Positions 1 through 64,000 of a DNA stretch of 64,000 bases are shown here, piece after piece; positions within the stretch are counted from its first letter, which is position 1; each line of letters begins with the position of its first letter. The DNA is taken from positions 1 through 64,000 of the forward strand of contig JAEWMQ010000059.1 in assembly GCA_023393125.1 (NCBI GenBank). Direction: 5' to 3'. A program made the translations under genes and the position numbers. Under the pieces are notes generated by a model. That model was not told the origin of the DNA. It did no database searches and was given only the letters and a program-made list of their open reading frames with translations. The DNA comes from Bacillota bacterium (GTDB lineage: Bacteria > Bacillota > Clostridia > Lachnospirales > Cellulosilyticaceae).

Positions 1-73
1 AGCGCGAGACGGGACTCGAACCCGCGACCCTCTCCTTGGCAAGGAGATGCTCTACCAACTGAGCCACTCGCGC
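1..73 (-). tRNA. tRNA-Gly (anticodon GCC)
   Basis: Reverse complement folds as a 73-nt cloverleaf: acceptor GCGCGAG/CTCGCGC, D-arm GCTC-AGTTGGTA-GAGC, anticodon arm TCTCC-TTGCCAA-GGAGA (GCC), T-arm GCGGG-TTCGAGT-CCCGT. CCA is not encoded and the feature may begin at the window edge. Confidence 0.85.
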
Positions 74-78
74 ATAAA

Positions 79-196
79 TCTGGCAACCACTTACTCTCCC
101 AGTCCGTCTCCAGACAAGTACCATCAGCCGCTTAGGTCTTAACCTACGTGTTCGGAACGGAAACGGGTGTTTCCCCTAAGCGCATCATCACCAGAA
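79..196 (-). rRNA. rrf: 5S ribosomal RNA
   Basis: Reverse complement reads TTCTGGTGATGATGCG...CACCCGTTTCCGTTCCGAACACGTAGGTTAAGACCTAAGCGGCTGATGGTACTTG...GGGAGAGTAAGTGGTTGCCAGA. This matches the Firmicutes 5S layout (CCGAACACG-GTTAAGC core, closing helix TTCTGGTG/..GCCAGA), ~118 nt. Confidence 0.85.
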
Positions 197-228
197 ATTT
201 CGTCGTCATTTCTCTTGACGACTATTTA

Positions 229-257
229 AATATACACTATTCCATTACATATGTCAA
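229..257 (-). promoter_or_regulatory. sigma-A-type promoter for the 5S-tRNA unit (TTGACA-17-TATATT on minus strand)
   Basis: On the minus strand, TTGACA (complement of 252-257), a 17-nt spacer, then TATATT (complement of 229-234), about 30 nt upstream of the 5S 5' end. A short hairpin (gtcgtca...tgacgac, 201-224) lies between the promoter and the 5S. Confidence 0.5.
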
Positions 258-272
258 TTACTTTTTTAAAAT

Positions 273-1718
273 TTATTTTGCTAAGTCGCTATTCTTTCTG
301 TATTCTGTGGGTGAAATTCCTGTTACACTTTTAAATACCTTCATAAAGTGCTTTTCATTTTCATACCCTACTGCATAACCTACTTCTGCAACTTTCTTGG
401 TTGTATCTTGAAGTAATTCCTTAGCTTTATTAATTCTTACTTCCTTAATATAATTAACAAAGTTCATGCCTGTATATTCTTTGAAGATTTGTGAGAAACA
501 AGAATAATTCATAGAAATATGATTTGATACCATAGCCATATTTAAGTCTTTATCATAGTTCTCATAAATATAATCCACTGCCTCTTTCATCTGGGTATTA
601 TTTTTATTTTTCCCATGAGTATCGTGTATTGTATCATTTAATATTAAGAAATAGTGCTTTAGATACTCTTTATAGCTTTTATAAATATCAAATTTATAAA
701 AATGCTTAATACCTCTAAAATCTGTTGGGTTGATTACACTTCCATAATACTCTAAAATGGATTCAGTTAGCTTTCTCATAAGATTCTCAAAGTCTTTATA
801 AAGCATCTTATCAATCATATTTTCACCTAGTATGCTGTCAAATGTCTCACTTAGTTCATCATAACGTTCTGTTCCAATCAGTTGTATCAATCTAGTAACA
901 GCCTTGCTATCTATTTTTGTATTTTGCTTTATAGGTACATCATTATATCTTAAGCAAGGTAAGTTCATCATATAAGCATACTTTCTAGCAAGTAATGCTT
1001 GCTCGTATGCTATTCTAAGATGCATGGCTCCTTTATATCTACTACTTAATCCAATACTTTTTTCACTTAAACTCTCTTCTAACAAGCTTGTCTCTTTTTC
1101 AGTGCAAATAACCACATAGTGATCTTCTATTTCACACAGTATTGCTTCTGCTTCTTCAGGTAAAACAACCTGTTCATGTAAGCAAAAAATCTGGTAGTTC
1201 TCTGAATTAATCCAATGACTTTCAAAGCTTTGCTCAAAACTTTTCAATTCACTATTAGTAATAGAAGGGTTAAGTAGAATATATTTAATCTGCTGCTCTA
1301 GTATATCCTCAATAGCTTCTAGCTTTTCTGCCACCTTGTTTTTTTCCTCAATAAGTGCTTCTAAATTATTCATAATCTTATAGATGTCTTCTCTATTAAC
1401 CGGCTTTAAAATATATTCTCTTGCACCACATTTTAAAGCTTCTACCGCATAGGAAAAATCATCATATCCACTAATCACTACAATTTCAGGTGAGTCTTCA
1501 CGCCCATTAAGCTCATTTAGTAAGGCTAGACCATCCATCTTGGGCATTCTAATGTCGGTAAATAATACATCTACTTTTTGCTTCTCTATTATTGCAAGCG
1601 CCTCTTCCCCATTTTGGCATTCAAGAATCTCCTCAACTTTAGCGCCTGAACGTTTTACCATAGCTTTTAAGCCTTGTCTAATCATTTTCTCATCTTCCGC
1701 AATCAGTAATGTCTTCAC
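273..1718 (-). CDS. Two-component response regulator, CheY-like receiver + AraC-type HTH (YesN family)
   Basis: 481 aa. N-terminal REC domain (MKTLLIAEDE...DIRMPKMDGL...ILKP). C-terminal AraC HTH (…QIFKEYTGMNFVNYIKEVRINKAKELL…GYENEKHFMKVFK). Directly downstream of a YesM-type kinase. Confidence 0.9.
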   Translation of the reverse strand: MKTLLIAEDEKMIRQGLKAMVKRSGAKVEEILECQNGEEALAIIEKQKVDVLFTDIRMPKMDGLALLNELNGREDSPEIVVISGYDDFSYAVEALKCGAREYILKPVNREDIYKIMNNLEALIEEKNKVAEKLEAIEDILEQQIKYILLNPSITNSELKSFEQSFESHWINSENYQIFCLHEQVVLPEEAEAILCEIEDHYVVICTEKETSLLEESLSEKSIGLSSRYKGAMHLRIAYEQALLARKYAYMMNLPCLRYNDVPIKQNTKIDSKAVTRLIQLIGTERYDELSETFDSILGENMIDKMLYKDFENLMRKLTESILEYYGSVINPTDFRGIKHFYKFDIYKSYKEYLKHYFLILNDTIHDTHGKNKNNTQMKEAVDYIYENYDKDLNMAMVSNHISMNYSCFSQIFKEYTGMNFVNYIKEVRINKAKELLQDTTKKVAEVGYAVGYENEKHFMKVFKSVTGISPTEYRKNSDLAK

Positions 1719-1730
1719 CTTATCCCCTCC

Positions 1731-3524
1731 TTATTTGCTATATGGTATTTTTATAATGATTTTAGTAAAACATCCTTCTTTTGAAACAACTTCCAAGCCA
1801 TACTCAGGTCCAAAACAAAGCACAATACGATCTTGTACGTTTTTAAGACCAATACCATTTGAAGATTGCTTTTCTTCTACTAATTCTCCTCTTATTTTCA
1901 TCTTAAGCCTTTCGATTTGCTCCTCATTCATGCCTACTCCTGAATCAGTTACTTCTATTAAAAAGTAATCTTCTAACATCCTTCCTTTAATAAGGATTGT
2001 GGTATCCTCTGCTAATTCTTCAATCCCATGCTTAATGGCATTTTCTACTATAGGTTGAATACACATTTTAGGAACAGCTTGTTCTAAAATACGTTCTGGA
2101 AGCATGACATTCAGTATAATTTCATAGTCATAACGTAAATTTAAAAGAGCAATGTAATTTTCAACATAACCAATCTCTTCTTTTACTTTTACCTTAGGAG
2201 ACCTCCATTTCATACTATATCTAAGTAACTTTCCAAGAGAAGTAATGGCATCTGATATATCAAATAACCCTTCTATTTCTGCCATCATTTTAATAGATTC
2301 TAGTACATTATAAATAAAATGTGCATTAATTTGATTTTGAAGTGCCCTAATTTCTGAATCCTTAATCAAAGTCTGGCGATTCACCTTTTCTTTCATTAAC
2401 TCCTTGATATTAAATGCCATAGTCTGTATATTTCTTCCTAACTCGCCAATTTCACCCTTGCCAAAGTCATCAATTTTGATATCTAAATTTCCTTTTTGGA
2501 TTTCTTGAATAGCATCTAAGACCTTATAAAAGTTTTTAAAGACAATATGCGTACTTTTATTAATAAGCAAGGTTATAAGGAGTATCAGAAATGCTACCGC
2601 CAATGTTACCATTACCCTTAAAAAATCCATCTGCTTATATACTTTTTCTAGGGAATGTACTTTTACAATATAACCATTGATATTTTTTATTGGCTTATAG
2701 CCAACAACTACCTGTTCATCCCCTAATTTTGTCACTTTAACCATTTCTTCATCAGCTAGGAGCTTTAAAATGGTTTCCTCATCAAGCTGCCACTTCTCTA
2801 TATGAGAGCGTTCATCTTGATAAACTCTATTATGCTTGTCCACGAAATACATCACTTCATCCTCTGATATTTCATACATTTGAGGAAACATAACCTTCAT
2901 CGGTGTAGCTATTTCTATAATACCTATTTGTTGTCTTTTTATATCTAAATAAGGTGCTATTAAAGTAGCTAACGGTTCCTTATAAGGTGCTGCTTTTTGT
3001 ACGGCAGAAATAGTATCCTCTTCTCCAAAAAACCACATGCCCGTATCTGCTTTCTTAATAAGCTCTTGTTTATTAAAGCGACTGGCCTTATAGATAGCAG
3101 GTGCTAATTCTAGAATCTCCTTATCTAGATAAAATCTTATACTATGTATATAGGGATTAGTATTAACTAAACGCTCTATGGCCTTTATCTCTGTATTATT
3201 AAAAGCCATAATTTGATGAATAGAGACTTCTATATCATCCATGAGTTTATCAATAAACTTTTCTACTTGACCATTTAAAGTTACCGTTTGCATAGTCATA
3301 TTACAGATTTCTGTACTATTAATAAGCTGAGTATATGCTTCACTAAGTTCACTTTCCACAGCGTCTATTTGCTCCTTGATTTGTATCGATTGATAGTACT
3401 CTATACTCCCCATAGCAAATAGAATAATGGGTAAAAGGAGAATAAGCATATTCAATAGTAAGATTTTATATCTTATTTTTATTGATGATAAAAAACTCAT
3501 TAATTTATATTTTAATGAATACAT
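1731..3524 (-). CDS. Sensor histidine kinase, YesM family (2 TM, HAMP, His_kinase, HATPase)
   Basis: 597 aa. Two hydrophobic segments flank an extracytoplasmic sensing domain. His-kinase motif ...ALQNQINAHFIYNVLESI.... C-terminal ATPase G-boxes (DSGVGM, GIGLKNV). Confidence 0.9.
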   Translation of the reverse strand: MYSLKYKLMSFLSSIKIRYKILLLNMLILLLPIILFAMGSIEYYQSIQIKEQIDAVESELSEAYTQLINSTEICNMTMQTVTLNGQVEKFIDKLMDDIEVSIHQIMAFNNTEIKAIERLVNTNPYIHSIRFYLDKEILELAPAIYKASRFNKQELIKKADTGMWFFGEEDTISAVQKAAPYKEPLATLIAPYLDIKRQQIGIIEIATPMKVMFPQMYEISEDEVMYFVDKHNRVYQDERSHIEKWQLDEETILKLLADEEMVKVTKLGDEQVVVGYKPIKNINGYIVKVHSLEKVYKQMDFLRVMVTLAVAFLILLITLLINKSTHIVFKNFYKVLDAIQEIQKGNLDIKIDDFGKGEIGELGRNIQTMAFNIKELMKEKVNRQTLIKDSEIRALQNQINAHFIYNVLESIKMMAEIEGLFDISDAITSLGKLLRYSMKWRSPKVKVKEEIGYVENYIALLNLRYDYEIILNVMLPERILEQAVPKMCIQPIVENAIKHGIEELAEDTTILIKGRMLEDYFLIEVTDSGVGMNEEQIERLKMKIRGELVEEKQSSNGIGLKNVQDRIVLCFGPEYGLEVVSKEGCFTKIIIKIPYSK

Positions 3525-3616
3525 TTATTCCCCTCCCTTTTCACTATTATGTTAACTATTATAACAAATTTAAAACTTACTTACTAGTTATCCCTTGGAT
3601 AACCAGTGAGTTGTTT

Positions 3617-4957
3617 TTATTTATAAATAAGTGTATAAATAGCCTCTGGTGCAACCTCTAAACTCACATATCGTTTTTCTTCTCTTAGGGTGATATTCTT
3701 TGCTACGGCTGCTTTATTTAATACAACAATCACTTTTTCCCCATCTGGATTCATAAAACCTACTACCTCTAAATCAGCTGTATATTTAGTAGTTGCTATG
3801 CGTTTAGCACCCTTCTTAATGTATTTACTGAAATGTCCAATATAATAATAGGTTAAGCGTTTTTCATAGTCATCTTCTGTTTCACTACACATCATTGGTG
3901 CATCACAGAAGTTCCCTACATGGTTTGGCCCACCTTTATGATCAAGCACCATATTCCAGTCAATATAACCATTCATTCCCGCATTAAAATTACCAATCAT
4001 ATCATGAGCATACATATAAGCTTTTTGAATGGCATTAGCTTCGGCAAAACGACTGTACTCCACGCATCCTTCAGTAAAAAGCAATTCTTTTTCTGGGTAA
4101 AGCTCCCTCACCATTTGAATAGCTTCGAAATGATCTCCCGTATACCAGTGAAAACCTACGCCTGCTACATATTGATTGGCTTTTTCATCTCTTACTACAT
4201 CTCTGGTACGTTCATAAAGTCTCTCTTTATTGTGGTCCCAAATAAAGATTTTTACATCTTGTAAACCTTCTTCTTCAAAAATAGGACCTAGATAATCTCT
4301 TACAAAAATCATCTCTTCTTCTGCTGTATAGATACAAGAATCCCAGGTTTGAACAGCTTCTGGTTCATTTTGCACTGTTATTCTAGAGATTTCTATCCCT
4401 TCTTCTTTGTAAGTCTTTATATATTTAGCAATATATTTTGCCCAAGCAGCCCCACAGTCTGGCTTTAATTTACCACCATGGTTCATTTCACCTGTTGTTT
4501 TCATAAATGCTGGTGGGCTCCAAGGTGATGCCAGAAAGCTAATAGGCTGCTTACTGATTTCTTGCGCTTTTTTAATTACAGGGATAATATACTTTTTATC
4601 TCTTTCAATACTAAAGCTGGCAAAGTCAGTATCTCCCTCATCTTCTATATAAGCATAATTGCCAAGAGCAAAGTCACAGCTATTGATATGGGTACGGCAT
4701 AAATTATAGCCTATGCCTGCCTCTCCAAAGTAATCTTTAAGGAGCTTCATTTGCTTTTCTTCTGGCAACCTTAAAATATTATAGGCCGTTGCTTCTGTAA
4801 AAGCCCCTCCAAATCCTACAATGGTTTGGTAGCTTACTTCTGGATAAATGTTAATAACCTCCATAGCCGCATCTGTTTGATTAATAAAAGGGCGACTAGG
4901 CATCTCCTGTAAATACATATTGTTCTTCTCATTGGTAGTAATGATTCTAAGGTTCAT
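3617..4957 (-). CDS. Glycoside hydrolase family 30 (glucosylceramidase / beta-xylosidase-like), cytoplasmic
   Basis: 446 aa with no signal peptide. GFGGAFTEA motif near the N-terminus, catalytic VQNEPE, and a C-terminal beta-sandwich typical of GH30. Confidence 0.75.
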   Translation of the reverse strand: MNLRIITTNEKNNMYLQEMPSRPFINQTDAAMEVINIYPEVSYQTIVGFGGAFTEATAYNILRLPEEKQMKLLKDYFGEAGIGYNLCRTHINSCDFALGNYAYIEDEGDTDFASFSIERDKKYIIPVIKKAQEISKQPISFLASPWSPPAFMKTTGEMNHGGKLKPDCGAAWAKYIAKYIKTYKEEGIEISRITVQNEPEAVQTWDSCIYTAEEEMIFVRDYLGPIFEEEGLQDVKIFIWDHNKERLYERTRDVVRDEKANQYVAGVGFHWYTGDHFEAIQMVRELYPEKELLFTEGCVEYSRFAEANAIQKAYMYAHDMIGNFNAGMNGYIDWNMVLDHKGGPNHVGNFCDAPMMCSETEDDYEKRLTYYYIGHFSKYIKKGAKRIATTKYTADLEVVGFMNPDGEKVIVVLNKAAVAKNITLREEKRYVSLEVAPEAIYTLIYK

Positions 4958-5023
4958 ATTTTATCTCCTTTATAAAATAAGCCCAAGCCAACAAATGGGC
5001 TTAGGCTTATTTAGTTCTAATGA

Positions 5024-6673
5024 TTAGAGTCCTAATTTTTCTTTATTCTTATTCAGTATTTGTTGTTGTAATTCTACAAGTTTGCTATAGCCAAGTGCAT
5101 CACGTTCTGTAACATATTTATTAAAGATCTCATCAAACTCTGCATCTGTTTTGGCTAGTAACAATTTTGGAAGTGTTTCACCCCATAGTCTTCCTATTTT
5201 AAGACTAATTACTTCTTCTTCTGTACCAACTGATGGAGTAAGTCCTTCATATTGAGATAAGAATGTTGTATATGGGTAAGTCCATTCTTCTAATTGTTTA
5301 AGTGGTTCTTGTGGTCCTTCTGACCATTGAAGCTGCATAGCTAAGTCTTGAAGCATCCAGAATGTATCATCTGCACCATATTTTCTATCATAAGCTGTAC
5401 GATCTGTTTGAAGGAGTTCTTTTACTTCTGGCTTAACTACTGGCTTACCATCTACCATATCATAAGTTTCACCTTCTGGCCCTAAGAATACCATTTTTTG
5501 ACCATGTTCACTCATTAAATAGCTTAAGAACTCAATAGCACGGTCAGGTCTTTCACAGTTTTTAGAAATAAGTGTTACAGTCCATCCTGCAATACCACCG
5601 CCTTGTAGCACAGGATCATCTCCATTAGAATTTTTGGGTCCATCTACTGCTATATAGATGCTATTTGGATCATTGTTATAAAGGATTTTTTGTTCTGCTG
5701 CAATATCTGTTCTTTGATACATCATGGCAAAGTAACGACCTTGCGCTATTTTCTCCGCCATTTGTGAACGTTTATCAATGAAAATGTCATCAGCTAGTAA
5801 ACCTTCTCTACCTGCTTCATTAAATACTTTTAACCAATTAACGTAATCTGGATCTGTCATTCTATCATAGAGTTCACCATCTTTTTCATATGGAATAGCT
5901 AAAAAGTCTTGTAAGTATTTTTCAATTGTGTAGTTACCTGTTTCAGTAAATTCATCAAAACCAATTGGAATAAGTGGCTGTCCATTTACTTCTGGGAACA
6001 TTTCTTTTGCTTTTTTAAGAGCACCTAAGAAGCCTTCAGGCGTACTCATATCTGGACTACCAATGGCTTCATATATATCTTTTCTTACTAAGAAAGTTTG
6101 ATTTGAAGCAATGTTATCATACTTTTCATAGTCTTCAGGTGAGAATGATGAGTTTGGATAGCCATAGATATTACCATCTTCTTGTGTATACCATCCTAAA
6201 CGTGATTCATCAGCTACTTTAAAGAAATAAGGGTCATATTGCTCTGCAAGTTCATTGAGTGCATATACCATATCACTATCAATCATCTCAGCAATCTGAC
6301 CTTCCCACCAACCTAATGTTATAAGGTCTGGAAGTGTATCTGAAGCAATCATCGTATTAAGCTTTTCTGCTTCATTACCTGCTGGCACAATAAACTCTAC
6401 ATTAACACCTGTCTCTTCTGTAATTTTTTGAGAAGTTATATCTTCTCCCCATGGTGTTGTAAACCATGAGAAATTCATATACCATTGTAAATCCACTTTA
6501 TCATCACTATTTCTTTGCCAGCCTGGTTCATCTGCTGAAAGCTCAGTGCCTGTAGTTGTTGCTGGTACTTGTCCGCCTTTATCATCTGTTTTGGCTGAGC
6601 CACAACCTACAGCTGAAGTGACTAACATACAAGCCATAGTTGCTGCAAAAGTTCTTTTTAGTCTTTTATTCAT
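5024..6673 (-). CDS. Extracellular solute-binding lipoprotein of a carbohydrate ABC transporter (LplA-like, large SBP family 1)
   Basis: 549 aa. Lipoprotein signal with lipobox (…LVTSAVGCGS). Size and composition typical of LplA/YesO-like oligosaccharide-binding proteins. Upstream of two permease genes. Confidence 0.85.
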   Translation of the reverse strand: MNKRLKRTFAATMACMLVTSAVGCGSAKTDDKGGQVPATTTGTELSADEPGWQRNSDDKVDLQWYMNFSWFTTPWGEDITSQKITEETGVNVEFIVPAGNEAEKLNTMIASDTLPDLITLGWWEGQIAEMIDSDMVYALNELAEQYDPYFFKVADESRLGWYTQEDGNIYGYPNSSFSPEDYEKYDNIASNQTFLVRKDIYEAIGSPDMSTPEGFLGALKKAKEMFPEVNGQPLIPIGFDEFTETGNYTIEKYLQDFLAIPYEKDGELYDRMTDPDYVNWLKVFNEAGREGLLADDIFIDKRSQMAEKIAQGRYFAMMYQRTDIAAEQKILYNNDPNSIYIAVDGPKNSNGDDPVLQGGGIAGWTVTLISKNCERPDRAIEFLSYLMSEHGQKMVFLGPEGETYDMVDGKPVVKPEVKELLQTDRTAYDRKYGADDTFWMLQDLAMQLQWSEGPQEPLKQLEEWTYPYTTFLSQYEGLTPSVGTEEEVISLKIGRLWGETLPKLLLAKTDAEFDEIFNKYVTERDALGYSKLVELQQQILNKNKEKLGL

Positions 6674-6758
6674 ACTTTATTCCCCCTTTAGTTGATTTTA
6701 TTTAATAAAAGAATACATAATAAGTTATTACTTATTCCTTATTATCTTTCTTAACTTT

Positions 6759-7658
6759 TTACTCTTTAACTGCTCCAACCATCATCCCCTTAACAAAGTA
6801 TTTTTGAAGGAATGGATAAACACATACAATTGGTACTGTAGTTACTACCATAGTTGAGAGTTTAATAGATAAAGAGGTAGTTGATCTTGTAATATTACTT
6901 GCTGTTGCCATCATTTGTGTAGAACCACTTTCAGCTACAATTCTATATAAGAAAGTTTGAATAGGTTGTAAATTCGGATTGTTTATAAAGATAACTCCTG
7001 CAAAGTAATCATTCCAGTGATATACACCTGTAAATAAAGCAATCGTTGCAAGTACTGGTTTTGATAATGGTAAAATAATCTTAATAAATGTTGTCCAATC
7101 TGTAGCACCATCAATTGAAGCTGATTCCTCTAGTGCACTTGGTATCTCTCTGAAGAAATTAACAAATATAATGAGATTAAAGAAGTTAAATAAACCCGGA
7201 ATAATATAAACCCAAAAGCTATCTAACAAATTCATATTTTTATAAAGTAAGAATGTTGGAATAAGTCCACCACTAAAAAACATTGTGATAGTTCCCATAG
7301 CCATATAAAACTTTCTTCCTACTAAGTTACTTTTTGATAGTGGATATGCTACCATGGCTGTAAAAAATACATTCGTCGCTGTCCCTACTATAGTTCTCAG
7401 TACAGTTACACTAAAGGCCTTCATGACACCACTATTTTGAAAAACAGCCTTATAATTATCTAATGTAAACTTTCTTGGCCACCAGAAGATCCCACCTAAC
7501 ATAGCATCTGTTCCCTCATTGAGAGAATTCACTAGAATATACCAGATAGGGTAAAGTGTTATAAAGCAAATGGTTGTCATCAAAATCATATTAAACCAAT
7601 CAAAAGCGATCTCACCGTTAGTTCTTTGCTGTCTCCAGTTAATTTTTCTTAGTTTCAC
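6759..7658 (-). CDS. Carbohydrate ABC transporter permease (LplC/MalG-like)
   Basis: 299 aa, 6 TM. EAA-like loop ...EESASIDGATDWTTFIKIILPLSKP.... Confidence 0.85.
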   Translation of the reverse strand: MKLRKINWRQQRTNGEIAFDWFNMILMTTICFITLYPIWYILVNSLNEGTDAMLGGIFWWPRKFTLDNYKAVFQNSGVMKAFSVTVLRTIVGTATNVFFTAMVAYPLSKSNLVGRKFYMAMGTITMFFSGGLIPTFLLYKNMNLLDSFWVYIIPGLFNFFNLIIFVNFFREIPSALEESASIDGATDWTTFIKIILPLSKPVLATIALFTGVYHWNDYFAGVIFINNPNLQPIQTFLYRIVAESGSTQMMATASNITRSTTSLSIKLSTMVVTTVPIVCVYPFLQKYFVKGMMVGAVKE

Positions 7659-7670
7659 TTTTTCCCCTCC

Positions 7671-8639
7671 TTAAAATAATGACCTACCTTGTAATTTCTT
7701 AGTTGTAAAATTAGCTGTTACAAGTAAAACCATTGCAATAATTGATTTGAATAATCCGATAGCCGTTGCATAAGAGTAACGACCTGAACGCATACCCATT
7801 TGATAAACGTATGTATCAATAACCTCGCTGCTTGATGCATTAAGTACATTTTTAAGAATAAAGATTTGATCAAAGTTTGAGTTAAGCATATTGGCTACTG
7901 CTAGAATAAACATGATAGCAATAGTTCCTTTAATAGATGGTAATGTAATTTTCATGATTTTTTGAAGCTTAGTCGCGCCATCTACGGTAGCTGCCTCATA
8001 CATTTGTTGATCAATACCTGAGATAGCTGCAAGATAAATAATAGCAGACCATCCAAGTTCTTTCCATGTATCTGATATAACTGTAAGTCCCCAGAAATAC
8101 TTAGGATTTGCTAAGAACGCTACTGGCTCTTTTAAGATACCAAAATTAACAAGCACTTCGTTAATCATCCCTGTTTCACTAAGCCATGTAATCAATAACC
8201 CACCAAGCACTACCCATGAAATAAAGTGTGGCAGATAAGATATGGTTTGCACTGCTTTTTTAAATCTAGCTTTTCGCACTTCATTTAGTAGGATTGCAAA
8301 AAGAATAGGTAATGGAAACCCTATAATAAGCTTTAAAAAGCTAATAGCTAAGGTGTTCACCATAATATTCATGAAGTTTGGATCACTAAAGAATTCTATA
8401 AAGTGTTCAAATCCTACCCATGGCGCCGCTGAAATCGGTTTTGTTATTTTAAAGTTCTTAAAAGCAATTACAAGCCCTGTCATAGGAATATAGTTAAAAA
8501 CAATCATCCAAATGATGCCTGGTAATACCATGAGCTGTAAATACTTTTGACTTAAGAACTTCTGAAACTTGCTTTGTTTATTTTTTTTAAGAACAGTTGC
8601 TCCTTGATTTACTGACTGTGTCATCGCCGTCCTCCTCAC
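7671..8639 (-). CDS. Carbohydrate ABC transporter permease (LplB/MalF-like)
   Basis: 322 aa, multi-TM. EAA loop ...EAATVDGATKLQKIMKITLPSIKG.... Confidence 0.85.
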   Translation of the reverse strand: MRRTAMTQSVNQGATVLKKNKQSKFQKFLSQKYLQLMVLPGIIWMIVFNYIPMTGLVIAFKNFKITKPISAAPWVGFEHFIEFFSDPNFMNIMVNTLAISFLKLIIGFPLPILFAILLNEVRKARFKKAVQTISYLPHFISWVVLGGLLITWLSETGMINEVLVNFGILKEPVAFLANPKYFWGLTVISDTWKELGWSAIIYLAAISGIDQQMYEAATVDGATKLQKIMKITLPSIKGTIAIMFILAVANMLNSNFDQIFILKNVLNASSSEVIDTYVYQMGMRSGRYSYATAIGLFKSIIAMVLLVTANFTTKKLQGRSLF

Positions 8640-8849
8640 CGAATTTGTGTATCTCGTCTATGTCTTTATTATAATTGGTCAATTTGTTTGACATAATGTC
8701 TCATTTTTTGTATTAGGTGTCTAAATTTTATAAGGTATCCTTTTTTTTAGAAAGTGGTACAATAAAAGCAAAGAAGAACGCGTGAAAAATGAAAAGCGAT
8801 GAATGAAGAGTGAAGAGTCTATAATACAATAAAGAAATCAGGTGAGTTA

Positions 8850-9764
8850 ATGCATTATATGATTAAAGAGCGGCTTGTACCTTTAGAAGATAAGCCTCAA
8901 AGGGAGTTAACTATAAAGACTGTAGAAATAATGACATTAGAGGAGTGGCAAAATAGTGGTGCCGCTTCTAGTGTGCATGCAGAAAGTTTTAAGGGCTATG
9001 CGAGTATTCATTTGTGCAAATTAGAAAACTATGCTGATTATATGCTTGGGACTTTTTGTGTGCCCTCAAAACAAAACGCTAAACTGAAAAAACGTTTCAT
9101 CTATTATATTCATAAGGATGGCATTGTCTTTGTGGATGATAGTGATCTAGTCAAGGCTTTACTTGAAAAAATGAGTCATACCAGAACTTGGGATACGCCT
9201 TCCTTGGAGACTTTCTTTAGTAATTTTTTAGAACTACTTATTGATAAGGATTTGCTTTATTTAGAGGAACTCGAAAATAGAATTGCTAAGATGGAATCTA
9301 CCATTTTAAATGGAGAAATTGCTCATTTTAACCATAAGCTTATGGATTTTAGAAAAGAGCTTCTAACGCTTCATTACTATTACTCACAGCTTGTAGAAGT
9401 AGGAGAGGTCTTGGGCGAGAATGAAAATGATTTCTTTAATGAACATAACCTAAGACTTTTTGACTTTTTTACAAGGAGGGTCAGTCGTCTCCAAAATAAT
9501 GTGCAAATGCTAAGAGAATATGCCCTCCAGGTAAGAGAAGAATATCAATCCCAAATAGATATTAAGCAAAATACTACTATGCGGATTTTAACTGTAGTGA
9601 CTACCATCTTTTTACCACTTACTTTAATTGCAGGTTGGTATGGTATGAACTTTACTTATATGCCTGAATTAAGGTGGAAGTATGGCTATCCTCTTGTTAT
9701 CGCTATTAGCTTGGCTATTATTTGCTTAAGTATTTGGATTTGTAAAAAGAAAAAATTTCTATAG
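8850..9764 (+). CDS. corA: CorA-family Mg2+/Co2+ transporter
   Basis: 304 aa. C-terminal two TM helices with the signature GWYGMNF (GMN motif) followed by a basic tail KKKKFL. Confidence 0.85.
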   Translation: MHYMIKERLVPLEDKPQRELTIKTVEIMTLEEWQNSGAASSVHAESFKGYASIHLCKLENYADYMLGTFCVPSKQNAKLKKRFIYYIHKDGIVFVDDSDLVKALLEKMSHTRTWDTPSLETFFSNFLELLIDKDLLYLEELENRIAKMESTILNGEIAHFNHKLMDFRKELLTLHYYYSQLVEVGEVLGENENDFFNEHNLRLFDFFTRRVSRLQNNVQMLREYALQVREEYQSQIDIKQNTTMRILTVVTTIFLPLTLIAGWYGMNFTYMPELRWKYGYPLVIAISLAIICLSIWICKKKKFL

Positions 9765-9837
9765 TCTTCGGTTTTGTAAACCCAGAAAATATTCTTCTAG
9801 GTTTATTAGGGAATTGAAAAATTGAATCCATATTAAA

Positions 9838-9878
9838 AAACGCATTCTAGAGTCCCTCCTAGAACGCGTTTTTTGCAT
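9838..9878. terminator. Bidirectional rho-independent terminator
   Basis: aaaaaACGCATTCTAGagtccctccTAGAACGCGTtttttg. An 11/12-bp stem with an A-run upstream and a T-run downstream, between convergent corA and the MFS gene. Confidence 0.7.
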
Positions 9879-9943
9879 ACAAATAATTACTAAACAATAT
9901 AATTCCCTTTACACTTAAAAAGCATTATTCTAGCTTTCTATTT

Positions 9944-11206
9944 TTACCCCACATTTCTTACATTCCATTTAACAAATACTATAAGTCCAAGGTTAACAAT
10001 AGCTGTTACTAATAAGATCATACCAATTGGTACGCCTAGCTCAATAACTTGTCCAAATAATAACTGTCCTGGCGCAACACTTATTGTTGCAACGGCTGTT
10101 GAAAAAGCTGATACACGCCCTAATAGTTCTTCTGGTATTTCCTTTTGTATAAATGTCAAAGTAAGTACATTAGACAATGCTAAAGAAAGCATAATAGCCA
10201 TGCCACTTATAGCAAAAAGTCCTGCTAAAATGTAAGAATTAAAGTTCACAAATCCTAACACGGACATTAATATTACACCTAGTATCATAGGAAAATAGGT
10301 GTAATGAACTTTTTTTATAGTAAACATCTTTGGCTTTATACTAATCCAAAGTCCCCCTAATATCATTCCTAGTACACATATGCCTTCAACAATACCATAA
10401 ATATGTGCTGGAAGTTCCAATCTAATATTAATAAAATATGGTGCCACAATAGATAAAATCGGTACTAAGAAAATATTACATAATGCATAGGAAATGATAA
10501 TTCCTAATACTGTTTGTTTTTCCTTCTTTAAGTAGACCAAATTGCTCTTCATATCTGTAAAGGAGTTTTTTATAAAGCTTACTAAAGATCCTTTGTTTTC
10601 AGTATGAGATTTTTCCTTAACCTCTACTTCTTCTCTCTTCACCACATCTGGAATATCTAAAAATAATTCCATAATAGCTGCTGCTAAAAAGCTAACTGCA
10701 TTAATGATAATAATCAGCTTAATTCCCATTAATCCATAAAGAATTCCTGCTAGTATCGGTCCTACAAAATTAACAATAGACCCTACTTGATTCACAATAC
10801 CGTTAGCAGATGTTAAATGTGCTTCATCTACAACTTGTGGAATAGAAGCTGTTACTGCAGGTCCATAGATTGTAGAACAAATAGATAGCATAAACATGAC
10901 AATCGCCACAATGATTGCATGATCTTTCCCATTAAATAATATGAATGCATAGCCACTAATCAGCACAGCACATGCTAAATCTAGATAGACCATAATCTTT
11001 TTCCTATTCACATGATCTGAAAGTCGTCCTGCTATAGGTGCAAACAAAATATACGGAAGTGTAGATATGGCTAGTATATTAGCAAAGGTAGCTGTACTTC
11101 CTGTAAACTCTAGTAAATATAGGGACATACTAAATCTCTGAATGGCACTTCCAAAAAGTGAGATAATCTGTCCTATAACTATAATGATGAAATTCTTATT
11201 TATCAT
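9944..11206 (-). CDS. MFS transporter (EntS/siderophore-exporter-like), last gene of the siderophore ABC operon
   Basis: 420 aa, ~12 TM. Its start overlaps the ATPase stop by 4 bp (translational coupling). Confidence 0.7.
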   Translation of the reverse strand: MINKNFIIIVIGQIISLFGSAIQRFSMSLYLLEFTGSTATFANILAISTLPYILFAPIAGRLSDHVNRKKIMVYLDLACAVLISGYAFILFNGKDHAIIVAIVMFMLSICSTIYGPAVTASIPQVVDEAHLTSANGIVNQVGSIVNFVGPILAGILYGLMGIKLIIIINAVSFLAAAIMELFLDIPDVVKREEVEVKEKSHTENKGSLVSFIKNSFTDMKSNLVYLKKEKQTVLGIIISYALCNIFLVPILSIVAPYFINIRLELPAHIYGIVEGICVLGMILGGLWISIKPKMFTIKKVHYTYFPMILGVILMSVLGFVNFNSYILAGLFAISGMAIMLSLALSNVLTLTFIQKEIPEELLGRVSAFSTAVATISVAPGQLLFGQVIELGVPIGMILLVTAIVNLGLIVFVKWNVRNVG

Positions 11207-11997
11207 ATATCCCCCCTACTTAACTCATATTCGATACATACAGGGTACTCCCCTGTTTCACTTTTCTTTAAATCTGCCTCAATACCAAAGATTTCTTTCA
11301 AGTTTTCTTTATTAATGACATCTATAGGTCTTCCTTCACAAACAATCTTTCCCTTTTTTAAACCTATGATATTATCTGCAAACCTAAAGGCACTATTTAT
11401 CTCATGTAAAACAATAACAACTGTAATCTTTTTTTCTTTATTGAGTCTTTCTAATATTTCTAGTACTTCTAATTGATAGGATAAATCTAAATAGGTAGTA
11501 GGCTCATCTAACATAATAATTTCTGTTTCTTGCGCTAATGTCATAGCAATCCAAGCTCTTTGTCTTTGACCTCCAGATAAATTTTCAACTTCTCTATCAG
11601 CAAATTCACTAAGACCTGTCTGCTCTATAGCCCAATCAATCATCTCTTGATCATGACTATTAAGCCCGCCTATCATTTTTTGATGTGGAAATCTGCCATA
11701 AGCTACTAATTCTCTTACTGTAAGCCCACTTGGACAAACTGGACCTTGAGGAAGAAAGGCAACCTCTTTAGCAATATCCTTCTCTTTAATCTTTCTAATA
11801 TCCTTATTATTAATGAAAATATCTCCACGTTTAGGCTTATTAATTCTAGCTATAGTTTTTAATAAGGTGGATTTTCCGCAACCATTACCTCCGATGATGA
11901 TACTTATCTTGCCCTTTGGTAATTTTAAGTTCATCTCCTCAATGATTGTTGTATTGTCATAAGCTACAGATAAGTTTTGTATACGAATAGCGTCCAT
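11203..11997 (-). CDS. Iron-siderophore ABC transporter ATP-binding protein (FepC/FecE-like)
   Basis: 264 aa. Walker A GGNGCGKST, signature LSGGQRQRAWIAMTLAQ, Walker B IIMLDEPTTYLD. Confidence 0.9.
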   Translation of the reverse strand: MDAIRIQNLSVAYDNTTIIEEMNLKLPKGKISIIIGGNGCGKSTLLKTIARINKPKRGDIFINNKDIRKIKEKDIAKEVAFLPQGPVCPSGLTVRELVAYGRFPHQKMIGGLNSHDQEMIDWAIEQTGLSEFADREVENLSGGQRQRAWIAMTLAQETEIIMLDEPTTYLDLSYQLEVLEILERLNKEKKITVVIVLHEINSAFRFADNIIGLKKGKIVCEGRPIDVINKENLKEIFGIEADLKKSETGEYPVCIEYELSRGDI

Positions 11998-11999
11998 TG

Positions 12000-13007
12000 T
12001 TAATTCTCCTTCATCATTAAATAAATGAAATAGGGTACTCCAAATATTGATACCGTTATTCCCACGGGAATTTCAATTGGAGAAAATAGATTTCTTGATA
12101 CTGCATCTGCCAAAAGTATGATAATCACACTAATCATAGCTGATACAAGTAGGAAATTTTTATGATATGGTCCAACTAACTTTCTTGCTATATGAGGTGA
12201 TATTAGTCCTAAAAAACCAATGTTCCCTGCAAAAGCTGTAGCTGTTCCTGCTAAGATTACTGCAAAGCTTAAAAATTTCTTTCTTTCTCTTTGTAAATTT
12301 AGTCCTAAAGATATAGCGATCTCATCTGAGAGATTTAATACATCTAACTTTTTATAGTTCAGGTATACTAAAGTAAACATCACCATAACAATAGGTATAA
12401 TCACTTTGGCATAGCTCCATCCCGAGCCCCATAGACTTCCTGATGTCCATACCAGTACTCTATTATAATCACCAACGCCGCCTCTAAAAGTAAAAAAGGA
12501 AATAAAGGCATTAAGTCCTGCATTGAGGCCAATCCCTATTAACAGAAGCCTTTTAGGTTTAATCCCTTTTCTACTAGATAACATATAAATTATAAAAGAC
12601 GTTACACCTGCTCCTATAATTGCCATGGCAGGAAGTACAAAGATAGAAAGTGCACCTAGTTCACTATAATAGGCACCTGTTTGATAAGTAATGAATAATA
12701 CTGCTGCTACTGCCGCTCCAGCGTTAATCCCAATGATTCCCGTATCTGCTAAATCATTTTTAGTAATCGTTTGAAGTAGTGCACCTGCTGTTGATAAGGC
12801 AATGGCCACAAACATCCCTACTAGAAGTCGTGGTAATCTAATACTTAATACTGCAATTCTTTGAGACTTTGTACCATTTCCAAGAAGCGTCTCAATAACT
12901 TCACCCACAGAAACTTGATAGCTTCCCCAACATAAAGTAACGGCAAAAGAGATAATTAGTAAAATACTTAAAACAATTAATACTAGCTTAAATTTTCTTT
13001 TCTTCAT
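12000..13007 (-). CDS. Iron-siderophore ABC permease (FecCD family)
   Basis: 335 aa polytopic protein. FecCD-type fold with glycine-rich TM helices, between the ATPase and a second permease. Confidence 0.85.
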   Translation of the reverse strand: MKKRKFKLVLIVLSILLIISFAVTLCWGSYQVSVGEVIETLLGNGTKSQRIAVLSIRLPRLLVGMFVAIALSTAGALLQTITKNDLADTGIIGINAGAAVAAVLFITYQTGAYYSELGALSIFVLPAMAIIGAGVTSFIIYMLSSRKGIKPKRLLLIGIGLNAGLNAFISFFTFRGGVGDYNRVLVWTSGSLWGSGWSYAKVIIPIVMVMFTLVYLNYKKLDVLNLSDEIAISLGLNLQRERKKFLSFAVILAGTATAFAGNIGFLGLISPHIARKLVGPYHKNFLLVSAMISVIIILLADAVSRNLFSPIEIPVGITVSIFGVPYFIYLMMKEN

Positions 13008-13999
13008 TATCCCCTCTCCTTTCTAGCGACTGAAATGAAAAATGGTACTCCGATTAAAGCAGTGAATATACCAATTGGTACTTCATAAGGATCAAATAGC
13101 ATTCTAGCTGCAATATCTGCATAAGTTAAAAGCACTGCTCCTAACAAAAAGGAGCACGGAATATTTTTTCTATAGTCTTCTCCTAATAACTTTCTAACAA
13201 TTTGTGGCACAATGAGGCCTACAAAGGCTATATTTTTACCCACTGCTACTGCTGCAGCACACATAGGAATCATAGTCATTAGGGTAGCAAATCTTATTTT
13301 CTCTGGATTTTGACCAAGTCCAATGGCTACATCATCTCCCAGGTTTAGTATATTAATCTTAGGAGATAATAAAATGGCCACTATAAGACCTAAAATACCT
13401 ACAATACATACTAGCTTAAAGTCTGACCAACTTGCATTTCTAAATCCTCCAGATACCCAAAAGCCTATCATTTGAGACTGATTAGATAATAAACCTACGA
13501 TTGTAGTTAATGACATAAAAAATGTACTCATAGCTGTTCCTGCTAAAAGTATCTTGGTAATGGATTTATTATTGGCTTTTTTTGAAATAAAACTAAGGAC
13601 AATAATGCCTGTAATGAGTGCTCCAATAAAAGAAGCAAGCATAACATTTCTTGTATTAATAACAATGCCTGTTGCATAAAAAATAGCAATAACTAAAGTA
13701 GCTCCTTGGCTAATTCCTAATATAGAAGGCTCAGCAATAGGGTTTCTTGTTACGCCTTGAAGCATACTACCTGTTACTCCTAATATTCCTCCTGTTAATA
13801 AAACAGAAAGAGCTCTTGGAATACGTACGTCTCTTACTAACATGAGTTCTAAAGTCTCACTATAATTAAAAATACTATTCCAAATGTCAGTTAGATTAAT
13901 AGGAACAGATCCCAGCCTAACGGCTAGGATCAGTCCTACAATTAGAAGTAACAAACTTATACTACTAAAAATAATGGTACGTTTATTACTTTGTTTCAT
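13007..13999 (-). CDS. Iron-siderophore ABC permease (FecCD family)
   Basis: 330 aa. Paralog of the adjacent permease. Overlaps its neighbour by 1 nt. Confidence 0.85.
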   Translation of the reverse strand: MKQSNKRTIIFSSISLLLLIVGLILAVRLGSVPINLTDIWNSIFNYSETLELMLVRDVRIPRALSVLLTGGILGVTGSMLQGVTRNPIAEPSILGISQGATLVIAIFYATGIVINTRNVMLASFIGALITGIIVLSFISKKANNKSITKILLAGTAMSTFFMSLTTIVGLLSNQSQMIGFWVSGGFRNASWSDFKLVCIVGILGLIVAILLSPKINILNLGDDVAIGLGQNPEKIRFATLMTMIPMCAAAVAVGKNIAFVGLIVPQIVRKLLGEDYRKNIPCSFLLGAVLLTYADIAARMLFDPYEVPIGIFTALIGVPFFISVARKERG

Positions 14000-14948
14000 T
14001 TAACATTTCACCTATTTCATCTACTAATAAGTCACGACCAATTGAGCTATACCCTTGATTAAAGTATGGTGATGAATCTAAAACAACTACATTTCCTTCT
14101 TTAACAGCTGGTAAGCTATTCCAAATAGCATTACTTTCAAGTACAGCTAAATCTTCCTGTGTTGCAATAAGGAAAATGTAATCTGTATCAATAGCTGCTA
14201 ATCCTTCGTAAGTTACAACTGGAAGGCTAATATCACTTTGCTCTGGCATTCCTTGTGGTTTAGCAAGTCCCATATCTTCATATAATACGCTTCCAAATCC
14301 TGCACCATCAAATACGAAGAACTGTCCACCACTTGCTAAGAATGATAGGTAAGTAGTATCTTCACCATATTGCGCTTTGATTTCATCACCTGCTGCTTTT
14401 GCTTTTACTTCATAATCTGCTATCCATTTATTAGCTTCCTCTTCTTTGTTAAATACTTTTGCAAAAGCTTTCACATCTTCTTTCCAATCTAAAGCTTCTA
14501 ATTGAATCATCACTGTTGGTGCTATCTCACTTAATTGATCATACATTTTTTCTTGAACTGTTGAAATAACAATCATGTCAGGATTTAAATTCACAACCGA
14601 TTCTACATCCATAGTGTCTTGCATACTATAGCCTAAAATCTCTGCACCTTGTAATACATCTTCTAAATAAGTTGGGAATTTAGTGTAGTCATACGCATCG
14701 CTGTTAGCTGTTCCTACAACTTTATATCCTAAGATAGATAAAATATCACTGTTTCCACTAAGATCTACTATTCTCTCAGGATTAGCTGGTATTTCAACTT
14801 CTCCTCTTACATCCGTTACAGTAACTGTTTCCTTTTGTGTTTGAGTTTCTGTTTGATTCTCTGCTGAACCATTTGTACTACTGCAACCTACGAGCATTGT
14901 AGCTGCTACACTCATAACAAGTAATGCTTTTAATAAATGTTTTTTCAT
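13986..14948 (-). CDS. Siderophore/iron-complex periplasmic-binding lipoprotein (PBP type 2, FhuD/FepB-like)
   Basis: 320 aa. Lipoprotein signal MKKHLLKALLVMSVAATMLVGCSS. Class III SBP size. First gene of the operon, with a GGAGG RBS. Confidence 0.85.
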   Translation of the reverse strand: MKKHLLKALLVMSVAATMLVGCSSTNGSAENQTETQTQKETVTVTDVRGEVEIPANPERIVDLSGNSDILSILGYKVVGTANSDAYDYTKFPTYLEDVLQGAEILGYSMQDTMDVESVVNLNPDMIVISTVQEKMYDQLSEIAPTVMIQLEALDWKEDVKAFAKVFNKEEEANKWIADYEVKAKAAGDEIKAQYGEDTTYLSFLASGGQFFVFDGAGFGSVLYEDMGLAKPQGMPEQSDISLPVVTYEGLAAIDTDYIFLIATQEDLAVLESNAIWNSLPAVKEGNVVVLDSSPYFNQGYSSIGRDLLVDEIGEMLNETK

Positions 14949-15010
14949 TATATGCCTCCATATATTATTACCATCTTTTATCGTACGATTTTACCTGACC
15001 CAATTCTATA

Positions 15011-15025
15011 TGAGACTGATTCTCA
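15011..15025. promoter_or_regulatory. Fur-box-like palindrome in the spacer of the siderophore-operon promoter
   Basis: TGAGACTGATTCTCA matches the Firmicutes Fur box TGATAATGATTATCA at 12/15 positions. It lies between a minus-strand -35 TTGAAA and -10 TAGAAT, 63 nt upstream of the SBP start. Confidence 0.45.
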
Positions 15026-15160
15026 TTTCAATGTTTACACCCCATTTAATTATTTTATCATCTATCATAACTATTTTTTGTTATAATAGATGATATACTA
15101 TATTATGTCCTAAGTCTTTTAAACTACTTATTAAAATTTTGAAATAAAAAGGATTTATTT

Positions 15161-16168
15161 ATGATTACTAAAACAACACAAGCGTTTCAAGATAACGTCC
15201 TCAGAAATTTAACTTTAGCGCCCTATCCCATGGAACATTACACCCTTTATAAAAATATAACTAAGCCTAATCTTGGCTACTTTATTAAATATAGTAGAGA
15301 AGGTTATTATGATTTTGAAGTTGGTGACTATACAGTTCCTTCAAATTTCTCTATCTCCTTTGATCATCAAGAGGAACTTTTACGTTTTGGAACTGTTTAT
15401 ATGGGTGAAACATCATTCGAAATTGAAGATTGCCCGGTTTCTTCTTTTACACCTTCCTCCTTTTTCGTAGTTGAAAAAGGTATGAAAGGCAAACAAGACT
15501 GGAAAGAAGGTACTCACCTTCATGGCGCAGAGATAACAATTCGCAAAAAGTACTTAGACGAAATCATCAATCAACATTTTCCAAATGCAATTGACCTTAG
15601 CTCCTTTATTCCTAACCATACTTATCACTATCTTCCCTTAGAAGTAGCTTCTATTGTTCAGACCCTAAGGAGCCTAGCTGAATCCGACCGTCTAACACTT
15701 TTATATTTAGAAAGTAAAATTTTAGAGTCTCTCGCTTTACTTAGTAATGAAATTTGTTCATCTCCTCAAAATGCGTTTACAAATCAGTTCCGTTATGCCC
15801 CTATTAAAATCGGGCAAGACCGATATATCACTCTAACTGTCTCTGATGTCCACGCCATTCAAAAGGCCTATGATATTTTGACCAAGGAGGCTTGTGATCC
15901 TCCTACGATAAAAAGCTTAAGTAAACGTGTCTTTCTCAATGAGCAAAAATTAAAAGCTGGTTTCTCTGCTCACTATCATATGTCTATTAGTGAGTACACC
16001 CATTCTATTCGTATGACTATGGCAGAAAATCTACTTTCTACTACAGAGCTAAGTATCAATGAAATTGCTAAAAAAGTTGGTTATCATCACAGTAGTAACT
16101 TTGTTAAAACATTTAAAAAAAGCCACGGAAAAACACCCTTGGCCTTTAGAAAGAAAAAAGAAACATAA
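15161..16168 (+). CDS. AraC-family transcriptional regulator (Btr/PchR-like position, divergent from siderophore uptake operon)
   Basis: 335 aa. C-terminal AraC HTH (…INEIAKKVGYHHSSNFVKTFKKSHGKTPLAFRK). The N-terminal ~230 aa is a putative ligand domain. Confidence 0.8.
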   Translation: MITKTTQAFQDNVLRNLTLAPYPMEHYTLYKNITKPNLGYFIKYSREGYYDFEVGDYTVPSNFSISFDHQEELLRFGTVYMGETSFEIEDCPVSSFTPSSFFVVEKGMKGKQDWKEGTHLHGAEITIRKKYLDEIINQHFPNAIDLSSFIPNHTYHYLPLEVASIVQTLRSLAESDRLTLLYLESKILESLALLSNEICSSPQNAFTNQFRYAPIKIGQDRYITLTVSDVHAIQKAYDILTKEACDPPTIKSLSKRVFLNEQKLKAGFSAHYHMSISEYTHSIRMTMAENLLSTTELSINEIAKKVGYHHSSNFVKTFKKSHGKTPLAFRKKKET

Positions 16169-16191
16169 CTTTACTTCAAAGGGAGAAAACT

Positions 16192-17400
16192 ATGAAATAC
16201 CATTATAAACACACCATGTATGCCTCTTTTATTGGATATATTGTGCAAGCTATCATCAATAACTTTATACCTTTATTATTTTTAACTTTTCAAGCACTAT
16301 ATGATATACCCATTTCTAAAATCACTTTTTTAGTGACCTTCAATTTTGGAATACAATTAATAGTCGATTTTTTATCAGCAGGATTTATAGATAAAATCGG
16401 CTACAAGGCTTCCGTGATTATTGCCCATATTTTTTCAGCCTTAGGGCTTATATCACTCACTCTATTACCTGAATTTTTTAGTGATCCTTTTATAGGATTA
16501 TTGATTTCAGTCATGATTTATGCTGTGGGTGGTGGCCTTATCGAAGTGCTTATAAGTCCTATTGTAGAAGCTTGTCCAACAGATAATAAAGAAGCTGCCA
16601 TGAGCCTATTACATTCTTTTTATTGTTGGGGCCACGTAGGTGTAGTCTTACTATCCACCTTATTCTTTGTTTTATTTGATACTTCAGCATGGAAGGTGCT
16701 TGCACTCCTATGGGCTATCATCCCTATACTCAATACATTTTTCTTCGCAAAGGTTCCTGTTTCTCATTTAATTGAAGATAACGAAAATGGACTCACCTTA
16801 AAAGAAATGTTTTCAAAAAAAATATTTTGGAATATGATGCTTTTAATGATATGCGCTGGAGCAAGTGAACAAGCTGTTAGCCAATGGGCTTCAACCTTTG
16901 CAGAAAAAGGACTTGAGGTAAATAAGTTTATTGGAGACTTAGCAGGCCCTATGTTCTTTGCCACTATGATGGGACTATCAAGAACCTTGTATGGTAAATG
17001 GGGTGGGAAAATCAATCTTGAAAAAATGATGCTATGTAGTGGTTTTCTTTGCTTTTTAAGTTATCTTATTATTTCACTTTCCCCACTGCCTATACTAAGC
17101 CTTCTAGGCTGTGGCTTATGTGGCTTAGCTGTTGGTATTTTATGGCCTGGAACATTTAGCATGTCTTCTGCAAAAATGAAGAGAGGCGGAACAGCTATGT
17201 TTGCTTTTCTAGCACTAGCAGGAGATGTGGGCTGCTCTATTGGACCAACTGTGGTAGGTACAGTATCTGGCGTATTTAATAATAACCTTAGGGTAGGTAT
17301 TATAACTGCTACTATCTTTCCTGTCTTACTGATTATAGGCGTAATCATCTGTATGCTTATAAGCAGGCAACAAATACATAACTCGTCATATAATGATTAA
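16192..17400 (+). CDS. MFS transporter (12 TM), co-transcribed with the AraC regulator
   Basis: 402 aa, hydrophobic throughout. Starts 23 nt after the AraC stop. Confidence 0.75.
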   Translation: MKYHYKHTMYASFIGYIVQAIINNFIPLLFLTFQALYDIPISKITFLVTFNFGIQLIVDFLSAGFIDKIGYKASVIIAHIFSALGLISLTLLPEFFSDPFIGLLISVMIYAVGGGLIEVLISPIVEACPTDNKEAAMSLLHSFYCWGHVGVVLLSTLFFVLFDTSAWKVLALLWAIIPILNTFFFAKVPVSHLIEDNENGLTLKEMFSKKIFWNMMLLMICAGASEQAVSQWASTFAEKGLEVNKFIGDLAGPMFFATMMGLSRTLYGKWGGKINLEKMMLCSGFLCFLSYLIISLSPLPILSLLGCGLCGLAVGILWPGTFSMSSAKMKRGGTAMFAFLALAGDVGCSIGPTVVGTVSGVFNNNLRVGIITATIFPVLLIIGVIICMLISRQQIHNSSYND

Positions 17401-17420
17401 CTTGGGGGATTTGGCTGCAT

Positions 17421-17439
17421 AAATTGAAATTTGTAGGGG
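17421..17439. repeat. Left copy of an 18-19-nt direct repeat bounding the ORF-free block
   Basis: aaattgaaatttgtagggg matches aaatttcaatttgtagag at 18153-18170 at 16/18 positions. Confidence 0.4.
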
Positions 17440-17460
17440 CGTTTATGAAAAAAGGCTTGT

Positions 17461-17662
17461 GGGAGGAAATGGAAGGGGCAGGCCTATCTTCCAGTGTTCC
17501 GGTTCAAATTTTTTGAGGCACTAGGCTTACTTATTTGGATGAACGCACGAAAACTCCCGCTGGTCAGACACTCGTGCTAAAACCCATCCAAAACGTTCGC
17601 CAAGTGCCTCTAAAAAATTCTCCCAAGTCACCCTTCCAGATAGCCCTCCCCCTTCCATTTCA
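17461..17662. ncRNA. Candidate structured RNA: ~200-nt extended imperfect hairpin (6S-RNA-like or MITE-like)
   Basis: Outer arm 17461-17494 pairs with 17633-17662 (13 bp perfect, ~23/29 overall). There is an internal asymmetric bubble. An inner 16-bp stem pairs aattttttgaggcact (17506-17521) with agtgcctctaaaaaatt (17603-17619). Further inner stems are tggatg/catcca and gcacga/tcgtgc. GC-rich relative to flanks and ORF-free. Confidence 0.3.
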
Positions 17663-17748
17663 GCCAAACGTTGCCTAGCACATAAACGTCTCTACAGTGA
17701 GATGCACAGTGAAAAACATTATGCCCTTCCAAACGTACAAGCATAATA

Positions 17749-18130
17749 ACATATAGAGCTTCTTAATAGTTTGTTGTGGTAAAGGAGTAGCCATGCCAGT
17801 AGGGGATTGATGTGTGGTTCTTTAGATATAAGCTTAGTAATTCTTAATGGAGGGTTTCTCAGGCATCCCTTCAGCCTTAATAACGTATAAAGTTTCCTAA
17901 TAGTGGGTTATTGTAAAATAGTAGCTATATAGGGAGGCTAGTGGACTTGCTGGAAGATGCCTTGGAGCAGAGCTTAGAAACTCTTAATGAAGTAATCCTT
18001 ATGGGTTTTAGGGTGAGTGTCCCCGCGTAGCGAGTTTTCACCCGTTCATATGGATTACGAATTTAGAGTTTCTTAGCGGAGTGAGACAGCAGCTGTAAGC
18101 AAGTACACTAGTCGGACTACATAGCGGTGC
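17749..18130. repeat. Five degenerate tandem repeats (period ~60-95 bp) sharing an AGYTT...CTTAATRG core
   Basis: Cores at 17756-17768 (agcttcttaatag), 17831-17850 (agcttagtaattcttaatgg), 17891-17903 (agtttcctaatag), 17971-17990 (agcttagaaactcttaatga) and 18065-18079 (agagtttcttagcgg). Each is followed by a G-rich segment. Confidence 0.4.
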
Positions 18131-18152
18131 TTTGCTTTACGCCTTATTATTC

Positions 18153-18170
18153 AAATTTCAATTTGTAGAG
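18153..18170. repeat. Right copy of the direct repeat bounding the ORF-free block
   Basis: aaatttcaatttgtagag. See the left copy at 17421-17439. Confidence 0.4.
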
Positions 18171-18214
18171 TTAAATCATTAAGTCTGAACTTAATATAAA
18201 TAGATTTCTTTAAA

Positions 18215-18255
18215 TAGTAGAACATCAAAAAACACATCCTAACTTAGCTAGGATG
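18215..18255. terminator. Bidirectional rho-independent terminator
   Basis: aaaaaaCACATCCTAACttaGCTAGGATGTGttttttg. A 10/11-bp stem flanked by A6 and T6. It terminates the minus-strand flotillin gene and any plus-strand transcript of the upstream block. Confidence 0.8.
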
Positions 18256-18265
18256 TGTTTTTTGA

Positions 18266-20314
18266 TTAGGCCTTTGTGGTGGCCACTTCTAATTGAGTAT
18301 TTTTAATTTCTGCTAAAATCTGTTCTTTAATGCGCTCCACTTCCTCAGATTCCTGGAAACTTTCATTGCCGTTTAAAGCAGTTAGCTTTTCACTCATTAA
18401 AAGCATAATGAGGGATTCAAAAGCATTAACGCCTTGGCCTTCTCCTCCTGCTTGAATAACTGTCTTAGGTACGATGTCAATCTTACCTTCTTTAACAGCT
18501 TTAGAGAATTCACTCATCACATCGTTAATAACCTTGTACTGTGGACCACCGTAAGCATTAACTTGTTCTCTAGCAGCTATAGCTTTTGAGATACCTACTC
18601 TTGCTTCTTTATCAGCTTCGGCTTCTGCTGTTACTTTTATTCTAAATGCTTCACCTTCTGATTGCTTTTTAATCTTATAAGAATCTGCTTCTGCTAGGCG
18701 CTGAATCTTTTCAGCATCTTGTTTAGCTTTCATCAGCTCAGCTTTACCTTGGTTTTCTTGAATTCTAATATTAATATCAGACTCAGTTAAGGTGGTTTGT
18801 TGTTTAGCTACTGCTTCTGCTTCTCTTAATTCCTTTTCTTTTTCTGCTGCTTTTTGTTGGGTTTCGTAGGTCTCTAATTGCTCTTTAGCAATTTGTCTGC
18901 TGCGAAGCTGTGTAAGAATGGTTTCTATATTAGAATCTGAAGTTGAGCTACCTGGTGTACCAATAAGTACTTCTTCTAACTCTAAATTATAATGCTCAAA
19001 GCGTTCTCTCATCTCCATAGCACTTTGGCTCTGGATTTCATTTCTTTGCTGCAAGAGTTCAATGAGTGTTTTCGTTTGCCCTATATTTTTAAAGTAAGCA
19101 GAAATCATAGGATCTAAGGTTTGATCAACTAGCATCTTTACATTCCCAAAACGTTGAATAACATAAGGTGCTTTTCGATAATCAATATGGAATACAACAG
19201 ATAGTGGTAAGGTTGGCTCAAAAGCATCCTTTGTGATAAGACTAACTTCTTTAAGGTTCTCATCATATTTGTGATTCCCTGTTTGATTAGAAATCCATTT
19301 TAAAATAACATTGGTTGTAGGCACTTTTACAATGCTTCCTGCATAGGTATTAAAAGCATATTTACCTGGCATTAATGGCTCGTTCCATACCCCCCTATAC
19401 CCTTTTCCAACAAGTTCTCCGTGCTTATAATCATTACCAGAAGAATCTTCACCCTTTGCGCCAGTATAAGAAACAACTACTCCTACAAAACCTACTTCAA
19501 TGATTACTTTAGGAATATATTCAATAGTTGCAAAAAGTCTATTAATAAAATAAGTACCATCTGCTAAAACCTGATATTGTCTACCTCTATAACCACCAGC
19601 CTTTAAAAAGGCATCAATATCTTGAAAATTGTTATGATAATGTGGATCAGTTGCTACATCTCCTACTGTTGGACAAATAATATTGCCACTACCTAAAGAT
19701 GGTCCATCGTGGACCGTTACAATACCAATTTCATCTTTTTCCCCTTGAATGACAACTGGCCTAAAACCATTTCTATTTTTAATAAGCTCTGACATTTGCA
19801 TAAGCGTGTCTTGCTCTGCCCTATTACCTATTTTTAAGCAGTGCGTCTTATCTTCAGTAATAATCACAAATTGTGCTAGGTTAAAAGCATAAGTTCCCTC
19901 ACGAATAATACCTTGTTGTGGTCCTTTTTGTCCTTTATTTTGTAAAAAGGCCCTTACATTTTGAAAATTATTAGACTCTTTAACAATCCTGCCTAAAGTT
20001 TGTGTAGCTTCTAAAGACTCTCCGTCTCTTGCAAATACATAAGCTATTTTTCCTTGTGGTACTGTTACAAGAGGTACCGTATGTACCTTGTAGAGAAGTG
20101 GTGATTTAAAATGAATACCTCCTCTTAAAAGGTCAGGCTGATAACCGGCTTCTCCATTTAAAGCAATGATTTGCTCCTTTAGAGAACCTTTAGGAGACCA
20201 CCATTTTTCAACGATTCCTACTCTATCATTAGGGATAATTTTAAAACCAACGAGCCAAAAGAATAAAATAACTGCTATGATTCCTACTCCGCAACCTACA
20301 ATTATACTAATCAT
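18266..20314 (-). CDS. Flotillin / SPFH (band-7) family membrane protein, YqiK/FloT-like, unusually long (682 aa)
   Basis: N-terminal TM helix (IIVGCGVGIIAVILFFWLVGF), then an SPFH domain. C-terminal Glu/Ala/Lys-rich coiled coil (…KAAEKEKELREAEAVAKQQ…AEAEADKEARV…) typical of flotillins. Confidence 0.8.
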   Translation of the reverse strand: MISIIVGCGVGIIAVILFFWLVGFKIIPNDRVGIVEKWWSPKGSLKEQIIALNGEAGYQPDLLRGGIHFKSPLLYKVHTVPLVTVPQGKIAYVFARDGESLEATQTLGRIVKESNNFQNVRAFLQNKGQKGPQQGIIREGTYAFNLAQFVIITEDKTHCLKIGNRAEQDTLMQMSELIKNRNGFRPVVIQGEKDEIGIVTVHDGPSLGSGNIICPTVGDVATDPHYHNNFQDIDAFLKAGGYRGRQYQVLADGTYFINRLFATIEYIPKVIIEVGFVGVVVSYTGAKGEDSSGNDYKHGELVGKGYRGVWNEPLMPGKYAFNTYAGSIVKVPTTNVILKWISNQTGNHKYDENLKEVSLITKDAFEPTLPLSVVFHIDYRKAPYVIQRFGNVKMLVDQTLDPMISAYFKNIGQTKTLIELLQQRNEIQSQSAMEMRERFEHYNLELEEVLIGTPGSSTSDSNIETILTQLRSRQIAKEQLETYETQQKAAEKEKELREAEAVAKQQTTLTESDINIRIQENQGKAELMKAKQDAEKIQRLAEADSYKIKKQSEGEAFRIKVTAEAEADKEARVGISKAIAAREQVNAYGGPQYKVINDVMSEFSKAVKEGKIDIVPKTVIQAGGEGQGVNAFESLIMLLMSEKLTALNGNESFQESEEVERIKEQILAEIKNTQLEVATTKA

Positions 20315-20479
20315 TCCTTATCCTCCTTAATTTAACAACTGTATTGAATCATCTTAGTATAGTACAGATTGTGTACCATATCTATATAATAATTAAAATA
20401 TTATAAATAATTTATATTTTCTTAACACTAGATTTTCTACCTAAAAATGTTACGAACCAATTTTATTTTCCTCCCATTA

Positions 20480-20528
20480 CAAAAGCTCTATAACTAACTA
20501 AAATGATACTTCTAGTTAGCTATAGAGC
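20480..20528 (-). terminator. Rho-independent terminator after the nucleotidyltransferase pair
   Basis: AAAGCTCTATAACTAACTaaaatgatacttctAGTTAGCTATAGAGCTTT. A 17/18-bp stem immediately 3' of the stop at 20531. Confidence 0.6.
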
Positions 20529-20530
20529 TT

Positions 20531-21517
20531 TCATTTATAATAATAACTTTCGTAAATAGATTCTATTAGCTTTTGGGCTTTATCTTGTCGTGGCCTCTCT
20601 GGTAACTTGGTAAGCTGAGCTGCTTTATTAAAATGCTTTTCATAGCTATCTACAATTTTAAATATCTGGTCCCAGCTATACTCTCCATGCCTAATACTTA
20701 ATAATGTAGGTAAGTGTTTCTCTAATCTTGTGTGAATACCCTTGCCTTCTAATATATACGTGCCTGTTATCAGTATTCTTACTAAATGCATGGCATGCTT
20801 ATATAATTTACTTTCTTCTTTCTTATGATTACGATGTGTAAGCTTTTCATAGCTTTTGATAGTATTAGTCATATTGGCATAAATACTTGTGAAATCTCTT
20901 AAAGGGTAATCTTCTAAGTGAATGGTCGTTCTTAGATCTTGGCTCTCTCCATCCACATAAACGACTATACTGTCTTTATCAAAAGAAGTATAATCATCAT
21001 TAAATTGTTTAATTTGTCTGGAAATTGTAGCTGCTATATGCTGCTCCTTTAATACTTGGCTGGCACTATTTTGTGCTAGCGCATTTTGAAGTCTTCTAAG
21101 CTGAGCCATTGCATAACCACCAAAAGTATCTGCAACTTTTTGAGATAAGAAAAGCTCTGTATTGTCTCTTAGAAGCTTTCCTTGTGGTGTCATTTGATAA
21201 ATGCAATCTTCATCTATGCCTAATAATTCCAAGGTTTGGGGGTTGGCATTCAATCCTAATCTTACAAATTTCTTTAGGCCAAAGATAACTGTGTCTGTAT
21301 GAAGGTCTTCGTACTGTTCAAAGCTTTCTAATCCAAATAGTACTTCCTTTCCTTCTATGGTACAGCCACGTAAATCTATATCGCTATTTTCATATTGGGT
21401 TCCATAACCGTATGAGCCACTCACCACTAAATATAAAATTCTATCGCCTAGCGCCTTTTCGTTATTTAAAAACTCATAGTCTTTACTTTCTAATTGCTCT
21501 GTAACTTCTATTTTCAT
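20531..21517 (-). CDS. Pol-beta-superfamily nucleotidyltransferase, paralog B
   Basis: The ORF runs to 21529 (GTG). The probable ATG start is at 21517 (MKIEV…), preceded by AGGTGAG. NTase motif VSGSYGYGTQYENSDIDLRG (GS-x10-DxD). C-terminal helical region. 8 nt downstream of paralog A. Confidence 0.7.
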   Translation of the reverse strand: MKIEVTEQLESKDYEFLNNEKALGDRILYLVVSGSYGYGTQYENSDIDLRGCTIEGKEVLFGLESFEQYEDLHTDTVIFGLKKFVRLGLNANPQTLELLGIDEDCIYQMTPQGKLLRDNTELFLSQKVADTFGGYAMAQLRRLQNALAQNSASQVLKEQHIAATISRQIKQFNDDYTSFDKDSIVVYVDGESQDLRTTIHLEDYPLRDFTSIYANMTNTIKSYEKLTHRNHKKEESKLYKHAMHLVRILITGTYILEGKGIHTRLEKHLPTLLSIRHGEYSWDQIFKIVDSYEKHFNKAAQLTKLPERPRQDKAQKLIESIYESYYYK

Positions 21518-21525
21518 CACTTCTC

Positions 21526-22302
21526 TCACCTAATTAACCAATTTCTAAAACACTCATCTAATAACTTTGCCTCTTTAAGTGCTGTAGTTGGTTTAGCTTC
21601 CTGTAAATAGTCATCACAGACTAATAAAACTTTTTCTATATAACCAAGCAACTTAGTGTGAGGTCCTATGACATAAGCTTCATCTACAGTTACTTTTAAT
21701 TCTATTAAATATTTAATCTCTGATATTAACTCTAGTTCTAGATTTAAGCTTTCCATAAGCTGATTGATTTCCATTGGTGGAATACTATGATGGTTTAATA
21801 CATAATCACAAGCTAATGCACTTCGTAAAGCATAAAAGTAAGCCTTCAGTTTACCTAATGGCGTTTCCTTGATTTGTTGCACTTTGTTATAAGCTAAGCT
21901 TTTGTAGTGGTATAGTGCTGTTTTCTCATTAAAATAAATCACCGCTAATGCCATACATTGCTCTCTAAACTCCTTTTCTTCCCGATAAACAATCGGAGAC
22001 TGTAACCACTCCCATACTGTTGGGTTAGATTTTCTGATATGAATGAGTAGCTTTTTTAAATCCCAACCATCTACATCATATACCTCATCTACAGGAAGGC
22101 TTATATGGTCTGTTACTTCTCCTATGGTTAAATATTTCTCCAAAGACTGAGTATATACAAAACGACAATCATAATCTGAGTCAATCGAAGGGAACCCCCA
22201 TCCCCTACTTCCTGATTCTATGGCCATTAAAATATGAATGTGCTTTTCATTTTCCAGTTCATTTAAAGTTTGTTTAATATTATTTACAATCATTGGATTC
22301 AT
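21526..22302 (-). CDS. Pol-beta-superfamily nucleotidyltransferase, paralog A (ANT(6)/KNTase-like or RlaP-like fold)
   Basis: 258 aa. Motif AIESGSRGWGFPSIDSDYDCRFVY (GS-x10-DxD). Resembles the streptomycin adenylyltransferase core EGSR…DYDITYFV. Confidence 0.7.
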   Translation of the reverse strand: MNPMIVNNIKQTLNELENEKHIHILMAIESGSRGWGFPSIDSDYDCRFVYTQSLEKYLTIGEVTDHISLPVDEVYDVDGWDLKKLLIHIRKSNPTVWEWLQSPIVYREEKEFREQCMALAVIYFNEKTALYHYKSLAYNKVQQIKETPLGKLKAYFYALRSALACDYVLNHHSIPPMEINQLMESLNLELELISEIKYLIELKVTVDEAYVIGPHTKLLGYIEKVLLVCDDYLQEAKPTTALKEAKLLDECFRNWLIR

Positions 22303-22366
22303 TTTTTCCCTTTACCCTTCCTATAACTTTTCTTTATTATAGCTTATGTATCAAATTTTTTATGGC

Positions 22367-23011
22367 TTATTTATTCTCTTCTCTATACCAATAACTATGA
22401 AATCCATAATTTTGTATGATGCTATCTTTTGGTGTTTGTGTAATCGTAGAATAGATATTTAAGTAATCACCTATTCCAGTAAATATATTAAGCATCGCCC
22501 ATGAAATAAGGATTTGCGAAACTGATCTATTGCCATCAAACATACCCATGATCCATAATAAGTATGGTATAAAACCTAATACTAAATTAGGACATAAGGA
22601 CAACCATATAAATCTCCTGCGAGAAATAGGTGCATTACAATACACAAATGCTGCAGACTCCTCTTTTTTATACCAAATTTCTTTAATACTTTCTTTTGGA
22701 TAACAAATAGCATGTAGCCCTTCATGAATAGGAATAAGAGATAAACTTATTATACTAGCAATTAGGATGCCTCCTGCCAACTGTTTTATATTAATCTCCA
22801 AAAGCTGCACCTGCCATACTTGAATTTTTACCAGAATACCAATAATCATTATTATAAATATTGGTAAACTAATAAGTGTTCCTTTTATAAACACTTCTTT
22901 CATCGTGTTTGGTTCTTCATACTTAACAGCTATTTCAGGTAATCTCCCTGTTTTTAGTTGTTCTTCATCTTGATATCTACCCATGTACTTAATATTTTTA
23001 AACATCCCCAA
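22367..23011 (-). CDS. Membrane protein with HExxH zincin motif (DUF3267-like putative metallopeptidase)
   Basis: 214 aa, 3-4 TM. HEGLHAICYP motif between TM helices. Confidence 0.6.
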   Translation of the reverse strand: MGMFKNIKYMGRYQDEEQLKTGRLPEIAVKYEEPNTMKEVFIKGTLISLPIFIIMIIGILVKIQVWQVQLLEINIKQLAGGILIASIISLSLIPIHEGLHAICYPKESIKEIWYKKEESAAFVYCNAPISRRRFIWLSLCPNLVLGFIPYLLWIMGMFDGNRSVSQILISWAMLNIFTGIGDYLNIYSTITQTPKDSIIQNYGFHSYWYREENK

Positions 23012-23125
23012 ACTCCTATAATAAGATTATTTTTCTTTGCTTTATCTTATCATTTCTTCTTAGATATCAACCTATCTTTATTTATTTTTTATTATTCCTA
23101 ATGAATACCTATATGCCTCATTCTT

Positions 23126-23425
23126 CTAGCTTAATCCATATTCTTCAGGAGATGGCTGATTTTCTTCTAGCGTATATACCTTTCCATCCTCAGTCCTATT
23201 AATAAAGTGATAGTTGTACATTTCTCTTCTAAGTAGTGCTGCATCATTAAAAGTACATATCTCATTAATGGCTTCATTCATTTCCTTTTCTGTATACGTC
23301 TTATGAGCTTCTAATTGATTAGCTATATAAAACATAACAGCAATCTTTAGCTTTCTTTTAGATGGATACATCGATAATTTACCACTTGAATCCAGATAAT
23401 TTTTCAACCATTTTTCCATCTTCAT
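23126..23425 (-). CDS. Small DUF2087-like protein
   Basis: 99 aa. …KRKLKIAVMFYIANQLEAHKTYTEKEMNEAINEI…LRREMYNYHFINRTEDGKVY resembles the DUF2087 regulator-associated domain. Confidence 0.45.
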   Translation of the reverse strand: MKMEKWLKNYLDSSGKLSMYPSKRKLKIAVMFYIANQLEAHKTYTEKEMNEAINEICTFNDAALLRREMYNYHFINRTEDGKVYTLEENQPSPEEYGLS

Positions 23426-23445
23426 AATCTCCCTTTATATACGAC

Positions 23446-24243
23446 TTACTTTTTATATGTCACCATGACTTTTTTCCCTAACTTTTTGCCTAAGAAGTAA
23501 AAGAAATACCCTATAGGCCTTTTATAAATAGGAACTGGAACAACTTTATCATATACAGTGTCTTTTCTAATAGGATCTGTCCAATAGCTACCATCCTCTG
23601 TTTCATATTCACTCCCTTTTACATAATACAGAGACATTCCCCTAAATAAGTTATAGGGAATCATAACTAAGACACTTGGACTATGTAATTTTTCAAAACT
23701 AATATCTTGATAAAACTTTTTAGTTACCTGCTCACACTTCATTTTTGTTTTATTATTAATCCTATAATCATTCCAGCTATAAGCTGGGACTGACAAAAGA
23801 TAACACTTGTTAAAGCCTATTCCCTTCAAAAAGGATGCAATACTTTTAGCTGCTGATTTAGCCCCTACACCTCCTGTTGTCGTTATAACTAATGCTTTTT
23901 TAGTAAAGAAGTGTGGACGATGAAGAAGGTAACATAAATGATCGAAGAAGTTTTTAAGTAAGGTAGTTTCCCTTCTATTATAACTAGTCGAGGCGACTAT
24001 AATGCCATCAGCTTCTTCAATAGCATCTAACACTTGTTGAATGGTTGCATTATGGGGGCAATTACTTCCTCCTGTTCTAAAACAAAGTGAACACCCTGTG
24101 CAAAATGGTATATTGAGTTTTACTAAATGAATTTCTTCTATAATACTGTCAGGCTCTATAGTTTTTAACAAGCTTTGAACCTCTTCTGCTAACTTCCAAG
24201 TGTTTCCCTTATGCGGGCTTCCATTAATGAATAGATATTTCAT
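23446..24243 (-). CDS. Iron-sulfur flavoprotein (NADPH-dependent FMN reductase / flavodoxin-like fold)
   Basis: The ORF runs to 24273. The probable start is MKYLFINGSPHKGNT at 24243, with an AGGGGGA RBS. Cys cluster CTGCSLCF…CPHN. Flavodoxin-like Rossmann core. Confidence 0.7.
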   Translation of the reverse strand: MKYLFINGSPHKGNTWKLAEEVQSLLKTIEPDSIIEEIHLVKLNIPFCTGCSLCFRTGGSNCPHNATIQQVLDAIEEADGIIVASTSYNRRETTLLKNFFDHLCYLLHRPHFFTKKALVITTTGGVGAKSAAKSIASFLKGIGFNKCYLLSVPAYSWNDYRINNKTKMKCEQVTKKFYQDISFEKLHSPSVLVMIPYNLFRGMSLYYVKGSEYETEDGSYWTDPIRKDTVYDKVVPVPIYKRPIGYFFYFLGKKLGKKVMVTYKK

Positions 24244-24324
24244 TTTTTCTCCCCCTAATTGACAACCTCTCATTGGTTTTGTCTTACCTCTTTTGATTTT
24301 TGTTTATTCTATCTTGGTTCTGCT

Positions 24325-25785
24325 TTATTTATGAAGTATACTAAGCCATGTCCATTCACCATAATCTTCTTCTTTTAGTAATAATCGACTTATATTGACA
24401 CCTAAAAATACTAATATAGTAATGGCTACAAAAATAAAGTTTCTGGTTTCAGAGGTCATATCTAGTTGAATAAAAATTGAGTTTAAAGGTAACAATCTCT
24501 TTAAGTTACTTGTGTACAACACAAATCCAATACCAAAGTTAGTCATACCAGCTAAAAATTGAACACTAAAAATGGCTATGCTTAATCTCATGATAAAACT
24601 TTTATCTAGGACACCTTTTTTACTTTTTCTTTCTCTCAGTATCCATGTTACAGCAAAAAAAGTTACCATGTTCATACTTATGCATAATACAGTACTTGCT
24701 ATCCCTTTGCCAAACAATAGCTCCGAACTAATGAATATTGTGTTTGTTAGTGAGGTAGTAACAGAACTGCTGATTAAAACTAATAATCCAATGCTAATTA
24801 GTCCTACTTTTGAACGTTTCATCTGTACTATTATGCTCCCTATCCCTACATTTAAAACTGTAGCTACCATACCTACCAATAGGCCAACAAAAGCCCCTTC
24901 TCCTAAACTCTTTAGACCTATACTTTCTATGTTAATACCCTCTTTAAGAAACGGAGTGACTATCATCAATAATCCTAACCCACTTCCTACTAGTACAGCC
25001 AAAGAACCTTTAGATACATATTCCTCATTTTTCTCCTCAAATTTTGGAGTAAATAAGCTCCTGCCAATCATATATAGTGGTACACTTAAGACCACAAATA
25101 AAATGACTATACTTATGTTGATAAGTCTCCCTATACCCAGATCTCCATGTGACCATATATATCGCTCTGTAAAAAATAGTCCCCATTGTTCCAACTGCGA
25201 AGATCCAAATGCATAGTTTTGATCTATTCCAAAACTAAACTGAGACATTGTCATAAAATTAATCAGAGCTAAGAAGATTGCTGAAGTCCATACAATTTTA
25301 AAATTAATATTTCTTTTTCTTTCTATATATTTTAGTACAATAAGTATCAGAAACCCTAATCTAAATACAATGATTCCTAATACCACCCACCTAAAATCTC
25401 TACTTAGCCCTATATCACTTGGTACTAACTTTTCAATCCACAGGCTTAATACAATCATGGGCAATACAAATAAAAATCCCCAGAAACCTATAAGCCCATT
25501 CCTAATACGGTTATTCTTAATTGTCTTAAATACAGTTCCAATTACACCCAAGATAATAAATAACACCATTGATATCTCAGAATTAATTTTTAGAACATCT
25601 ACTAAATTATCCTTTGCATATTCAAAAGAATAATTTAGTCCTGGTATTGGTTTAACTACACAACCAACAACTACCAGTCCTATAGTGAAAAATACATAAA
25701 CCCCTAAAATGACTACTGCTAAAACTCCCCACATACTTTTTCTTATTTTTACTGGTTCTTTTAAAATCTCCTGCTCCATTATCAT
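24325..25785 (-). CDS. Polytopic membrane protein of unknown function (≥12 TM)
   Basis: 486 aa, hydrophobic throughout. No recognisable catalytic or transport signature. Confidence 0.6.
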   Translation of the reverse strand: MIMEQEILKEPVKIRKSMWGVLAVVILGVYVFFTIGLVVVGCVVKPIPGLNYSFEYAKDNLVDVLKINSEISMVLFIILGVIGTVFKTIKNNRIRNGLIGFWGFLFVLPMIVLSLWIEKLVPSDIGLSRDFRWVVLGIIVFRLGFLILIVLKYIERKRNINFKIVWTSAIFLALINFMTMSQFSFGIDQNYAFGSSQLEQWGLFFTERYIWSHGDLGIGRLINISIVILFVVLSVPLYMIGRSLFTPKFEEKNEEYVSKGSLAVLVGSGLGLLMIVTPFLKEGINIESIGLKSLGEGAFVGLLVGMVATVLNVGIGSIIVQMKRSKVGLISIGLLVLISSSVTTSLTNTIFISSELLFGKGIASTVLCISMNMVTFFAVTWILRERKSKKGVLDKSFIMRLSIAIFSVQFLAGMTNFGIGFVLYTSNLKRLLPLNSIFIQLDMTSETRNFIFVAITILVFLGVNISRLLLKEEDYGEWTWLSILHK

Positions 25786-25937
25786 GTTTCTCCCCTTTAA
25801 TACAACTTAATGCCTTGATTAATTTTATAATATTTAAAATCTTTATTCAACCATATTAATATAATGATCCCCTACTATCCAGCTAAACTAACTACATTTA
25901 AGTTTCTTTACCAAACTGCTTATTATTTTTATCAAAA

Positions 25938-25982
25938 AGGCCTATGGTCTTCTAATAACAACTAGAAGACCATAGGCCTTTT
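25938..25982. terminator. Bidirectional terminator with 17-bp perfect stem
   Basis: aaaaAGGCCTATGGTCTTCTAataacaaCTAGAAGACCATAGGCCTtttact. Confidence 0.8.
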
Positions 25983-26010
25983 ACTATTTATTTATTATGT
26001 GTCACTATTT

Positions 26011-27375
26011 TTATAATGCTTCACCGTTTGTTTCAATAACAGATTTATACCAGTAACCAGAATCTTTAATGATTCTCTCTTGATTTTGATAGTCTACATA
26101 CACAATACCAAAGCGTTCTGCATAACCGCTATGCCATTCAAAGTTATCAAGAAATGACCATTGGAAGTAACCTGCTGCTTCTATGCCATCTTCTGCTGCA
26201 CGTTTAAATTCTTTTAAATAGCGGTGTAAGAAATCAATACGGTTAGGGTCATGAACTTTACCATCTACAGATACCACATCATGGCAAGAAAGTCCATTTT
26301 CTGTGATGTAAATTGGTTTTTTATAGCGCTCATAAAGGAAACGTGGCCCCCAATAAAGAGCCTGCGGCGTAATAGGCCAGTTAAGGGCTGTTTTAGGTGA
26401 ACCTTTATCTCTTGTTAGATAAATAGCTTCTCCGTTTTCATCTGCTTTAATTTCTCTTCCTGTATAAACGTTTTGTCCAAGGAAATCAATAGGCTGAGAA
26501 ATGATTTCCATATCGCCTTCTTTGATTTCTGGTAAATAATCTTTAAATAACTTAAGACCATCTTCTGGATAATGCCCAAAGAAAATAGGGTCATTCCACC
26601 ATGTCACATTCCAAGCCCAATCTTCCCTAATTTCTTTAGGCATATCAAAAATAGAACGTCTTGCTGCTTCAATATCTTCTGGTTTTTCTGAGCATGGATA
26701 GTTCATAGAGCCTGTTGGTGCGAAGCCTATCTTTACTTCACCTTTTGCATGCTCACGAATAGTTTTTACACTATGACCATGAGCTAATAGGACATTATGT
26801 GCCATAGCTAATGTATCCCTAACAGATTGTTTAAGTCCTGGTGCATGCATCCCTTGAGAGTAACCAAAGCCAATAAAGCATTGTGGTTCGTTGAAAGTAA
26901 TAAAGTTTTTAACACGATCTGATAATCTTTCTACCACTACTTTTGTATACTCTGCAAACCAACTTGGGCTATCTGGATTCATCCAGCCTCCTTTTTTATG
27001 AAGTTCATATGGTAAATCCCAATGGAATAAGGTCACATAAGGTTCAATGCCTGCTTCCACTAATTCATCCACTAACTTGTCATAAAAAGCTAGTCCTGCT
27101 TCATTTACTTCTCCTATGCCTTTAGGTAATACCCTTGGCCAAGAAATAGAAAAGCGATAAGCTTTAATACCCATTTCTTTCATGAGCTGAACATCTTCTT
27201 TATAACGATGATAGTGATCACACGCTACCTCTCCATGATGTCCTTCAAATACTCTACCTGGTTGGGTGCAATAAACATCCCATATAGAGAGGCCTTTACT
27301 ATCTTCATAAGCCGCCCCTTCTATTTGATAAGAGGAAGTCGCTACTCCCCATACAAAATCTTTGTTAAAACTCAT
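26011..27375 (-). CDS. Glycoside hydrolase family 1 beta-glucosidase
   Basis: 454 aa. GH1 motifs: acid/base TLFHWDLP…NEP, nucleophile YITENG, and C-terminal WSF/LDNFEW. Confidence 0.9.
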   Translation of the reverse strand: MSFNKDFVWGVATSSYQIEGAAYEDSKGLSIWDVYCTQPGRVFEGHHGEVACDHYHRYKEDVQLMKEMGIKAYRFSISWPRVLPKGIGEVNEAGLAFYDKLVDELVEAGIEPYVTLFHWDLPYELHKKGGWMNPDSPSWFAEYTKVVVERLSDRVKNFITFNEPQCFIGFGYSQGMHAPGLKQSVRDTLAMAHNVLLAHGHSVKTIREHAKGEVKIGFAPTGSMNYPCSEKPEDIEAARRSIFDMPKEIREDWAWNVTWWNDPIFFGHYPEDGLKLFKDYLPEIKEGDMEIISQPIDFLGQNVYTGREIKADENGEAIYLTRDKGSPKTALNWPITPQALYWGPRFLYERYKKPIYITENGLSCHDVVSVDGKVHDPNRIDFLHRYLKEFKRAAEDGIEAAGYFQWSFLDNFEWHSGYAERFGIVYVDYQNQERIIKDSGYWYKSVIETNGEAL

Positions 27376-27485
27376 CTTTGCCGCCTCCTAGTAAGTCTTA
27401 TTTATAAGTCTTTTTTATTCTCTATTAATCACTAACAGCTCCATATCATAAATGGAAGCTGTTAGCCGCAGTGTGCTATTCTTTT

Positions 27486-30400
27486 TTACACTCTTAATTT
27501 AATATCTATTTTACTTACTTGGTGACTTCTTACATCCTCAGCCATTTTACCTACTAACTTGCCTTCGGCTACTTTGCTAGTACCATCTTTGTAAGTAAGC
27601 GTTATGTCCATCACGTGAACTGTTCCTGGTATAATATCTTTCTTCTCTGTGAAGCTATAAACGACTTCAATGTCGCCTAAGAACTGACATTTCACTGTCT
27701 TATCTTCGCCAATCAAATAGGCTGGAAGTGCTGGTGTAAAGCTTAATGTTAATACGCCTTCTTCTACTTTAAATGGTGCTTCACCAATCATCATGATTTG
27801 CCACATATGAAGGAATTCTGCTGTGGAACCACTTAATCTTGCTACAAAGCCTCTACCGTGAATCTTTTCATTAGGATTTGCACTACTTGCTATAAAGGAA
27901 GAGTTTTCTAAAATACTTCTGCCATATATCTTTGGATCAAGAAATGGTACCAGTGCATTTTTAAGTGATTCAAAGTACTCTTCATATAAACCTGTTCTAA
28001 GAAGTTCAAGTAAATATTTGTATTCCATATGAAGCCAGATAGACTCATTTTCTAACCAACCTGGTGTAAAGGCTTTGGCACGGCCTACTTCAAAAGAAGT
28101 ATCTTTTAATGGCGCGTTTACCTTATACATTTTAAGCTCTTCATCATAAAGGGCACTTGCTTTTACTTTTGCATGTAGCTCCTTAGCTACTTTTTTACTC
28201 TCGCCCACTTTTAGATATCTTACTGGTCCTTCTAAGAAGTAAGGCATATTAATCACATTAAACTGACGAGGAATGATTACATCACCCTCTTTATCATACT
28301 CACTCACTTCATAAGTGAAGTAAGTTGGGCATAGCCCTTCTCCGTAAGCTATAGCCTTTTCAGTTCCTTCATGTAATTTTTCAAGCCATGACTCTAGAAT
28401 GGTTTCTATTTCACTGTTACTAAGTGTTTGTTTTTCTCCTTCAATTCCCCATAAAACAGCCGCTCTATACGCTTCTTTCACTTCATTTACTTGATTCCAG
28501 TATTCAAGCTCTGTGATTTTTTCACCTTTATAGCGTACAAGTGCTTCTTGAATCCCTTTAATAAAAGTCATCATTTCAGTTGGTAAGGTTACGTTTTCAG
28601 GATAGGCTTTAATGATTTTTAACATAAATTCTACCATGCGGTATAACTCATAAGTTTCTGCCATGGAGGAACCGAAAATACCTGGAAGACCATTTAAGGC
28701 ATCATACCAACCTGGTTTACCACCTTCCATTTCAATCCCCATACCATATGGATCTAAGGTAGCAAATTTGTTAGTAGCTAAAATCATCATTTTTTCAAAC
28801 AGATTAGAAGTATAAGTTTCACCCTTGCCGTTCTTTTCTCTGGCTACTTTATGAGTAACCTCTGCTTTAATGTGGTGATCAACTGCATTGTATTGTCTTA
28901 CGCCATTTTCAGTTAATACATAGCGCTCACTTCTTGGTCTAACAGTTGCCCGACTTTCAAAGTAAGTATAAGTATGATCATCAAAAAGTAATGCTTTTTC
29001 TGCTTCTGGATAAATCCCTAAATAACTTTCAATTAAGTCTATATTATAAGTCCAGTGATCTGTCCAGTAGCCTTCACCAAATACAGCTTCTGTATGAGGC
29101 TCTGATACTTTCATTAATTCAGAGATAAAATCTTCTCTTGAAACTTCTAAATCAACATTGTTATCTGTAAGAGCTTTAAGCACACCACCTGGTGTAAAGG
29201 CCTTTGATAGAAGTTCTTTAAGCAGTTCATTTTCTCCTACTGTTTTTAAGATAGTCTGTTGATTCTCTTTGGTCAGTGTATAGTTAACCCCTTGTACTCC
29301 TAGTGGATTATAACCATCTAATTGAATAAGGTTATAAAAGGTTTTAACATTATAGTCTTTTACAAAATCTGCAAAATAAACATCTAAACGTCTATTTTGG
29401 TTCACATCTCTAAAGTTAGCATTCCCTTGTGAATAGAACTCTGGACTCATGCTAAAGAAGTTGTAATCTCTTTCTGTATCTCCATGTTTACGAGAATAGA
29501 CGTGATAAATATTTTCTTCTCCTAACTTTAGAGGCATACCACCACGAAGGACATTATCAAGATAAGTTTGTTTACAGTAAGCATCAAATACTGGTGAAGC
29601 TGTCTTAGTCTCTATTACCTTGCAAATATCTTCTGTAAGAGCTTTGGCTTCTTGGTATTTATTTTCAAAGTAACTGCTTCCTGTTACCTTACTTTGGAAT
29701 TTTGTAAGCTGCATCTTATTTTCTACTTGCCCAATTAAACTATAGAAAGTGTATGTTTCTCCTGGACTTAAAGTCACTATGCCACTAAAGAAACCACATG
29801 GAAGTGCATTTTGACAAATTTGTTTTTCGCTAAGGTAGGCTGCTCTGTCTTTTGTGATAAAGCCTAGTGGTCTAGTAAGAGAAGTGTTTTGCATAAAGAC
29901 TACTTCACTATCCACTACTGCTGGCAATAACTCACCTTTTTCAGTCATTGTGAGGTAGAAGTGCCCTCCCTTAACTTCTTTAACAACAGCAGAGTCTTCC
30001 ATACTAGCACGTACGGAATAAAATGGTACTTTCTCTTCCACGTCTTGAACCTGCATCCACGCTTTAACGGTTTGTCCCATCATTTTCATAGCACCTAAAT
30101 CTACACCGTATGGAATCACTTGTGGCATCCCATCTAGGAATTCTACTTGAAGGGTTTTTTCACTAATATTTTTAAGAGTTACTTGACGTACTAATCCTCC
30201 GATTTCTTCATTTGGTAAAGTAAAATAAAGAGCATTAGTTTGAATCCCTTCCATGGGATTCTTTTCTTCTACTTCCATCTCGTTAGAACCAATATACATG
30301 ACTCTCTCTACGCCTTCTTCTTTGGCGTATTCATTATAAAATGGTTCATAGTATTTTCCATCTACTTTAAGGAAAGTTCTAAAACCAACTGTACTCGCAT

Positions 30401-30605
30401 TTTGATAGGCTTGCTGAGCAGCATGGAACTCCATAATGGAGTGATTTTTATCTCTTACCCCAAAGCTTGAAACACCTTGTCCTCTATTAACATAAAAACA
30501 CCAAATAGGAATCCCCATAATACCACTAATTCCTGGTAGAAAGCTAGCAAAAGTAGGACTATTGGTGTAATCTTCTATAATAAATCTGTTATTGTTATCA
30601 AACAT
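27486..30605 (-). CDS. Large cytoplasmic glycoside hydrolase/phosphorylase-like protein of unresolved family
   Basis: 1039 aa, no signal peptide. Acidic and aromatic-rich, with a length and composition typical of large (alpha/alpha)6 GH families (GH94/GH149/GH161-like). The family cannot be assigned by eye. Confidence 0.45.
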   Translation of the reverse strand: MFDNNNRFIIEDYTNSPTFASFLPGISGIMGIPIWCFYVNRGQGVSSFGVRDKNHSIMEFHAAQQAYQNASTVGFRTFLKVDGKYYEPFYNEYAKEEGVERVMYIGSNEMEVEEKNPMEGIQTNALYFTLPNEEIGGLVRQVTLKNISEKTLQVEFLDGMPQVIPYGVDLGAMKMMGQTVKAWMQVQDVEEKVPFYSVRASMEDSAVVKEVKGGHFYLTMTEKGELLPAVVDSEVVFMQNTSLTRPLGFITKDRAAYLSEKQICQNALPCGFFSGIVTLSPGETYTFYSLIGQVENKMQLTKFQSKVTGSSYFENKYQEAKALTEDICKVIETKTASPVFDAYCKQTYLDNVLRGGMPLKLGEENIYHVYSRKHGDTERDYNFFSMSPEFYSQGNANFRDVNQNRRLDVYFADFVKDYNVKTFYNLIQLDGYNPLGVQGVNYTLTKENQQTILKTVGENELLKELLSKAFTPGGVLKALTDNNVDLEVSREDFISELMKVSEPHTEAVFGEGYWTDHWTYNIDLIESYLGIYPEAEKALLFDDHTYTYFESRATVRPRSERYVLTENGVRQYNAVDHHIKAEVTHKVAREKNGKGETYTSNLFEKMMILATNKFATLDPYGMGIEMEGGKPGWYDALNGLPGIFGSSMAETYELYRMVEFMLKIIKAYPENVTLPTEMMTFIKGIQEALVRYKGEKITELEYWNQVNEVKEAYRAAVLWGIEGEKQTLSNSEIETILESWLEKLHEGTEKAIAYGEGLCPTYFTYEVSEYDKEGDVIIPRQFNVINMPYFLEGPVRYLKVGESKKVAKELHAKVKASALYDEELKMYKVNAPLKDTSFEVGRAKAFTPGWLENESIWLHMEYKYLLELLRTGLYEEYFESLKNALVPFLDPKIYGRSILENSSFIASSANPNEKIHGRGFVARLSGSTAEFLHMWQIMMIGEAPFKVEEGVLTLSFTPALPAYLIGEDKTVKCQFLGDIEVVYSFTEKKDIIPGTVHVMDITLTYKDGTSKVAEGKLVGKMAEDVRSHQVSKIDIKLRV

Positions 30606-30881
30606 AATCGTGGCTCCTTTGGGTTAAATTTCATCTTAACCTTATTGTAAATAAAAGAAGCAACTAAAATAATGTGGCATTTTTTATTTTAGGTATCCAT
30701 TTTTTGTTATGCTTATCCTAGCAGTATAGGGAACTTCTATATAGACTTCACTAAACAAAAATCTGAGGAGAATTTATAATCTTTCTTAGTAAAACTAAGT
30801 ATTCTAAAAACTCATCTAAGGAGTAAGTAGCTGAAATATAAAAAATAGAGCTCTAAAGTACAAGCTCTAAACATTTTGCCA

Positions 30882-31277
30882 TTATAATATATCCTGTAAT
30901 GTATACTTACCAAATTCTTCAATAAACTTTTCTAATGAGGCATATACTACACTCTTAAATTTACACTCACCATTCATAAAACCACAAACGTCATCTCCAT
31001 TTAAACAAGTTACAATATTAAGATTATCCTCGGTTATCCTTAATACCTCTCCCAAATTAATCTGCTCTGGTGGAAGTCCTAATCTTAGCCCACCTGCTCT
31101 CCCTTTAATAGAAATCAAATAATCCGTCTTAGCTAATCTATGAATAACTTTCTTTAGGTGATGCTCAGAAACTTCTAATTTAGTCGCTAGCTGTTCGACC
31201 GTACAAAGTTCTTCTTGATGCTTGGCCATATATATTAAAACGCGAAACGTATAATCTGTGAACTTAGATAATTGCAT
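30882..31277 (-). CDS. Rrf2-family transcriptional regulator (NsrR-like)
   Basis: 131 aa. Rrf2 wHTH (MQLSKFTDYTFRVLIYMA…LATKLEVSEHHLKKVIHRL). Cys residues in the C-terminal half for a possible Fe-S cluster. Divergent from the globin gene. Confidence 0.8.
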   Translation of the reverse strand: MQLSKFTDYTFRVLIYMAKHQEELCTVEQLATKLEVSEHHLKKVIHRLAKTDYLISIKGRAGGLRLGLPPEQINLGEVLRITEDNLNIVTCLNGDDVCGFMNGECKFKSVVYASLEKFIEEFGKYTLQDIL

Positions 31278-31348
31278 AGTAAATCCTCCTTGCTAACCTT
31301 TTTTGATTATTGTATCAGCCTTTTTATATTTAAGAAAGGCTTTATAAA

Positions 31349-31377
31349 TTAAATGTGCATTTAACTTGCACATTTAA
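31349..31377. promoter_or_regulatory. 29-bp palindromic operator 1 (NsrR/Rrf2-type)
   Basis: TTAAATGTGCAtttaactTGCACATTTAA is a perfect 11-bp inverted repeat. The half-site AAATGTGCATTT resembles the NsrR half-site AAGATGCATTT. Confidence 0.55.
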
Positions 31378-31392
31378 TTTATGTATGTTATA

Positions 31393-31421
31393 TTAAATGT
31401 GCATTTAATATACACATTTAA
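31393..31421. promoter_or_regulatory. 29-bp palindromic operator 2 (NsrR/Rrf2-type)
   Basis: TTAAATGTGCATTTAATATACACATTTAA is a near-palindromic second copy 44 bp from the first, in the divergent promoter region. Confidence 0.5.
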
Positions 31422-31540
31422 TTCAAGAGATTAATCCTTAATTCTATTTAAAAACTATTAGTAGTCAGTATTTAGCCTTACTACTACTTCATACTTAAAA
31501 TTAAAATTAAAACAATTACAAGCAACTAGGAGGACTCATT

Positions 31541-31978
31541 ATGTTAGCCCAAAAAACAATTGATATTATTAAAAGTACAGTGCCAGCTTTAAAAGCTCAC
31601 GGCTTAGAAATTACACAGCATTTTTATCAAACAATGTTCATCAATAATCCAGAAGTTAAACCTTTATTTAATATGAATAGACAATCTTCTGGCGAACAGC
31701 CAAAAGCACTTGCCATGACTGTACTAGCCGCTGCTGAAAACATCGACAATTTAGAAGCTTTACTTCCTGTCGTTAAAAAAATAGGCACACGTCACGCAGA
31801 AGTTGGTATTCTTCCTGAACACTATCCTATTGTAGGTAAAAATCTACTTATAGCTATTAAAGATGTATTAGGTGATGCTGCCACAGATGAAGTCATTGAT
31901 GCTTGGGGTAAAGCTTATGGTGTTATTGCAGAAGTATTTATTCAAGTAGAAAAAGAGATTTATACTAATCAGGCCTAG
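31541..31978 (+). CDS. Single-domain bacterial hemoglobin (Vitreoscilla Vgb / flavohemoglobin globin-domain-like)
   Basis: 145 aa. Near-colinear with VHb: …[24 protein letters not shown]…[10 protein letters not shown]…[19 protein letters not shown]…[10 protein letters not shown]…. No reductase domain. Confidence 0.85.
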
Positions 31979-32002
31979 CTTAAAAGAAATGATATAAAGA
32001 AA

Positions 32003-32040
32003 AGGGGATATTTCAATTGTTTGTGAAATATCCCCTTCTC
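32003..32040 (+). terminator. Rho-independent terminator after globin gene
   Basis: aaaaGGGGATATTTCAattgtttgTGAAATATCCCCttctcttt. 12-bp stem. Confidence 0.75.
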
Positions 32041-32147
32041 TTTATATAACCTATTATCAAAAGTAAAAGGAACGCTACTAATTTGGCTGTAGCGGCTCCT
32101 TTTAAACAATTATTTATAGGCTTTCTCAACTAGTGACATCTATCCAA

Positions 32148-35100
32148 TTATTCTACAACATAAATCATTTTGCTATCTGGAATCCAATGTACATCTGCAC
32201 CAAACTCTTCTGATACATAGCGAAGTTTCACATAAGTTCTTGCATCTTTAATTTCTGCATCGCCTTGACGTACACTTAATACAAGTGTCTTTTCACCTTT
32301 TGTAATATTAACTTCTTTAGTTTTGCTATTCCATTTTACTTCTGCTCCTAATTGTTCTGCAATAATACGAATAGGAACCATTGTAACACCATCTTTAATA
32401 TAAGGAGCTACATCTGAAGTAATGGTTTCATCATTAAAGTAAATACGTTGGTCATTAATGCTTAATTGAAGTTTTCTTAGGTTTTCATCTTGTACTAAAG
32501 CATAATCCCCTTTACCTGTTACATAAGCAACAAAACTTTCTGCCTCTTTATTGTATGTACCGCCTAGTCTAATCATTTTGTAAGTACCATCTTTTTGCTG
32601 CTCATATTTTACAAGAGTAAGTGGTCCTTCTACTTTTACATTCTTAAGGTCAAAAGTTACTTTAGTAGCTACACTGTTATTCTCTTCTTTAGAATCTACT
32701 TTAAAGATAAACTTTTTATCTAGAACAGTTGCTTTTCCAGCTTTCTCAGTAGCTTCTTGTAATGCCTTTGATATGCTGTCGATAACTGCTTTCACCTCAA
32801 ATTTACTGTCTGCTATTTGAATAGAGTTTTGAGTAACTACTGTAGTAGACCCTGAGCTACTTGATGATCCACCACCTGATGAATCACCCCCTGTTGATCC
32901 GCCACCCGTTGATCCAGAATTAGAAAGATCAATGGATTTCTCAAAAGTAACCTCTGTTTTATCAGAGTTAATTGATCTAATGCTATCATAATAAAGAGTA
33001 GAATTTAACTCAAAATTATCGCTACTTACACCTGTAGGTACAATAGTATTACAGAATAAACCGAAGCTATCTATAGAAGATGTTTTAAATTCGTCAGTCT
33101 TGTTATCTCTAGGTATAAACTTAGAAAATGGAATAGTTACAAGTACTGGTTCATTGGCAAACTTATTGTAGTCTTCAAATTCTTGAAGATAAGCTTCAAA
33201 TACTTTACCTTCACTGGTTATTTGAACAACTACCTTTTGACTCTTACCATCTGGAATAGTCCAAAATTGAAGTGCATTAGTACCAGACCAGTCTATACCA
33301 CCTAAATTCTTAGTAACCCCTGCATAGCCATCTGCTATAAGTGTATAATTAAAAGCTAAGCCATAATTCCCTTCATAACGTTTCGCATTTAATGTTGGTT
33401 TAATACTACACCCTGCACCTTTAGCACTTGCCCATTTCCCGGACATCTCATCACTATCTCCATAGTAGGTTTCAAAGTTATCTACTATTTTTACATCTGC
33501 TGTAGCTTCTGGCATATTGAATTTCGCATTAATCGTATTGCATAGCTTATCATTTACGAATAACTTAATAGTACCCAATGTTTGACCAATTGTTTTAAGG
33601 TCTTCACTAGTAACTTTAGCTTCAAACTCACCACTTTCCTTAGCTGTTGCTATATATGTTGATTTGATATTACCATCTTTATCATATACTTTGAAACTCA
33701 CCTTATCTCCTGGAAGTACATTTCTTATAGTGGCTGTAATGGTGGTTGCTTCTAAAATACGACTTCCTGATACAGGATTTGTAATAAAGCCTGTTGGCGT
33801 AGCTTCATCTTTTACATTTACATTTAACGCAGCATAATCTCCCATTTCATTAGCAAAGACACTTCGTGAATCATTATAGAAGTCAATAAAGTTATCTAGC
33901 ATTTCATGTCCTCTTACTACGTCATCTTTTTTACTAACTACAAATGGTGTGTAATAGCCATCATTCTCACCAAAGTTAGCCCATAATAAGAAGTATGATG
34001 CACTACTTGGTGCTACTGCTTCTAATATTTCATTGTACCAATCTTTTCTTGTATTACCTGTTAATAAAAGAGCATCTTTACTACCATTTCTAATACCTGT
34101 TTCTGTTACTGCAAATAATTTATTATGCTCCTTAGCAAAACCATCTACTATTTGAATTTGATTTTTAAGATTACTGATAAAGGAATCTGTAGCTCTTGGA
34201 CTATCATGATACATATCAAAACCAATCATATCTACATAGTCATCACCTGGATAACGTTTTTCAAAATCAGCTTTGTTTTCAGCTTCTGCCCCTGGGCTGT
34301 ATACATAGATAAAGTTATGAACACCTTTTACATCTCTTAAATAATCTACTGTATAGCTATAAAGATTCTTATAAGCTTCTGCGTCACAATAAGCAGCCCC
34401 CCACCAGAACCAGCTTCCTGTATTTTCATGGAATGGTCTAAAGAGCACTGGTGTATCACCTAAAGCATGTGCATACTCCGCAATTAAATCTAAATATTGA
34501 GTATAAACACCATTTAAATCTTGTCCTGGCATAATACGCTTCACACTATCTCCAGAAGTTACTCCTGGGGTATAGCCTGAAAAGTCAATAGAACCATCTT
34601 CCAAATAACCATTTCCATCATCAATACGCTCTTGAATGATTTGGAAATTAGGCATATGAGCTGATAACGTAATAATAGCTCCATTAGCCGCTGCTTCTTT
34701 AGTCATGGTAGCACAATCAGCTACTCGCTTACTTTGAGGATCTTTTGCTTCACCTAGTTCGTTACCTGTTAATGAGAGTGTATCAATACCTACCACTGCA
34801 GATATTGAACCTGTTACGTCTTCTGTATCTGACTTAGATAAAGACTTGCTTCCTACTTTATGGTGAATGTCATTTTGATGTCCAAATAATACGCTATCAG
34901 TCTCACCTACCGCATCTAAATAAGCATAAAGCTTGGCTGTATTAGCTGTCGCCTTTTCATCCACTAATTTAACTTCTCTTGATATATTCTGAGTTATACC
35001 ATTAGCTATAATACCATTACTAGATACACTAATCGGTGTTTGAGCTTCTACCGGTATTGTAGTATTTACATAATACTCATCATTCTCTGAACCTCCTTGT

Positions 35101-36743
35101 CCAAAGGTAATATTATCAAGATAGATTGCTCCTTTATAATCTGTATTAGTACCGATTAAACCTAAAGTAAACTCTTTAATGTCTGTTTTACCGCCAATAT
35201 TTAAAGTAACTGTTCCTTTTTTAAGACCATTACCATAGTCTTTAATATTTTTTACTACAGCATAACTATTTAATACATCTTTCTCATCTACATCCTTAGC
35301 AAATACTTTTGCTTGGAAACTTCCCTTACTCATCATAGCTGGATTATATATTAAATCTATTTTTAATTGTGTATACCCTGTTAAATTAAATGCCTCATCT
35401 AAAGCACCTTTAATTTTTGCTTCACTCCAACTTTTCCCTGCATCCGCACTATAATCTAAATCAACCGCTAAAGCGCCACCTGTTTTTTCAGAGTCATACC
35501 CGATTGTAATGTCTCCGCTATATTCCCAAGCACCTTCTTTGCTCCAACCGTTTATACTATCTGGTGTATCAAATCTAAATACAATAGGATCAACCTCTGG
35601 TAAAGGTTCTTCAGGCGCTGCTTCAGTTGGAACTAAGAGGCGAACATTTGTAAGGTACATTTTTCCTGTATAGTCACAATTACTTGTTGCTATTCTTGGA
35701 ATAATTGCTTTTAATCCTTGTTCTGCTTCAATTTCCTCTGCAAATTTAACACTTAATGTTACCTTTTTATAACCATTTCCCAAAGAGGTAAACCCATCTA
35801 CCTTTACTTCTGGATTATGATTAGATTGTGTCCATGTCCAGCTATCTCCTAACTTAACAACTGCTTGCCCTTTTAAGCTTCCAGCATAAACTGCATCTTC
35901 CGGCAAAATAACATCAAACTCTAAAGTCGTTCCTGCATAAAGCTTTTCATCATATGTTGCTGATAATTCTGGCTCAATTATAATAGACCAATCTGATGCT
36001 GCATCTGCTTTGACATCATACGCTAGAGCCTTAACACCAGCTACCTCAACTGCTTTATCATCTTCTTCAAACTTATTTTCATAAACAGCTTTTAGGCTTT
36101 GCTCTTCCTGTTTTTCACCTGCTATTAACTTAACGTTATCTATATACATCTTTCCTTCATAATCACAATTACTTGTTGCTACTCTTGGAATAATTGCTTT
36201 TAACCCTTGCTTAGCTTCAATCTCTTCTGCAAATTTAATACTTAATGTTACCTTTTTATAGCCATTTCCTAAAGAGGTAAAATCATCTACTTTTACTTCT
36301 GGGTTATGATTAGATTGTGTCCATGTCCAGCTATCTCCTAGCTTAACAACTGCTTGGCCTTTTAAGCCACCTGCATAAGTTGCGTCTTCTGGCAGAATAA
36401 CATCAAACTCTAAAATAGTTCCTGAATAAAGCTTTTCATCATATGTTGCCGATAATTCTGGTTCAATTACAATAGTCCAATCGGATGTTACATCTGCCTT
36501 TACATCAAATTCTTTAGCTTTATTATCCCCTATTACTTTAGCCTCAGCATCATCTTCAAAATCATTCGTATAAACTATATTAAGTGCTTGTCCTGTTGCT
36601 GTCTTACTATATGTACTTTGCTCCTCAGCTCTTTGTACATGTTGTACGTTATTTACTGTTTCAGCCCAAATAAACTCTCCTGATAAACTTGTCCCTATTA
36701 ATGTTAGCGTTAGTAAGGATGCTTGCACCTTCTTATTAAACAT
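32148..36743 (-). CDS. Secreted multi-domain GH26 (beta-mannanase-type) with several CBM-like modules and a C-terminal Cu-amine-oxidase-N-like cell-wall-binding domain
   Basis: 1531 aa with a signal peptide. Two tandem ~155-aa CBM-like repeats and a third CBM-like module. GH26 core (…LFRPFHENTGSWFWWG…, nucleophile AVTETG). Gly/Ser linker, more beta-sandwich modules, and a C-terminal …DGVTMVPIRIIAEQLGAEVKW… domain. Confidence 0.75.
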   Translation of the reverse strand: MFNKKVQASLLTLTLIGTSLSGEFIWAETVNNVQHVQRAEEQSTYSKTATGQALNIVYTNDFEDDAEAKVIGDNKAKEFDVKADVTSDWTIVIEPELSATYDEKLYSGTILEFDVILPEDATYAGGLKGQAVVKLGDSWTWTQSNHNPEVKVDDFTSLGNGYKKVTLSIKFAEEIEAKQGLKAIIPRVATSNCDYEGKMYIDNVKLIAGEKQEEQSLKAVYENKFEEDDKAVEVAGVKALAYDVKADAASDWSIIIEPELSATYDEKLYAGTTLEFDVILPEDAVYAGSLKGQAVVKLGDSWTWTQSNHNPEVKVDGFTSLGNGYKKVTLSVKFAEEIEAEQGLKAIIPRIATSNCDYTGKMYLTNVRLLVPTEAAPEEPLPEVDPIVFRFDTPDSINGWSKEGAWEYSGDITIGYDSEKTGGALAVDLDYSADAGKSWSEAKIKGALDEAFNLTGYTQLKIDLIYNPAMMSKGSFQAKVFAKDVDEKDVLNSYAVVKNIKDYGNGLKKGTVTLNIGGKTDIKEFTLGLIGTNTDYKGAIYLDNITFGQGGSENDEYYVNTTIPVEAQTPISVSSNGIIANGITQNISREVKLVDEKATANTAKLYAYLDAVGETDSVLFGHQNDIHHKVGSKSLSKSDTEDVTGSISAVVGIDTLSLTGNELGEAKDPQSKRVADCATMTKEAAANGAIITLSAHMPNFQIIQERIDDGNGYLEDGSIDFSGYTPGVTSGDSVKRIMPGQDLNGVYTQYLDLIAEYAHALGDTPVLFRPFHENTGSWFWWGAAYCDAEAYKNLYSYTVDYLRDVKGVHNFIYVYSPGAEAENKADFEKRYPGDDYVDMIGFDMYHDSPRATDSFISNLKNQIQIVDGFAKEHNKLFAVTETGIRNGSKDALLLTGNTRKDWYNEILEAVAPSSASYFLLWANFGENDGYYTPFVVSKKDDVVRGHEMLDNFIDFYNDSRSVFANEMGDYAALNVNVKDEATPTGFITNPVSGSRILEATTITATIRNVLPGDKVSFKVYDKDGNIKSTYIATAKESGEFEAKVTSEDLKTIGQTLGTIKLFVNDKLCNTINAKFNMPEATADVKIVDNFETYYGDSDEMSGKWASAKGAGCSIKPTLNAKRYEGNYGLAFNYTLIADGYAGVTKNLGGIDWSGTNALQFWTIPDGKSQKVVVQITSEGKVFEAYLQEFEDYNKFANEPVLVTIPFSKFIPRDNKTDEFKTSSIDSFGLFCNTIVPTGVSSDNFELNSTLYYDSIRSINSDKTEVTFEKSIDLSNSGSTGGGSTGGDSSGGGSSSSSGSTTVVTQNSIQIADSKFEVKAVIDSISKALQEATEKAGKATVLDKKFIFKVDSKEENNSVATKVTFDLKNVKVEGPLTLVKYEQQKDGTYKMIRLGGTYNKEAESFVAYVTGKGDYALVQDENLRKLQLSINDQRIYFNDETITSDVAPYIKDGVTMVPIRIIAEQLGAEVKWNSKTKEVNITKGEKTLVLSVRQGDAEIKDARTYVKLRYVSEEFGADVHWIPDSKMIYVVE
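35636..36566. repeat. Intragenic tandem duplication (~465 bp x2, ~90 % nt identity) encoding duplicated CBM-like modules
   Basis: Long near-identical stretches, e.g. 35686-36040 vs 36166-36530 (tcacaattacttgttgctaYtcttggaataattgcttttaa…ccatgtccagctatctcctaRcttaacaactgcttg…). Confidence 0.8.
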
Positions 36744-37158
36744 GTAATTCCCCCCTTAAATATTTTAATTCCTATTTAAGAAATATTTTAACTCATTATT
36801 AAGTATATTTTAATATAAATTATCTTTTTTAAGCCTATTGATTTTTATTCATTAAATATATCACTTAATAACTTTGTCAGTATTTCTACCCTTAATTATA
36901 ATGAATTTAAACAATTTGTCCAATACTTTATTCAAAATTTATTATATTTAATTTAATAATCTGCATTATTACTTTAATTATTAATCTATTTTTATCTATA
37001 AATTACTTTTTCTTATTTTCTAAAAACATCTTATCCCCCTATTTTCAGTGCTTACCATTAAATCATTCCACGATAAAAGGACTGTTATAATTAACAGCCC
37101 TTTTATTTTTATGCACAAAATATTCTATTATCCTCGTAGCATTTGTTTTGCTTTCTTT

Positions 37159-38478
37159 CTATTCAAGTGTATATGTAAAGTTAGATATCACAGTTCCTGA
37201 ACCTTGAAATCCAAAATCTACTGATTTGCCTGCAGCAATAGCTTTGTTCCAAGAAACCGGAGTAATAATTAATTTATCCCCAGACTCAGTAATTGTTGCA
37301 TTCCATATATTTGTAATTTGGAAATCTGCTTTATTTACAATAAGCTTCCACTCTTCTATATTTGTACTTCCTTCATTTTTAATTGTTATTTGCATCGTAT
37401 AACCCACATTCCATGCATTAACAACTTTTGATAAACTCAATGTGTTAGAAGGTGTTGGTGTTGGTGTTGGTGTTGGTGTTGGCGTTGGCGTGGGTGTTGG
37501 TGTTGGTGTTGGAACAGAGCTATCTTTTAAGTAACTCTTTAACCATTGCAATGCAGGACGTTCTGTTCCAGAAGCAGTTATAAGGTGTGTGTTACTCTTC
37601 CATGTCTTACCTTCAATATATCCCCACAATGTAACCCCTTTTACACCTGTGTGCTCCCATAATACAGGGAATTTTTCTTTATAAAGTGCAAGTTGTGTAT
37701 TATCATCACCAGACATATCAAGCTCTGATACATAAATAGGTAATCCTGTTGATGCTAATTTATCCAAATTAGTCTTCATTGTACTAACCGAAACATAATT
37801 CATATTAAATTCATGGCACTGAATACCAATTCCATCAACTAGATTTCTCTCTTTTAACAAATTAATAATTTGAATATATTGATTAGTAGCATTGGTATCA
37901 CTAATAATACCATATTCATTAATTAACAACTTGCCTTTACAATACTTCCTTGCTTGAGTAAAGGACCAAATAACCCAATCCCATCCTGTTTCACCATCTC
38001 CACCAATTGCATCTTTATATGATGGTTTAGCATGTAGAGGTTCATTAACAACGTCTATCATATCGGCTGTTGTATATCTTGATCCTACCGCCTTAATCCA
38101 TTCCAAGACTTCTTCTTGCTGCTCTACTTTAGAAAGACTTTTGATCCAGCTAGGTTCTTGGCTACCCCATACTAATGTATGGAATTTAAAAGGATAGTTA
38201 TTTTGCTTGGCATAATTAAAATAGCTATCTAATGTAGTCCAGTTCATACTGTCTCTAGCTCCCTCAACTGCATCCCACTTACTTGCATTTTCTGGTGTAA
38301 CTTGATTCCAATAGGTTCCAAAATCACCAGGAATACTATTTCCAATGATATTACCTAAAAACTTGCTACCACTCGTCATACTAGCATAAGTATCTTGTTT
38401 TGGTATGATAGTGGCTAACACCATGAATCCTGCTACAAGAAGAGCCGTGTACTTTTTACTTAACTTCATTAATCTCAT
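37159..38478 (-). CDS. Secreted GH10-like endo-1,4-beta-xylanase with (Thr-Pro)n linker and C-terminal CBM2
   Basis: 439 aa with a signal peptide. Clan GH-A / GH10 motifs (WNQVTPENASKW, HTLVWGSQEPSW, acid/base DVVNEP, nucleophile VSELD). PTPTPTPTPTPTPTPTPTPTP linker. C-terminal CBM2-like module ending …SVDFGFQGSG. Confidence 0.7.
   Translation of the reverse strand: MRLMKLSKKYTALLVAGFMVLATIIPKQDTYASMTSGSKFLGNIIGNSIPGDFGTYWNQVTPENASKWDAVEGARDSMNWTTLDSYFNYAKQNNYPFKFHTLVWGSQEPSWIKSLSKVEQQEEVLEWIKAVGSRYTTADMIDVVNEPLHAKPSYKDAIGGDGETGWDWVIWSFTQARKYCKGKLLINEYGIISDTNATNQYIQIINLLKERNLVDGIGIQCHEFNMNYVSVSTMKTNLDKLASTGLPIYVSELDMSGDDNTQLALYKEKFPVLWEHTGVKGVTLWGYIEGKTWKSNTHLITASGTERPALQWLKSYLKDSSVPTPTPTPTPTPTPTPTPTPTPSNTLSLSKVVNAWNVGYTMQITIKNEGSTNIEEWKLIVNKADFQITNIWNATITESGDKLIITPVSWNKAIAAGKSVDFGFQGSGTVISNFTYTLE
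37456..37512. repeat. Hexanucleotide microsatellite (GGTGTT/GGCGTT x ~9) encoding the (TP)n linker
   Basis: ggtgttggtgttggtgttggtgttggcgttggcgtgggtgttggtgttggtgttgga. Confidence 0.8.
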
Positions 38479-38659
38479 AAATATTCCTCCTTAATAGAAT
38501 TTTAAATCAAACTTTCTATTTGATTTATGATGTATAGTTTTTCTCTAACACCTAATAAAATTCTAATATAGTTTCAGAATATTTTAAATATTTTTGTTTA
38601 TTATGTATGTTTTTGTGATGTATTTTGTTATTTTTTTGTTCATTTCTACCAACATTCAA

Positions 38660-39487
38660 TCACCCCTTAACAGCTCCCATTACTAAACTATCTTGCACTT
38701 GTCTATTAAGTAGCAAATAAATAACTATCGTTGGTATGGTTGCTACAACTAGTGCAGCTCCAATAGGTCCCCATTGTGTTAAAAACTGGCCTGACATAGA
38801 CTGAATACCTACTGTTAGTGTTTTCTTTGCATTATTGCTAATGAATACAGTTGCAAACATCAACTCATTCCAAGCTTGTATAAATGTAAAAATGGATACT
38901 GTGGCTATAGCCGGCTTTAATAAAGGTAGAATGACTGTTAAAAAAATCTTATAGATACTCGCACCATCTATGCTTGCTGATTCCTCTAATTCTCTTGGAA
39001 TACCTGCTACAAAACCTGCCATAATCATAATCGCTACTGGCATAGCAAAGGCTACATACGGAATAATTAATGACCATGTGGTATTTAGTATATGTAAGGT
39101 TTGCATCATATAAAATACAGGTAATAAAGCAGCATGAATAGGAATCATAATACCTATCATAAAAATAGTCATAGCTATCTTTCTAAGTTTCCATACCATT
39201 CGTTCTAATGCATAGCTGGCTGTTACCGCTACTATTATAGTTAATAAGATGGTCATACCTGTAACAATCACACTATTTAATAAGTAAATACCTACATTGC
39301 CTCCCATAAATGCTGACTGATAGTTCGAAAAAATCCAATTTCTAGGAAGTCCGGCTATATTCTCACCAAATATTTCTGCGTTATCTTTAAGAGAAAAACA
39401 CACTAACCAATAAATGGGGAACAGGCATATTATAGTCCATATGCCCAGTAATAAATATTTTAAACCTATCACTATCTTTTTACCCAT
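38660..39487 (-). CDS. Carbohydrate ABC transporter permease (MalG-like)
   Basis: 275 aa, 6 TM. EAA loop …ELEESASIDGASIYKIFLTVILPLLKP…. Confidence 0.85.
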   Translation of the reverse strand: MGKKIVIGLKYLLLGIWTIICLFPIYWLVCFSLKDNAEIFGENIAGLPRNWIFSNYQSAFMGGNVGIYLLNSVIVTGMTILLTIIVAVTASYALERMVWKLRKIAMTIFMIGIMIPIHAALLPVFYMMQTLHILNTTWSLIIPYVAFAMPVAIMIMAGFVAGIPRELEESASIDGASIYKIFLTVILPLLKPAIATVSIFTFIQAWNELMFATVFISNNAKKTLTVGIQSMSGQFLTQWGPIGAALVVATIPTIVIYLLLNRQVQDSLVMGAVKG

Positions 39488-39501
39488 GTGCTTTACCTCC
39501 T

Positions 39502-40389
39502 TTAATAACGTTTCTCTATTTGACTAAAAATGCCTCTAGCTAAACCTGTAAAAATAAAACACTCAATAATAATAAATACTGCCATAGCACTTCCATAGCC
39601 ATATCGATAACTATTAAAAATACTTTTAACCATAAGCGTACTTGGCACTTCACTTGCACCTGCTGGACCGCCATTAGTCAGTACAAATACTAAATCAAAT
39701 ACTTTAAGTGATCCTGTTACTGATAAAATAGTGCTTACCTTAAGCATGGGAATAATAAGTGGTATCGTTATCTTAGTTGCCATTTTCCTGCTACTTGCAC
39801 CATCTATTTGAGCTGCCTCATAAATATCAGGTGATATCGTCTTGATTGCAGCATATAGCAAAAGCATATGATAACCTACATACTGCCACAAAATAGGTAC
39901 AAAAGAAGCCCCTAAAGCTGTACTTGTTTCTCCTAACCAAGCTTTTGCCCACTTCCCTAAACCTATTGCTCTTAAAAATGTATTAAGTAACCCATAATCA
40001 GGATTATAAACTTTCATCCATAGCTGCCCAATAACAACCGTTGCTAATACAACTGGTATAAAAAACACCGTCCTAAAAAAGCCCTCTCCCTTAATACCAT
40101 TCGCTAAAACAAGCGCTAGTATTAAAGAAATTGGTATTTGAATCACTAATGATACTACCAAGAAAAATAAGGAATTCCTAACACCTTTAGGGAACCCATC
40201 CTTGTTATTTATAAAGAGTTCTTTAAAGTTATCCATTCCAATAAATTTAGCCGTACCAAAACCATTCCAATCTAATGTTGAGTAATATCCTGATAAAATA
40301 ACAGGTAATACGATAATTAGCAAAAAGAAGAATGTTGCTGGTAGCATAAATAGAAAAATAGCTTTCTTATCAGCGAAAATATTCTTCAT
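39502..40389 (-). CDS. Carbohydrate ABC transporter permease (MalF-like)
   Basis: 295 aa, 6 TM. …EAAQIDGASSRKMATKITIPLIIP…. Confidence 0.85.
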   Translation of the reverse strand: MKNIFADKKAIFLFMLPATFFFLLIIVLPVILSGYYSTLDWNGFGTAKFIGMDNFKELFINNKDGFPKGVRNSLFFLVVSLVIQIPISLILALVLANGIKGEGFFRTVFFIPVVLATVVIGQLWMKVYNPDYGLLNTFLRAIGLGKWAKAWLGETSTALGASFVPILWQYVGYHMLLLYAAIKTISPDIYEAAQIDGASSRKMATKITIPLIIPMLKVSTILSVTGSLKVFDLVFVLTNGGPAGASEVPSTLMVKSIFNSYRYGYGSAMAVFIIIECFIFTGLARGIFSQIEKRY

Positions 40390-40493
40390 CTCATCTCTCC
40401 CCCTCTATCACAAAGTTCTCTATCATCAAGTCCTGTTTAGAAAAGCCACTGTTAGCTTAAGTTCTGCTTAAACAACAGTGGCTTTGTATTTAA

Positions 40494-41837
40494 CTATTCA
40501 TTCATGGTTTGTAATTGTTTTACAAATTCTTCTGGTGTAATTTGTTTCGCAAATAATTCTGCTGATTTATTCATATATGTTTCAGAATCTTCCCCCTCAA
40601 GTAATGTATTCCACCATAAAGTAAAGGAATTAGAGTCCTGAATCAAATCAACTAATTGTAATGTCAGTGGATCAATTTGAGATTCATCTACATCTACTTT
40701 CCATGTTGGGATACCAGCCCCACTTAAGTATAAGTTCTTAGAAAATTTTTCAGAGATTGTTCTTAATGCATATACTGCTTCTTTAGGATGTTTTGTAGCA
40801 GCATTAACTACAAAGGTTTCAGCTACGCCACCAGTAAAATCATTAACATTGCTCTTTTCATTAATCGTTGGGAATTTAGCAATTGCGATTTTACCTTTTA
40901 CAGGACAATCATCTGCATTGATATTTCCAATTGTCCAGCTACCATTAACGTACATTGGTATTTGACCATTATAGAAAGGTACCTCCGATTCATCTCTCGA
41001 TACTCCCAAAGCACCATTCGTAAATGCACCCATGTCTACAAGTTCTTGTAATTTAGCAGCACCTTCAATAATACCCTCATCTACAAAAGAGCCTTTTTTA
41101 GTCAAAGCATTATAACATGTTTCATAACCTGCTGCTCTTGTTTCTATAATATCTAAATACATATCAATACACCATCTATCTTTTGCCCCTACTGCCATTG
41201 GTGTGATACCATTATCCTTAAATGTTTTACAAGCTGTTACTAATTCATCCCATGTTTCAGGAATTTTAACACTATATTTATTAAATAAATCTGTATTTAC
41301 AAAGAATGTACCAACTGACATTGAGTGCCCAATACCATAAATCTTTCCGTCAAATGTCATATTGGTCAGTGTACCATTTAATATTTTATCTTTCGTAGCA
41401 TCATCAAGGTACTCATCTAGTGCAAGTACTTTACCTGCATCTACGATATTCTTCATATAACCGCCGCTCCAATAAAAATAAATATCTGGCGCTTCATTAG
41501 CTGCAATTGTCGCTGTCATCTTAGTTTTATAAGTTTCATTTTCAGTTGCATCTAATACTACCTGAATATTAGGATTTTCTTCATTAAACTCTTTTACTGC
41601 TGCTTCAAATGGCGCTTTACTAGATTCACTTTCCGCTGCCCAAATGTGCCACAAATTCAAGGTAACCACTTCATCTGGGCTAGTTTCTGCTTTTTGTTTT
41701 ACTTCTGAACTTGTACTAGCAGTGTTTTCAGGTTCAGTACCATTCCCCCTTGTATTAGTACCTCCTGTACATCCTATCATTGAAAATGCCATCATGCTTG
41801 AGATTAAGAATGTTACTACCTTTTTAAATTTCCCCAT
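40494..41837 (-). CDS. Carbohydrate ABC transporter substrate-binding lipoprotein (family 1 SBP)
   Basis: 447 aa. Lipobox …AFSMIGCTGG, followed by a Thr/Ser-rich linker. Confidence 0.85.
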   Translation of the reverse strand: MGKFKKVVTFLISSMMAFSMIGCTGGTNTRGNGTEPENTASTSSEVKQKAETSPDEVVTLNLWHIWAAESESSKAPFEAAVKEFNEENPNIQVVLDATENETYKTKMTATIAANEAPDIYFYWSGGYMKNIVDAGKVLALDEYLDDATKDKILNGTLTNMTFDGKIYGIGHSMSVGTFFVNTDLFNKYSVKIPETWDELVTACKTFKDNGITPMAVGAKDRWCIDMYLDIIETRAAGYETCYNALTKKGSFVDEGIIEGAAKLQELVDMGAFTNGALGVSRDESEVPFYNGQIPMYVNGSWTIGNINADDCPVKGKIAIAKFPTINEKSNVNDFTGGVAETFVVNAATKHPKEAVYALRTISEKFSKNLYLSGAGIPTWKVDVDESQIDPLTLQLVDLIQDSNSFTLWWNTLLEGEDSETYMNKSAELFAKQITPEEFVKQLQTMNE

Positions 41838-41958
41838 CTTATCCCCTCCTGGATATATTGTAGCTTTTTACAACTAAATCCTTGATATACTTTTATTTTA
41901 TAGGCATTTTGTATTTATGTACACGTATTCAGATGTTTAAAAATAGTATTTTTTTTAC

Positions 41959-42714
41959 CTATTTTAAGTCATTCTTATGATTTTTTATTACTTTTTTATA
42001 ATCATTAATAGACATCCCCCTATTTTTCTTAAAACATTTACTAAAATAAGTAGCATCTACCACACCTACCAATTCAGCTATTTCATAAGCTTTCTTATCT
42101 GTATTTTCAAGGTACCATATAGCTCTCTCAATTCTTGCCTTTGTAAGATATTCTATAAAAGATTCGCCTACCTCTCTCTTGAATAATCTACTTAAATAAG
42201 ATGAATTTAAAAAAAAATGAGCAGCTACTGTTGATAAGGCTAAATCTTGATCACTTAAATGCTCTCTTACATACTCTAACACCTGCTGAATTACTGGCCT
42301 TGATGCACTTTCGTTTTCACTAATGCCATACTTAATCCGCCTTTCCTTCACCTTTATAATAGCTTTTTCTAAAGCTTCATTTAATTCACTTTTTCTAATA
42401 GGTTTTAAAAGATAATCAGACACCCCTAATTTGATAGCTCTTTGGGCATATTCAAATTCTTCATAGGCACTAATCATAAGAATAATCAAATCTGGATTAT
42501 AAGCTAACGCCTTTTGAGTCAACTCTAACCCATTCACAATAGGCATCTTTATATCCGTAATCACTATATCTGGATATTTTTGCTTAATCACTGCCATTCC
42601 TTCTTCCCCATTAGCAGCTTCACAAATCATATTTATCCCTAGTTCCTTATTAATAAGTAGCTTAATAAGTCCCCTTGTTTTCTCTTCATCATCAATTATG
42701 AGTACTTTAATCAT
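41959..42714 (-). CDS. Two-component response regulator, REC + AraC HTH (short YesN-like)
   Basis: 251 aa. MIKVLIIDDEE…DIKMPIVNGLEL…LLKP. C-terminal AraC HTH. Confidence 0.85.
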   Translation of the reverse strand: MIKVLIIDDEEKTRGLIKLLINKELGINMICEAANGEEGMAVIKQKYPDIVITDIKMPIVNGLELTQKALAYNPDLIILMISAYEEFEYAQRAIKLGVSDYLLKPIRKSELNEALEKAIIKVKERRIKYGISENESASRPVIQQVLEYVREHLSDQDLALSTVAAHFFLNSSYLSRLFKREVGESFIEYLTKARIERAIWYLENTDKKAYEIAELVGVVDATYFSKCFKKNRGMSINDYKKVIKNHKNDLK

Positions 42715-44501
42715 TATTCTCTACTCCCCCCTATCGGTATATAAAGCGTTATCTTCGTCCCCCTATCTTCCTCACTTTCTATACTATATAAATCTCTTCT
42801 TTCAAAAAAAATGTTCAATCGTTCAAAAGTTCCTCTTAGCCCAAAGCTTGCCTTATTATTCATAATGGATGCTATTTTTTCTCCTGCCATACCAACTCCA
42901 TCATCTTCTACTTCAAGTAAAATATAATTATCTTCTAATCTCGAACGAATGGCGATATGCCCTAATTGTTGTTTTGGTTTAATGCCATGATAAATAGCAT
43001 TTTCCACTAATGGTTGTAGTATAAGTTTTGGTACTGTATAGGATAGTACACAAGCTTCTATTTCAAAGGTAAACTGTATGGTCTCTCCATATCTCATTTG
43101 TTGCAGGTATAAATAATCTTTTACAATATTTATTTCCTCTTCAAGTGAAATAATTTCACTTCCCTTACTTAAACTAGTACGATAATAATTTCCAAAGGCT
43201 TCTAGCGCTTCACAAAGTTCGTCATTTCTTCCTGAATAAGCTAAAAACCTCATGGCATCAATAGTATTGTATAAAAAGTGAGGCTTTACTTGTTCTTGCA
43301 ACATCCTAAGTTCAGCAGTTCTCTTAAACTGCTGTTCTGCATAAATTCTTTTTATGAGTTTTTCAATCTCATCTACCATATCATTATAATGATTTTTAAG
43401 TTCACCAACCTCATCGCCTCCTGTCTTTATATCTACCTTTATAAACTTTCCAGCCTCCATCTGTTTCATTGAATGAACCAATCTTTCAATAGGTTTTGTA
43501 ATAGTGTGAGACATAATCAAACAGCTCATCATAACAAAAATACCACTCATAATAATAATAACAACAATCGCTACTTGATAAGGTTCACTCTCTAGTTCCT
43601 TTATTGGAATACTCATAATAGCCATCCAACCATATTTAGATAACACTTTGTATGAAAATAAATATCTACTATTATTTACACTCACAATACGTGATCCTGT
43701 CTCACCCTTTAATCCTTTAGGAAAAATCTCATTAATTATTTCTTTAGAGATATCTCCTTCTATAGCAATTACTTTTTGATTTTCATTCAGCAATAAAATA
43801 TTAGGACTATATCCACTTGAAATTTCATCATAATTACTTTTAAATGCTTCCTCTGAAATGTTAATCATCAATGTTCCTATAGGTTTCATTGTCACTGTGC
43901 TATTAATAATACGAATTAAAGAAATAGTATTTTCTGCCTCTCCATTTAAAAAAATATCGTCTGCATTAATCTCAATAATATAATAACCTTTTTCATCCTT
44001 TGCTCTCTCATACCAAGAAGCCTCTTCAATAGATGCAAATTTTAAAGACTTCAAAGAATGCTTATCTGAACCATATCGATGACCATAATTATCAAATACA
44101 TAAATGGACTGAACATAAGGTATAGAGTGCACCATCTCCACTAAAGCAGTCGAAACCCGATTTTGATTAGCTACTAATTCAGTATTACTCTTTTCTTTAA
44201 TAACTTGTTGAATTTCATTATTAGCTAGTATAATTCTAGAATTATTGCTAACATTAGTAATGACATTATCAATATTCGTTTCAAGTGAACTTAATGATTG
44301 TGTTATTAGGCTTACTTGTTTTTCAATAGTCATTTGATTACTTATATAAGCGTAGATAGTAAGAGATATACTTAAGGAAAAAACCAAAAAACACATATAC
44401 ATAATAGACAACTTAATTGAAATCTTCCAATCTGAATATGCTAACTTTCTCATAGTTATTCTCCTTAATATCTCAAAATAAACAAAAAAGGTGCTGTACA
44501 A
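42714..44501 (-). CDS. Sensor histidine kinase, YesM family
   Basis: 595 aa. 2 TM plus a sensing domain. His-kinase motif …QVKPHFLYNTIDAMRF…. HATPase G-boxes (DDGVGM, GLRGT). Confidence 0.85.
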   Translation of the reverse strand: MYSTFFVYFEILRRITMRKLAYSDWKISIKLSIMYMCFLVFSLSISLTIYAYISNQMTIEKQVSLITQSLSSLETNIDNVITNVSNNSRIILANNEIQQVIKEKSNTELVANQNRVSTALVEMVHSIPYVQSIYVFDNYGHRYGSDKHSLKSLKFASIEEASWYERAKDEKGYYIIEINADDIFLNGEAENTISLIRIINSTVTMKPIGTLMINISEEAFKSNYDEISSGYSPNILLLNENQKVIAIEGDISKEIINEIFPKGLKGETGSRIVSVNNSRYLFSYKVLSKYGWMAIMSIPIKELESEPYQVAIVVIIIMSGIFVMMSCLIMSHTITKPIERLVHSMKQMEAGKFIKVDIKTGGDEVGELKNHYNDMVDEIEKLIKRIYAEQQFKRTAELRMLQEQVKPHFLYNTIDAMRFLAYSGRNDELCEALEAFGNYYRTSLSKGSEIISLEEEINIVKDYLYLQQMRYGETIQFTFEIEACVLSYTVPKLILQPLVENAIYHGIKPKQQLGHIAIRSRLEDNYILLEVEDDGVGMAGEKIASIMNNKASFGLRGTFERLNIFFERRDLYSIESEEDRGTKITLYIPIGGSRE

Positions 44502-44536
44502 CCTATTCCTTAGTTGTGCAACACCTTTTTTAGTCT

Positions 44537-46513
44537 CTATTTACGTAACATTTGTTTAGCCTGATTTACTAGATTTTCTACTGCAAAGCCATACTTTTTA
44601 AATATAATACCAGCTGGTGCCGACTCACCAAAGGTATCTATAGAAATCACTTGTCCTTCAAGCCCTGTATACTTATGCCAACCGAAGCTAGAAGCTGCCT
44701 CTATCGCAATTCTCTTAGCTTTATTTTTGGGCAAGATAGACTCTTTATATTCTTTAGATTGCTTTTCAAATATATCTACAGATGCCATACTAATAGCACT
44801 TGCTTTAATACCTTCCTCAGCTAATACTTTAACTGCTTGTTCAACCAAATGTACTTCTGAACCTGTAGCAATTAAAAGAATTTCTGCTTCTTTTGGTGCT
44901 ACACCTCCTACGACATATGCACCTTTCTTAGCTTCTCCTCCTGACTTTTCAAGGAAAGGTAGATCTTGCCTTGAGAGCACAATAGCTACGGGTTCTGTTT
45001 TGCTATTTAATGCATACTCCCATGCCGCTACTGTTTCTTTTGCATCTGCTGGCCTAAAAGTTACAAGATTTGGTGTACTACGAAGCATTGCTAATTGCTC
45101 TATAGGTTGATGAGTTGGACCATCTTCTCCTACTCCTATGCTATCATGTGTTAATACATAAGTTACTGGTAGCCCCATAAGAGCTGCTAATCTCATCGGG
45201 TTCTTCATATAATCACTAAATACAAAGAAGGTTGAACAGAAAGTTTTAAGTCCACCGTGTAAAGTAATCCCATTTGCTATAGCTCCCATAGCATGCTCAC
45301 GAATACCAAAGTGGAGATTACGTCCTGAATAATCTTCACTACTAAAATCCCCCTTACCATTCATATAGGTCTTTGTAGAAGGAGCAAGGTCAGCAGAACC
45401 GCCTATTATATAATCCACTAATTCAGCTATATGATTAATCACTTCATACGAAGCTACACGTGTAGCCATTTTCTTACTTGTATCTTGATACTTGTCATAA
45501 ATATTTAGCTTTACTTCTTCTGGATTATGCCACTGCTCCCACTTCTTAGCACATTCAGGATAAGCTTTAGCATAGCTTTCAAATAGCTTGTGCCATTCTG
45601 CTTCTTTCTTAGCCCCCTCTTGGTTAAGCTCTTCGATATGAGCTTTTACTTCATCTTCTACAAAAAAGGCTTTGTTATGATGTTGTAGAAAATCTCTCAT
45701 TTCTGCTAAATTCTCTTGGCCTAATGGTTCACCATGTGCTGCAGCTTTTCCTTGTTTTTTAGGACAACCATATCCAATTTGTGTTTTAATTTCAATAAAA
45801 CTTGGTTTAGATGTATTAGCTTTAGCCATATATAATACTTTTTTAATAGCTTCTACATCATTGCCATCTTCCACTAAGAAGGTTTCAAAACCTTGTGCTT
45901 CAAAACGTGCTCTTACATTTTCTTTAAAAGCAATATTTGTACTACCTTCAATAGTAATATTATTTGAATCATAGAGTACAATAAGCTTACCTAATTTTAA
46001 TGTGCCTGCTAGAGACGCTGCTTCATAAGAAATACCTTCCATTAAACAACCATCTCCGACTAATGTATATGTATAATGATCTACAATAGGATAACCATCT
46101 CTATTAAACTCAGCGCTCAAGTGCTTTTCTGCCATTGCCATTCCTACTGCCATAGCAATCCCTTGTCCTAAAGGACCTGTTGTTGCTTCTATTCCAACGG
46201 TATGTCCATACTCTGGATGTCCTGGTGTTAAGCTTCCTTCTTGACGGAAATTTTTAAGTTCCTCTATTGTTAATCCATAATTAAATACATGTAATAAAGA
46301 GTATAATAAAGCTGAACCATGACCTGCTGAAAGAACGAAACGATCTCTATTTTCCCACTTTGGGTTTTTAGGATTATGTGCCATATCAGCCCATAAAGTA
46401 TATGCCATTGGTGCAGAACCTAAAGGTAATCCGGGATGTCCTGAGTTAGCTTGTTGAACAGCTTCTGCTGCTAATACACGAATAGTATTTATTGTCTTTT
46501 GTTCTACTTTCAT
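44537..46513 (-). CDS. tkt: Transketolase
   Basis: 658 aa. ThDP motifs …ANSGHPGLPLGSAPMAY…, GDGCLMEG, and a transketolase C-terminal domain. Confidence 0.95.
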   Translation of the reverse strand: MKVEQKTINTIRVLAAEAVQQANSGHPGLPLGSAPMAYTLWADMAHNPKNPKWENRDRFVLSAGHGSALLYSLLHVFNYGLTIEELKNFRQEGSLTPGHPEYGHTVGIEATTGPLGQGIAMAVGMAMAEKHLSAEFNRDGYPIVDHYTYTLVGDGCLMEGISYEAASLAGTLKLGKLIVLYDSNNITIEGSTNIAFKENVRARFEAQGFETFLVEDGNDVEAIKKVLYMAKANTSKPSFIEIKTQIGYGCPKKQGKAAAHGEPLGQENLAEMRDFLQHHNKAFFVEDEVKAHIEELNQEGAKKEAEWHKLFESYAKAYPECAKKWEQWHNPEEVKLNIYDKYQDTSKKMATRVASYEVINHIAELVDYIIGGSADLAPSTKTYMNGKGDFSSEDYSGRNLHFGIREHAMGAIANGITLHGGLKTFCSTFFVFSDYMKNPMRLAALMGLPVTYVLTHDSIGVGEDGPTHQPIEQLAMLRSTPNLVTFRPADAKETVAAWEYALNSKTEPVAIVLSRQDLPFLEKSGGEAKKGAYVVGGVAPKEAEILLIATGSEVHLVEQAVKVLAEEGIKASAISMASVDIFEKQSKEYKESILPKNKAKRIAIEAASSFGWHKYTGLEGQVISIDTFGESAPAGIIFKKYGFAVENLVNQAKQMLRK

Positions 46514-46638
46514 TTCCTACTTCCTTTCTCTAATAAAATTATCTAGATATCTTATCTGCAATTATCTCAGTTATTAATCTTTAAATATATGCATATGACC
46601 TTAAAAGAAAAGCCATATGCAAAATAAGGGGGCTATTG

Positions 46639-47292
46639 TTAGTTAAGCTTTTGTTCTAAACCTTCCCAATCTTTAAGGAATCTTTGAATCCCATTGTCTG
46701 TAAGTGGGTGTTTAGTCATTTGAATAATAACACCATAAGGAACAGTTGCAATATGCGCTCCTGCTTTTGCTGCATCTACTACGTGAAGCGGACTACGTAC
46801 ACTTGCTGCAATAATCTCCGTTTCAATTCCATGAATATCAAAGATCTCTGCAATGTCTCTTACTAACTGCATACCTTCTGCTCCTATGTCATCAAGTCTA
46901 CCTAAAAATGGACTAACATAAGTAGCTCCTGCTCTAGCTGCAAGTAATGCTTGTGCTGCTGAGAAAATTAAAGTTACATTTGTTTTAATACCTTTAGCAG
47001 TTAATTGTTTTGTTGCTTTTAAACCTTCTTCGGTCATAGGTAATTTAATAACAATATTTTTATGAATTTTAACAAGCTCTAATGCTTCTTCTACCATTGT
47101 AGGTGCTTCTAGTGAAATAACTTCTGCACTAATAGGTCCATCTACAATGTCTGTAATTTCTTTAATTACTGATTTAAATTCAAGCCCTTCACGAGCAATA
47201 AGAGAAGGGTTAGTTGTTACCCCACAGATTACACCTAAGTCGTTTGCCTTACGAATTTCCTCTGTATTAGCTGTGTCTACAAATAATTTCAT
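46639..47292 (-). CDS. tal: Transaldolase / fructose-6-phosphate aldolase (short TalC/Fsa type)
   Basis: 217 aa. [13 protein letters not shown]…GVTTNPSL… with a Schiff-base lysine context typical of the ~215-aa transaldolase subfamily. Confidence 0.9.
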
Positions 47293-47545
47293 TTTAGTTC
47301 CTCCTAAATAGTTATATATAAAATTTTATTGATTCAAGCATTATGTTAGCACTTCATTATGTCGTTATGTTGTCCGTACAAGTTAAATATACTACTATAT
47401 TTAAATTTTTACAATAGTATATAATTATAAAATCAAAATAATTTTATCAATCATATTTAAATCTTCTTAAAAAAGTTTTCTCAGTTACTTTTTCCGCTAA
47501 AACATAACTTTATTCATAGGTTGCTATTTCTTATCCAATAAAAAA

Positions 47546-47600
47546 ATCACATAACAATTGCTGTATCATTTACAGTTACAATTGTTGTGTGATTTTTATT
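47546..47600. terminator. Bidirectional terminator (15-bp stem) after the GntR gene
   Basis: aaaaaATCACATAACAATTGctgtatcatttacagttaCAATTGTTGTGTGATttttatt. Confidence 0.75.
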
Positions 47601-47605
47601 ATTTA

Positions 47606-48385
47606 TTATCTATGTTGTTCAATATAAAATTGGAATTGATCTGAACGATAAATGGCTTCAAAATATTCTATTATAACCTCTTTCCCCTTCATATCTGCAT
47701 AAACCTGCCCTTTAAATAACATGACAGGTGCACCTTCTTTGATTTTAAGCTGAAGTGCTATTTCCTCGTTAGCTAGAATGGCTTCTACTGTTCGCATAGC
47801 CCTAGTAATGACTATTCCATAATCTTTTTCAATCACCTTATATAAAGATTCTTTATTGAAATCCACCTTTTCAATACCTGGTACAAGGTGATAGGGAATA
47901 TGACTCTTGTTTTTATTAATAGGGGTTTCATCTCCATAAATAACACGTTCCATGTAAAAAGTCTCTTGCTCTTGATTCATTTCTAACATCTTTGCTACTC
48001 GTTTTGATGGTTTTTCTATAATGGCTTTTAATACATAAGGTTTTGGTTCTAGACCATAACGCCTAATATCTTCACTACAACCAGATAGTTTAATAAGTCC
48101 TTGCTCAAAACCACGTCCTTTTACAAAAGTTCCTTTACCTTGCTTTTTATATAAGTATCCCTCATTAACGAGTTCATCAATAGCTTTTCTAACTGTGGTA
48201 CGACTCAAGTTATAAGTCTGCATAAGCTTAGGTTCAGAAGGTATACACTCATCTACACCGATTTCTTCATTTTCAATCATATCAATAATAATATTTTTTA
48301 ATTGATAGTACATAGGTAAAAAGTTGTTTTGAATTTGCATATGGCACCTTTTCCTCGTCCGTAGTATTATATTATATCGTTTCAT
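47606..48385 (-). CDS. GntR-family transcriptional regulator (HTH + UTRA effector domain; HutC-like)
   Basis: 259 aa in the longest ORF. The more likely start is MQIQNNF… at 48340. GntR wHTH (…YNLSRTTVRKAIDELVNEGYL…). C-terminal UTRA fold. Confidence 0.8.
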   Translation of the reverse strand: MKRYNIILRTRKRCHMQIQNNFLPMYYQLKNIIIDMIENEEIGVDECIPSEPKLMQTYNLSRTTVRKAIDELVNEGYLYKKQGKGTFVKGRGFEQGLIKLSGCSEDIRRYGLEPKPYVLKAIIEKPSKRVAKMLEMNQEQETFYMERVIYGDETPINKNKSHIPYHLVPGIEKVDFNKESLYKVIEKDYGIVITRAMRTVEAILANEEIALQLKIKEGAPVMLFKGQVYADMKGKEVIIEYFEAIYRSDQFQFYIEQHR

Positions 48386-48585
48386 CTATTATACCATATT
48401 GTAACTATTCAGTGACCATAATTTCAGGACCAATGAATGATTAAAAATGAAGAATTGTTAATTAAAATCTTGACTTCTCATAATTATAAGGAATGCTTTT
48501 CTTTTATTATATCTAGTTAACTCTTAATAAACAATGAAACCCTAGCTAAATAACGATTAAGTATCTTTAACTATGGTTTTATTAT

Positions 48586-50394
48586 TTACTTTATAATTCC
48601 TACCATTCTTAGTAAATATTTCGCATTAGTAGTCTTACAACGACCTTTTTGAAGCTGATAGTCAAACTGTATTTCATTATCTTTATAATGCTCTGTAAAG
48701 TGGTAGTTATAAGCCTCTCTTTTGCTACTACTTTCAATTTCACATAGTTCAAAGTCATGAGTGCTTACCATTACTGTAATCCATGGCTTTTCCAGAGCAT
48801 GGATGGTTTCTGTAGCACCTAATATACGGTCAGCTGAATTCGTACCCTTAAAAATCTCATCAATTAATACAAGCATCGGCCTCTTGAATTCTGCTAAGGT
48901 AATCATTTGTTTAATACGTAATAACTCGGCATAAAAAGTGGAAATGCCTTCATTAACATTATCTTCAATGCGCATAGAAGTCAGTACTTCCATGCGCGCA
49001 GCTTCAAATTTAGTTGCTAGTACAGGTGCTCCTGCATATGCTAAGGCTAAGTTAATGCCTATTGTCCTTAAAAAAGTTGTTTTCCCTGACATGTTAGATC
49101 CTGTGATAATACAGGTAGCATTTCTTAACTCTAGTGCATTACCTACAGCTACTTGTTCTTGTATTAAAGGGTGTTTTAACTTAGAAAAATTAATATAAGG
49201 CTCTTTAGCTTCCTTTATTTGTGGGAAAACATAAGCTTCTTTTACTTCCCCTATTACCGCCAAGCTTAGAAGAGCCTCCATCTCACCCATTACCTTTAAC
49301 CAACGGCGAATAGATTTACCATATTGTTTATGCCACATGTAGTAGGCATCCATACAATGAAAATCCCACATCAAAGTACTGCCTAAAATCATATAACCTA
49401 AGCCATTAAATCTTACTTTTAAAGCTTCTGTTAATTGTTTAAGTCCCTTTAAAGCCTTCTTTGGACCACCCTGATCACATAAGTTTTTTTGCAATTCCTT
49501 TAAATAATCACATTTAAAGGAATTGCTCTCCATAGCATAAAGAAAAGCTTCGTAAGCCTTTATGTTTTGGCTAAACTTAATAATTGGCTCAAATATCATA
49601 TGATGCTTCCTATAGTAAAAAGCACTTAACCCTATCTGCGCTACTATACCAAGACTTCCTAGTAAATTAGTAAGTGGCGTTTGTCTATGCATAGCAATTA
49701 GAACACCAGAAAAAAGTACAATAAAAGGGAGTACTAGTGCTAGACTCTTCATTACTATACTCTGCTTCTTACCTTCCCCTTCAGCTAATTCCACAAAGGC
49801 TTCCATGGTTTGAAGTTCTATACCTTCTTCATTCTTTCCAATCATTTGGCTTAAAGTCTGAAGATGTAAGGCAAATGCTTCATCATTAAGTAGCTCTTTA
49901 ATAGCTTCTTGCCTTCTAGCAATTTGTTCATGTTTGACGCCTTGGACTAATGCTTTTGCTAATGCTTCTTTCCCATAAGGCGTATGTCCAACACAAATAT
50001 ACTGAAATAAAGAACCTTTACCTAATATATCTAAATCCTTCGTTCTAGGAATATCTTGTGTAATATAATCTTTTCCATCCTCTTTAAAACCTAACCACTC
50101 TTGTCCTAGACGTTTTACATAATCTTCTACCACTTCTTTTTTAGCTGTTTCATACTGTTTTTGGCCTTTTAGCTTATTATAATGTCTCACTAAACCAATA
50201 AAAGCTAGAAAAAGTAAAATAGCTATAACATAGTAGAAACTATGCTTGAGCTCAAAACCTGCTACTATACTTCCTACTCCTAATACAAAGCTCCCTACTC
50301 TCAGCCATCCTATTGTATTTAATTGATGTTCTAGGATCGTTAGTCCCTTATCTATCTGTTCTATATAAGATAAATATTTTTGTTTTTTCATCAA
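48586..50394 (-). CDS. Membrane-associated MutS-domain-V ATPase (MutS-related, no mismatch-binding domain)
   Basis: 602 aa. N-terminal TM helices. C-terminal MutS ATPase: Walker A ITGSNMSGKTTFLRTIG, MutS signature …STFYAELLRI…, Walker B LVLIDEIFKGTNS, STHD. Confidence 0.75.
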   Translation of the reverse strand: MMKKQKYLSYIEQIDKGLTILEHQLNTIGWLRVGSFVLGVGSIVAGFELKHSFYYVIAILLFLAFIGLVRHYNKLKGQKQYETAKKEVVEDYVKRLGQEWLGFKEDGKDYITQDIPRTKDLDILGKGSLFQYICVGHTPYGKEALAKALVQGVKHEQIARRQEAIKELLNDEAFALHLQTLSQMIGKNEEGIELQTMEAFVELAEGEGKKQSIVMKSLALVLPFIVLFSGVLIAMHRQTPLTNLLGSLGIVAQIGLSAFYYRKHHMIFEPIIKFSQNIKAYEAFLYAMESNSFKCDYLKELQKNLCDQGGPKKALKGLKQLTEALKVRFNGLGYMILGSTLMWDFHCMDAYYMWHKQYGKSIRRWLKVMGEMEALLSLAVIGEVKEAYVFPQIKEAKEPYINFSKLKHPLIQEQVAVGNALELRNATCIITGSNMSGKTTFLRTIGINLALAYAGAPVLATKFEAARMEVLTSMRIEDNVNEGISTFYAELLRIKQMITLAEFKRPMLVLIDEIFKGTNSADRILGATETIHALEKPWITVMVSTHDFELCEIESSSKREAYNYHFTEHYKDNEIQFDYQLQKGRCKTTNAKYLLRMVGIIK

Positions 50395-50675
50395 ACCCTC
50401 CTATTTACACTTCATTTATCCCACTAGAAGTAATTATTTCACAATCTTATTATATTTTAAACACTTCCTTTCACTTTTCATAGCAATATTGGTAAAATAA
50501 TATTAGTACTAGTACCTTACAAAGTATAGATGTATAAAATTAAACAAGTTTTTATGCTTCTTTTAAAAAGTTATTTATTAATACATTGACCACTATTCCG
50601 AATTATATTAACATCTAGTTGTAAATAGCTTTTTAATCAAGTCTTAACTATATTTATAAGGAGGCAATACTAATC

Positions 50676-52817
50676 ATGATTCAAAACACTTTATTACATG
50701 CACAAAAATTAGTTTCGCAAATGACTATTCAAGAAAAAATAACCCAGATGCTTTATCAATCTCCAGCTATAGAGCGTCTCGGTATTCCTGCCTATAATTG
50801 GTGGAATGAAGCCTTACATGGTGTAGCACGTGCCGGTACTGCTACCATGTTTCCTCAAGCCATTGGTATGGCTGCCACCTTCGATGAAAACTTACTTTAC
50901 CAAGTAGCAGATATAGTATCTACTGAGGGACGTGCCAAGTTTAATGCTTTTTCTAAAAAAGGGGATCGTGATATTTATAAAGGCATTACTTTCTGGGCAC
51001 CTAATATTAATATTTTCAGAGACCCTAGATGGGGACGTGGTCATGAAACATTTGGTGAAGATCCTTTTTTAACATCTAGACTTGGTATCGCTTATATTAA
51101 AGGACTTCAAGGTGAGGACAGAGAGCATCTAAAAACAACCGCTTGTGCAAAGCACTTTGCCGTTCACAGTGGACCAGAAGGTATTCGTCATAGCTTCAAT
51201 GCTGTTGTAAATAAGAAAGATTTATATGATACTTATCTTTATGCATTTAAAAGATGTGTTCAAGAGGGCGAAGTAGAAGCTGTTATGGGTGCATATAATA
51301 GAGTGAATGGAGAACCTGCATGTGGAAGTAAAACACTTCTTCAAGATATTTTACGAGATGATTGGCACTTTAAAGGACATGTTGTATCTGATTGCTGGGC
51401 TATACTAGATTTCCATGAGCATCATCATGTCACTTCTACTGTAGTTGAATCAGCTGCTATGGCCGTTAATAATGGATGTGATTTAAACTGTGGTAGTGCT
51501 TTCCTTCACTTATATGCAGCTTACGAACAAGGTTTAGTAACTGAAGAAGCTATTGATCAAGCTGTTATTAGACTTGTAGACACACGTATTCGATTAGGTA
51601 TGCTTCATGATTATCCTTCTCCATATGAAGATACACCATATGAACTTGTTGAATGCAAAGAACATATCAAGCTTTCTTTAGATGTGGCTAAACGAAGTGT
51701 TGTTCTCCTTAAAAATGATGGTTTACTTCCTTTGAAGAAAGAAAACCTTAAGTCTATTGCTGTTATTGGGCCTAATGCCAATTCAAGGGATGGTCTTATA
51801 GGAAACTATGTAGGTACTTCTTCTGAATATATTACGCCACTTGAAGGTATTAAAAATTATGTTGGCGATGATATGAGAGTATATTATGCTCAAGGTACTC
51901 ACCTTTATAAAGACAAAGTAGAGTGCTTAGCAGAAAGTAAAGACCGTTTTGCTGAAGCTATTTTAGCTGCTGAAATGGCTGATGTTGTTGTGATGTGCTT
52001 AGGCTTAGATGCTACCATTGAAGGCGAGCAGGGTGACGCTGGTAATGAATATGCGAGTGGTGATAAATTTGACCTTAACTTACCTGGTAATCAGCAAGAA
52101 TTGCTAGAAGCTGTACATGCTGTAGGGAAACCAGTTATTCTCCTTCTCTCCTCCGGTAGTGCTTTAGCTGTTAAGTGGGCTGATGAAAATGTTAATGCTA
52201 TTTTACAAACTTGGTACATAGGTGCTCGTGGTGGTAAGGCCATTACGGAATTATTATTTGGTGAGTCTTCTCCTTCTGGTAAACTTCCTATTACTTTCTA
52301 TAACTCAACAGATGAACTTCCTGACTTTGAGGATTATTCTATGACTAATAGAACTTATCGCTATATGAATTATCCTGCTTTATATCCATTTGGTTATGGA
52401 TTAACCTATACTAATATAGATTACAGTAATAGCTATCTCAATAAAACTACTATTTCTACAAAAGAAGACCTCACTGTAACAACAACTATTACTAATTCAG
52501 GCAAATATGCAATTCAAGAAAGTATACAAATTTATATTAAAGATTTAGAATCAAACACTGTTGTTCCAAATTATGCCCTTAAAGGAGTAGGTATAGTTGA
52601 CTTAGCACCTGGTGAATCAAAAGACTTTTCTTATGTCATAAAACCTAGAGACCTAGCGCTTATTAATGATGAAGGTGAATGTTGGTTAGAACCTGGTAAA
52701 TTCACACTTTATATTGGTGGCGGACAGCCTGATGCTCGTACTAAGGCACTTACTGGTCATACCATTGATGCTTTAAACTTTGAAGTAACTGGTAATGCCT
52801 GTCAATTAGAATATTAA
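50676..52817 (+). CDS. Glycoside hydrolase family 3 (beta-glucosidase/beta-xylosidase, BglX-like) with C-terminal Fn3-like domain
   Basis: 713 aa. GH3 motifs (…GFKGHVVSDCWA…, …KHFAVHSGPE…). Confidence 0.9.
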   Translation: MIQNTLLHAQKLVSQMTIQEKITQMLYQSPAIERLGIPAYNWWNEALHGVARAGTATMFPQAIGMAATFDENLLYQVADIVSTEGRAKFNAFSKKGDRDIYKGITFWAPNINIFRDPRWGRGHETFGEDPFLTSRLGIAYIKGLQGEDREHLKTTACAKHFAVHSGPEGIRHSFNAVVNKKDLYDTYLYAFKRCVQEGEVEAVMGAYNRVNGEPACGSKTLLQDILRDDWHFKGHVVSDCWAILDFHEHHHVTSTVVESAAMAVNNGCDLNCGSAFLHLYAAYEQGLVTEEAIDQAVIRLVDTRIRLGMLHDYPSPYEDTPYELVECKEHIKLSLDVAKRSVVLLKNDGLLPLKKENLKSIAVIGPNANSRDGLIGNYVGTSSEYITPLEGIKNYVGDDMRVYYAQGTHLYKDKVECLAESKDRFAEAILAAEMADVVVMCLGLDATIEGEQGDAGNEYASGDKFDLNLPGNQQELLEAVHAVGKPVILLLSSGSALAVKWADENVNAILQTWYIGARGGKAITELLFGESSPSGKLPITFYNSTDELPDFEDYSMTNRTYRYMNYPALYPFGYGLTYTNIDYSNSYLNKTTISTKEDLTVTTTITNSGKYAIQESIQIYIKDLESNTVVPNYALKGVGIVDLAPGESKDFSYVIKPRDLALINDEGECWLEPGKFTLYIGGGQPDARTKALTGHTIDALNFEVTGNACQLEY

Positions 52818-52872
52818 TCTTGTCTATATTTCATTGAATAAGAATTATGAAAATGTCACTCTTATTTACAAA

Positions 52873-52908
52873 AAGGAAGCTGTCATAAATGACAAGCTTC
52901 CTTTTTAT
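52873..52908. terminator. Bidirectional terminator between convergent genes
   Basis: aaaaaGGAAGCTGTCAtaaaTGACAAGCTTCCttttt. Confidence 0.75.
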
Positions 52909-52934
52909 ACAAATCTCTATTTACTCTAAGTCTA

Positions 52935-53606
52935 TTAATACCCTTTATAGTCTTCTACCTTATGAGTGGAAATAACTTTATTATTAATCTCTAACTCATA
53001 CGTCTCAAACTTTCCTTGTTTTATTGTTTTAAATGCATCTATGTAGGTCTTACACATATCACTCACTTGAATATCTTTTTGAGTGTAGATGTGATCTTCT
53101 TCTTTTAGATATCTAATAATTTTGATTCCCCAATCAGAGTCGACTTCATAAATCTCCTGAAGTATTCTTTCTATCATTTTCTTTGCACTTCCAAAGGTAG
53201 TAGTATTTCTTCCATTATCTTCATAAAATCCTTCAGAAGAGCTAAACAAAATTTTCTTAACATGATATCTAGCCATTACTTGGCATAATACTAACGTACT
53301 AGTTAGATTAGTATAATAATAATCTATAGGTTTATTCTTATATTCTCCTACACACTTAATACCAGCGAAATGAATAACCCCTTCTATCTCATTTTCCCTA
53401 AAAATGCGTTCTACCAATTCTTTATTGCCTAAATCCATGGCATAAAACTTAATTTTATCTAGTGCTTGTTCTTGAATACGATGAATACGATTAACATCAG
53501 ATGTTAAAAAATTATCTACTACTATTACCTCATACCCCTGTTTTATAAGTTCTGAGCATATATTAGAACCCGTGTAACCTGCTCCTCCTGTAACCAAAAT
53601 CGCCAT
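52935..53606 (-). pseudogene. Degenerate/truncated NAD-dependent epimerase (GalE-like) lacking catalytic Tyr
   Basis: 223 aa. N-terminal Rossmann MAILVTGGAGYTGS…VVDN is intact. The catalytic YGKSK of GalE is replaced by FGSAKK. The C-terminal ~100 aa substrate domain is absent or diverged. Confidence 0.5.
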
Positions 53607-53796
53607 AATATCATCTCTCCTTTACTTAATTTTGAAGATAATCAGTGACTCAAAAGTGATTTTCAATCAATATTAGATAAATACCTTGTCCTTTTTATTT
53701 TATTAACAAAACTTCGTTTCCTCAACCCAACAAATTGCATAATAAACCCTATTAATTACTAGTGATATCTTATAAATCACATGATATGCTTTAATT

Positions 53797-54286
53797 TTAA
53801 AGTTTAGTATATCCTGGTTTCAGCTCTATCGCTCGTCCTTCATACTCTGCCCAAACAGAAATATCGGCATTATTAATATACATTTTTCCATCTGTACTTA
53901 CTGTAATATGACGCATTGCATTAATATAGTGCTCAATTTCTAAATTAGTTGCATACCATACATCCTCTTGAAAGATACTCCATATAACCTTCAAGAGTTC
54001 TCCTATCTTCCCATATTTCATTAATCATCTGCTCTTTTGTAAGCTGTACTAAATATTTATGATTTTTCCCATGACAAGCTACTTCATGTCCTTCGTACAA
54101 CACTTGTAATTGACTACTTTTCACAAACCCATCTTTGTTTAGTGTTCCTGAGTTTAAATGAAAGGTTCCTTTTAATTTGTGTTTATTAAATATCTCAACT
54201 AAGCGTTCATCATATACTTGTCCATCATCATAACTAAAAGTAAGTGCTTTTCTTTTTGCTTCAGGATATAAAAAATCAAAACTCAT
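53797..54286 (-). pseudogene. Frameshifted polysaccharide deacetylase (NodB-domain) gene
   Basis: Two overlapping ORFs in different frames (53945-54286 and 53797-54021). The N-terminal part has TFSYDDG and H…H NodB motifs. The C-terminal part continues the fold. The frame breaks near 53985. Confidence 0.6.
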
Positions 54287-54350
54287 CTTAATCTCCCCTA
54301 AAAAATATAGTTATTTTTTATTAATATCAAATCCAATTATACTATATCAT

Positions 54351-55934
54351 CTATTCCTCATTCATTAAGTATTTATTTAATACGCCCTGTACAGCACCTT
54401 TTTCTGCTGCTAATTCTCGAAAATAATTTTCAACCTTAGTGCCCAAAACAACTTTATATAAATCTACCCCAAATAAATTTTCATCTGATAAAATAGGTTG
54501 TAAACCGATACTTACATTTTGAACTTTTCCCACCTCTATCCCATTCAAAAACTGTTGCATCTTATGAGCATTAGGATCTGGTCCTACATCATATTTATCT
54601 CCATGATCATTAATTCCTAACAGATATCTACACCACCCAGCAATCACTAATGGAATATACTTTAGTTGTGCTATTTCTTCATTTTGTTTATTCTCATAGG
54701 CTTTAAGTGTCTCACCAAAACGTATAGGTACCTTTAATGAAGTATCTGCAATGATACGCCATGGACTATCTAATATAAATGGATTAGGTAATCTTATATC
54801 TATGACTTCTTTAATGAAATCATAGGGATTAATAATCGCTGGACTTGCTACTACAGGTAATCCTTCTTCATAACCAAGCTTCTCTATCAACTGATGAAGG
54901 ACAGGATCACTTACTGCTTCAGCAATAGTCTTATAATCTAATAAGCACCCAAATATAGCTAAAGCTGTATGTAGTGGATTTAAACATGTACATACCTTCA
55001 TTTTTTCTGTACGCTCCACTTCTTCCCTTGTTGTAAAAATAACGCCAGCTTCTTCTAATCTTGGTCTTCCATTCGGGAAATTATCCTCTACAACTAAGTA
55101 TTGGCACTCTTCCGCATTAATAAATGGTGCAATCCATGTATTTTTACTAGTCTTCGTAATCTGCATCTCCTCAAAACCTGTTGCTATAAGCATTTCTTGA
55201 ATCTTTTGATTAGGCTGAGGTGTAATCTTGTCAATCATAGACCAAGGAAATGCTAGTTTATTAGCATCTTCTACATAAGTTTTAAATCCCACTTCTAGCT
55301 TGCCTCTTTTTATCCATTCCGCAGCGTACTTGCTCACTGCCTCATAAAGCTTTTTCCCGTTTTGTGAGCAGTTATCTAAGCTCACTAAGGCAATTGGTTT
55401 TCCTCCTTTTTTATATCTGCGGTAACATAGGTAAGTTAATTGTCCCATTAAACTCTGACTTTCTTCTGGCTCTCTTTCAAAATCTAACTCACACTCAGAT
55501 ACACAATAACCTTTTTCAGTAATAGTAAAGGTCACCATTTGCAAAGAATCTTTTTCAAAGAATTGTATCAAACTCTGCCATCCCTCAGCATCTCCTTTTA
55601 AAGATTCTATAACACTTCCTATAACTTGTTTATTTACACTACCATCACTTTTAAGTATTACCGAAATATTTAGATTGTCATACTTTTTATAAACAAGATC
55701 AATAATTTCAGTATCATAAGTTTCTACCACTATAATACCTTTTTCAGTTTTTTTCTCTTCTAATAACTGATCTTGTAAAACAGCTATAAAACCTCTAAAG
55801 ATATTACCTGCTCCAAAATGAAGCCATGTAGGGGCTGCTAAAGTAGCTGCTTTTACTTCTTCTCTATCATAAGTAAAACATTTCATGTCCTTTTGTAATT
55901 GTAATGTTGTGATTGACTCTTGATTTAGTTTCAC
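54351..55934 (-). CDS. uxuB: Mannitol-dehydrogenase-family oxidoreductase (fructuronate/tagaturonate reductase, UxuB/UxaB-like)
   Basis: 527 aa. Rossmann LHFGAGNIF…, TFTITEKGYC, LDNCSQNG, and IDKITP all match the UxuB/mannitol DH family. Adjacent to uxuA. Confidence 0.75.
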   Translation of the reverse strand: MKLNQESITTLQLQKDMKCFTYDREEVKAATLAAPTWLHFGAGNIFRGFIAVLQDQLLEEKKTEKGIIVVETYDTEIIDLVYKKYDNLNISVILKSDGSVNKQVIGSVIESLKGDAEGWQSLIQFFEKDSLQMVTFTITEKGYCVSECELDFEREPEESQSLMGQLTYLCYRRYKKGGKPIALVSLDNCSQNGKKLYEAVSKYAAEWIKRGKLEVGFKTYVEDANKLAFPWSMIDKITPQPNQKIQEMLIATGFEEMQITKTSKNTWIAPFINAEECQYLVVEDNFPNGRPRLEEAGVIFTTREEVERTEKMKVCTCLNPLHTALAIFGCLLDYKTIAEAVSDPVLHQLIEKLGYEEGLPVVASPAIINPYDFIKEVIDIRLPNPFILDSPWRIIADTSLKVPIRFGETLKAYENKQNEEIAQLKYIPLVIAGWCRYLLGINDHGDKYDVGPDPNAHKMQQFLNGIEVGKVQNVSIGLQPILSDENLFGVDLYKVVLGTKVENYFRELAAEKGAVQGVLNKYLMNEE

Positions 55935-55946
55935 TTTCTTTCCCCT

Positions 55947-57014
55947 TTAACGTGATAATTTTGTAATACCTTCCCATAAACCATTTAAATAGCATGCTCC
56001 AAGTGCACGATCATACAGACCATAGCCAGGCATTGCCACCTCTCCCCAAATCATTCTTCCATGATCTGGCCTGATAGGCCCCTCAAATCCTATATCATAT
56101 AACGCCTTCATAATCTCATACATATCCATAGAGCCATCACTAGATAAATGAGCTGCTTCTTCAAATATACCCGGACTTTCATGTTTTAAATTTCTAACAT
56201 GAGCAAAATGAATTCTTCCTTTAATACTTCTAATAATATCTGGTATATCATTCTTAGGATTAGAACCTAAAGAACCTGTGCATAAAGTAAGGCCGTTATA
56301 AGGAGTATCAACTGCTTTTAAAAAGCGTAAAATTTGTTCTTTATTTGTAATAATTCTAGGTAAATTAAAAACTGGCCAGGCTGGATCATCTGGATGAATA
56401 GCCATCTTAATTTCATATTTTTCACAAGTTGGCATGATAGCTTTTAAAAAATAAATGTAATTCTCAAATAATTTTTCTTCATCAATCTCTGCATATAAAG
56501 CAAAAAGCTCTTTTATCTTTGCCAATCTTTCTGGTTCCCATCCTGGCATTATAAAACCATTTGAATTATTATCTATACTACTGAACATCTCATAAGGATT
56601 AATAGTATCAATAACTTTTTGATTATAAGCAAGAACAGTAGAACCATCTAGCCTTACTTTTGCTAAATCAGACCTAGTCCAATCAAATACTGGCATAAAG
56701 TTATAACATACCATATGAATATCTGCTTCACCTAAGGCTGTTAAGGATTTAATATAATTTTCTATGTATTTATCTCTTTCTTTATCTCCTGCCTTGATGG
56801 CATCATGGATATTGACACTTTCTATACCTGATAAGTTAAGCCCCTCTGCTTCAATTTCATTTTTTAATGCCTTAATATTATCGATTTCCCATACTTCTCC
56901 TGGTTTTGTATCATATAAAGTAGATATAACACCTGTCACTCCTGGTATTTGTCTAATTTGTTTTAACGAAACACTATCAAATCCCTTTCCAAACCATCTT
57001 AATGTCATCTCCAT
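55947..57014 (-). CDS. uxuA: Mannonate dehydratase
   Basis: 355 aa. MEMTLRWFGKGFDSVSLKQIRQIPGVTGV… is colinear with UxuA (xylose-isomerase-like TIM barrel). Confidence 0.9.
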   Translation of the reverse strand: MEMTLRWFGKGFDSVSLKQIRQIPGVTGVISTLYDTKPGEVWEIDNIKALKNEIEAEGLNLSGIESVNIHDAIKAGDKERDKYIENYIKSLTALGEADIHMVCYNFMPVFDWTRSDLAKVRLDGSTVLAYNQKVIDTINPYEMFSSIDNNSNGFIMPGWEPERLAKIKELFALYAEIDEEKLFENYIYFLKAIMPTCEKYEIKMAIHPDDPAWPVFNLPRIITNKEQILRFLKAVDTPYNGLTLCTGSLGSNPKNDIPDIIRSIKGRIHFAHVRNLKHESPGIFEEAAHLSSDGSMDMYEIMKALYDIGFEGPIRPDHGRMIWGEVAMPGYGLYDRALGACYLNGLWEGITKLSR

Positions 57015-57039
57015 ATTGCATATACCTCCCTTTATTATT

Positions 57040-59154
57040 TTATAAATAGATATCCTTTATGATTGGCTTCATTCCTGTTAGCTCTACACTTCTTTCATCT
57101 GGCCCACAAGTACTAATAAAAAGTCTAAAATGTCTACTATCTATTAATCGCTGCCTTTCTTCATCAACAACTTCAAAAGCACTTTGTTTAATCTCAAGAG
57201 TGATTTCTACCTCATCTTGCTTTGATAAATAAATAGATTTAAATGCACATAAGCTAAAATTAGGAACTGCTAAATTTGATTCCATATCTTTAATATAGAT
57301 CTGAACCACATCATAAGTAGGTATATCTGATTGATTAGATATCTTAACCTTTACTTCATAATTCATTTCACTTTCTTTAATATTTTGTTTTACCACTACA
57401 TCCTTTACAGTTACTTTCCCATAATTTAGTCCATAACCAAATGGATACAGTGGCTTATTTTCCATATAACGATAGGTTCGACCTTTCATACTATAGTCAT
57501 TAAAATCAGGTAGTTCTTCAGTCGTCTTATAAAATGTAATCGGTAACTTACCGCTAGGTGAGCACTCTCCAAATAGTAACTGAGCTAATGCCTTCCCACC
57601 TTCTGCCCCAGGGTACCAAGTTTCTAAAATAGCATCACAATGTTCATCTGCATAATTAATATCCATAGCACTACCACTACTTAGAACTAATAGTGTTGGT
57701 TTCCCTATCTTAATCACTTCTTCGAGTAATATCTGTTGTCTTCCTATCAACTCTAAATCCTGTTTATCTCCTGCTGCAAAAGCATTCCCTGTATCTCCTT
57801 GCTCCCCTTCAATAGTTGCATCTAGCCCTAGACATAAAATAACAATATCACTTTGTTCCGCTACAATAAGAGCTTCTGCTAATCTATCATTTTCCCAAGA
57901 CAATCCAGATATACTGTTCTTAAATAAATGACAACCTTCAGAGTAATATACTCTAGCTCTACCTTCTACATAATCTTGAATACCCTCTAAAAAAGTGGTG
58001 TATCTAGAAGCTGTTCCAAAATAATTCCCTTCCAACACTTTACGGCTATTGGCTGTAGGGCCAATAACTCCAATGGTATTAATGCGCTTTAAATCTAATG
58101 GCAATATATGATTGTTCTTAAGAAGGACCATACTTCTTCTAGCTACATCTAAGGCCATATCACGATGCGCCTCACAATCATTCATTTCATAAGGAATATT
58201 ATTATATTTACATTCTTCATCAAATAACCCTAGCTTCATGCGAATAGTTAAGAGCTTCTCTGCTGCTTCAGTAATTGTTTCTTCTGTAACCAGCCCTTCA
58301 TTATACGCTTGCATCATATGTAAGTATGTATTGCCACAATTTAGCTCACACCCATTATTAATGGCTAATGCTGCAGATTCAGTTGCTGTATGAGTAACCA
58401 TATGCTCTGTGTGAAAATCACGTATCGCCCAGCAATCAGATACTACATAACCATCAAATCCCCATTTTTCTCTTAAAATTTCTCTTAATAAAACTTTGCT
58501 ACCACAAGCTGCCTCTCCATTAACGCGGTTATAAGCCCCCATAACCCCTGCTACTTTACCTTCTTTTACAGCTGCCTCGAAAGCAGGTAAGTAAGTCTCA
58601 TATAAATCTTTTTTAGAAACAATAGCATCAAAGGAGTGTCTATCTTTCTCAGGACCAGAATGCACAGCAAAGTGCTTTGCACATGCTGCTGCTTTCCAGT
58701 ATTTATAATTATCATCTCCTTGTAAGCCCTTAATAAAAGCTATACCTAATCTAGTAGTTAAATAAGGATCTTCTCCGTAAGTTTCATGTCCTCTTCCCCA
58801 TCTAGGATCTCTAAATATATTAATGTTCGGGGCCCATAAGGTCATTCCTTTATAAATATCTCTATCATCCTTTTTAATAAATTCATTATACTTTGCTCTG
58901 CTTTCTGTAGCGATGACATCTGCTATCTGATAGAGATATTCTTCATCAAATATAGCTGCCATTCCTATTGCTTGTGGGAATACAGTTGCTACTCCTGCTC
59001 TGGCAACTCCATGTAGGGCTTCATTCCACCAATTGTAAGTAGGTATATCCAGCCTTTTAATAGCTGGCGAGTCATATCTAAGCATTGAAGCTTTTTCTAA
59101 TAAATCCATTTGCTCAACTAACTCTTTAGCTCTCTCTTTAAATAATGCTTCCAT
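57040..59154 (-). CDS. Glycoside hydrolase family 3 (beta-xylosidase/beta-glucosidase)
   Basis: 704 aa. Paralog of the plus-strand GH3 (same motif set, e.g. KHFAVHSGPE, GYVVSDCWA). Confidence 0.9.
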   Translation of the reverse strand: MEALFKERAKELVEQMDLLEKASMLRYDSPAIKRLDIPTYNWWNEALHGVARAGVATVFPQAIGMAAIFDEEYLYQIADVIATESRAKYNEFIKKDDRDIYKGMTLWAPNINIFRDPRWGRGHETYGEDPYLTTRLGIAFIKGLQGDDNYKYWKAAACAKHFAVHSGPEKDRHSFDAIVSKKDLYETYLPAFEAAVKEGKVAGVMGAYNRVNGEAACGSKVLLREILREKWGFDGYVVSDCWAIRDFHTEHMVTHTATESAALAINNGCELNCGNTYLHMMQAYNEGLVTEETITEAAEKLLTIRMKLGLFDEECKYNNIPYEMNDCEAHRDMALDVARRSMVLLKNNHILPLDLKRINTIGVIGPTANSRKVLEGNYFGTASRYTTFLEGIQDYVEGRARVYYSEGCHLFKNSISGLSWENDRLAEALIVAEQSDIVILCLGLDATIEGEQGDTGNAFAAGDKQDLELIGRQQILLEEVIKIGKPTLLVLSSGSAMDINYADEHCDAILETWYPGAEGGKALAQLLFGECSPSGKLPITFYKTTEELPDFNDYSMKGRTYRYMENKPLYPFGYGLNYGKVTVKDVVVKQNIKESEMNYEVKVKISNQSDIPTYDVVQIYIKDMESNLAVPNFSLCAFKSIYLSKQDEVEITLEIKQSAFEVVDEERQRLIDSRHFRLFISTCGPDERSVELTGMKPIIKDIYL

Positions 59155-59185
59155 TCTCTCATCTCCCTCTGATTATTGATTCTGA

Positions 59186-61216
59186 CTACTTGTATACTTT
59201 TCTATTTTTGCAATCTCCCACACCAGTCTTTCTATAAAAATAGGTGTTAATCACATCGCGCCACTCTACAGCATCCTTTAGTTGAGTCTCTAAACCTTCT
59301 TTTACTGCTAAATAAAAATCTTTTTCAATCTTTGTTTCTAAGTCTTCCCATAACTCACTATATTTTATGACCTGTTCTACTCCTTCAAAATGAACATCGT
59401 AGATGTACTGTAACAACGTTCTTCCATCCTTTAATTGATATGTATACGGTACATGATGAAAAAATAACAATAATTCCTCAGGACATGTCTCTCTATCTTC
59501 ATACAGGCTTCTGTTGGGCTCTAAATACTGTGATGTGTATCCCGTTCCAGTTTTCATTGTTCGGTCAACACCAATTCCCTTGTAATCAGCATAATGATAA
59601 GTTCCCCAAGGTGAGTATTCATAACCTTCAATATTAGGTCCATAATGATGTCCTACATTAACCATCCAACCTACTCCTAATGGAACCGTATAATGTTCAT
59701 AAGTTACTCTAGAAGTTAAAAGTATCTCTTTTACAACCTTATTAATTACTTTATCCAGTCCTAAAGTAAATGTTATCCACTCATCTGCAATCTCCTCAGC
59801 AGATAAATCAGGATTCCAGCAAAGCCTTCCAAACCCATATAAATTAGCTGCTGCCAAAGGATTTCCCGTCCAACACTGGCTGTCTCCAATATTAGATACA
59901 GCTGCTATTCCTGCTACTTTATTATGAAATACTTTGCCACTTACTACCTCTTTAACAGGGCTTTCTTTCCCCTTTGCATATGTATTAAAGTCTAAACATT
60001 CCTTCCACATAGGAACTAAATAACAAATATGTTTTTGCTGTCCTGTATATTCTTGTGTTACTTGAAATTCTATCATTTGATTTGTCTTTTCAAGTGCTCC
60101 AAAGAGTGGTGATAACGGTTCTCTAATTTGAAAATCCATTGGCCCGTTCTTAATTTGTAAAATAACATTCTCCTTAAATTCCCCATCTAATCCTATAAAA
60201 TGATCATATGCCGCTCTTGCCCTATCTGTTTTTCTATCTCTCCAATCCACATGACAGTCATAAACAAAACATCGCCAGATTACATATCCGCCATGCTCCT
60301 TCAGTGCATCTGCTAACATATTGGCACCTTCTGCATGATTACGCCCATAAGTAAATGGTCCAGGTCTATTCTCAGAATCAGCTTTAACTAAAAAACCACC
60401 TAAATCAGGAATAATCGCATAGATATAGTCAACTGTCTCTTTCCACCATTGTTGTACTTTCTTATTTAACGGATCTGCACTTTCTAAATGGTCTATCTCA
60501 ATTGGAGCTGCAAAGTTAATACATAAAAACACTTGAATCCCATATGCTTCAAATATCCGTGCTATTCTTGCTACATCCTCTAGATAGTCTTTTGTAATAA
60601 ATCTAGTTTCATAGTAATGTACATTAACATTATTAATAGAAATACTATTAATTCCAACAGAAGCTAATAACCTTGCATAATCTTTTATTCTAGTCATGTC
60701 TTTGACTATTTCATTATTCTTATAGAAAATAGAATTTCCCCCATATCCCCTTTCAATACTGCCATCAATATTATCCCATTGATTAATCATTCGTATTTTA
60801 TTAGTTGGTTCTTGTTTAAGATTGATTCCTCTAATAGATAACTGCCTTCTGATGTGTTGAATCAAACCAAATACGCCATATAAAACACCTTTTGCACTAC
60901 TTGCTTTTATTAGTAAATTGTTATCCTCTTCTATTACTTCATATGCTTCATCTTTTATTTCCTGCATAGATACTAAGCTCAATGATAAATGTGCTCCTAA
61001 TGGTCTCTCTCCAACCACTTCTATACTCAAATTAAAATATTGGCTAAAAAAAAGTTTTAATTCGTTAATAGCAGTCTGTACAACAACTTCTTCTAATAAA
61101 GTTTTGCTACAATATAATTTATTACTATATCCCCATTTATACTCTTTCTCACTATTAAGCTTATAATTAAGCCAACAATCATACAGTTTATTCTTTTCTT
61201 TAATAGCAGTCATCAT
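59186..61216 (-). CDS. aguA: GH67 alpha-glucuronidase
   Basis: 676 aa. N-terminal …YDCWLNY…. Central catalytic core …LVKADSENRPGPFTYGRNHAEGANMLA…WRCFVYDC…. Typical AguA length. Confidence 0.9.
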   Translation of the reverse strand: MMTAIKEKNKLYDCWLNYKLNSEKEYKWGYSNKLYCSKTLLEEVVVQTAINELKLFFSQYFNLSIEVVGERPLGAHLSLSLVSMQEIKDEAYEVIEEDNNLLIKASSAKGVLYGVFGLIQHIRRQLSIRGINLKQEPTNKIRMINQWDNIDGSIERGYGGNSIFYKNNEIVKDMTRIKDYARLLASVGINSISINNVNVHYYETRFITKDYLEDVARIARIFEAYGIQVFLCINFAAPIEIDHLESADPLNKKVQQWWKETVDYIYAIIPDLGGFLVKADSENRPGPFTYGRNHAEGANMLADALKEHGGYVIWRCFVYDCHVDWRDRKTDRARAAYDHFIGLDGEFKENVILQIKNGPMDFQIREPLSPLFGALEKTNQMIEFQVTQEYTGQQKHICYLVPMWKECLDFNTYAKGKESPVKEVVSGKVFHNKVAGIAAVSNIGDSQCWTGNPLAAANLYGFGRLCWNPDLSAEEIADEWITFTLGLDKVINKVVKEILLTSRVTYEHYTVPLGVGWMVNVGHHYGPNIEGYEYSPWGTYHYADYKGIGVDRTMKTGTGYTSQYLEPNRSLYEDRETCPEELLLFFHHVPYTYQLKDGRTLLQYIYDVHFEGVEQVIKYSELWEDLETKIEKDFYLAVKEGLETQLKDAVEWRDVINTYFYRKTGVGDCKNRKVYK

Positions 61217-61353
61217 GCACCTCTTCTTAATAATTATTCAGAATTTATTTGTATTTTTTATATAATTATTTTATAATTTAATCATTGTATACTCCATGTA
61301 TAAACTATATAGTATTTGTACTTTTTTAACTTTTTATCACTAAGGAGCCATAA

Positions 61354-62151
61354 ATGAGTAAAAATCAAACCAATTACAATGACCTTATTATTACTATTTA
61401 TTATTTCATTTCTAGACAATGTACTTCTGAATGGATTATCGAAGAGAGTATTACTAACTTTATAGATCTTACCTATATTTATAGTGGAGAAGCCTATTAT
61501 ACGATTGACCATAAACTCTATCATGTTAAAGCCGGAGATTTACTTTGTATCCCTCCAAATAGCCTCCGCTCTGCTGTTACAAATCCTCATAATCCTATGA
61601 TGTGTTTTCCTATCAACATTCAACTTCATGACTTTAATCATAATGAGGTCATTCTTCCTTTTCCCCTTATTTCACATATTGGAATACTCGATTCACTCAT
61701 TCATTTTTATCAGGAACTCAATGTTGTATGGTTAGAGAAAAAACCTGGTTACATGTTATATGCACGCGCACTTTTTTCCTCTATTTTATATAAATTACTT
61801 TGCCTTCTTTATTATCACAATGACCTCACCTTCGTAGATTCACGAATCAAAAAAGTAATAACCTATATTTCTCAGCACTACACAGAAAAATTATCAGTAA
61901 ATCAACTAGCTGAGCTAGTTAATCTTAATCCTGTTTATCTCGGAGTCCTATTTAAAAAATGTACTGGACATTCTATTAAACATTACATTAACCAAATTAA
62001 AATTAATCATGCTGAAAATCTTTTAATGAGTGGTGAATTTACTATTACCTCTACTGCCTTAAAATGTGGCTTTGATGACATTTATTATTTCAGCAAGCTT
62101 TTTAAAGCTATTAAAGGCTATCCTCCTTCACAGGTTAACCAGTTCCATTAA
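61354..62151 (+). CDS. AraC-family transcriptional regulator (cupin-like sensor + HTH), divergent from aguA
   Basis: 265 aa. C-terminal AraC HTH (…VNQLAELVNLNPVYLGVLFKKCTGHSIKHYINQIKINHAENLL…). Confidence 0.85.
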   Translation: MSKNQTNYNDLIITIYYFISRQCTSEWIIEESITNFIDLTYIYSGEAYYTIDHKLYHVKAGDLLCIPPNSLRSAVTNPHNPMMCFPINIQLHDFNHNEVILPFPLISHIGILDSLIHFYQELNVVWLEKKPGYMLYARALFSSILYKLLCLLYYHNDLTFVDSRIKKVITYISQHYTEKLSVNQLAELVNLNPVYLGVLFKKCTGHSIKHYINQIKINHAENLLMSGEFTITSTALKCGFDDIYYFSKLFKAIKGYPPSQVNQFH

Positions 62152-62152
62152 A

Positions 62153-62206
62153 CTAAAAGAAGCCTTTTAAAGTTTTAGAACTTTAAAAGACTTCTTTTAG
62201 TTTTTT
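62153..62206 (+). terminator. Rho-independent terminator after AraC gene
   Basis: CTAAAAGAAGCCTTTTAAAGttttagaaCTTTAAAAGACTTCTTTTAGtttttt. Long nested palindrome plus T6. Confidence 0.75.
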
Positions 62207-62266
62207 ATATCATTAACTAATGACTATCCTTAGACTTCTATCATTTCTTATTTATGCTTTAATCTA

Positions 62267-63415
62267 TTACTCTTTAGTATCCCCAAGCTGAACATTCTTT
62301 TCTAGCTTTTGAATTTCCTTCTCCCCCTGCTGTGCTAGTTCTCTAAATGCTACAATAGTTTCTTTCATCTTAGGTAAAGCTTCTTGTTTATAAGTACTAA
62401 TGGCTTCTAAAGCAGACATAGTATCTGAAAAGGCGCTCTTTAGCGTTTCTACAGAAATATTGGCTTCCATAGACTGCTTATGGATATCTGCTCCTTGCTC
62501 CTTTAGCATCTTGGCTGTACCACTGATTAATTGATTGGTAGTTTGGTTAAGCATCTCTATCTTTTTAAGAACAATCTTCTGGTTATAAAGAGCACTAGCC
62601 ACCATGGTGGCAATTCTCAGTGCTGAAATGGTCACATTTTTGGCACGTTCTACGCCTCTAATCAGCTCCTTATTATTTCTCCTTATAACCTCTATAGCCA
62701 TAATCCCCTGCTGATTAACAATAATCATTTGCTGCATATCCATAATCCGTTGTCTCAGAGGAAACAAAACCTCTTCCGAAATAAATCTTATTTTATCAAC
62801 ATCCTCATTAGCTGCCTTAGCCTTATCTATCTCCACCGAAATAGCTTCATCCATAAAACTTCCCATTTCTATTTCTTTGGCTAACTTTTTCGTTAAATCC
62901 CTAAGTGCTATTTCTTCTATTTCTAAAGTAGTATTATCATTTTTTAAAGTATTTTTCCCTCTCTCTAAAGAAGCAATAATATCATTAATAACACTATCTG
63001 CTTTTTGATATTTTTCAAAATAAGCCCTAATAGGGTTAAAAAACTTACCTAAAAATCCTGTTTTACTAAAATCAATTAAGCTAGGGTCTAAATCCTTCAT
63101 CTCACGTTGCAAAGCAACTAACCCTTCAGCCACTTCACTCCCTTCTCCTCCTAGCTTAGATAAATCCTTAATAGGCACCTGCAACAAACTATTTTTCTCT
63201 GAAGACTTTCTAATTATATCTAATCCAAATTCATCTATACCCTTTAAAACAGTACTTCTTTCCTCCAATGAAGTCATATCTAATTTCACTAGACTAGCTG
63301 CATTTTGATTTGCCATATCCTTTAAAGCCACAATCTCCTGAGGAGCTGGTTTAATCTGCTCTATAACCTCTTGTTCAACTGCTTTACGATCCACTACTTC
63401 CATAGAAAAATCCAT
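62267..63415 (-). CDS. TelA-family toxic-anion-resistance protein
   Basis: 382 aa, all-helical. Colinear with TelA/YceH-like proteins. Confidence 0.7.
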   Translation of the reverse strand: MDFSMEVVDRKAVEQEVIEQIKPAPQEIVALKDMANQNAASLVKLDMTSLEERSTVLKGIDEFGLDIIRKSSEKNSLLQVPIKDLSKLGGEGSEVAEGLVALQREMKDLDPSLIDFSKTGFLGKFFNPIRAYFEKYQKADSVINDIIASLERGKNTLKNDNTTLEIEEIALRDLTKKLAKEIEMGSFMDEAISVEIDKAKAANEDVDKIRFISEEVLFPLRQRIMDMQQMIIVNQQGIMAIEVIRRNNKELIRGVERAKNVTISALRIATMVASALYNQKIVLKKIEMLNQTTNQLISGTAKMLKEQGADIHKQSMEANISVETLKSAFSDTMSALEAISTYKQEALPKMKETIVAFRELAQQGEKEIQKLEKNVQLGDTKE

Positions 63416-63429
63416 TTCATTCCCTCCTC

Positions 63430-64000
63430 TTACATCTGTGCATTAAACAAACTAGCTAGTTTGTAAATGACATCATCTGATTCCGCATTAATACTTGCTG
63501 CTTCATTAATAGAAGAAATATTGTTAAGTGCAGATATATTTGCATTATAACCAATGGTATAGACAGGAATTTTGAGAGTTCTTAAAATCCCTTCTATGTC
63601 ATTAAGTGAATGACCTCTATTGGTTTCTCCATCACTTAAAACAAATAACATCAGCTTCGCATCTGGATTTGCTACTTTTTCTTCCATTAGCATTTTAAGC
63701 GCTACAATCATGCCATCAAAAGTAGCTGTGCCTCCACTTGCTTCAAGATCCATGACTGCACCAGTAAATAAGGAGCGTTGATTAAGATCAAATTTTCCTA
63801 TAGGTAAATTAACATTCACATCATCAGAATAAGTTACTAGACCAATTGAGTTTTCTTTTCCTATATATTCAGCTCCTGTTATAAGCGATTTCTTTAAATT
63901 ATTAAGAGGCTCCCCATCCATGCTTCCTGAAATGTCTGCCACAAATACTGCTGATATTTTCTTAGTACCATTTTTCTTGTCCTTCCACAATTTTTGAGCA
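63430..64000 (-). CDS. von Willebrand factor type A (vWA/TerY-like) domain protein, 5' end beyond window
   Basis: The ORF is open to the window edge. MIDAS motif DISGSMDG. Rossmann-like vWA fold (…LVTYSDD…LSDGETN…). Confidence 0.7.
   Translation of the reverse strand, partial: AQKLWKDKKNGTKKISAVFVADISGSMDGEPLNNLKKSLITGAEYIGKENSIGLVTYSDDVNVNLPIGKFDLNQRSLFTGAVMDLEASGGTATFDGMIVALKMLMEEKVANPDAKLMLFVLSDGETNRGHSLNDIEGILRTLKIPVYTIGYNANISALNNISSINEAASINAESDDVIYKLASLFNAQM

What the first reader, a model, noticed from the sequence alone, without database searches (positions are those of the whole stretch)
17401..18265. ~0.85-kb ORF-free, GC-enriched, highly self-complementary block between an MFS gene and a flotillin gene: candidate large structured ncRNA or relic element
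- **Composition and coding:** no six-frame ORF of 60 aa or more spans the interval. G+C content is visibly higher than the ~30 % flanks (runs such as gggaggaaatggaaggggcaggcc and ccccgcgtagcgag). In AT-rich Firmicutes that elevation is characteristic of structured RNAs such as rRNA, tRNA and large ornate ncRNAs.
- **Structure:** the block holds a ~200-nt nested hairpin and five degenerate repeats.
- **Boundaries:** it is bounded by an 18-nt direct repeat and ends at a strong bidirectional terminator.
- **Known families:** I could not match it by eye to RNase P (no GAAAGTCCGGGC), tmRNA (no tRNA-like 3' end or tag frame), SRP RNA (no GGTCAGGTCCGGAAGGAAGCAGC) or group II intron domain V. It is the size class of OLE, ROOL and GOLLD RNAs.
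Basis: seen in the sequence. Interest (0 to 1): 0.8.

Follow-up and report, generated by a model that had tools for sequence, protein, structure and literature searches.

The report
Mobile two-hairpin non-coding element
The ORF-free, GC-rich block is real: it is a roughly 750-bp insertion with inverted ends and two long mirror-image hairpins whose base pairing has been kept in evolution, and it belongs to a small, undescribed family of repeat elements in Clostridium-like gut bacteria rather than being one large ornate RNA.

Summary

**What is there**
- The core is a 748-bp unit, 17419-18166, bounded by exact 15-nt inverted termini (AYAAATTGAAATTTG).
- It holds two paralogous long hairpins: H1 (17432-17696) and H2 (17924-18125). 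Their conserved tips are mirror images, so H1 reads on the minus strand and H2 on the plus strand.
- A 134-nt partial tandem duplication accounts for the "five repeats".

**Evidence that it is structured**
- In the 105-109-nt cores, 96.7% of cells are paired and 17 of 30 pairs changed on both sides.
- Across all of H2, 15 of 65 pairs changed on both sides and none is broken.
- There is no conserved ORF, no Rfam family and no phage or plasmid match.

**Evidence that it behaves like mobile DNA**
- Close relatives with the same MFS/Band-7 genes and the same terminator lack it (64-nt spacer).
- Homologues lie in three to four other gene contexts.
- One contig carries a second copy 3.7 kb from the first.

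**Verdict**
- Best reading: a new MITE-like "foldback" repeat whose ends fold as structured single strands.
- A pair of divergent small-RNA genes is the main rival.
- It is not an OLE/ROOL/GOLLD-type RNA.
- The terminator belongs to the host gene.

The parts
17419..17433 (+). Left terminal inverted repeat, ATAAATTGAAATTTG.
   Evidence: This 15-mer is the exact inverted partner of 18152-18166, and nothing else in the 64-kb window matches within 2 mismatches. Homology to L085, L088 and the second copy in L086 starts here.
17432..17696 (-). Hairpin module H1 (265 nt); the better-folding "sense" strand is the minus strand.
   Evidence: The fold energy is -121.6 kcal/mol on the minus strand (z -8.3) and -112.2 on the plus strand. 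Against L085/L088, 101 consensus pairs are predicted and 15 of them changed on both sides. The minus strand has more G-U pairs in all three orthologues.
17509..17617 (-). Conserved core of H1: a three-helix tip with the GUUUUA/GU internal loop and the GAGUGU...GAGUUUUC loop-closing motif.
   Evidence: Covariance model R1 scores 109.3 bits on the minus strand and 30.6 on the plus strand. Covariation is shown.
17744..17877 (+). Unit A: a diverged partial tandem duplicate of the H2 upstream box plus the H2 5' arm.
   Evidence: 17744-17852 is 70% identical to 17878-17992 (E 1.6e-10; repeat families D1 and D2). It is absent from the L085/L088 homologues.
17878..17923 (+). Conserved box TAATAACGTATAAAG(T/C)TTCCTA and a -10-like TAAAAT just upstream of H2.
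   Evidence: The box is found upstream of H2 in the window and in L088, upstream of H1 on the minus strand in L088, and in unit A. A promoter role is inference only, because the promoter scan found nothing above chance.
17924..18125 (+). Hairpin module H2 (202 nt); the "sense" strand is the plus strand.
   Evidence: The fold energy is -81.1 kcal/mol on the plus strand and -75.3 on the minus strand. Against L085, 65 consensus pairs are predicted: 15 changed on both sides, 2 on one side and none is broken.
17970..18078 (+). Conserved core of H2, an inverted paralogue of the H1 core.
   Evidence: R1 scores 102.8 bits on the plus strand and 20.5 on the minus strand. It is aligned with H1.
18152..18166 (-). 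Right terminal inverted repeat; it reads ACAAATTGAAATTTG on the minus strand.
   Evidence: Homology to L085, L086 and L087 ends here. In the whole-block fold it pairs with the left terminus.
18167..18223 (.). A 57-nt, 21% G+C stretch that is part of the indel relative to the empty site but is not conserved in the other copies.
   Evidence: It is absent from L096 and is unlike the right flanks of L085 and L087.
18224..18266 (.). Bidirectional intrinsic terminator of the Band-7 gene. This is host sequence, not part of the element.
   Evidence: It has 21-nt arms that are 95% complementary. The same hairpin sits 27 nt after the MFS stop codon in the block-free relative L096.

Best explanation
**What it is.** 17419-18166 is one copy of an undescribed, ORF-less interspersed repeat. 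It is MITE-like, of a "foldback" type, and it inserted between the MFS stop codon and the Band-7 terminator.

**Architecture.** Each end has a 15-bp terminal inverted repeat followed by a 200-265-nt hairpin module. The two modules are inverted paralogues. On each DNA strand, the sense hairpin therefore lies next to that strand's 3' end.

**Shown**
- The termini.
- The two modules and their covariation.
- The strand asymmetry.
- Absence of the block from close relatives.
- Occurrence in other gene contexts.
- At least two copies on one contig.

**Inferred**
- The element is, or recently was, moved by an enzyme encoded elsewhere.
- That enzyme recognises the symmetric ends.
- The hairpins must fold as single strands (ssDNA or cruciform, or an outward-reading RNA) for the element to propagate. 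This would explain why pairing and the tip motif are conserved in both ends and across species.
- When transcribed through, the element would also form a closed double-hairpin RNA, as described for the bcr1 repeats of Bacillus cereus.
For: **Termini**
- Exact inverted 15-mers bound the block, and there is no other hit in 64 kb.
- The termini pair with each other in the whole-block fold, z = -10.7.

**Empty sites**
- L096 has the same MFS and Band-7 ends and the same terminator but only 64 nt between the two genes.
- L090 is 96.4% identical from 18286 onwards, has a 140-nt spacer and gives no R1 hit.
- L095 has a 175-nt spacer.

**Other contexts**
- L085 has the whole block (66% identity, same internal order) between an unrelated gene and a GNAT gene.
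- L088 is 98% identical to L085, but its left flank switches exactly at the block end.
- The block is absent next to more distant GNAT homologues.

**Copy number**
- L086 has a second left end immediately after the BlaR1-like stop codon, 3.7 kb from the first copy. Its relative L087 lacks it there.
- Short-read contigs L001, L002, L084, L086 and L087 all end inside the block.

**Symmetric structured ends**
- H1 and H2 cores align in inverted orientation. The consensus has 30 pairs, 96.7% of cells paired and 17 pairs changed on both sides; 0 of 500 shuffles reach this.
- G-U pairs are invariant at two positions.
- The sense strand is more stable in 5 of 5 hairpins.
- R1 scores 103-129 bits on the sense strand against 20-36 on the antisense strand.

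**Non-coding:**
Against: - No unambiguous target-site duplication is visible at any junction (sequence inspection).
- No autonomous element or transposase with these termini was found. The 64-kb window encodes no transposase, integrase or reverse transcriptase among ORFs with Pfam hits.
- Copy number is low. There is one copy in 64 kb and none in about 1 Mb from 80 related Clostridium genomes.
- At 748 bp the element is large for a bacterial MITE.
- The tips of the hairpins are more conserved than the outer stems, which is typical of functional RNAs.
- In L090 the non-homologous stretch (17364-18285) is wider than the block, and the MFS flank is only 86% identical. That comparison therefore reflects a recombinational replacement, not a clean insertion.
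- Only about four independent sequences of the family are known.
Confidence: 0.55

Rival explanations
1. The block is a pair of divergently transcribed, paralogous small-RNA genes, each a 200-270-nt hairpin RNA: H1 on the minus strand and H2 on the plus strand. The near-palindromic 3' flanks of these genes would act as recombination or integration hot spots. This would explain the variable flanks without the block itself transposing.
For: - Covariation runs along the whole length of both hairpins.
- Unpaired nucleotides and G-U pairs are conserved.
- Each hairpin has a different sense strand.
- G+C is enriched as in structured RNAs of AT-rich genomes.
- A conserved box and a -10-like TAAAAT end about 5 nt before the foot of H2.
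- Synteny breaks fall exactly at the 3' ends of the two modules.
Against: - Promoter-like sites are not above chance, and no terminator follows either hairpin.
- The box is in the wrong orientation for H1 in the window.
- In L085-L088, H2 runs straight into a GNAT gene.
- An RNA-gene model does not predict inverted symmetry with terminal inverted repeats, or a second copy 3.7 kb away.
- Close relatives do without the block.
- There are no expression data.
Confidence: 0.25
2. The block is a single large structured non-coding RNA. It would be transcribed on one strand across the whole block, of the OLE/ROOL/GOLLD size class, or would be the structured 3' UTR of the upstream gene.
For: - The whole plus strand folds into a closed structure with paired ends and two long arms, z = -10.7.
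- In 4 of 4 contexts a gene reads into the H1 side, with its stop codon 0-80 nt from the left terminus.
Against: - There is no Rfam match.
- On a plus-strand transcript H1 would be the antisense version, which is 9-16 kcal/mol less stable and scores 31-36 bits against 109-129.
- The central 230 nt is poorly conserved and differs by a 134-nt duplication.
- The architecture is two plain hairpins, not a multi-branched ornate fold.
Confidence: 0.1
3. The block is a remnant of a rolling-circle plasmid or an integrative element. The hairpins would be single-strand origins (sso-like) or other sites active in ssDNA, such as attC-like recombination sites.
For: - These are long imperfect hairpins with conserved loop nucleotides and strand specificity.
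- The H2 apical loop carries TAGCGA in all three H2 variants, close to the ssoA CS-6 motif TAGCGT (PMC4598088).
- The right end of L085 contains TTATGCCG, the first 8 nt of the RSB site.
Against: - H1 lacks the CS-6-like hexamer.
- The RSB-like 8-mer is in one homologue only, and it lies 3' of the hairpin.
- Two origins on opposite strands make no sense for one displaced strand.
- No Rep, relaxase or integrase gene lies in the window or in the homologous contigs.
- There is no similarity to 72,556 plasmids or 50,697 phages.
- The hairpins are far longer than attC sites, which are 57-141 nt (own knowledge).
Confidence: 0.05
4. The block is a decayed protein-coding gene or otherwise functionless junk whose palindromes arose by chance or by replication errors.
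For: The block is ORF-free, is dispensable in relatives, and contains an internal duplication.
Against: - No frame is conserved.
- A search with all open frames joined into one query found no protein.
- 17 of 30 core pairs and 15 of 65 H2 pairs changed on both sides while staying paired.
- About 66% nucleotide identity is retained over about 750 nt between contigs with unrelated flanks.
Confidence: 0.03

Closest known systems
bcr1 and other group A bcr repeats of the Bacillus cereus group (MITE-like, about 155 bp)
   Same: - Both are ORF-less interspersed repeats in a Firmicute.
- Both have a non-conserved distribution among close relatives.
[quoted passage not shown]
   Different: - This element is five times longer.
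- Its two stem-loops are inverted paralogues whose sense strands differ.
- No 5-bp direct repeats flank it.
- Copy number appears low.
- Transcription is untested.
- Sequence similarity to bcr1 was not tested.
Classical bacterial MITEs (Correia/NEMIS, RUP, ERIC) and MITE pairs that bracket genes (IMU)
   Same: - Terminal inverted repeats, no coding capacity and intergenic location.
- Presence/absence among relatives.
- In L086 two copies bracket a GNAT-BlaI-BlaR1 segment, much as two IMU copies bracket a beta-lactamase gene.
   Different: - Most MITEs are under 200-450 bp and fold as one hairpin made by their two ends. Here each end is its own long hairpin, and the tip is the most conserved part.
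- No target-site duplication and no parent IS are known for this element.
REP/BIME/REPIN elements mobilised by RAYT (HUH) transposases, and IS200/IS605 ends
   Same: - These are hairpin-forming extragenic elements whose structure, not only their sequence, is recognised on single-stranded DNA. REPINs are inverted doublets.
- GTAG precedes the foot of H1 and of H2 in the window.
   Different: - REP hairpins are 20-40 nt, against 200-265 nt here.
- The GTAG is not conserved at H1 in L085.
- No RAYT or TnpA gene was seen.
- IS200/IS605 hairpins at the two ends lie on the same strand, not on opposite strands (own knowledge).
ssoA-type single-strand origins of rolling-circle plasmids
   Same: - Both are roughly 150-200-nt imperfect, strand-specific hairpins with a conserved hexamer in the terminal loop.
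- H2 has TAGCGA, against the CS-6 motif TAGCGT.
   Different: - The RSB site is not conserved and H1 lacks CS-6.
- There are two copies on opposite strands.
- The setting is chromosomal with no rep gene, and there is no plasmid similarity.
Large bacterial ncRNAs OLE, ROOL, GOLLD, raiA, HEARO and 6S
   Same: The size class and G+C enrichment in an AT-rich genome are similar. 6S RNA is also a long irregular hairpin.
   Different: No covariance-model match appears even at E <= 10 on either strand, in the window or in L088. The fold is two plain hairpins in inverted orientation, and the block is dispensable in close relatives.

Membership tests
Rfam families (OLE, ROOL, GOLLD, raiA, HEARO, 6S, RNase P, tmRNA, SRP, group I/II introns and all others in release 15) | A match to the family covariance model at or near its gathering score. 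| tested here: not met
   At gathering thresholds the window gives only 5S rRNA and a tRNA at 1-195. At E <= 10, 17200-18400 gives only generic hits to the terminator hairpin. L088 200-980 gives only sub-threshold miRNA-precursor-like hairpin hits. ARAGORN finds no tRNA or tmRNA.
MITE (non-autonomous inverted-repeat element) | Terminal inverted repeats at both ends. | tested here: met
   Exact inverted 15-mers lie at 17419-17433 and 18152-18166 and are unique in the window. The inverted similarity extends about 26-30 nt (I5).
MITE (non-autonomous inverted-repeat element) | Small size and no coding capacity. | tested here: met
   The longest ORF is 47 aa and no frame is conserved. At 748 bp the element is at or above the upper size range for bacterial MITEs.
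MITE (non-autonomous inverted-repeat element) | Presence/absence at orthologous sites and copies in unrelated contexts. | tested here: met
   Empty sites are L096, L090 and L095. Other contexts are L085, L088 and the second copy in L086.
MITE (non-autonomous inverted-repeat element) | Multiple copies per genome. | tested here: inconclusive
   Two copies lie 3.7 kb apart on L086, and contigs break inside the block. However, there is only one copy in the 64-kb window and none in 1 Mb of related loci. A whole-genome count was not possible.
MITE (non-autonomous inverted-repeat element) | Target-site duplication flanking the element. | tested here: inconclusive
   A TAAAT occurs at 17420-17424 and at 18172-18176 but is not in register with the termini. 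No consistent duplication is seen in L085, L086 or L088.
MITE (non-autonomous inverted-repeat element) | A parent autonomous element with the same ends. | not testable with these tools
   None was found in the window, in 96 loci, or in the plasmid, phage and viral collections. The genome and metagenome scans were exhausted.
bcr1-type structured repeats | A double stem-loop kept by compensatory changes. | tested here: met
   The feature is as described in PMC3184786.
bcr1-type structured repeats | 5-bp flanking direct repeats, transcription, and sequence homology to bcr1. | not tested
   No clear direct repeats were seen, there are no expression data, and the bcr1 sequence was not compared. The claim is "works like", not membership.
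ssoA single-strand origin | The RSB site (TTATGCCGAGAAAATTT) and CS-6 (TAGCGT) in the terminal loop, on a rolling-circle replicon. | tested here: not met
   CS-6-like TAGCGA occurs only in H2. RSB is represented only by an 8-mer in L085, outside the hairpin. No rep gene or plasmid similarity was found.
Integron attC site | A 57-141-nt imperfect palindrome next to cassettes and an IntI integrase. | tested here: not met
   The hairpins are 202-265 nt. No integrase lies in the window or on the homologous contigs. The attC size range is from own knowledge.

The most novel reading that the evidence does not exclude
The block may represent a new kind of bacterial mobile element. On this reading, each end carries a long, evolutionarily maintained hairpin module that works as a folded single strand.
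- The module could be a structure-specific DNA substrate for an unknown recombinase.
- Alternatively it could be an outward-reading structured RNA at each end (antisense-, guide- or bridge-like) that takes part in the element's own mobility or in control of neighbouring genes.

The module would be a functional nucleic-acid machine, not a by-product of inverted repeats.
Probability: 0.2. Interest if true: 0.75.

Novelty: new member of a known kind. Interest (0 to 1): 0.5.

Why it matters
- If the reading is right, this adds a structured, low-copy repeat family in gut Clostridium relatives to the short list of bacterial repeats whose secondary structure is demonstrably under selection. bcr1 is the best known of these.
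- The symmetric hairpin-module ends have no described equivalent.
- The element marks synteny breakpoints and, in one contig, brackets a GNAT-BlaI-BlaR1 gene set. It may therefore help shuffle accessory genes.
- It is a cautionary case for ncRNA discovery based on G+C content and intergenic length. Such screens will pick up elements like this alongside true RNA genes.

Tried and rejected
- **Rfam.** Gathering and E <= 10 scans on the window and on L088 gave nothing. ARAGORN gave nothing.
- **Phage and plasmid collections.** blastn in "distant" mode with the window block and the L088 block gave only a 71-nt AT-rich Borrelia hit.
- **Band-7 synteny.** 80 genome loci have neither the block nor the MFS/RlaP neighbours.
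- **Viral contig scans.** Five patterns were tried. They gave one chance hit in coding sequence (L083) and otherwise nothing.
- **Link to the RNA-repair-type neighbours (two RlaP genes).** I considered a Y-RNA-like partner. I dropped the idea because homologous blocks lie beside unrelated genes, and because L090 and L096 keep the Band-7 gene (L090 the whole operon) without the block.
- **Small conserved ORF or type I toxin.** Rejected by tblastx.
- **Spurious-ORF trick.** A protein search with all open frames joined into one query found no hit.
- **L011 blastn hit.** It lies in coding sequence and is a chance match.
- **Promoter and terminator scan.** Nothing rose above the shuffled expectation.
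- **Global alignment of the L090 spacer to the window.** It was meaningless because the spacers are not alignable.
- **Clean target-site duplication.** None was found.

Full report
**Observation**

The interval 17401-18265 lies between the 3' ends of two convergent genes. One is an MFS transporter (16192-17400, +). The other is a 682-aa SPFH/Band-7 protein (18266-20314, -).
- The interval has no ORF longer than 47 aa.
- The core of the interval has 42.4% G+C, against a window mean of 33.9%. Only 0.2% of 748-nt windows reach that value. The excess sits in two segments of 48% and 46% G+C.
- Self-comparison shows two long imperfect palindromes: 17432-17696 (H1) and 17924-18125 (H2).
- It also shows a 134-nt tandem duplication (17744-17852 versus 17878-17992, 70% identical) and the terminator palindrome at 18224-18266.
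- Both hairpins fold far better than shuffled controls, with z from -5.4 to -8.8.

The "18-nt direct repeat" is a near-palindromic terminal inverted repeat. It consists of exact 15-mers AYAAATTGAAATTTG at 17419-17433 (+) and 18152-18166 (-), and nothing else in 64 kb matches within two mismatches.

**The two hairpins are inverted paralogues**

The tip of H1 read on the minus strand matches the tip of H2 read on the plus strand. The shared motif is ATGGGTTTTAG-stem-GAGTGTC...GAGTTTTC-stem-CGTTCAT, and the stem letters differ in a compensatory way.

**Homologues**

No Rfam family matches on either strand, even at E <= 10. No phage or plasmid record is similar. Eighty genomes with an 80%-or-lower Band-7 orthologue have neither the block nor the same neighbours.

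A metagenome scan with the tip motif found contig L085. It carries the whole block with the same internal order, at 66% identity over about 750 nt, between unrelated genes. Contigs holding its GNAT neighbour gave three more sequences:
- L088 is 98% identical to L085, but its left flank changes exactly at the block end.
- L086 is 99% identical to L085.
- L087 holds only the right end.

**Structure is under selection**
- An alignment of six 105-109-nt cores (three H1, three H2) supports a three-helix hairpin of 30 pairs. 96.7% of cells are paired, 17 pairs changed on both sides, and the covariation score is 0.58 against 0.25 in shuffles (0 of 500 as high). The signal collapses when the partners are slid by one to three columns.
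- Over the full hairpins, H2 of the window against H2 of L085 has 65 pairs: 15 changed on both sides, 2 on one side, and none broken. H1 has 101 pairs, 15 of them changed on both sides.
- No reading frame is conserved.

With only about four independent sequences, the numbers are small. The pattern is nevertheless consistent in every helix.

**Strand**
- Two G-U pairs are invariant.
- The strand carrying the motif is 6-21 kcal/mol more stable and has more G-U pairs in 5 of 5 hairpins.
- A covariance model of the core scores 103-129 bits on that strand and 20-36 on the other.

H1 is therefore "sense" on the minus strand and H2 on the plus strand. On each strand the sense hairpin sits next to that strand's 3' end of the block.

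**The block is an insertion-like, repeated unit**
- L096 has an MFS gene 89% identical in protein, plus the same Band-7 3' end and the same terminator hairpin as the window. It has only 64 nt between the two genes.
- L090 is 96.4% identical in DNA from 18286 onwards and keeps the Band-7/RlaP/RlaP/DUF3267 gene order. It has a 140-nt spacer and no model hit. Its MFS side is only 86% identical, so that comparison reflects a replacement rather than a clean insertion.
- L095 also lacks the block.
- On L086 a second left end (AAATTGAAATTTGTCTTGGCGTTTATGAGA) begins right after the stop codon of the BlaR1-like gene, 3.7 kb from the first copy. The relative L087 has no such sequence there.
- Five short-read contigs end inside the block, as expected for a repeat or a polymorphic segment.
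- In all four contexts a gene reads into the H1 side, with its stop codon 0-80 nt from the terminus.
- The same spacer received an IS insertion in two other relatives.
- The window encodes no transposase, integrase or reverse transcriptase among ORFs with Pfam hits.

**Interpretation**

Several features together are the signature of a non-autonomous interspersed repeat:
- inverted termini;
- mirror-image subterminal modules;
- lack of coding capacity;
- absence from close relatives;
- several gene contexts;
- more than one copy on one contig.

The element is most like the structured bcr1 repeats of Bacillus cereus. Those have two independent stem-loops kept by compensatory changes, and a non-conserved distribution among relatives (PMC3184786). 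The pair of copies that bracket genes resembles IMU elements.

Both ends keep the same tip motif in inverted orientation, and pairing has been kept since the H1/H2 split and since the split between the window and L085. I therefore infer that the folded module is needed for the element's own propagation, through recognition of its symmetric ends. It would fold as ssDNA or a cruciform, or as an outward-reading RNA. This step is inference. No enzyme, no target duplication and no expression data are available.

The main rival is a pair of divergent small-RNA genes whose 3' flanks are recombination hot spots. In its favour, the tips are the most conserved part, and a -10-like box ends just before H2. 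Against it:
- there are no significant promoter or terminator signals;
- the block has terminal inverted repeats;
- there is a second nearby copy;
- close relatives do without the block.

A single large ornate RNA is unlikely, because H1 would be antisense on a plus-strand transcript and the centre is not conserved. An sso-like origin was considered because H2's loop holds TAGCGA. The defining RSB and CS-6 pair, the plasmid context and the orientation logic are all missing.

**Verdict**

The feature is real and structured, and I found no described family that matches it. It is best filed as a new family of a known kind, the structured MITE-like repeat, rather than as a new large ncRNA class. 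The terminator at 18224-18266 is host sequence.

Noticed in passing
window 18021-18024 and 18051; L001 4490-4598: The same-species metagenome contig L001 is identical to the window over about 320 nt, with two exceptions. Four consecutive bases in the H2 apical loop differ (CCCC to TTGA). T18051A closes a U-U mismatch in the stem. A clustered four-base change in a loop is odd for point mutation; it could reflect exchange with another copy.
   Followed up: partly
window 18266-23011 (-); L090 2557-7307: The gene row DUF3267, RlaP, RlaP-like and a 682-aa SPFH/Band-7 protein is conserved in L090. It is not found next to the Band-7 orthologues of 80 other Clostridium genomes. Two "RNA repair pathway" nucleotidyltransferases beside an SPFH protein might form an accessory (defence or repair) module.
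   Followed up: partly
L092 3034-3265; L091 3890-3947: In two relatives the same MFS/Band-7 spacer carries an insertion sequence. Its end reads GGGG(A/C)TGTCGCG..AATTAATCA, followed by an ORF starting MKDIVKQQKQYTELRGDYQLPLPIDFETAVAPDDSVRLL. The spot next to the terminator is therefore an insertion hot spot. In L091 the IS follows about 50 nt that weakly resemble the block's left end.
   Followed up: partly
L088 257-330 versus L085 94-170: L088 and L085 are 98% identical across the block and the GNAT gene. However, the outermost 60 nt or so of the left end are clearly more diverged, and the left flank is a different gene. This looks like recombination between different copies of the element.
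   Followed up: no
L086 1-4234: Two block copies in the same orientation bracket a GNAT acetyltransferase, a BlaI-like repressor and a BlaR1-like sensor peptidase. This layout resembles a composite unit.
   Followed up: partly
window 18167-18223: A 57-nt stretch of only 21% G+C lies between the right terminus and the terminator. It is absent from the empty site L096 and is not shared with the other copies. Its origin is unexplained.
   Followed up: no
window 1-195: A tRNA (1-73, -) and a 5S rRNA (78-195, -) lie at the window edge, so the window starts at the end of an rRNA operon.
   Followed up: no
window 5024-6673, 24325-25785, 27486-30605 (all -): Three long ORFs (549, 486 and 1039 aa) have no Pfam family at E <= 1e-5. 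They sit among glycoside-hydrolase and sugar-transport genes.
   Followed up: no

What the first reader, a model, noticed from the sequence alone, without database searches (positions are those of the whole stretch)
17461..17662. ~200-nt extended imperfect hairpin with central bubble (6S-RNA-like architecture; alternatively MITE-like TIR element or sORF leader)
- **Pairing:**
  - The outer arm 17461-17494 pairs with 17633-17662. The first 13 bp (gaaatggaagggg / ccccttccatttc) are perfect and about 23/29 bp pair overall.
  - An asymmetric internal loop follows (tgttccggttca vs ttctcccaagtcac).
  - A 16-bp inner stem pairs aattttttgaggcact with agtgcctctaaaaaatt.
  - Inner stems tggatg/catcca and gcacga/tcgtgc close on a ~22-nt apical loop.
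- **Interpretation:** a closing stem, a large central bubble and a terminal stem in ~185-200 nt are the hallmarks of 6S (SsrS) RNA. An imperfect 29-bp terminal inverted repeat is equally compatible with a miniature inverted-repeat element.
- **Overlapping sORF:** a 23-codon sORF (17445-17516, MKKGLWEEMEGAGLSSSVPVQIF, preceded by GGGG) overlaps the 5' arm.
Basis: seen in the sequence. Interest (0 to 1): 0.6.

Follow-up and report, generated by a model that had tools for sequence, protein, structure and literature searches.

The report
Structured arm of a mobile repeat
The long hairpin is real, but it is not a 6S RNA: it is one of two matching folded arms of a 744-base non-coding "jumping" repeat, apparently of a previously undescribed family, inserted between two genes of a Cellulosilyticum-like gut/soil bacterium.

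Summary
The hairpin at 17461-17662 exists and folds far better than shuffles (z -6.3 on +, -7.4 on -). No Rfam family, 6S included, matches even at E<=10.

It is the left arm of a 744-nt non-coding element (17421-18164). Perfect 13-bp terminal inverted repeats (AAATTGAAATTTG / CAAATTTCAATTT) bound the element. A second, homologous ~200-nt hairpin (17924-18125) lies in inverted orientation, and a variable spacer separates the two.

Copies at 72-88% identity sit in unrelated contexts: three contigs of one MAG, another MAG, a metagenome contig, and Cellulosilyticum lentocellum. The same MFS-flotillin junction has no element in close relatives, and short-read contigs break inside it. So it is a dispersed, mobile, MITE-like repeat.

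The hairpin shape is kept by compensatory substitutions: 27 of 47 pairs, 96% of cells paired against 80% in shuffles. Some loop motifs are invariant. The strand whose 3' end points outward folds better in 13 of 13 arms, which points to a single-stranded (RNA or ssDNA) role.

The sORF is not conserved and shows no codon periodicity. The transposase, the target duplication and any transcription remain unknown.

Verdict: a new family of a known kind, with an unusually large and structured architecture.

The parts
17421..18164 (.). Whole non-coding repeat element (744 nt): TIR, hairpin arm 1, spacer, hairpin arm 2, TIR
   Evidence: Homology to copies in L004-L008, L013 and L015-L019 starts and stops at these ends, and the flanks are unrelated. 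GC is 0.425 against 0.339 for the window. No conserved ORF.
17421..17433 (+). Left terminal inverted repeat AAATTGAAATTTG
   Evidence: Perfect reverse complement of 18152-18164, and these are the only two matches in the window. The same 13-mer ends the copies in L006 and L007, with near-identical versions in L004, L008, L013, L015 and L018.
17432..17696 (-). Hairpin arm 1, full extent. The flagged finding (17461-17662) is its core. The - strand is the better-folding strand.
   Evidence: (I3, I4, I8).
17506..17618 (-). Conserved apical domain of arm 1, matched by covariance model R1. It carries the invariant motifs ATGGGTTTTAG, GAGTG...GAGTTTTC and CGTTCAT.
   Evidence: cmsearch 125.8 bits, E 6.5e-27, on this strand only.
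17697..17877 (.). Variable spacer. Positions 17744-17852 are a degenerate half-copy of the 5' leader and 5' arm of hairpin 2.
   Evidence: Direct repeats D1 (17744-17794 / 17878-17928, 78%) and D2 (17831-17852 / 17971-17992, 86%). The spacer aligns poorly or not at all between copies and ranges from about 170 to about 1040 nt.
17878..18152 (+). Hairpin arm 2 (core 17924-18125), homologous to arm 1 but in inverted orientation. The + strand is the better-folding strand.
   Evidence: Inverted repeats I1, I2, I7 and I14. Alignment of arm 1 (+) with arm 2 (-) is. The covariance-model match is at 17969-18081 (+), 112.6 bits.
18152..18164 (-). Right terminal inverted repeat CAAATTTCAATTT
   Evidence: Flanks of all copies diverge immediately after it.

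Best explanation
**What it is.** The hairpin is the left structured arm of a 744-nt non-coding, non-autonomous mobile repeat (17421-18164). The element inserted between the convergent MFS-transporter and flotillin genes of a Cellulosilyticum-like (Lachnospiraceae) chromosome.

**Anatomy.** 13-bp TIR, ~265-nt hairpin arm, variable spacer, ~275-nt homologous hairpin arm in inverted orientation, 13-bp TIR.

**Shown.**
- The element is multi-copy and dispersed.
- It is present or absent at orthologous sites.
- It has TIRs and no coding capacity.
- The hairpin fold is kept by compensatory substitutions, with invariant loop and bulge motifs.

**Inferred.**
- A transposase encoded elsewhere moves the element in trans.
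- The two arms are the cis-acting parts. They are recognised as folded single strands: the strand whose 3' end points to the element tip always folds best.
- At this locus a secondary effect follows. The MFS mRNA must now read into an extremely stable ~100-bp hairpin before it reaches the old shared terminator at 18224-18266. That could stabilise or end the transcript.
For: **Dispersal.** The whole composite recurs at 72-88% identity with unrelated flanks.
- Three contigs of MAG OH_CDB_233 (L004, L005, L007).
- MAG OH_SBrB_95 (L006) and metagenome contig L008.
- C. lentocellum-type genomes (L015-L019).

**Mobility.**
- The MFS-flotillin junction is only 64-140 nt with no element in L009 and L011. 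The flotillin-downstream site is also empty in L030, L031, L033 and L034, which carry a flavodoxin gene there instead. All six lack any hairpin match.
- L011 keeps the same terminator hairpin as window 18224-18266.
- Short-read contigs of the same genome end at 17448, 17958 and 18099.

**Termini.** The 13-bp TIRs are perfect, and homology between copies stops exactly there.

**Structure.**
- 27 of 47 pairs change on both sides, against 17.0 +/- 1.9 in shuffles.
- 96.2% of cells are paired, against 80.0% in shuffles and 39-49% with slid partners.
- The covariation score is 0.522 against 0.211.
- Two G-U pairs are near-invariant (10 of 10 and 9 of 10 arms).
- 38 cells are G-U only in the outward-3' orientation, against 4 in the other.
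- That strand folds 6-22 kcal/mol better in 13 of 13 arms.

**Non-coding.** No conserved ORF and no codon periodicity.

**No known RNA family.**
Against: - No target-site duplication could be established. Flanks are often TA-like but inconsistent, and the available empty sites are too diverged to place the junction.
- No autonomous partner with the same TIRs was found in the window, the fetched loci, plasmids, phages or viral contigs.
- The element is larger (744 nt) and more GC-rich than its genome. The MITE review PMC10969869 describes elements as typically under 500 bp and AT-rich.
- The 13 arms are not independent observations. The arm 1 / arm 2 split is one old duplication, so much of the covariation and all of the strand bias could be inherited from few events.
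- Template switching or intra-palindrome repair can keep arms complementary without selection (PMC8794818, listed; abstract only read).
- No expression data exist, and promoter and terminator scans are at chance level.
Confidence: 0.8

Rival explanations
1. The arms are genes for a functional structured RNA that rides on a mobile element. Examples would be a regulatory or antisense RNA, or a guide or scaffold RNA for an unknown recombinase or nuclease. It would be transcribed outward from the spacer, through the hairpin, towards the element tip.
For: - Strong covariation, invariant unpaired motifs (ATGGGTTTTAG, GAGTG..GAGTTTTC, CGTTCAT, CTGGAAG on both sides of the big internal loop) and conserved G-U pairs.
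- The better-folding strand always reads outward.
- In L006 the spacer carries two divergent promoter-like sites pointing into the two arms in that orientation.
- A 2-bp mini-helix in the apical loop covaries: GC-GTA-GC, CC-AAC-GG, CT-GAA-AG (read directly from the sequences).
Against: - The promoter-like sites are not conserved in the window, L007 or L008, and their number is within shuffle expectation.
- There is no terminator after the arms.
- No protein gene is consistently adjacent.
- No Rfam family matches.
- Strand bias and covariation are equally expected for a folded DNA strand.
Confidence: 0.15
2. The hairpin shape has no function. It is a selfish or decaying palindromic repeat whose arm complementarity is maintained mechanically, by template switching or repair within palindromes.
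For: - Palindromic repeats are common products of replication template switching (PMC8794818 abstract).
- The spacer is highly plastic, with an 800-nt insertion in L005, a half-copy duplication in the window and a one-armed derivative in L015. That indicates weak constraint on the whole.
- Loop variants are shared between arm 1 and arm 2 of different copies, which suggests sequence exchange between arms.
Against: - Mechanical homogenisation would erase bulges, internal loops and G-T mismatches. Here the same bulges and loops and two G-U positions are kept in arms that are only about 55-60% identical.
- The mismatch type is strongly one-sided (38 against 4 cells).
Confidence: 0.15
3. It is a 6S (SsrS) RNA gene.
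For: The only support is the gross shape: about 200 nt, long imperfect helix, internal loops.
Against: - No RF00013 or any other Rfam match, even at E<=10 in a 321-nt search.
- Two inverted paralogous copies lie 460 nt apart, with more copies elsewhere.
- It is absent from the same locus in close relatives.
Confidence: 0.01
4. It is a leader or small-protein gene: the 23-codon sORF at 17445-17516, or the 46-47-codon ORFs inside the hairpin.
For: ORFs exist in the window copy. A similar peptide string (..LKNTPKS.FQ.AL..) recurs in several copies.
Against: - The sORF start is absent in L004, L005 and L006 and truncated to 8 codons in L008.
- ORF ends differ between copies.
- Variable sites are evenly spread over codon positions: 20/20/20 and 20/19/19.
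- The recurrent peptide string is explained by nucleotide conservation of the stem.
Confidence: 0.02
5. It is a host-selected 3' UTR element, a terminator or mRNA stabiliser for the MFS and flotillin genes.
For: It lies between convergent genes. Arm 1 starts 32 nt after the MFS stop codon (61 nt for the flagged core at 17461). Stable hairpins can block 3' exonucleases (established knowledge).
Against: - There is no U-tract after either arm.
- Other copies lie upstream of genes or between co-directional genes.
- Relatives manage with the short bidirectional terminator alone.
Confidence: 0.05

Closest known systems
Bacterial MITEs that fold into long hairpins when transcribed: Correia/NEMIS of Neisseria, ERIC/IRU of enterobacteria, RUP and BOX of pneumococcus, QMITE2 of Coxiella (own knowledge plus review PMC10969869)
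   Same: - Non-coding, intergenic and multi-copy.
- Terminal inverted repeats within the 4-30 bp range.
- Presence or absence between strains.
- Very stable predicted stem-loops.
   Different: - 744 nt rather than under 500.
- More GC-rich than the genome rather than AT-rich.
- The hairpins are not formed by the two ends pairing with each other. Each end carries its own ~270-nt self-complementary arm with conserved bulges and loops.
- No target duplication could be shown, and no parent IS was identified.
bcr1-type interspersed repeats of the Bacillus cereus group (own knowledge; not checked in the library)
   Same: A Firmicute interspersed repeat family for which compensatory substitutions supporting a conserved fold have been reported, and which is thought to be mobile.
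   Different: bcr1 is about 155 nt with a single fold. This element is five times larger and has two inverted structured modules. No sequence relationship was tested.
REPIN/BIME doublets mobilised by RAYT transposases, and IS200/IS605-derived PATEs (own knowledge)
   Same: Mobility depends on hairpins recognised on a single DNA strand. No target duplication is made. That would fit the strand-biased folding and the lack of a clear duplication here.
   Different: Those hairpins are 20-40 nt and the elements have no terminal inverted repeats. No RAYT or TnpA gene was seen near any copy. The arms here are about 10 times longer.
6S RNA (Rfam RF00013)
   Same: Length and a rod-like imperfect helix.
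   Different: No model match, multi-copy, mobile, and absent from orthologous loci.

Membership tests
6S RNA (RF00013) | Significant match to the 6S covariance model | tested here: not met
   No hit at gathering score. No hit at E<=10 in 3 kb or in 321 nt.
6S RNA (RF00013) | Conserved housekeeping gene kept at the same locus in relatives | tested here: not met
   The orthologous intergenic region lacks it in L009, L011, L030, L031, L033 and L034. There are two copies in this region and further dispersed copies elsewhere.
6S RNA (RF00013) | Binds sigma-70/SigA RNA polymerase holoenzyme and accumulates in stationary phase | not testable with these tools
   Needs an experiment.
MITE (non-autonomous TIR transposon) | Terminal inverted repeats at the limits of homology | tested here: met
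   13/13-bp TIR at 17421-17433 / 18152-18164. Homology between copies ends there.
MITE (non-autonomous TIR transposon) | No coding capacity | tested here: met
   No ORF is conserved between copies. There is no codon periodicity. The L005 spacer has no ORF longer than 55 aa.
MITE (non-autonomous TIR transposon) | Multiple dispersed copies within a genome | tested here: met
   Three contigs of MAG OH_CDB_233 carry it with different neighbouring genes. Contig breaks fall inside the element in assemblies of the window's own genome. Total copy number per genome was not measured.
MITE (non-autonomous TIR transposon) | Insertion polymorphism (filled versus empty orthologous sites) | tested here: met
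   Filled in the window, L013 and L015-L019. Empty in L009, L011, L030, L031, L033 and L034.
MITE (non-autonomous TIR transposon) | Target-site duplication flanking the TIRs | tested here: inconclusive
   Flanking dinucleotides are TA in 5 of 8 readable junctions, otherwise CA, TG or GA. TA is self-complementary, so it cannot be told from a longer TIR. The empty sites are too diverged to place the junction.
MITE (non-autonomous TIR transposon) | Typical size under 500 bp and AT-rich composition (PMC10969869) | tested here: not met
   744 nt here, and 519 to about 1550 nt in other copies. GC is 0.425 against 0.339 for the window. These are typical rather than strictly defining features.
MITE (non-autonomous TIR transposon) | A related autonomous IS with the same ends that can supply transposase | tested here: inconclusive
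   None in the window, the loci, plasmids, phages or viral contigs. Whole genomes could not be searched again. The IS3, IS110 and DUF772-type IS seen nearby have unrelated ends.
IS200/IS605-derived PATE or REPIN | Asymmetric ends with short subterminal hairpins, no TIR, and an associated TnpA(Y1)/RAYT | tested here: not met
   The element is symmetric and has TIRs. The arms are about 270 nt. No such gene was seen next to any copy.
IS110 bridge RNA | Encoded in the non-coding end of an IS110/IS1111 element next to its DEDD recombinase gene | tested here: not met
   No recombinase gene lies in or beside the element in the window or in most copies. In L017 an IS110 is inserted into the element's TIR as a separate unit with its own ends. 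Model R1 finds no hairpin inside the IS.

The most novel reading that the evidence does not exclude
The two ~270-nt arms are not passive palindromes. They would be the active nucleic-acid component of an undescribed transposition system. In this reading the folded single strands (DNA or outward-read RNA), with invariant loops (ATGGGTTTTAG / GAGTTTTC / CGTTCAT / paired CTGGAAG motifs), recruit or guide a recombinase that moves the element without a classical target duplication. This would be a structure- or RNA-dependent mobile element class outside the IS200/IS605, IS110 and DDE-MITE schemes.
Probability: 0.1. Interest if true: 0.75.

Novelty: new member of a known kind. Interest (0 to 1): 0.4.

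Why it matters
- **Annotation.** It removes a false 6S candidate and defines an apparently undescribed repeat family of Cellulosilyticum and related Lachnospiraceae. The family breaks short-read assemblies and marks a hot spot where at least four different mobile elements insert.
- **Biology.** The family is unusual among bacterial interspersed repeats. Each end is a large hairpin with loop motifs and wobble pairs conserved through extensive compensatory change. This makes it a good test case for whether such repeats are recognised as folded single strands, and by what enzyme.
- **A ready-made natural example.** In C. lentocellum the repeat's terminal repeat is the landing site of an IS110-family element, and that element's non-coding end carries a matching guide-like sequence. 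This is a natural case of a programmable recombinase homing to a multi-copy 'safe' target.

Tried and rejected
- **Rfam.** Searches at gathering score and at E<=10 on 64 kb, 3 kb and 321 nt gave nothing for the hairpin.
- **BLASTN of the whole intergenic region** against plasmids and phages gave no match.
- **Viral-contig pattern scans**, run twice, gave no match.
- **Self-BLAST and covariance-model search of the window** found no third copy in the 64 kb.
- **Coding hypotheses** were rejected.
- **Internal promoters and terminators.** Consensus scans on four copies gave inconsistent, chance-level sites.
- **Autonomous partner.** The 800-nt insert in the L005 spacer has no ORF longer than 55 aa. 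The IS3 next to the L006 copy and the IS110 in L017 have unrelated ends.
- **Target-site duplication.** Attempts through empty sites (L009, L011, L012, L014, L030) failed because the intergenic DNA is too diverged.
- **ssoA-like single-strand origin.** A TAGCGA in the loop resembles the plasmid CS-6 motif (recalled from memory). I dropped this because the motif is not conserved between copies and the element is chromosomal and dispersed.
- **Integron attC, retron and group II intron readings** were dropped for lack of any associated gene or Rfam match.
I reached it indirectly through.

Full report
**1. The observation**

GAAATGGAAGGGG at 17466-17478 is perfectly complementary to 17649-17661. 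The minimum-energy fold of 17440-17680 contains the outer stem, the asymmetric internal loop, the ~16-bp A/U-rich stem, the TGGATG/CATCCA and GCACGA/TCGTGC stems and a 21-nt apical loop.

The fold is far better than chance:
- + strand: -89.5 kcal/mol against -58.2 +/- 5.0 for dinucleotide shuffles, z -6.3.
- - strand: -105.8 against -70.7 +/- 4.7, z -7.4.

The helix extends further out, to about 17432-17696 (I8).

**2. Surroundings**

The hairpin lies in an 865-nt gap between two convergent genes. The MFS transporter ends at 17400 on the + strand. The Band_7/flotillin gene ends at 18266 on the - strand. The gap is more GC-rich than the rest of the window. The element itself has GC 0.425 against 0.339 for the window.

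The gap holds a second ~200-nt hairpin (17924-18125) in the opposite orientation. Read on the opposite strand, it aligns with the first hairpin along its whole length. The two share unpaired motifs and differ by paired changes in the stems, for example GCACGA/TCGTGC against GGGTGA/TCACCC.

Perfect 13-bp inverted repeats, AAATTGAAATTTG at 17421-17433 and CAAATTTCAATTT at 18152-18164, bracket both hairpins. These are the only two matches in the window. Between the hairpins lies a spacer that includes a degenerate half-copy of the second hairpin's 5' side (D1 and D2).

**3. It is a dispersed repeat**

A pattern built from the motifs shared by the two hairpins found four loci in the species-representative genomes: three contigs of MAG 'Bacillota bacterium OH_CDB_233' and one of OH_SBrB_95. 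A related pattern found one metagenome contig.

BLAST shows that the whole composite recurs there at 72-88% identity, while the neighbouring genes are unrelated to the window and to each other. Homology between copies begins at the left 13-mer and ends at the right 13-mer, after which the flanks diverge at once.

Copies vary in the middle:
- about 170-240 nt of spacer in L006 and L008;
- an extra ~800 nt of AT-rich non-coding DNA in L005;
- a truncated copy with one arm in L004.

Short-read contigs of the same genome as the window stop at 17448, 17958 and 18099, as expected for a repeat. No further copy is present in the 64 kb, and none in plasmid, phage or viral collections.

**4. It is an insertion**

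The window's flotillin protein clusters at 90% identity or more with those of Cellulosilyticum lentocellum DSM 5427 and Cellulosilyticum spp. ST5 and WCF-2. The host is therefore a Cellulosilyticum-like Lachnospiraceae.

Relatives carrying MFS proteins 89-90% identical have the same convergent gene pair with only 140 nt (L009) or 64 nt (L011) between the genes. L011 retains the very terminator hairpin found at window 18224-18266. Strains WCF-2 and ST5 also lack the element downstream of flotillin.

C. lentocellum-type genomes carry a copy there, in several forms:
- L018 has the arm-1 type of hairpin at both ends (5152-5898).
- L015, L016 and L019 carry a 519-nt one-armed derivative.
- L013 has an arm-1-type leader joined to an arm-2-type hairpin.

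The element is therefore gained, lost and rearranged on a short evolutionary scale.

I could not establish a target duplication. The dinucleotides abutting the termini are TA in 5 of 8 readable junctions, which cannot be told apart from a two-base-longer inverted repeat. The empty sites are too diverged to place the junction.

**5. The fold is conserved, not the sequence**

I aligned ten arms, five of each type, all oriented so that the 3' end points to the element tip. RNAalifold predicts 47 pairs, of which 27 show changes on both sides that keep pairing. Counting on that structure gives:

| Measure | Observed | Shuffles | Slid partners |
|---|---|---|---|
| Cells forming standard pairs | 96.2% | 80.0 +/- 1.2% | 39-49% |
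| Pairs with changes on both sides | 27 | 17.0 +/- 1.9 (0 of 500 reach 27) | - |
| Covariation score | 0.522 | 0.211 | - |

Much of this reflects the single old split between the two arm types. Even so, the apical 7-bp stem also differs within a type: GCACGA, GCCTGA and GTGCGA each have matching partners.

Several unpaired stretches are invariant or nearly so in all arms: ATGGGTTTTAG, GAGTG, GAGTTTTC, CGTTCAT, and CTGGAAG on both sides of the large internal loop. Two G-U pairs are kept in 10 of 10 and 9 of 10 arms.

A 2-bp mini-helix in the apical loop also covaries: GC-GTA-GC, CC-AAC-GG, CT-GAA-AG. I read this directly from the sequences printed.

**6. Strand asymmetry**

In all 13 arms examined, the strand whose 3' end points outward folds 6-22 kcal/mol better than its complement. 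For arm 1 in the window that is the - strand, and for arm 2 the + strand.

Within the consensus helices, 38 cells are G-U only in that orientation, against 4 in the other. A covariance model of the 113-nt apical domain matches only that strand at high score.

This argues that the structure matters on a single strand, either RNA or single-stranded DNA. A mere double-stranded palindrome would not show it. Because the arms share ancestry, this counts as few independent observations.

**7. What it is not**

- **Not 6S RNA or any Rfam family**.
- **Not coding.** The 23-codon sORF loses its ATG in L004, L005 and L006 and is cut to 8 codons in L008. ORFs inside the hairpin end at different places in different copies. 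Variable sites fall 20/20/20 and 20/19/19 over codon positions.
- **Not a classical terminator.** No U-tract follows either arm.
- **No consistent internal promoter**. L006 does have two divergent promoter-like sites in the spacer, pointing into the arms.

**8. Best explanation**

The flagged hairpin is the left structured arm of a non-autonomous, MITE-like mobile repeat.

Shown:
- terminal inverted repeats;
- lack of coding capacity;
- multiple dispersed copies;
- filled and empty orthologous sites;
- a fold conserved by compensation.

Inferred:
- The element is moved in trans by an enzyme encoded elsewhere.
- The arms are the cis-acting parts, recognised as folded single strands.
- At this locus the MFS transcript must run into the arm-1 hairpin before reaching the old bidirectional terminator.

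Compared with the usual description of prokaryotic MITEs (PMC10969869: typically under 500 bp, TIRs of 4-30 bp, AT-rich, direct repeats that fade with age), this family is larger and GC-enriched. Each end is also its own long hairpin, rather than one hairpin formed by the two ends. I found no paper describing it; the two searches were general, and the second returned nothing specific to Cellulosilyticum repeats.

**9. Rivals**

- **A real RNA gene family carried on the element.** This remains possible at about 0.15. It needs expression data.
- **Purely mechanical maintenance of a palindrome.** This is made less likely by the conserved bulges, loops and one-sided wobble pairs.

**10. Seen on the way**

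In the C. lentocellum type strain, an IS110-family element (transposase with PF01548 and PF02371) is inserted exactly inside the repeat's left terminal repeat, at AAATTGAAATT^TGTC. An 83%-identical IS in other Firmicutes sits in CAAATTCAAGTT^TGTCTAAC sites that are not in this repeat.

The non-coding left end of the IS contains a stretch that copies the left half of its own target and changes with it...TTTGAAATTGGGACA against ...TTTCAAGTTGGGACA. A second stretch copies the IS right end in the same way.

From my own knowledge of IS110/IS621 bridge RNAs, these look like target and donor guides. Rfam has no model that matches there.

In different strains the same intergenic site also holds an IS3 element or a DUF772-type IS.

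Noticed in passing
L017 5163-6713 (C. lentocellum DSM 5427, CP002582.1), compared with L015 5152-5172 and L020-L029: An IS110-family element is inserted precisely inside the repeat's 13-bp terminal repeat (AAATTGAAATT^TGTC). Its non-coding left end carries guide-like stretches that copy the target's left half and the IS right end. These stretches covary with both in an 83%-identical relative that targets CAAATTCAAGTT^TGTC. This is consistent with bridge-RNA-guided homing to this repeat.
   Followed up: partly
Intergenic site downstream of the flotillin gene: window 17401-18265; L012 3006-3265; L010 3876-3947; L032 4556-6485; L017: The same site holds four different mobile elements in different strains: this repeat, an IS110, an IS3 (OrfA/OrfB), and an IS whose transposase starts MKDIVKQQKQYTELRGDYQLPLPIDFETAVAPDDSVRLLSH. 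It is empty in others. This is an insertion hot spot next to a bidirectional terminator.
   Followed up: partly
window 18224-18266: A 21-bp near-perfect inverted repeat (ATCAAAAAACACATCCTAACT / AGCTAGGATGTGTTTTTTGAT) abuts the flotillin stop codon. It is conserved in L011, where it sits 25 nt from the MFS stop. It is probably the original bidirectional terminator of both genes.
   Followed up: partly
window 17744-17852: The spacer contains a degenerate half-copy of the leader and 5' arm of hairpin 2 (78-86% identity to 17878-17992). This points to an internal partial duplication specific to this copy.
   Followed up: partly
L005 2204-2999: One copy of the repeat has about 800 nt of AT-rich DNA inserted in its spacer, with no ORF longer than 55 aa. 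Its origin is unknown.
   Followed up: partly
Apical loops of all arms (window 17552-17573 and 18015-18036; one search list): Two loop 'alleles' (GAGCGTAGCGAG and GACCAACGGGAG) are each found in both arm types and in different genomes. That suggests sequence exchange between arms or copies. The central 2-bp mini-helix covaries.
   Followed up: partly
L013 1776-1859: At the same site as in the window, this relative has the left terminal repeat and an arm-1-type leader, followed directly by an arm-2-type hairpin sequence. The arms therefore behave as exchangeable modules. The contig ends there.
   Followed up: no
L006 355-1994: An IS3-family element (225-aa and 321-aa ORFs) lies about 350 nt from the repeat copy in MAG OH_SBrB_95. 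The same pair of ORF sizes appears in L032 at the flotillin site.
   Followed up: no
window 1-195 (- strand): A tRNA (1-73) and a 5S rRNA (78-195) mark the end of an rRNA operon at the window edge.
   Followed up: no

What the first reader, a model, noticed from the sequence alone, without database searches (positions are those of the whole stretch)
17749..18130. Five degenerate tandem repeats with a conserved AGYTT…CTTAATRG core and G-rich tails
- **Repeat units:** they begin at about 17756, 17831, 17891, 17971 and 18065 (periods 60-95 bp). They share AGCTT(n)TAAT(A/G)G-like cores followed by G-rich segments (ggtaaaggagtagcc, ggagggtttctcagg, gggttattgtaaaatagtagc, gggttttagggtgagtg, ggagtgagacagcagc).
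- **Coding potential:**
  - In one frame the cores translate to a recurring LxxLNxx(L/I)L-like peptide (ELLNSLLW, LVILNGGFL, LETLNEVIL, LEFLSGV). Each such frame is interrupted by stops.
  - A TTG/GTG-initiated ~28-30-codon ORF with an AGGGAGG RBS sits at ~17935-18030 (…LLEDALEQSLETLNEVILMGFRVSVPA).
- **Interpretation:** these could be the eroded remains of a repeat-protein gene, a cluster of small peptide genes, or repeated RNA modules. The array is not CRISPR-like: spacing is irregular and identity is about 60 %.
Basis: seen in the sequence. Interest (0 to 1): 0.55.

Follow-up and report, generated by a model that had tools for sequence, protein, structure and literature searches.

The report
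Conserved long-hairpin noncoding element cluster
The "five repeats" are arm motifs of three copies of one long RNA-type hairpin module, inside a ~750-base non-coding element of gut Clostridium that is conserved, covaries strongly and matches no catalogued RNA family, but whose function is unknown.

Summary
The repeated cores are real: four of the six + strand matches to AGYTT…CYTAATRR in the 64 kb lie at 17757, 17831, 17891 and 17971. They do not form a five-unit tandem array. There is one two-copy tandem duplication (17744-17852 vs 17878-17992, 70% identity). The fifth "unit" is the base-pairing partner of the fourth.

The finding covers only part of an ORF-free, GC-enriched element at about 17419-18168. 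It lies in the 865-nt gap between an MFS transporter gene and an SPFH gene. It holds two long hairpins:
- H1, 17432-17696
- H2, 17924-18125, an inverted paralogue of H1
- HA, 17831-17893, a truncated third copy

I recovered homologues by searching for spurious ORFs that gene callers had placed on them.
- The composite element, or H1 alone, sits at several unrelated loci in gut metagenome contigs.
- Its core is nearly invariant.
- Covariation is strong: 13 of 60 pairs in H1 and 33 of 68 in H2 show compensatory changes, with 0 of 500 shuffles reaching this.

There is no coding signal and no Rfam match even at E ≤ 10. There are no matches in the phage or plasmid collections, and no conserved terminal inverted repeats.

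Best reading: a new family of structured hairpin RNA modules. A palindromic mobile DNA element is the main rival.

The parts
17419..18168 (.). Whole composite non-coding element: H1, a variable linker and H2. It is conserved as a unit in other contigs.
   Evidence: - blastn and MAFFT against L086, L087, L089, L091 and L092 give 72-93% identity across H1, linker and H2, with unrelated flanks.
- There is a sharp left boundary at 17419, shared by the window, L087, L088 and L093.
- GC is 41-46%, against about 35% in the flanking genes and 25% in other intergenic gaps.
- No ORF is longer than 47 aa.
17432..17696 (-). H1: a 265-nt imperfect hairpin. The strand given is the one that carries the conserved apex motif and folds better.
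   Evidence: - Self-inverted match, E = 5.7e-10; helices listed.
- MFE is -121.6 kcal/mol on the - strand and -113.2 on the + strand.
- In 9 homologues: 60 pairs, 97.4% of cells paired, 13 pairs with compensatory changes, 0 of 500 shuffles as high, and 0-2 such pairs in slid controls.
- On the + strand there are 7 A·C cells against 1 G·U cell.
17466..17661 (-). Nearly invariant core of H1. It comprises a closing helix, a central internal loop, a 16-19-bp inner helix and the apex.
   Evidence: Alignment A3. Only 16 of 58 sites in the 5' arm (17484-17541) and 10 of 61 sites in the 3' arm (17585-17645) vary among 9 sequences.
17490..17506 (-). H1 central internal loop, one side.
   Evidence: Largely unpaired in the MFE and in the consensus fold. 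The sequence is almost invariant across homologues.
17620..17637 (-). H1 central internal loop, the other side (GGAAGGGUGACUUGGGAG on the - strand).
   Evidence: As for 17490-17506. It is paralogous to the H2 loop CUGGAAGAUGCCUUGGAG (read from the sequence).
17539..17587 (-). H1 apex: the conserved asymmetric internal loop GGUUUUAG / CGUU, a covarying 6-bp stem (17545-17550 / 17572-17577) and a variable apical loop.
   Evidence: - Inverted paralogue of 18001-18049, 71% identity over 49 nt.
- The stem occurs as GCACGA, GUGUCA, GCACAA, GUGCGA, GUGGCA and GCAUGA, each with its exact complement. Columns 142-144 / 188-190 have 4 of 9 sequences changed on both sides.
17697..17923 (.). Variable linker between H1 and H2. 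It contains the window-specific tandem duplication.
   Evidence: In the alignment, the stretch of about 17750-17875 has no aligned counterpart in L086, L089 or L091; L089 instead carries a related stretch inserted elsewhere in its linker. The stretch is partly present in L087.
17744..17877 (+). Unit A of the tandem duplication.
   Evidence: Direct repeat 17744-17852 vs 17878-17992, 115 nt, 70% identity. Repeat families D1 and D2. The H2 profile hits 17768-17857 on the + strand, E = 2.8e-7.
17831..17893 (+). HA: a truncated third hairpin copy. It has the 5'-arm motif AGCUUAGUAAUUCUUAAUGGAGGG and a short apex, but lacks the conserved apex motif.
   Evidence: Local hairpin 17832-17854 / 17867-17893 in the MFE. 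The 5' arm is 86% identical to that of H2 (D2). The same mini-hairpin is present in L087.
17878..17992 (+). Unit B of the tandem duplication.
   Evidence: The stretch TTGTAAAATAGTAGCTATGTAGGGAGG is conserved in L087, L089 and L091, and partly in L086 and L092.
17924..18125 (+). H2: a hairpin of about 200 nt. It has an outer stem, a central internal loop of about 20 x 20 nt (17952-17971 / 18078-18097), an inner stem and an apex.
   Evidence: - Inverted match 17924-18003 / 18047-18125.
- MFE is -87.0 kcal/mol on the + strand and -79.0 on the - strand.
- In 5 homologues including the distant L084: 68 pairs, 94.4% of cells paired, 33 pairs with compensatory changes, 0 of 500 shuffles as high, and 2-10 such pairs in slid controls.
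- On the + strand there are 24 G·U cells against 6 A·C cells.
18001..18049 (+). H2 apex: the GGUUUUAG / CGUU internal loop, a covarying stem (18011-18017 / 18037-18043) and the apical mini-stem CGC-GUA-GCG.
   Evidence: Three-way alignment with H1 and L084. The stem is CAC/GUG, GGU/ACC or GUC/GAC. The covariance model R1 finds only these three sites in about 1.07 Mb.
18061..18077 (+). It is the 3'-arm partner of core 4 (17972-17988).
   Evidence: Inverted repeat I7, 17 nt, 88% complementary. Pairs 17972-17988 / 18061-18077 in the MFE covary in A4 (helix 5).
17421..17433 (.). Left end motif AAATTGAAATTTG, identical in inverted orientation to 18152-18164.
   Evidence: Repeats I5 and D4. It is conserved in L087, L088 and L093. 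The long-range pairing is not kept in L089.
18152..18164 (.). Right end motif CAAATTTCAATTT, the inverted copy of 17421-17433.
   Evidence: Repeats I5 and D4. L089 has only weakly similar sequence here.
17941..18030 (+). I judge it non-coding.
   Evidence: Listed. It has a stop in L086 and loses its start codon in L092. Substitutions in its apex-stem part are compensated on the opposite arm.

Best explanation
The region is a cluster of three copies of one long-hairpin non-coding module. H1 is full length and inverted, HA is truncated, and H2 is full length. Together with a variable linker they form a composite element of about 750 nt.

**Shown**
- Each full module folds into a rod of roughly 60-95 base pairs: a closing stem, a sequence-invariant internal loop, an inner stem, a conserved asymmetric loop (GGUUUUAG / CGUU) and a variable tip.
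- The stems keep their pairing through many double substitutions, while the loops stay constant.
- The module is not translated.
- The composite, or H1 alone, recurs at unrelated loci in other gut Clostridium contigs.

**Inferred**
- The constraint acts on a folded single strand, most likely RNA.
- The rod serves to present its invariant loops to a sequence-specific partner, either a protein or another nucleic acid.
- H1 is probably read on the - strand and H2 on the + strand, as two divergent transcripts of about 200-290 nt starting in the linker.
- The + strand is probably also transcribed by read-through from the MFS gene, because no terminator intervenes. There the hairpins would act as a structured 3' end.

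For: **Structure**
- MFE z-scores for the 865-nt gap are -8.6 (+ strand) and -7.6 (- strand).
- Covariation: H1 has 13 pairs and H2 has 33 pairs with compensatory changes. None of 500 shuffles reached this, and slid controls stayed far below.
- A 2-bp apical mini-stem also appears to covary (CC/GG, GC/GC, AC/GU; read by eye).

**Paralogy**
- The H1 profile hits H2 on the opposite strand (E = 5e-8).
- The H2 profile hits H1 on the opposite strand (E = 1e-7) and unit A on the same strand (E = 3e-7).

**Uneven conservation**
- The H1 core is nearly invariant, whereas the outer stem and the linker are only about 60-75% identical. This pattern fits purifying selection better than recent spread of copies.

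**Polarity**
- The motif strand folds 7-8 kcal/mol better in H1, H2 and L084.
- G·U against A·C cells are 1:7 for H1 and 24:6 for H2, both counted on the + strand.

**Not coding**.

**Context**
- GC enrichment.
- Other loci: beside a eut operon (L086), a PNPOx gene (L087), an amidohydrolase gene (L085), and between trx and an AraC gene (L084).
- The left-hand gene runs in the + direction in 5 of 5 informative loci.
- No terminator-like site was found between the MFS stop codon (17400) and the element.
Against: - There are no expression data, so strand and transcript ends are inferred only.
- The polarity counts are small. They point to opposite strands for H1 and H2, which is awkward for a single transcript.
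- H1 is almost purely Watson-Crick (1 G·U in 530 cells). That is unusual for an RNA helix and typical of DNA palindromes.
- No convincing conserved sigma-70 promoter or canonical terminator could be placed (and inspection).
- Truncated and rearranged copies (L085, L094, L086) and internal duplications look like the behaviour of a repeat element.
- Only about 12 homologous contigs were found, and none lay in 80 loci from other Clostridium species.
Confidence: 0.5

Rival explanations
1. A non-autonomous mobile or recombination-spread DNA element of the palindromic, foldback or MITE/ERIC-like kind. Arm complementarity would be kept by DNA-level processes such as template-switch correction of quasi-palindromes. 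Any RNA structure would be a by-product.
For: - It is found at unrelated loci.
- There are truncated half-copies with a shared break point (L085 and L094), an extra 3' arm in L086 and a window-specific tandem duplication.
- Many carrier contigs are short or end inside the element.
- H1 stems are almost purely Watson-Crick.
- The window has a 13-bp perfect inverted motif at both ends.
- The left boundary at 17419 is sharp.
Against: - The terminal inverted repeats are not conserved: L089 has none.
- I saw no target-site duplication when inspecting the window's and L084's ends.
- There is no second copy in the 64-kb window and none in 80 related loci.
- No transposase lies nearby.
- Conservation is strongly uneven, with invariant unpaired loops. 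Neutral decay of a selfish repeat would not produce this.
- Short, low-coverage contigs also break elsewhere, for example at 14997 and 20381. The contig breaks are therefore weak evidence.
Confidence: 0.27
2. One large structured RNA of about 750 nt on the + strand. It would be an independent gene or a long 3' UTR of the upstream gene, with H1 and H2 as two domains closed by the helix 17408-17431 / 18154-18177.
For: - The composite H1-linker-H2 is kept as a unit in the window, L086, L089 and L091. L087 and L092, whose contigs are cut inside H2, show the same arrangement.
- The full + strand folds 22 kcal/mol better than the - strand.
- The upstream gene is co-oriented in 5 of 5 loci.
- Summed G·U counts favour the + strand, 25 against 13.
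- The invariant loops of H1 and H2 are mutually complementary on one strand (I12 and I1).
Against: - The closing helix is not conserved in L089.
- H1 occurs alone in L088/L093 and L090, and an H2-like hairpin occurs alone in L084.
- H1 taken alone favours the - strand.
- The linker varies in length and sequence.
- L086 has its own terminator between the upstream gene and the element (sequence).
Confidence: 0.13
3. A hairpin that is active as single-stranded DNA, such as a single-strand replication origin or a single-strand promoter of an integrated rolling-circle or conjugative element.
For: - The shape fits: long imperfect hairpins with a conserved loop sequence. The H2 tip contains TAGCGA, which resembles the CS-6 motif of ssoA origins as I recall it (not tested here).
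- The function would depend on orientation.
- The stems are nearly free of G·U pairs.
Against: - The full 865-nt gap at E ≤ 1e-5 found nothing in 72,556 plasmid records or 50,697 phage records. The 91-nt H2 apex at E ≤ 1 found no plasmid match and only five chance-level phage matches, 24 nt each inside terminase genes.
- Three viral-contig pattern scans found nothing.
- All flanking genes are ordinary chromosomal genes, with no Rep, relaxase or integrase.
Confidence: 0.04
4. Protein-coding: eroded remains of a repeat-protein gene, or a set of small peptide genes. Candidates are the 29-aa ORF at 17941-18030 and the 46-aa ORF on the - strand at 17527-17667.
For: - Gene callers placed ORFs over H1 homologues that share GLSGRVTWENFLEALGERFGWVL.
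- An AGGGAGG sequence sits 7-9 nt before the GTG at 17941.
Against: - Variable sites fall 15/14/14 over the three codon positions.
- The C-terminal halves of the called ORFs read in three different frames.
- Paralogues use different frames and carry stops.
- The 29-aa ORF is broken in L086 and L092.
- None of the window's small ORFs is in the 15-billion-protein collection.
- The non-coding partner arm is conserved to a similar degree.
Confidence: 0.02
5. The cognate RNA of the neighbouring SPFH/RlaP gene cluster. As I recall, Burroughs and Aravind (2016) predicted a tRNA-like RNA for SPFH-centred RNA-repair systems. The paper could not be opened here.
For: The element lies directly downstream of an SPFH gene that is preceded by two RlaP (PF10127) genes.
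Against: - ARAGORN finds no tRNA-like fold.
- None of the contigs carrying homologues has an SPFH or RlaP gene among its called genes.
- 80 loci with SPFH homologues lack the element.
Confidence: 0.03

Closest known systems
ERIC / IRU and other interspersed palindromic repeats of bacteria (REP/BIME, Correia, RUP, BOX)
   Same: - Imperfect palindromes that lie in intergenic DNA, often just downstream of genes.
- Found at many unrelated loci, with truncated and clustered copies.
- The hairpin is kept by compensatory changes, and the element is presumed to act as RNA within longer transcripts. This description of the known families is from my general knowledge.
   Different: - The modules are much longer (about 200-270 nt, against 35-155 nt).
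- They have sequence-invariant internal loops and a conserved asymmetric apex loop.
- They occur as a conserved inverted pair with a linker.
- No copy-number information is available, and no conserved terminal repeats or target duplications were found.
6S RNA (Rfam RF00013)
   Same: A rod-shaped RNA of about 200 nt: closing stem, large central internal loop, inner stem and terminal loop. In H1 the central loop is about 17 x 18 nt and in H2 about 20 x 20 nt.
   Different: - No match to the 6S model or to any other Rfam model, even at E ≤ 10.
- It occurs as inverted paralogues, truncated copies and at varying loci.
- L084 has only a small central loop.
- Nothing links it to RNA polymerase.
Large ornate bacterial ncRNAs (OLE, GOLLD, ROOL)
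   Same: - Several hundred nucleotides long, GC-enriched relative to an AT-rich Firmicute genome, free of ORFs and with covariation-supported structure.
   Different: - No Rfam match.
- The architecture is two simple rods rather than a multi-junction fold.
- The domains also occur alone.
- No phage association was found.
MITEs (miniature inverted-repeat transposable elements)
   Same: Free of ORFs, a few hundred bp long, folds back on itself, and is inserted in intergenic DNA at different loci.
   Different: - In a MITE the termini are conserved and the interior is free to vary. Here the interior is conserved and the termini are not.
- There is no target-site duplication and no related transposase.

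Membership tests
MITE / non-autonomous DNA transposon | Terminal inverted repeats conserved among copies | tested here: not met
   The window has 26-nt ends that are 81% complementary, with a 13-bp perfect core. L089, the only homologue with both flanks, shows no terminal inverted repeat or closing helix.
MITE / non-autonomous DNA transposon | Target-site duplication flanking the element | tested here: inconclusive
   I saw no exact direct repeat at the ends of the window element or the L084 hairpin. No empty site was available for comparison.
MITE / non-autonomous DNA transposon | Many near-identical copies within one genome, and a related autonomous element with a transposase | not testable with these tools
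   Only 64 kb of the host genome is available and it holds one locus.
ERIC-like interspersed palindromic repeat | Imperfect palindrome in intergenic DNA at multiple unrelated loci | tested here: met
   Hairpins H1 and H2. Homologues lie beside eut, PNPOx, amidohydrolase, and trx/AraC genes.
ERIC-like interspersed palindromic repeat | Hairpin maintained by compensatory substitutions | tested here: met
   13 and 33 pairs with changes on both sides, and 0 of 500 shuffles as high.
ERIC-like interspersed palindromic repeat | Sequence homology to ERIC, REP, BOX, RUP or Correia consensus sequences | not tested
   No library of these consensus sequences was available. The host is a Clostridium, which lies outside the hosts I know for those families.
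6S RNA | Match to the 6S covariance model | tested here: not met
   No Rfam match of any kind at E ≤ 10 over 17400-18200, on either strand.
6S RNA | Rod with a large central bubble flanked by closing and inner stems | tested here: inconclusive
   H1 and H2 have this outline. The distant member L084 has only a loop of about 7 x 7 nt.
6S RNA | Binds RNA polymerase holoenzyme and templates product RNA | not testable with these tools
   This needs biochemistry.
Known Rfam families (OLE, GOLLD, ROOL, HEARO, group I/II introns, ribozymes, riboswitches) | Score at or near the family's gathering threshold | tested here: not met
   for the window, and for the homologous loci. The only hits there are an unrelated T-box and a group II fragment far from the element.
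CRISPR array | Regularly spaced, near-identical short direct repeats | tested here: not met
   No tandem array. There are two copies at 70% identity with a period of about 134 nt. Pfam scans of 16 ORFs in the window returned no Cas domains.
Protein-coding gene (repeat protein or small peptides) | Open frame kept among homologues, with a third-codon-position excess of substitutions | tested here: not met
   (15/14/14 by codon position). The 29-aa ORF is broken in L086 and L092.
Single-strand origin (sso) or single-strand promoter of plasmids | Located on rolling-circle or conjugative replicons next to rep or relaxase genes | tested here: not met
   No real plasmid or phage match. The flanks are chromosomal.
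SPFH/RlaP-associated tRNA-like RNA | tRNA-like fold and conserved linkage to SPFH or RlaP genes | tested here: not met
   ARAGORN finds nothing. There is no linkage in the homologous contigs or in 80 SPFH loci.

The most novel reading that the evidence does not exclude
H1 and H2 are genes for a previously undescribed class of rod-shaped regulatory RNA in gut Clostridium. The invariant internal loops, held open by covarying stems, would bind and sequester a specific protein in the way 6S or CsrB-type RNAs do. Alternatively, the 750-nt composite is a new two-domain large ncRNA.
Probability: 0.3. Interest if true: 0.7.

Novelty: new variant of a known kind. Interest (0 to 1): 0.55.

Why it matters
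If this is a functional RNA, it adds a new, well-supported structured RNA family from human-gut Clostridium. The family has an unusual pattern: loops that are almost invariant sit inside stems that covary. That pattern usually marks a specific binding partner. Few long structured RNAs of unknown function are known in bacteria (from my general knowledge), and each is a lead to new biochemistry.

If it is instead a palindromic repeat element, it would be an unusually long one with unusually uneven conservation, in a group where I know of no described family of this kind.

Either way, the 865-nt "gap" is not junk. The small ORFs that gene callers place on it in metagenomes are spurious.

Tried and rejected
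**Database and search attempts that found nothing relevant**
- Rfam at gathering threshold, at E ≤ 1 and at E ≤ 10.
- Tandem Repeats Finder.
- blastn against phages and plasmids, with the full region and with the 91-nt H2 apex. The only hits were chance 24-nt matches inside Listeria phage terminase genes.
- Viral-contig pattern scans with three different conserved motifs: 0 hits.
- PADLOC and NCBIfam on the neighbouring genes: nothing relevant.
- One literature search for a described Clostridium hairpin repeat found nothing pertinent.

**A poorly spent scan**
- I used the only genome-collection scan on the neighbouring SPFH protein. It returned 80 Clostridium loci, but none has the element or any synteny. 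In hindsight the scan should have been kept for a DNA pattern.

**Look-ups that gave little**
- An exact look-up of the window's small ORFs found none in the protein collection.
- Contigs from the same species (L081-L083) are almost identical to the window and end inside the gap. I first read this as a sign of repetitiveness. I dropped that reading because the same contigs also break in ordinary sequence.

**Hypotheses tested and dropped**
- SPFH/RlaP cognate RNA: no tRNA-like fold and no co-occurrence. The Burroughs and Aravind 2016 paper could not be opened.
- Closing helix or terminal inverted repeats: not conserved in L089.
- Promoter and terminator placement by eye and by scan: inconclusive.
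- Resemblance to Cas9 guide or tracrRNA sequences (GUUUUAG, AGUCGG…GGUGCUUU): judged coincidental. The pairing pattern differs, and Pfam scans of 16 ORFs in the window returned no Cas domains.
Full report
**Setting.**
- The finding (17749-18130) lies in an 865-nt gene-free gap, 17401-18265.
- On the left is an MFS transporter gene (16192-17400, + strand). On the right is a 682-aa SPFH/Band-7 gene (18266-20314, - strand), which is preceded by two RlaP nucleotidyltransferase genes.
- The host is a Clostridium. The SPFH protein is about 80% identical to those of the C. sartagoforme / C. celatum group.
- The gap has 41-46% GC, against about 35% in the flanking genes and about 25% in other intergenic gaps of the window.
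- No ORF in the gap exceeds 47 codons.

**Checking the observation.**
AGYTT(N0-9)CYTAATRR has six + strand matches in the 64 kb, four of them at 17757, 17831, 17891 and 17971.
- CYTAATRR occurs five times in 250 nt here, the densest spot in the window. None of 5000 shuffles of the gap reached four.
- Tandem Repeats Finder sees no array.
- The actual direct repeat has two copies with a period of about 134 nt: 17744-17852 vs 17878-17992, 115 nt, 70% identity, E = 1.7e-9. Each copy carries two cores.
- The fifth "unit" at about 18065 is the reverse-complement partner of the fourth (17972-17988 / 18061-18077, 88% complementary).

**What is actually there.**
- The whole gap folds far better than shuffled sequence on both strands, with z = -8.6 and -7.6.
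- Two long hairpins dominate: H1 (17432-17696) and H2 (17924-18125).
- The apex of H1, read on the - strand, is a paralogue of the apex of H2 on the + strand (49 nt, 71% identity). The stem between the conserved blocks changes in a compensatory way, from CAC/GUG to GGU/ACC.
- Profile searches confirm three related copies in the window:
  - the H1 profile hits H2 on the opposite strand;
  - the H2 profile hits H1 on the opposite strand;
  - the H2 profile hits unit A (17768-17857) on the same strand.
- Unit A ends in a truncated hairpin, HA (17831-17893).
  - cores 1 and 3 are two copies of an upstream box;
  - cores 2 and 4 are two copies of the 5'-arm motif;
  - core 5 is the 3' arm of H2.

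**Finding relatives.**
- Rfam gives nothing, even at E ≤ 10.
- The full gap has no match in the phage or plasmid collections, and the H2 apex only five chance 24-nt phage matches.
- The 80 Clostridium loci fetched through the SPFH protein contain neither the element nor the window's gene order.
- A metagenome scan with the apex pattern returned one distant relative, L084. It is a solitary hairpin of about 180 nt between a thioredoxin gene and an AraC-family gene. It has the same apex and a third stem variant, GUC/GAC.
- I then translated the apex region and searched the protein collection for spurious ORFs that gene callers had placed on homologues. This gave ten such ORFs from ENA metagenome assemblies; one sample (ERZ918825) is labelled human gut metagenome. 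A second search with the + strand ORF gave one more.
- Their contigs (L085-L094) show the following.
  - The composite H1-linker-H2 is conserved as a unit at 72-93% identity in L086, L089 and L091. L087 and L092, which are cut inside H2, show the same arrangement.
  - H1 occurs alone in L088/L093 and L090.
  - Only half of H1 survives in L085 and L094.
- The flanking genes differ from locus to locus: a eut operon, a PNPOx gene and an amidohydrolase gene among them. In all five informative loci the gene on the left runs in the + direction towards the element.
- The stretch of about 17750-17875 (most of unit A) has no aligned counterpart in L086, L089 or L091, although L089 carries a related stretch elsewhere in its linker. 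It is partly present in L087.

**Structure is under constraint.**
- For H1 (9 sequences), a 60-pair consensus hairpin is 97.4% paired. Thirteen pairs changed on both sides. None of 500 column shuffles reached this, and versions with the partners slid gave 0-2 such pairs.
- The H1 apex stem occurs in six fully complementary versions.
- For H2 (5 sequences including L084), 68 pairs are 94.4% paired, and 33 show compensatory changes. Again 0 of 500 shuffles reached this, and slid controls gave 2-10.
- Conservation is very uneven. Both arms of the H1 core, including a largely unpaired internal loop of about 17 x 18 nt, are nearly invariant, whereas the outer stem and the linker diverge.

**It is not coding.**
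- Paralogous copies use different frames and carry stops.
- The called ORFs share GLSGRVTWENFLEALGERFGWVL and then continue in three different frames.
- Variable sites fall 15/14/14 over the three codon positions.
- The 29-codon ORF at 17941-18030 is interrupted in L086 and loses its start codon in L092.
- The window's small ORFs are absent from the protein collection.

**Which strand, and one molecule or several?**
- In H1, H2 and L084, the strand that carries the GGUUUUAG…CGUU apex motif folds 7-8 kcal/mol better than its complement.
- Counted on the + strand, H1 has 1 G·U cell against 7 A·C cells, and H2 has 24 against 6.
- This weakly favours the - strand for H1 and the + strand for H2, that is, two divergent units.
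- Several observations argue against an obligatory single molecule:
  - the long-range helix that closes the whole region in the window (17408-17431 / 18154-18177) is not kept in L089;
  - the hairpins can occur alone;
  - the linker is variable.
- On the other hand, the upstream gene is always co-oriented, and no terminator-like site was found between the MFS gene and the element. Read-through transcription of the + strand is therefore likely.
- I could not place convincing conserved promoters or terminators.

**Interpretation.**
- The best-supported reading is a new family of long-hairpin non-coding modules. They are present here as a cluster of three copies and are constrained as a folded single strand, most probably RNA. 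The covarying stems display invariant loops to some partner.
- The main rival is a palindromic DNA repeat element. In its favour:
  - the varied loci;
  - the truncated and rearranged copies;
  - the almost purely Watson-Crick H1 stems.
- Against it:
  - no conserved termini;
  - no target duplication;
  - no transposase nearby;
  - no further copy within the window;
  - invariant loops, which neutral decay would not preserve.
- A single 750-nt RNA, a single-stranded-DNA element, a coding region and an SPFH/RlaP-linked RNA were all considered and rank lower, for the reasons given under the rival explanations.

**Novelty and score.**
- The element matches no Rfam 15 family and none of the named repeat families I could test. 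In outline it resembles ERIC-like palindromic repeats and 6S-type rod RNAs, but it fails the testable membership criteria of both.
- I rate it a new variant of a known kind.
- Interest is moderate (0.55). The covariation and conservation are strong and the family is undescribed, but only about a dozen members were found and its function, strand and mobility remain open.

Noticed in passing
L088:542-911 and L090:71-444: An ORF-free region of about 370 nt ('Y') is shared at 72% identity. It lies next to H1 copies but on opposite sides of them. It folds well, has no Rfam match and is absent from the window. It may be another uncatalogued structured element travelling with this family.
   Followed up: partly
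window 20531-22302 and 18266-20314: Two adjacent RlaP (PF10127) nucleotidyltransferase genes sit directly upstream of a 682-aa SPFH/Band-7 gene, with no RNA ligase beside them. tblastn of the window's neighbouring proteins, RlaP included, against the 80 Clostridium loci fetched with the SPFH protein gave only SPFH hits in the 35 loci whose results I printed. There were no PADLOC hits.
   Followed up: partly
window 18224-18266: A 21-bp, 95% complementary hairpin flanked by A and T runs overlaps the SPFH stop codon. It looks like a bidirectional terminator. The terminator scan missed it because the T run forms part of the stem.
   Followed up: no
L085:4975-5105 and L094:46-150, 479-517: Half-copies of H1 (one arm only) share the same break point in the apical loop. 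L094 carries a second, inverted fragment about 330 nt away.
   Followed up: partly
L086:1-115: A second copy of the H2 3' arm follows H2 before the contig ends, a local duplication different from the one in the window.
   Followed up: no
L091:1-61: The contig ends in the Nextera adapter sequence CTGTCTCTTATACACATCTCCGAGCCCACGAGAC. This is an assembly artefact in the public record.
   Followed up: yes
window 27486-30605, 24325-25785 and 5024-6673 (all - strand): ORFs of 1039, 486 and 549 aa have no Pfam match. The first two also have no PADLOC match.
   Followed up: no
L084:1862-2111: A T-box leader match (79.7 bits, below the gathering score of 93) lies upstream of the trp genes on the contig that carries the solitary hairpin. 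This looks ordinary.
   Followed up: no
window 1-195: A tRNA gene and a 5S rRNA gene lie on the - strand at the start of the window, marking the end of an rRNA operon.
   Followed up: no
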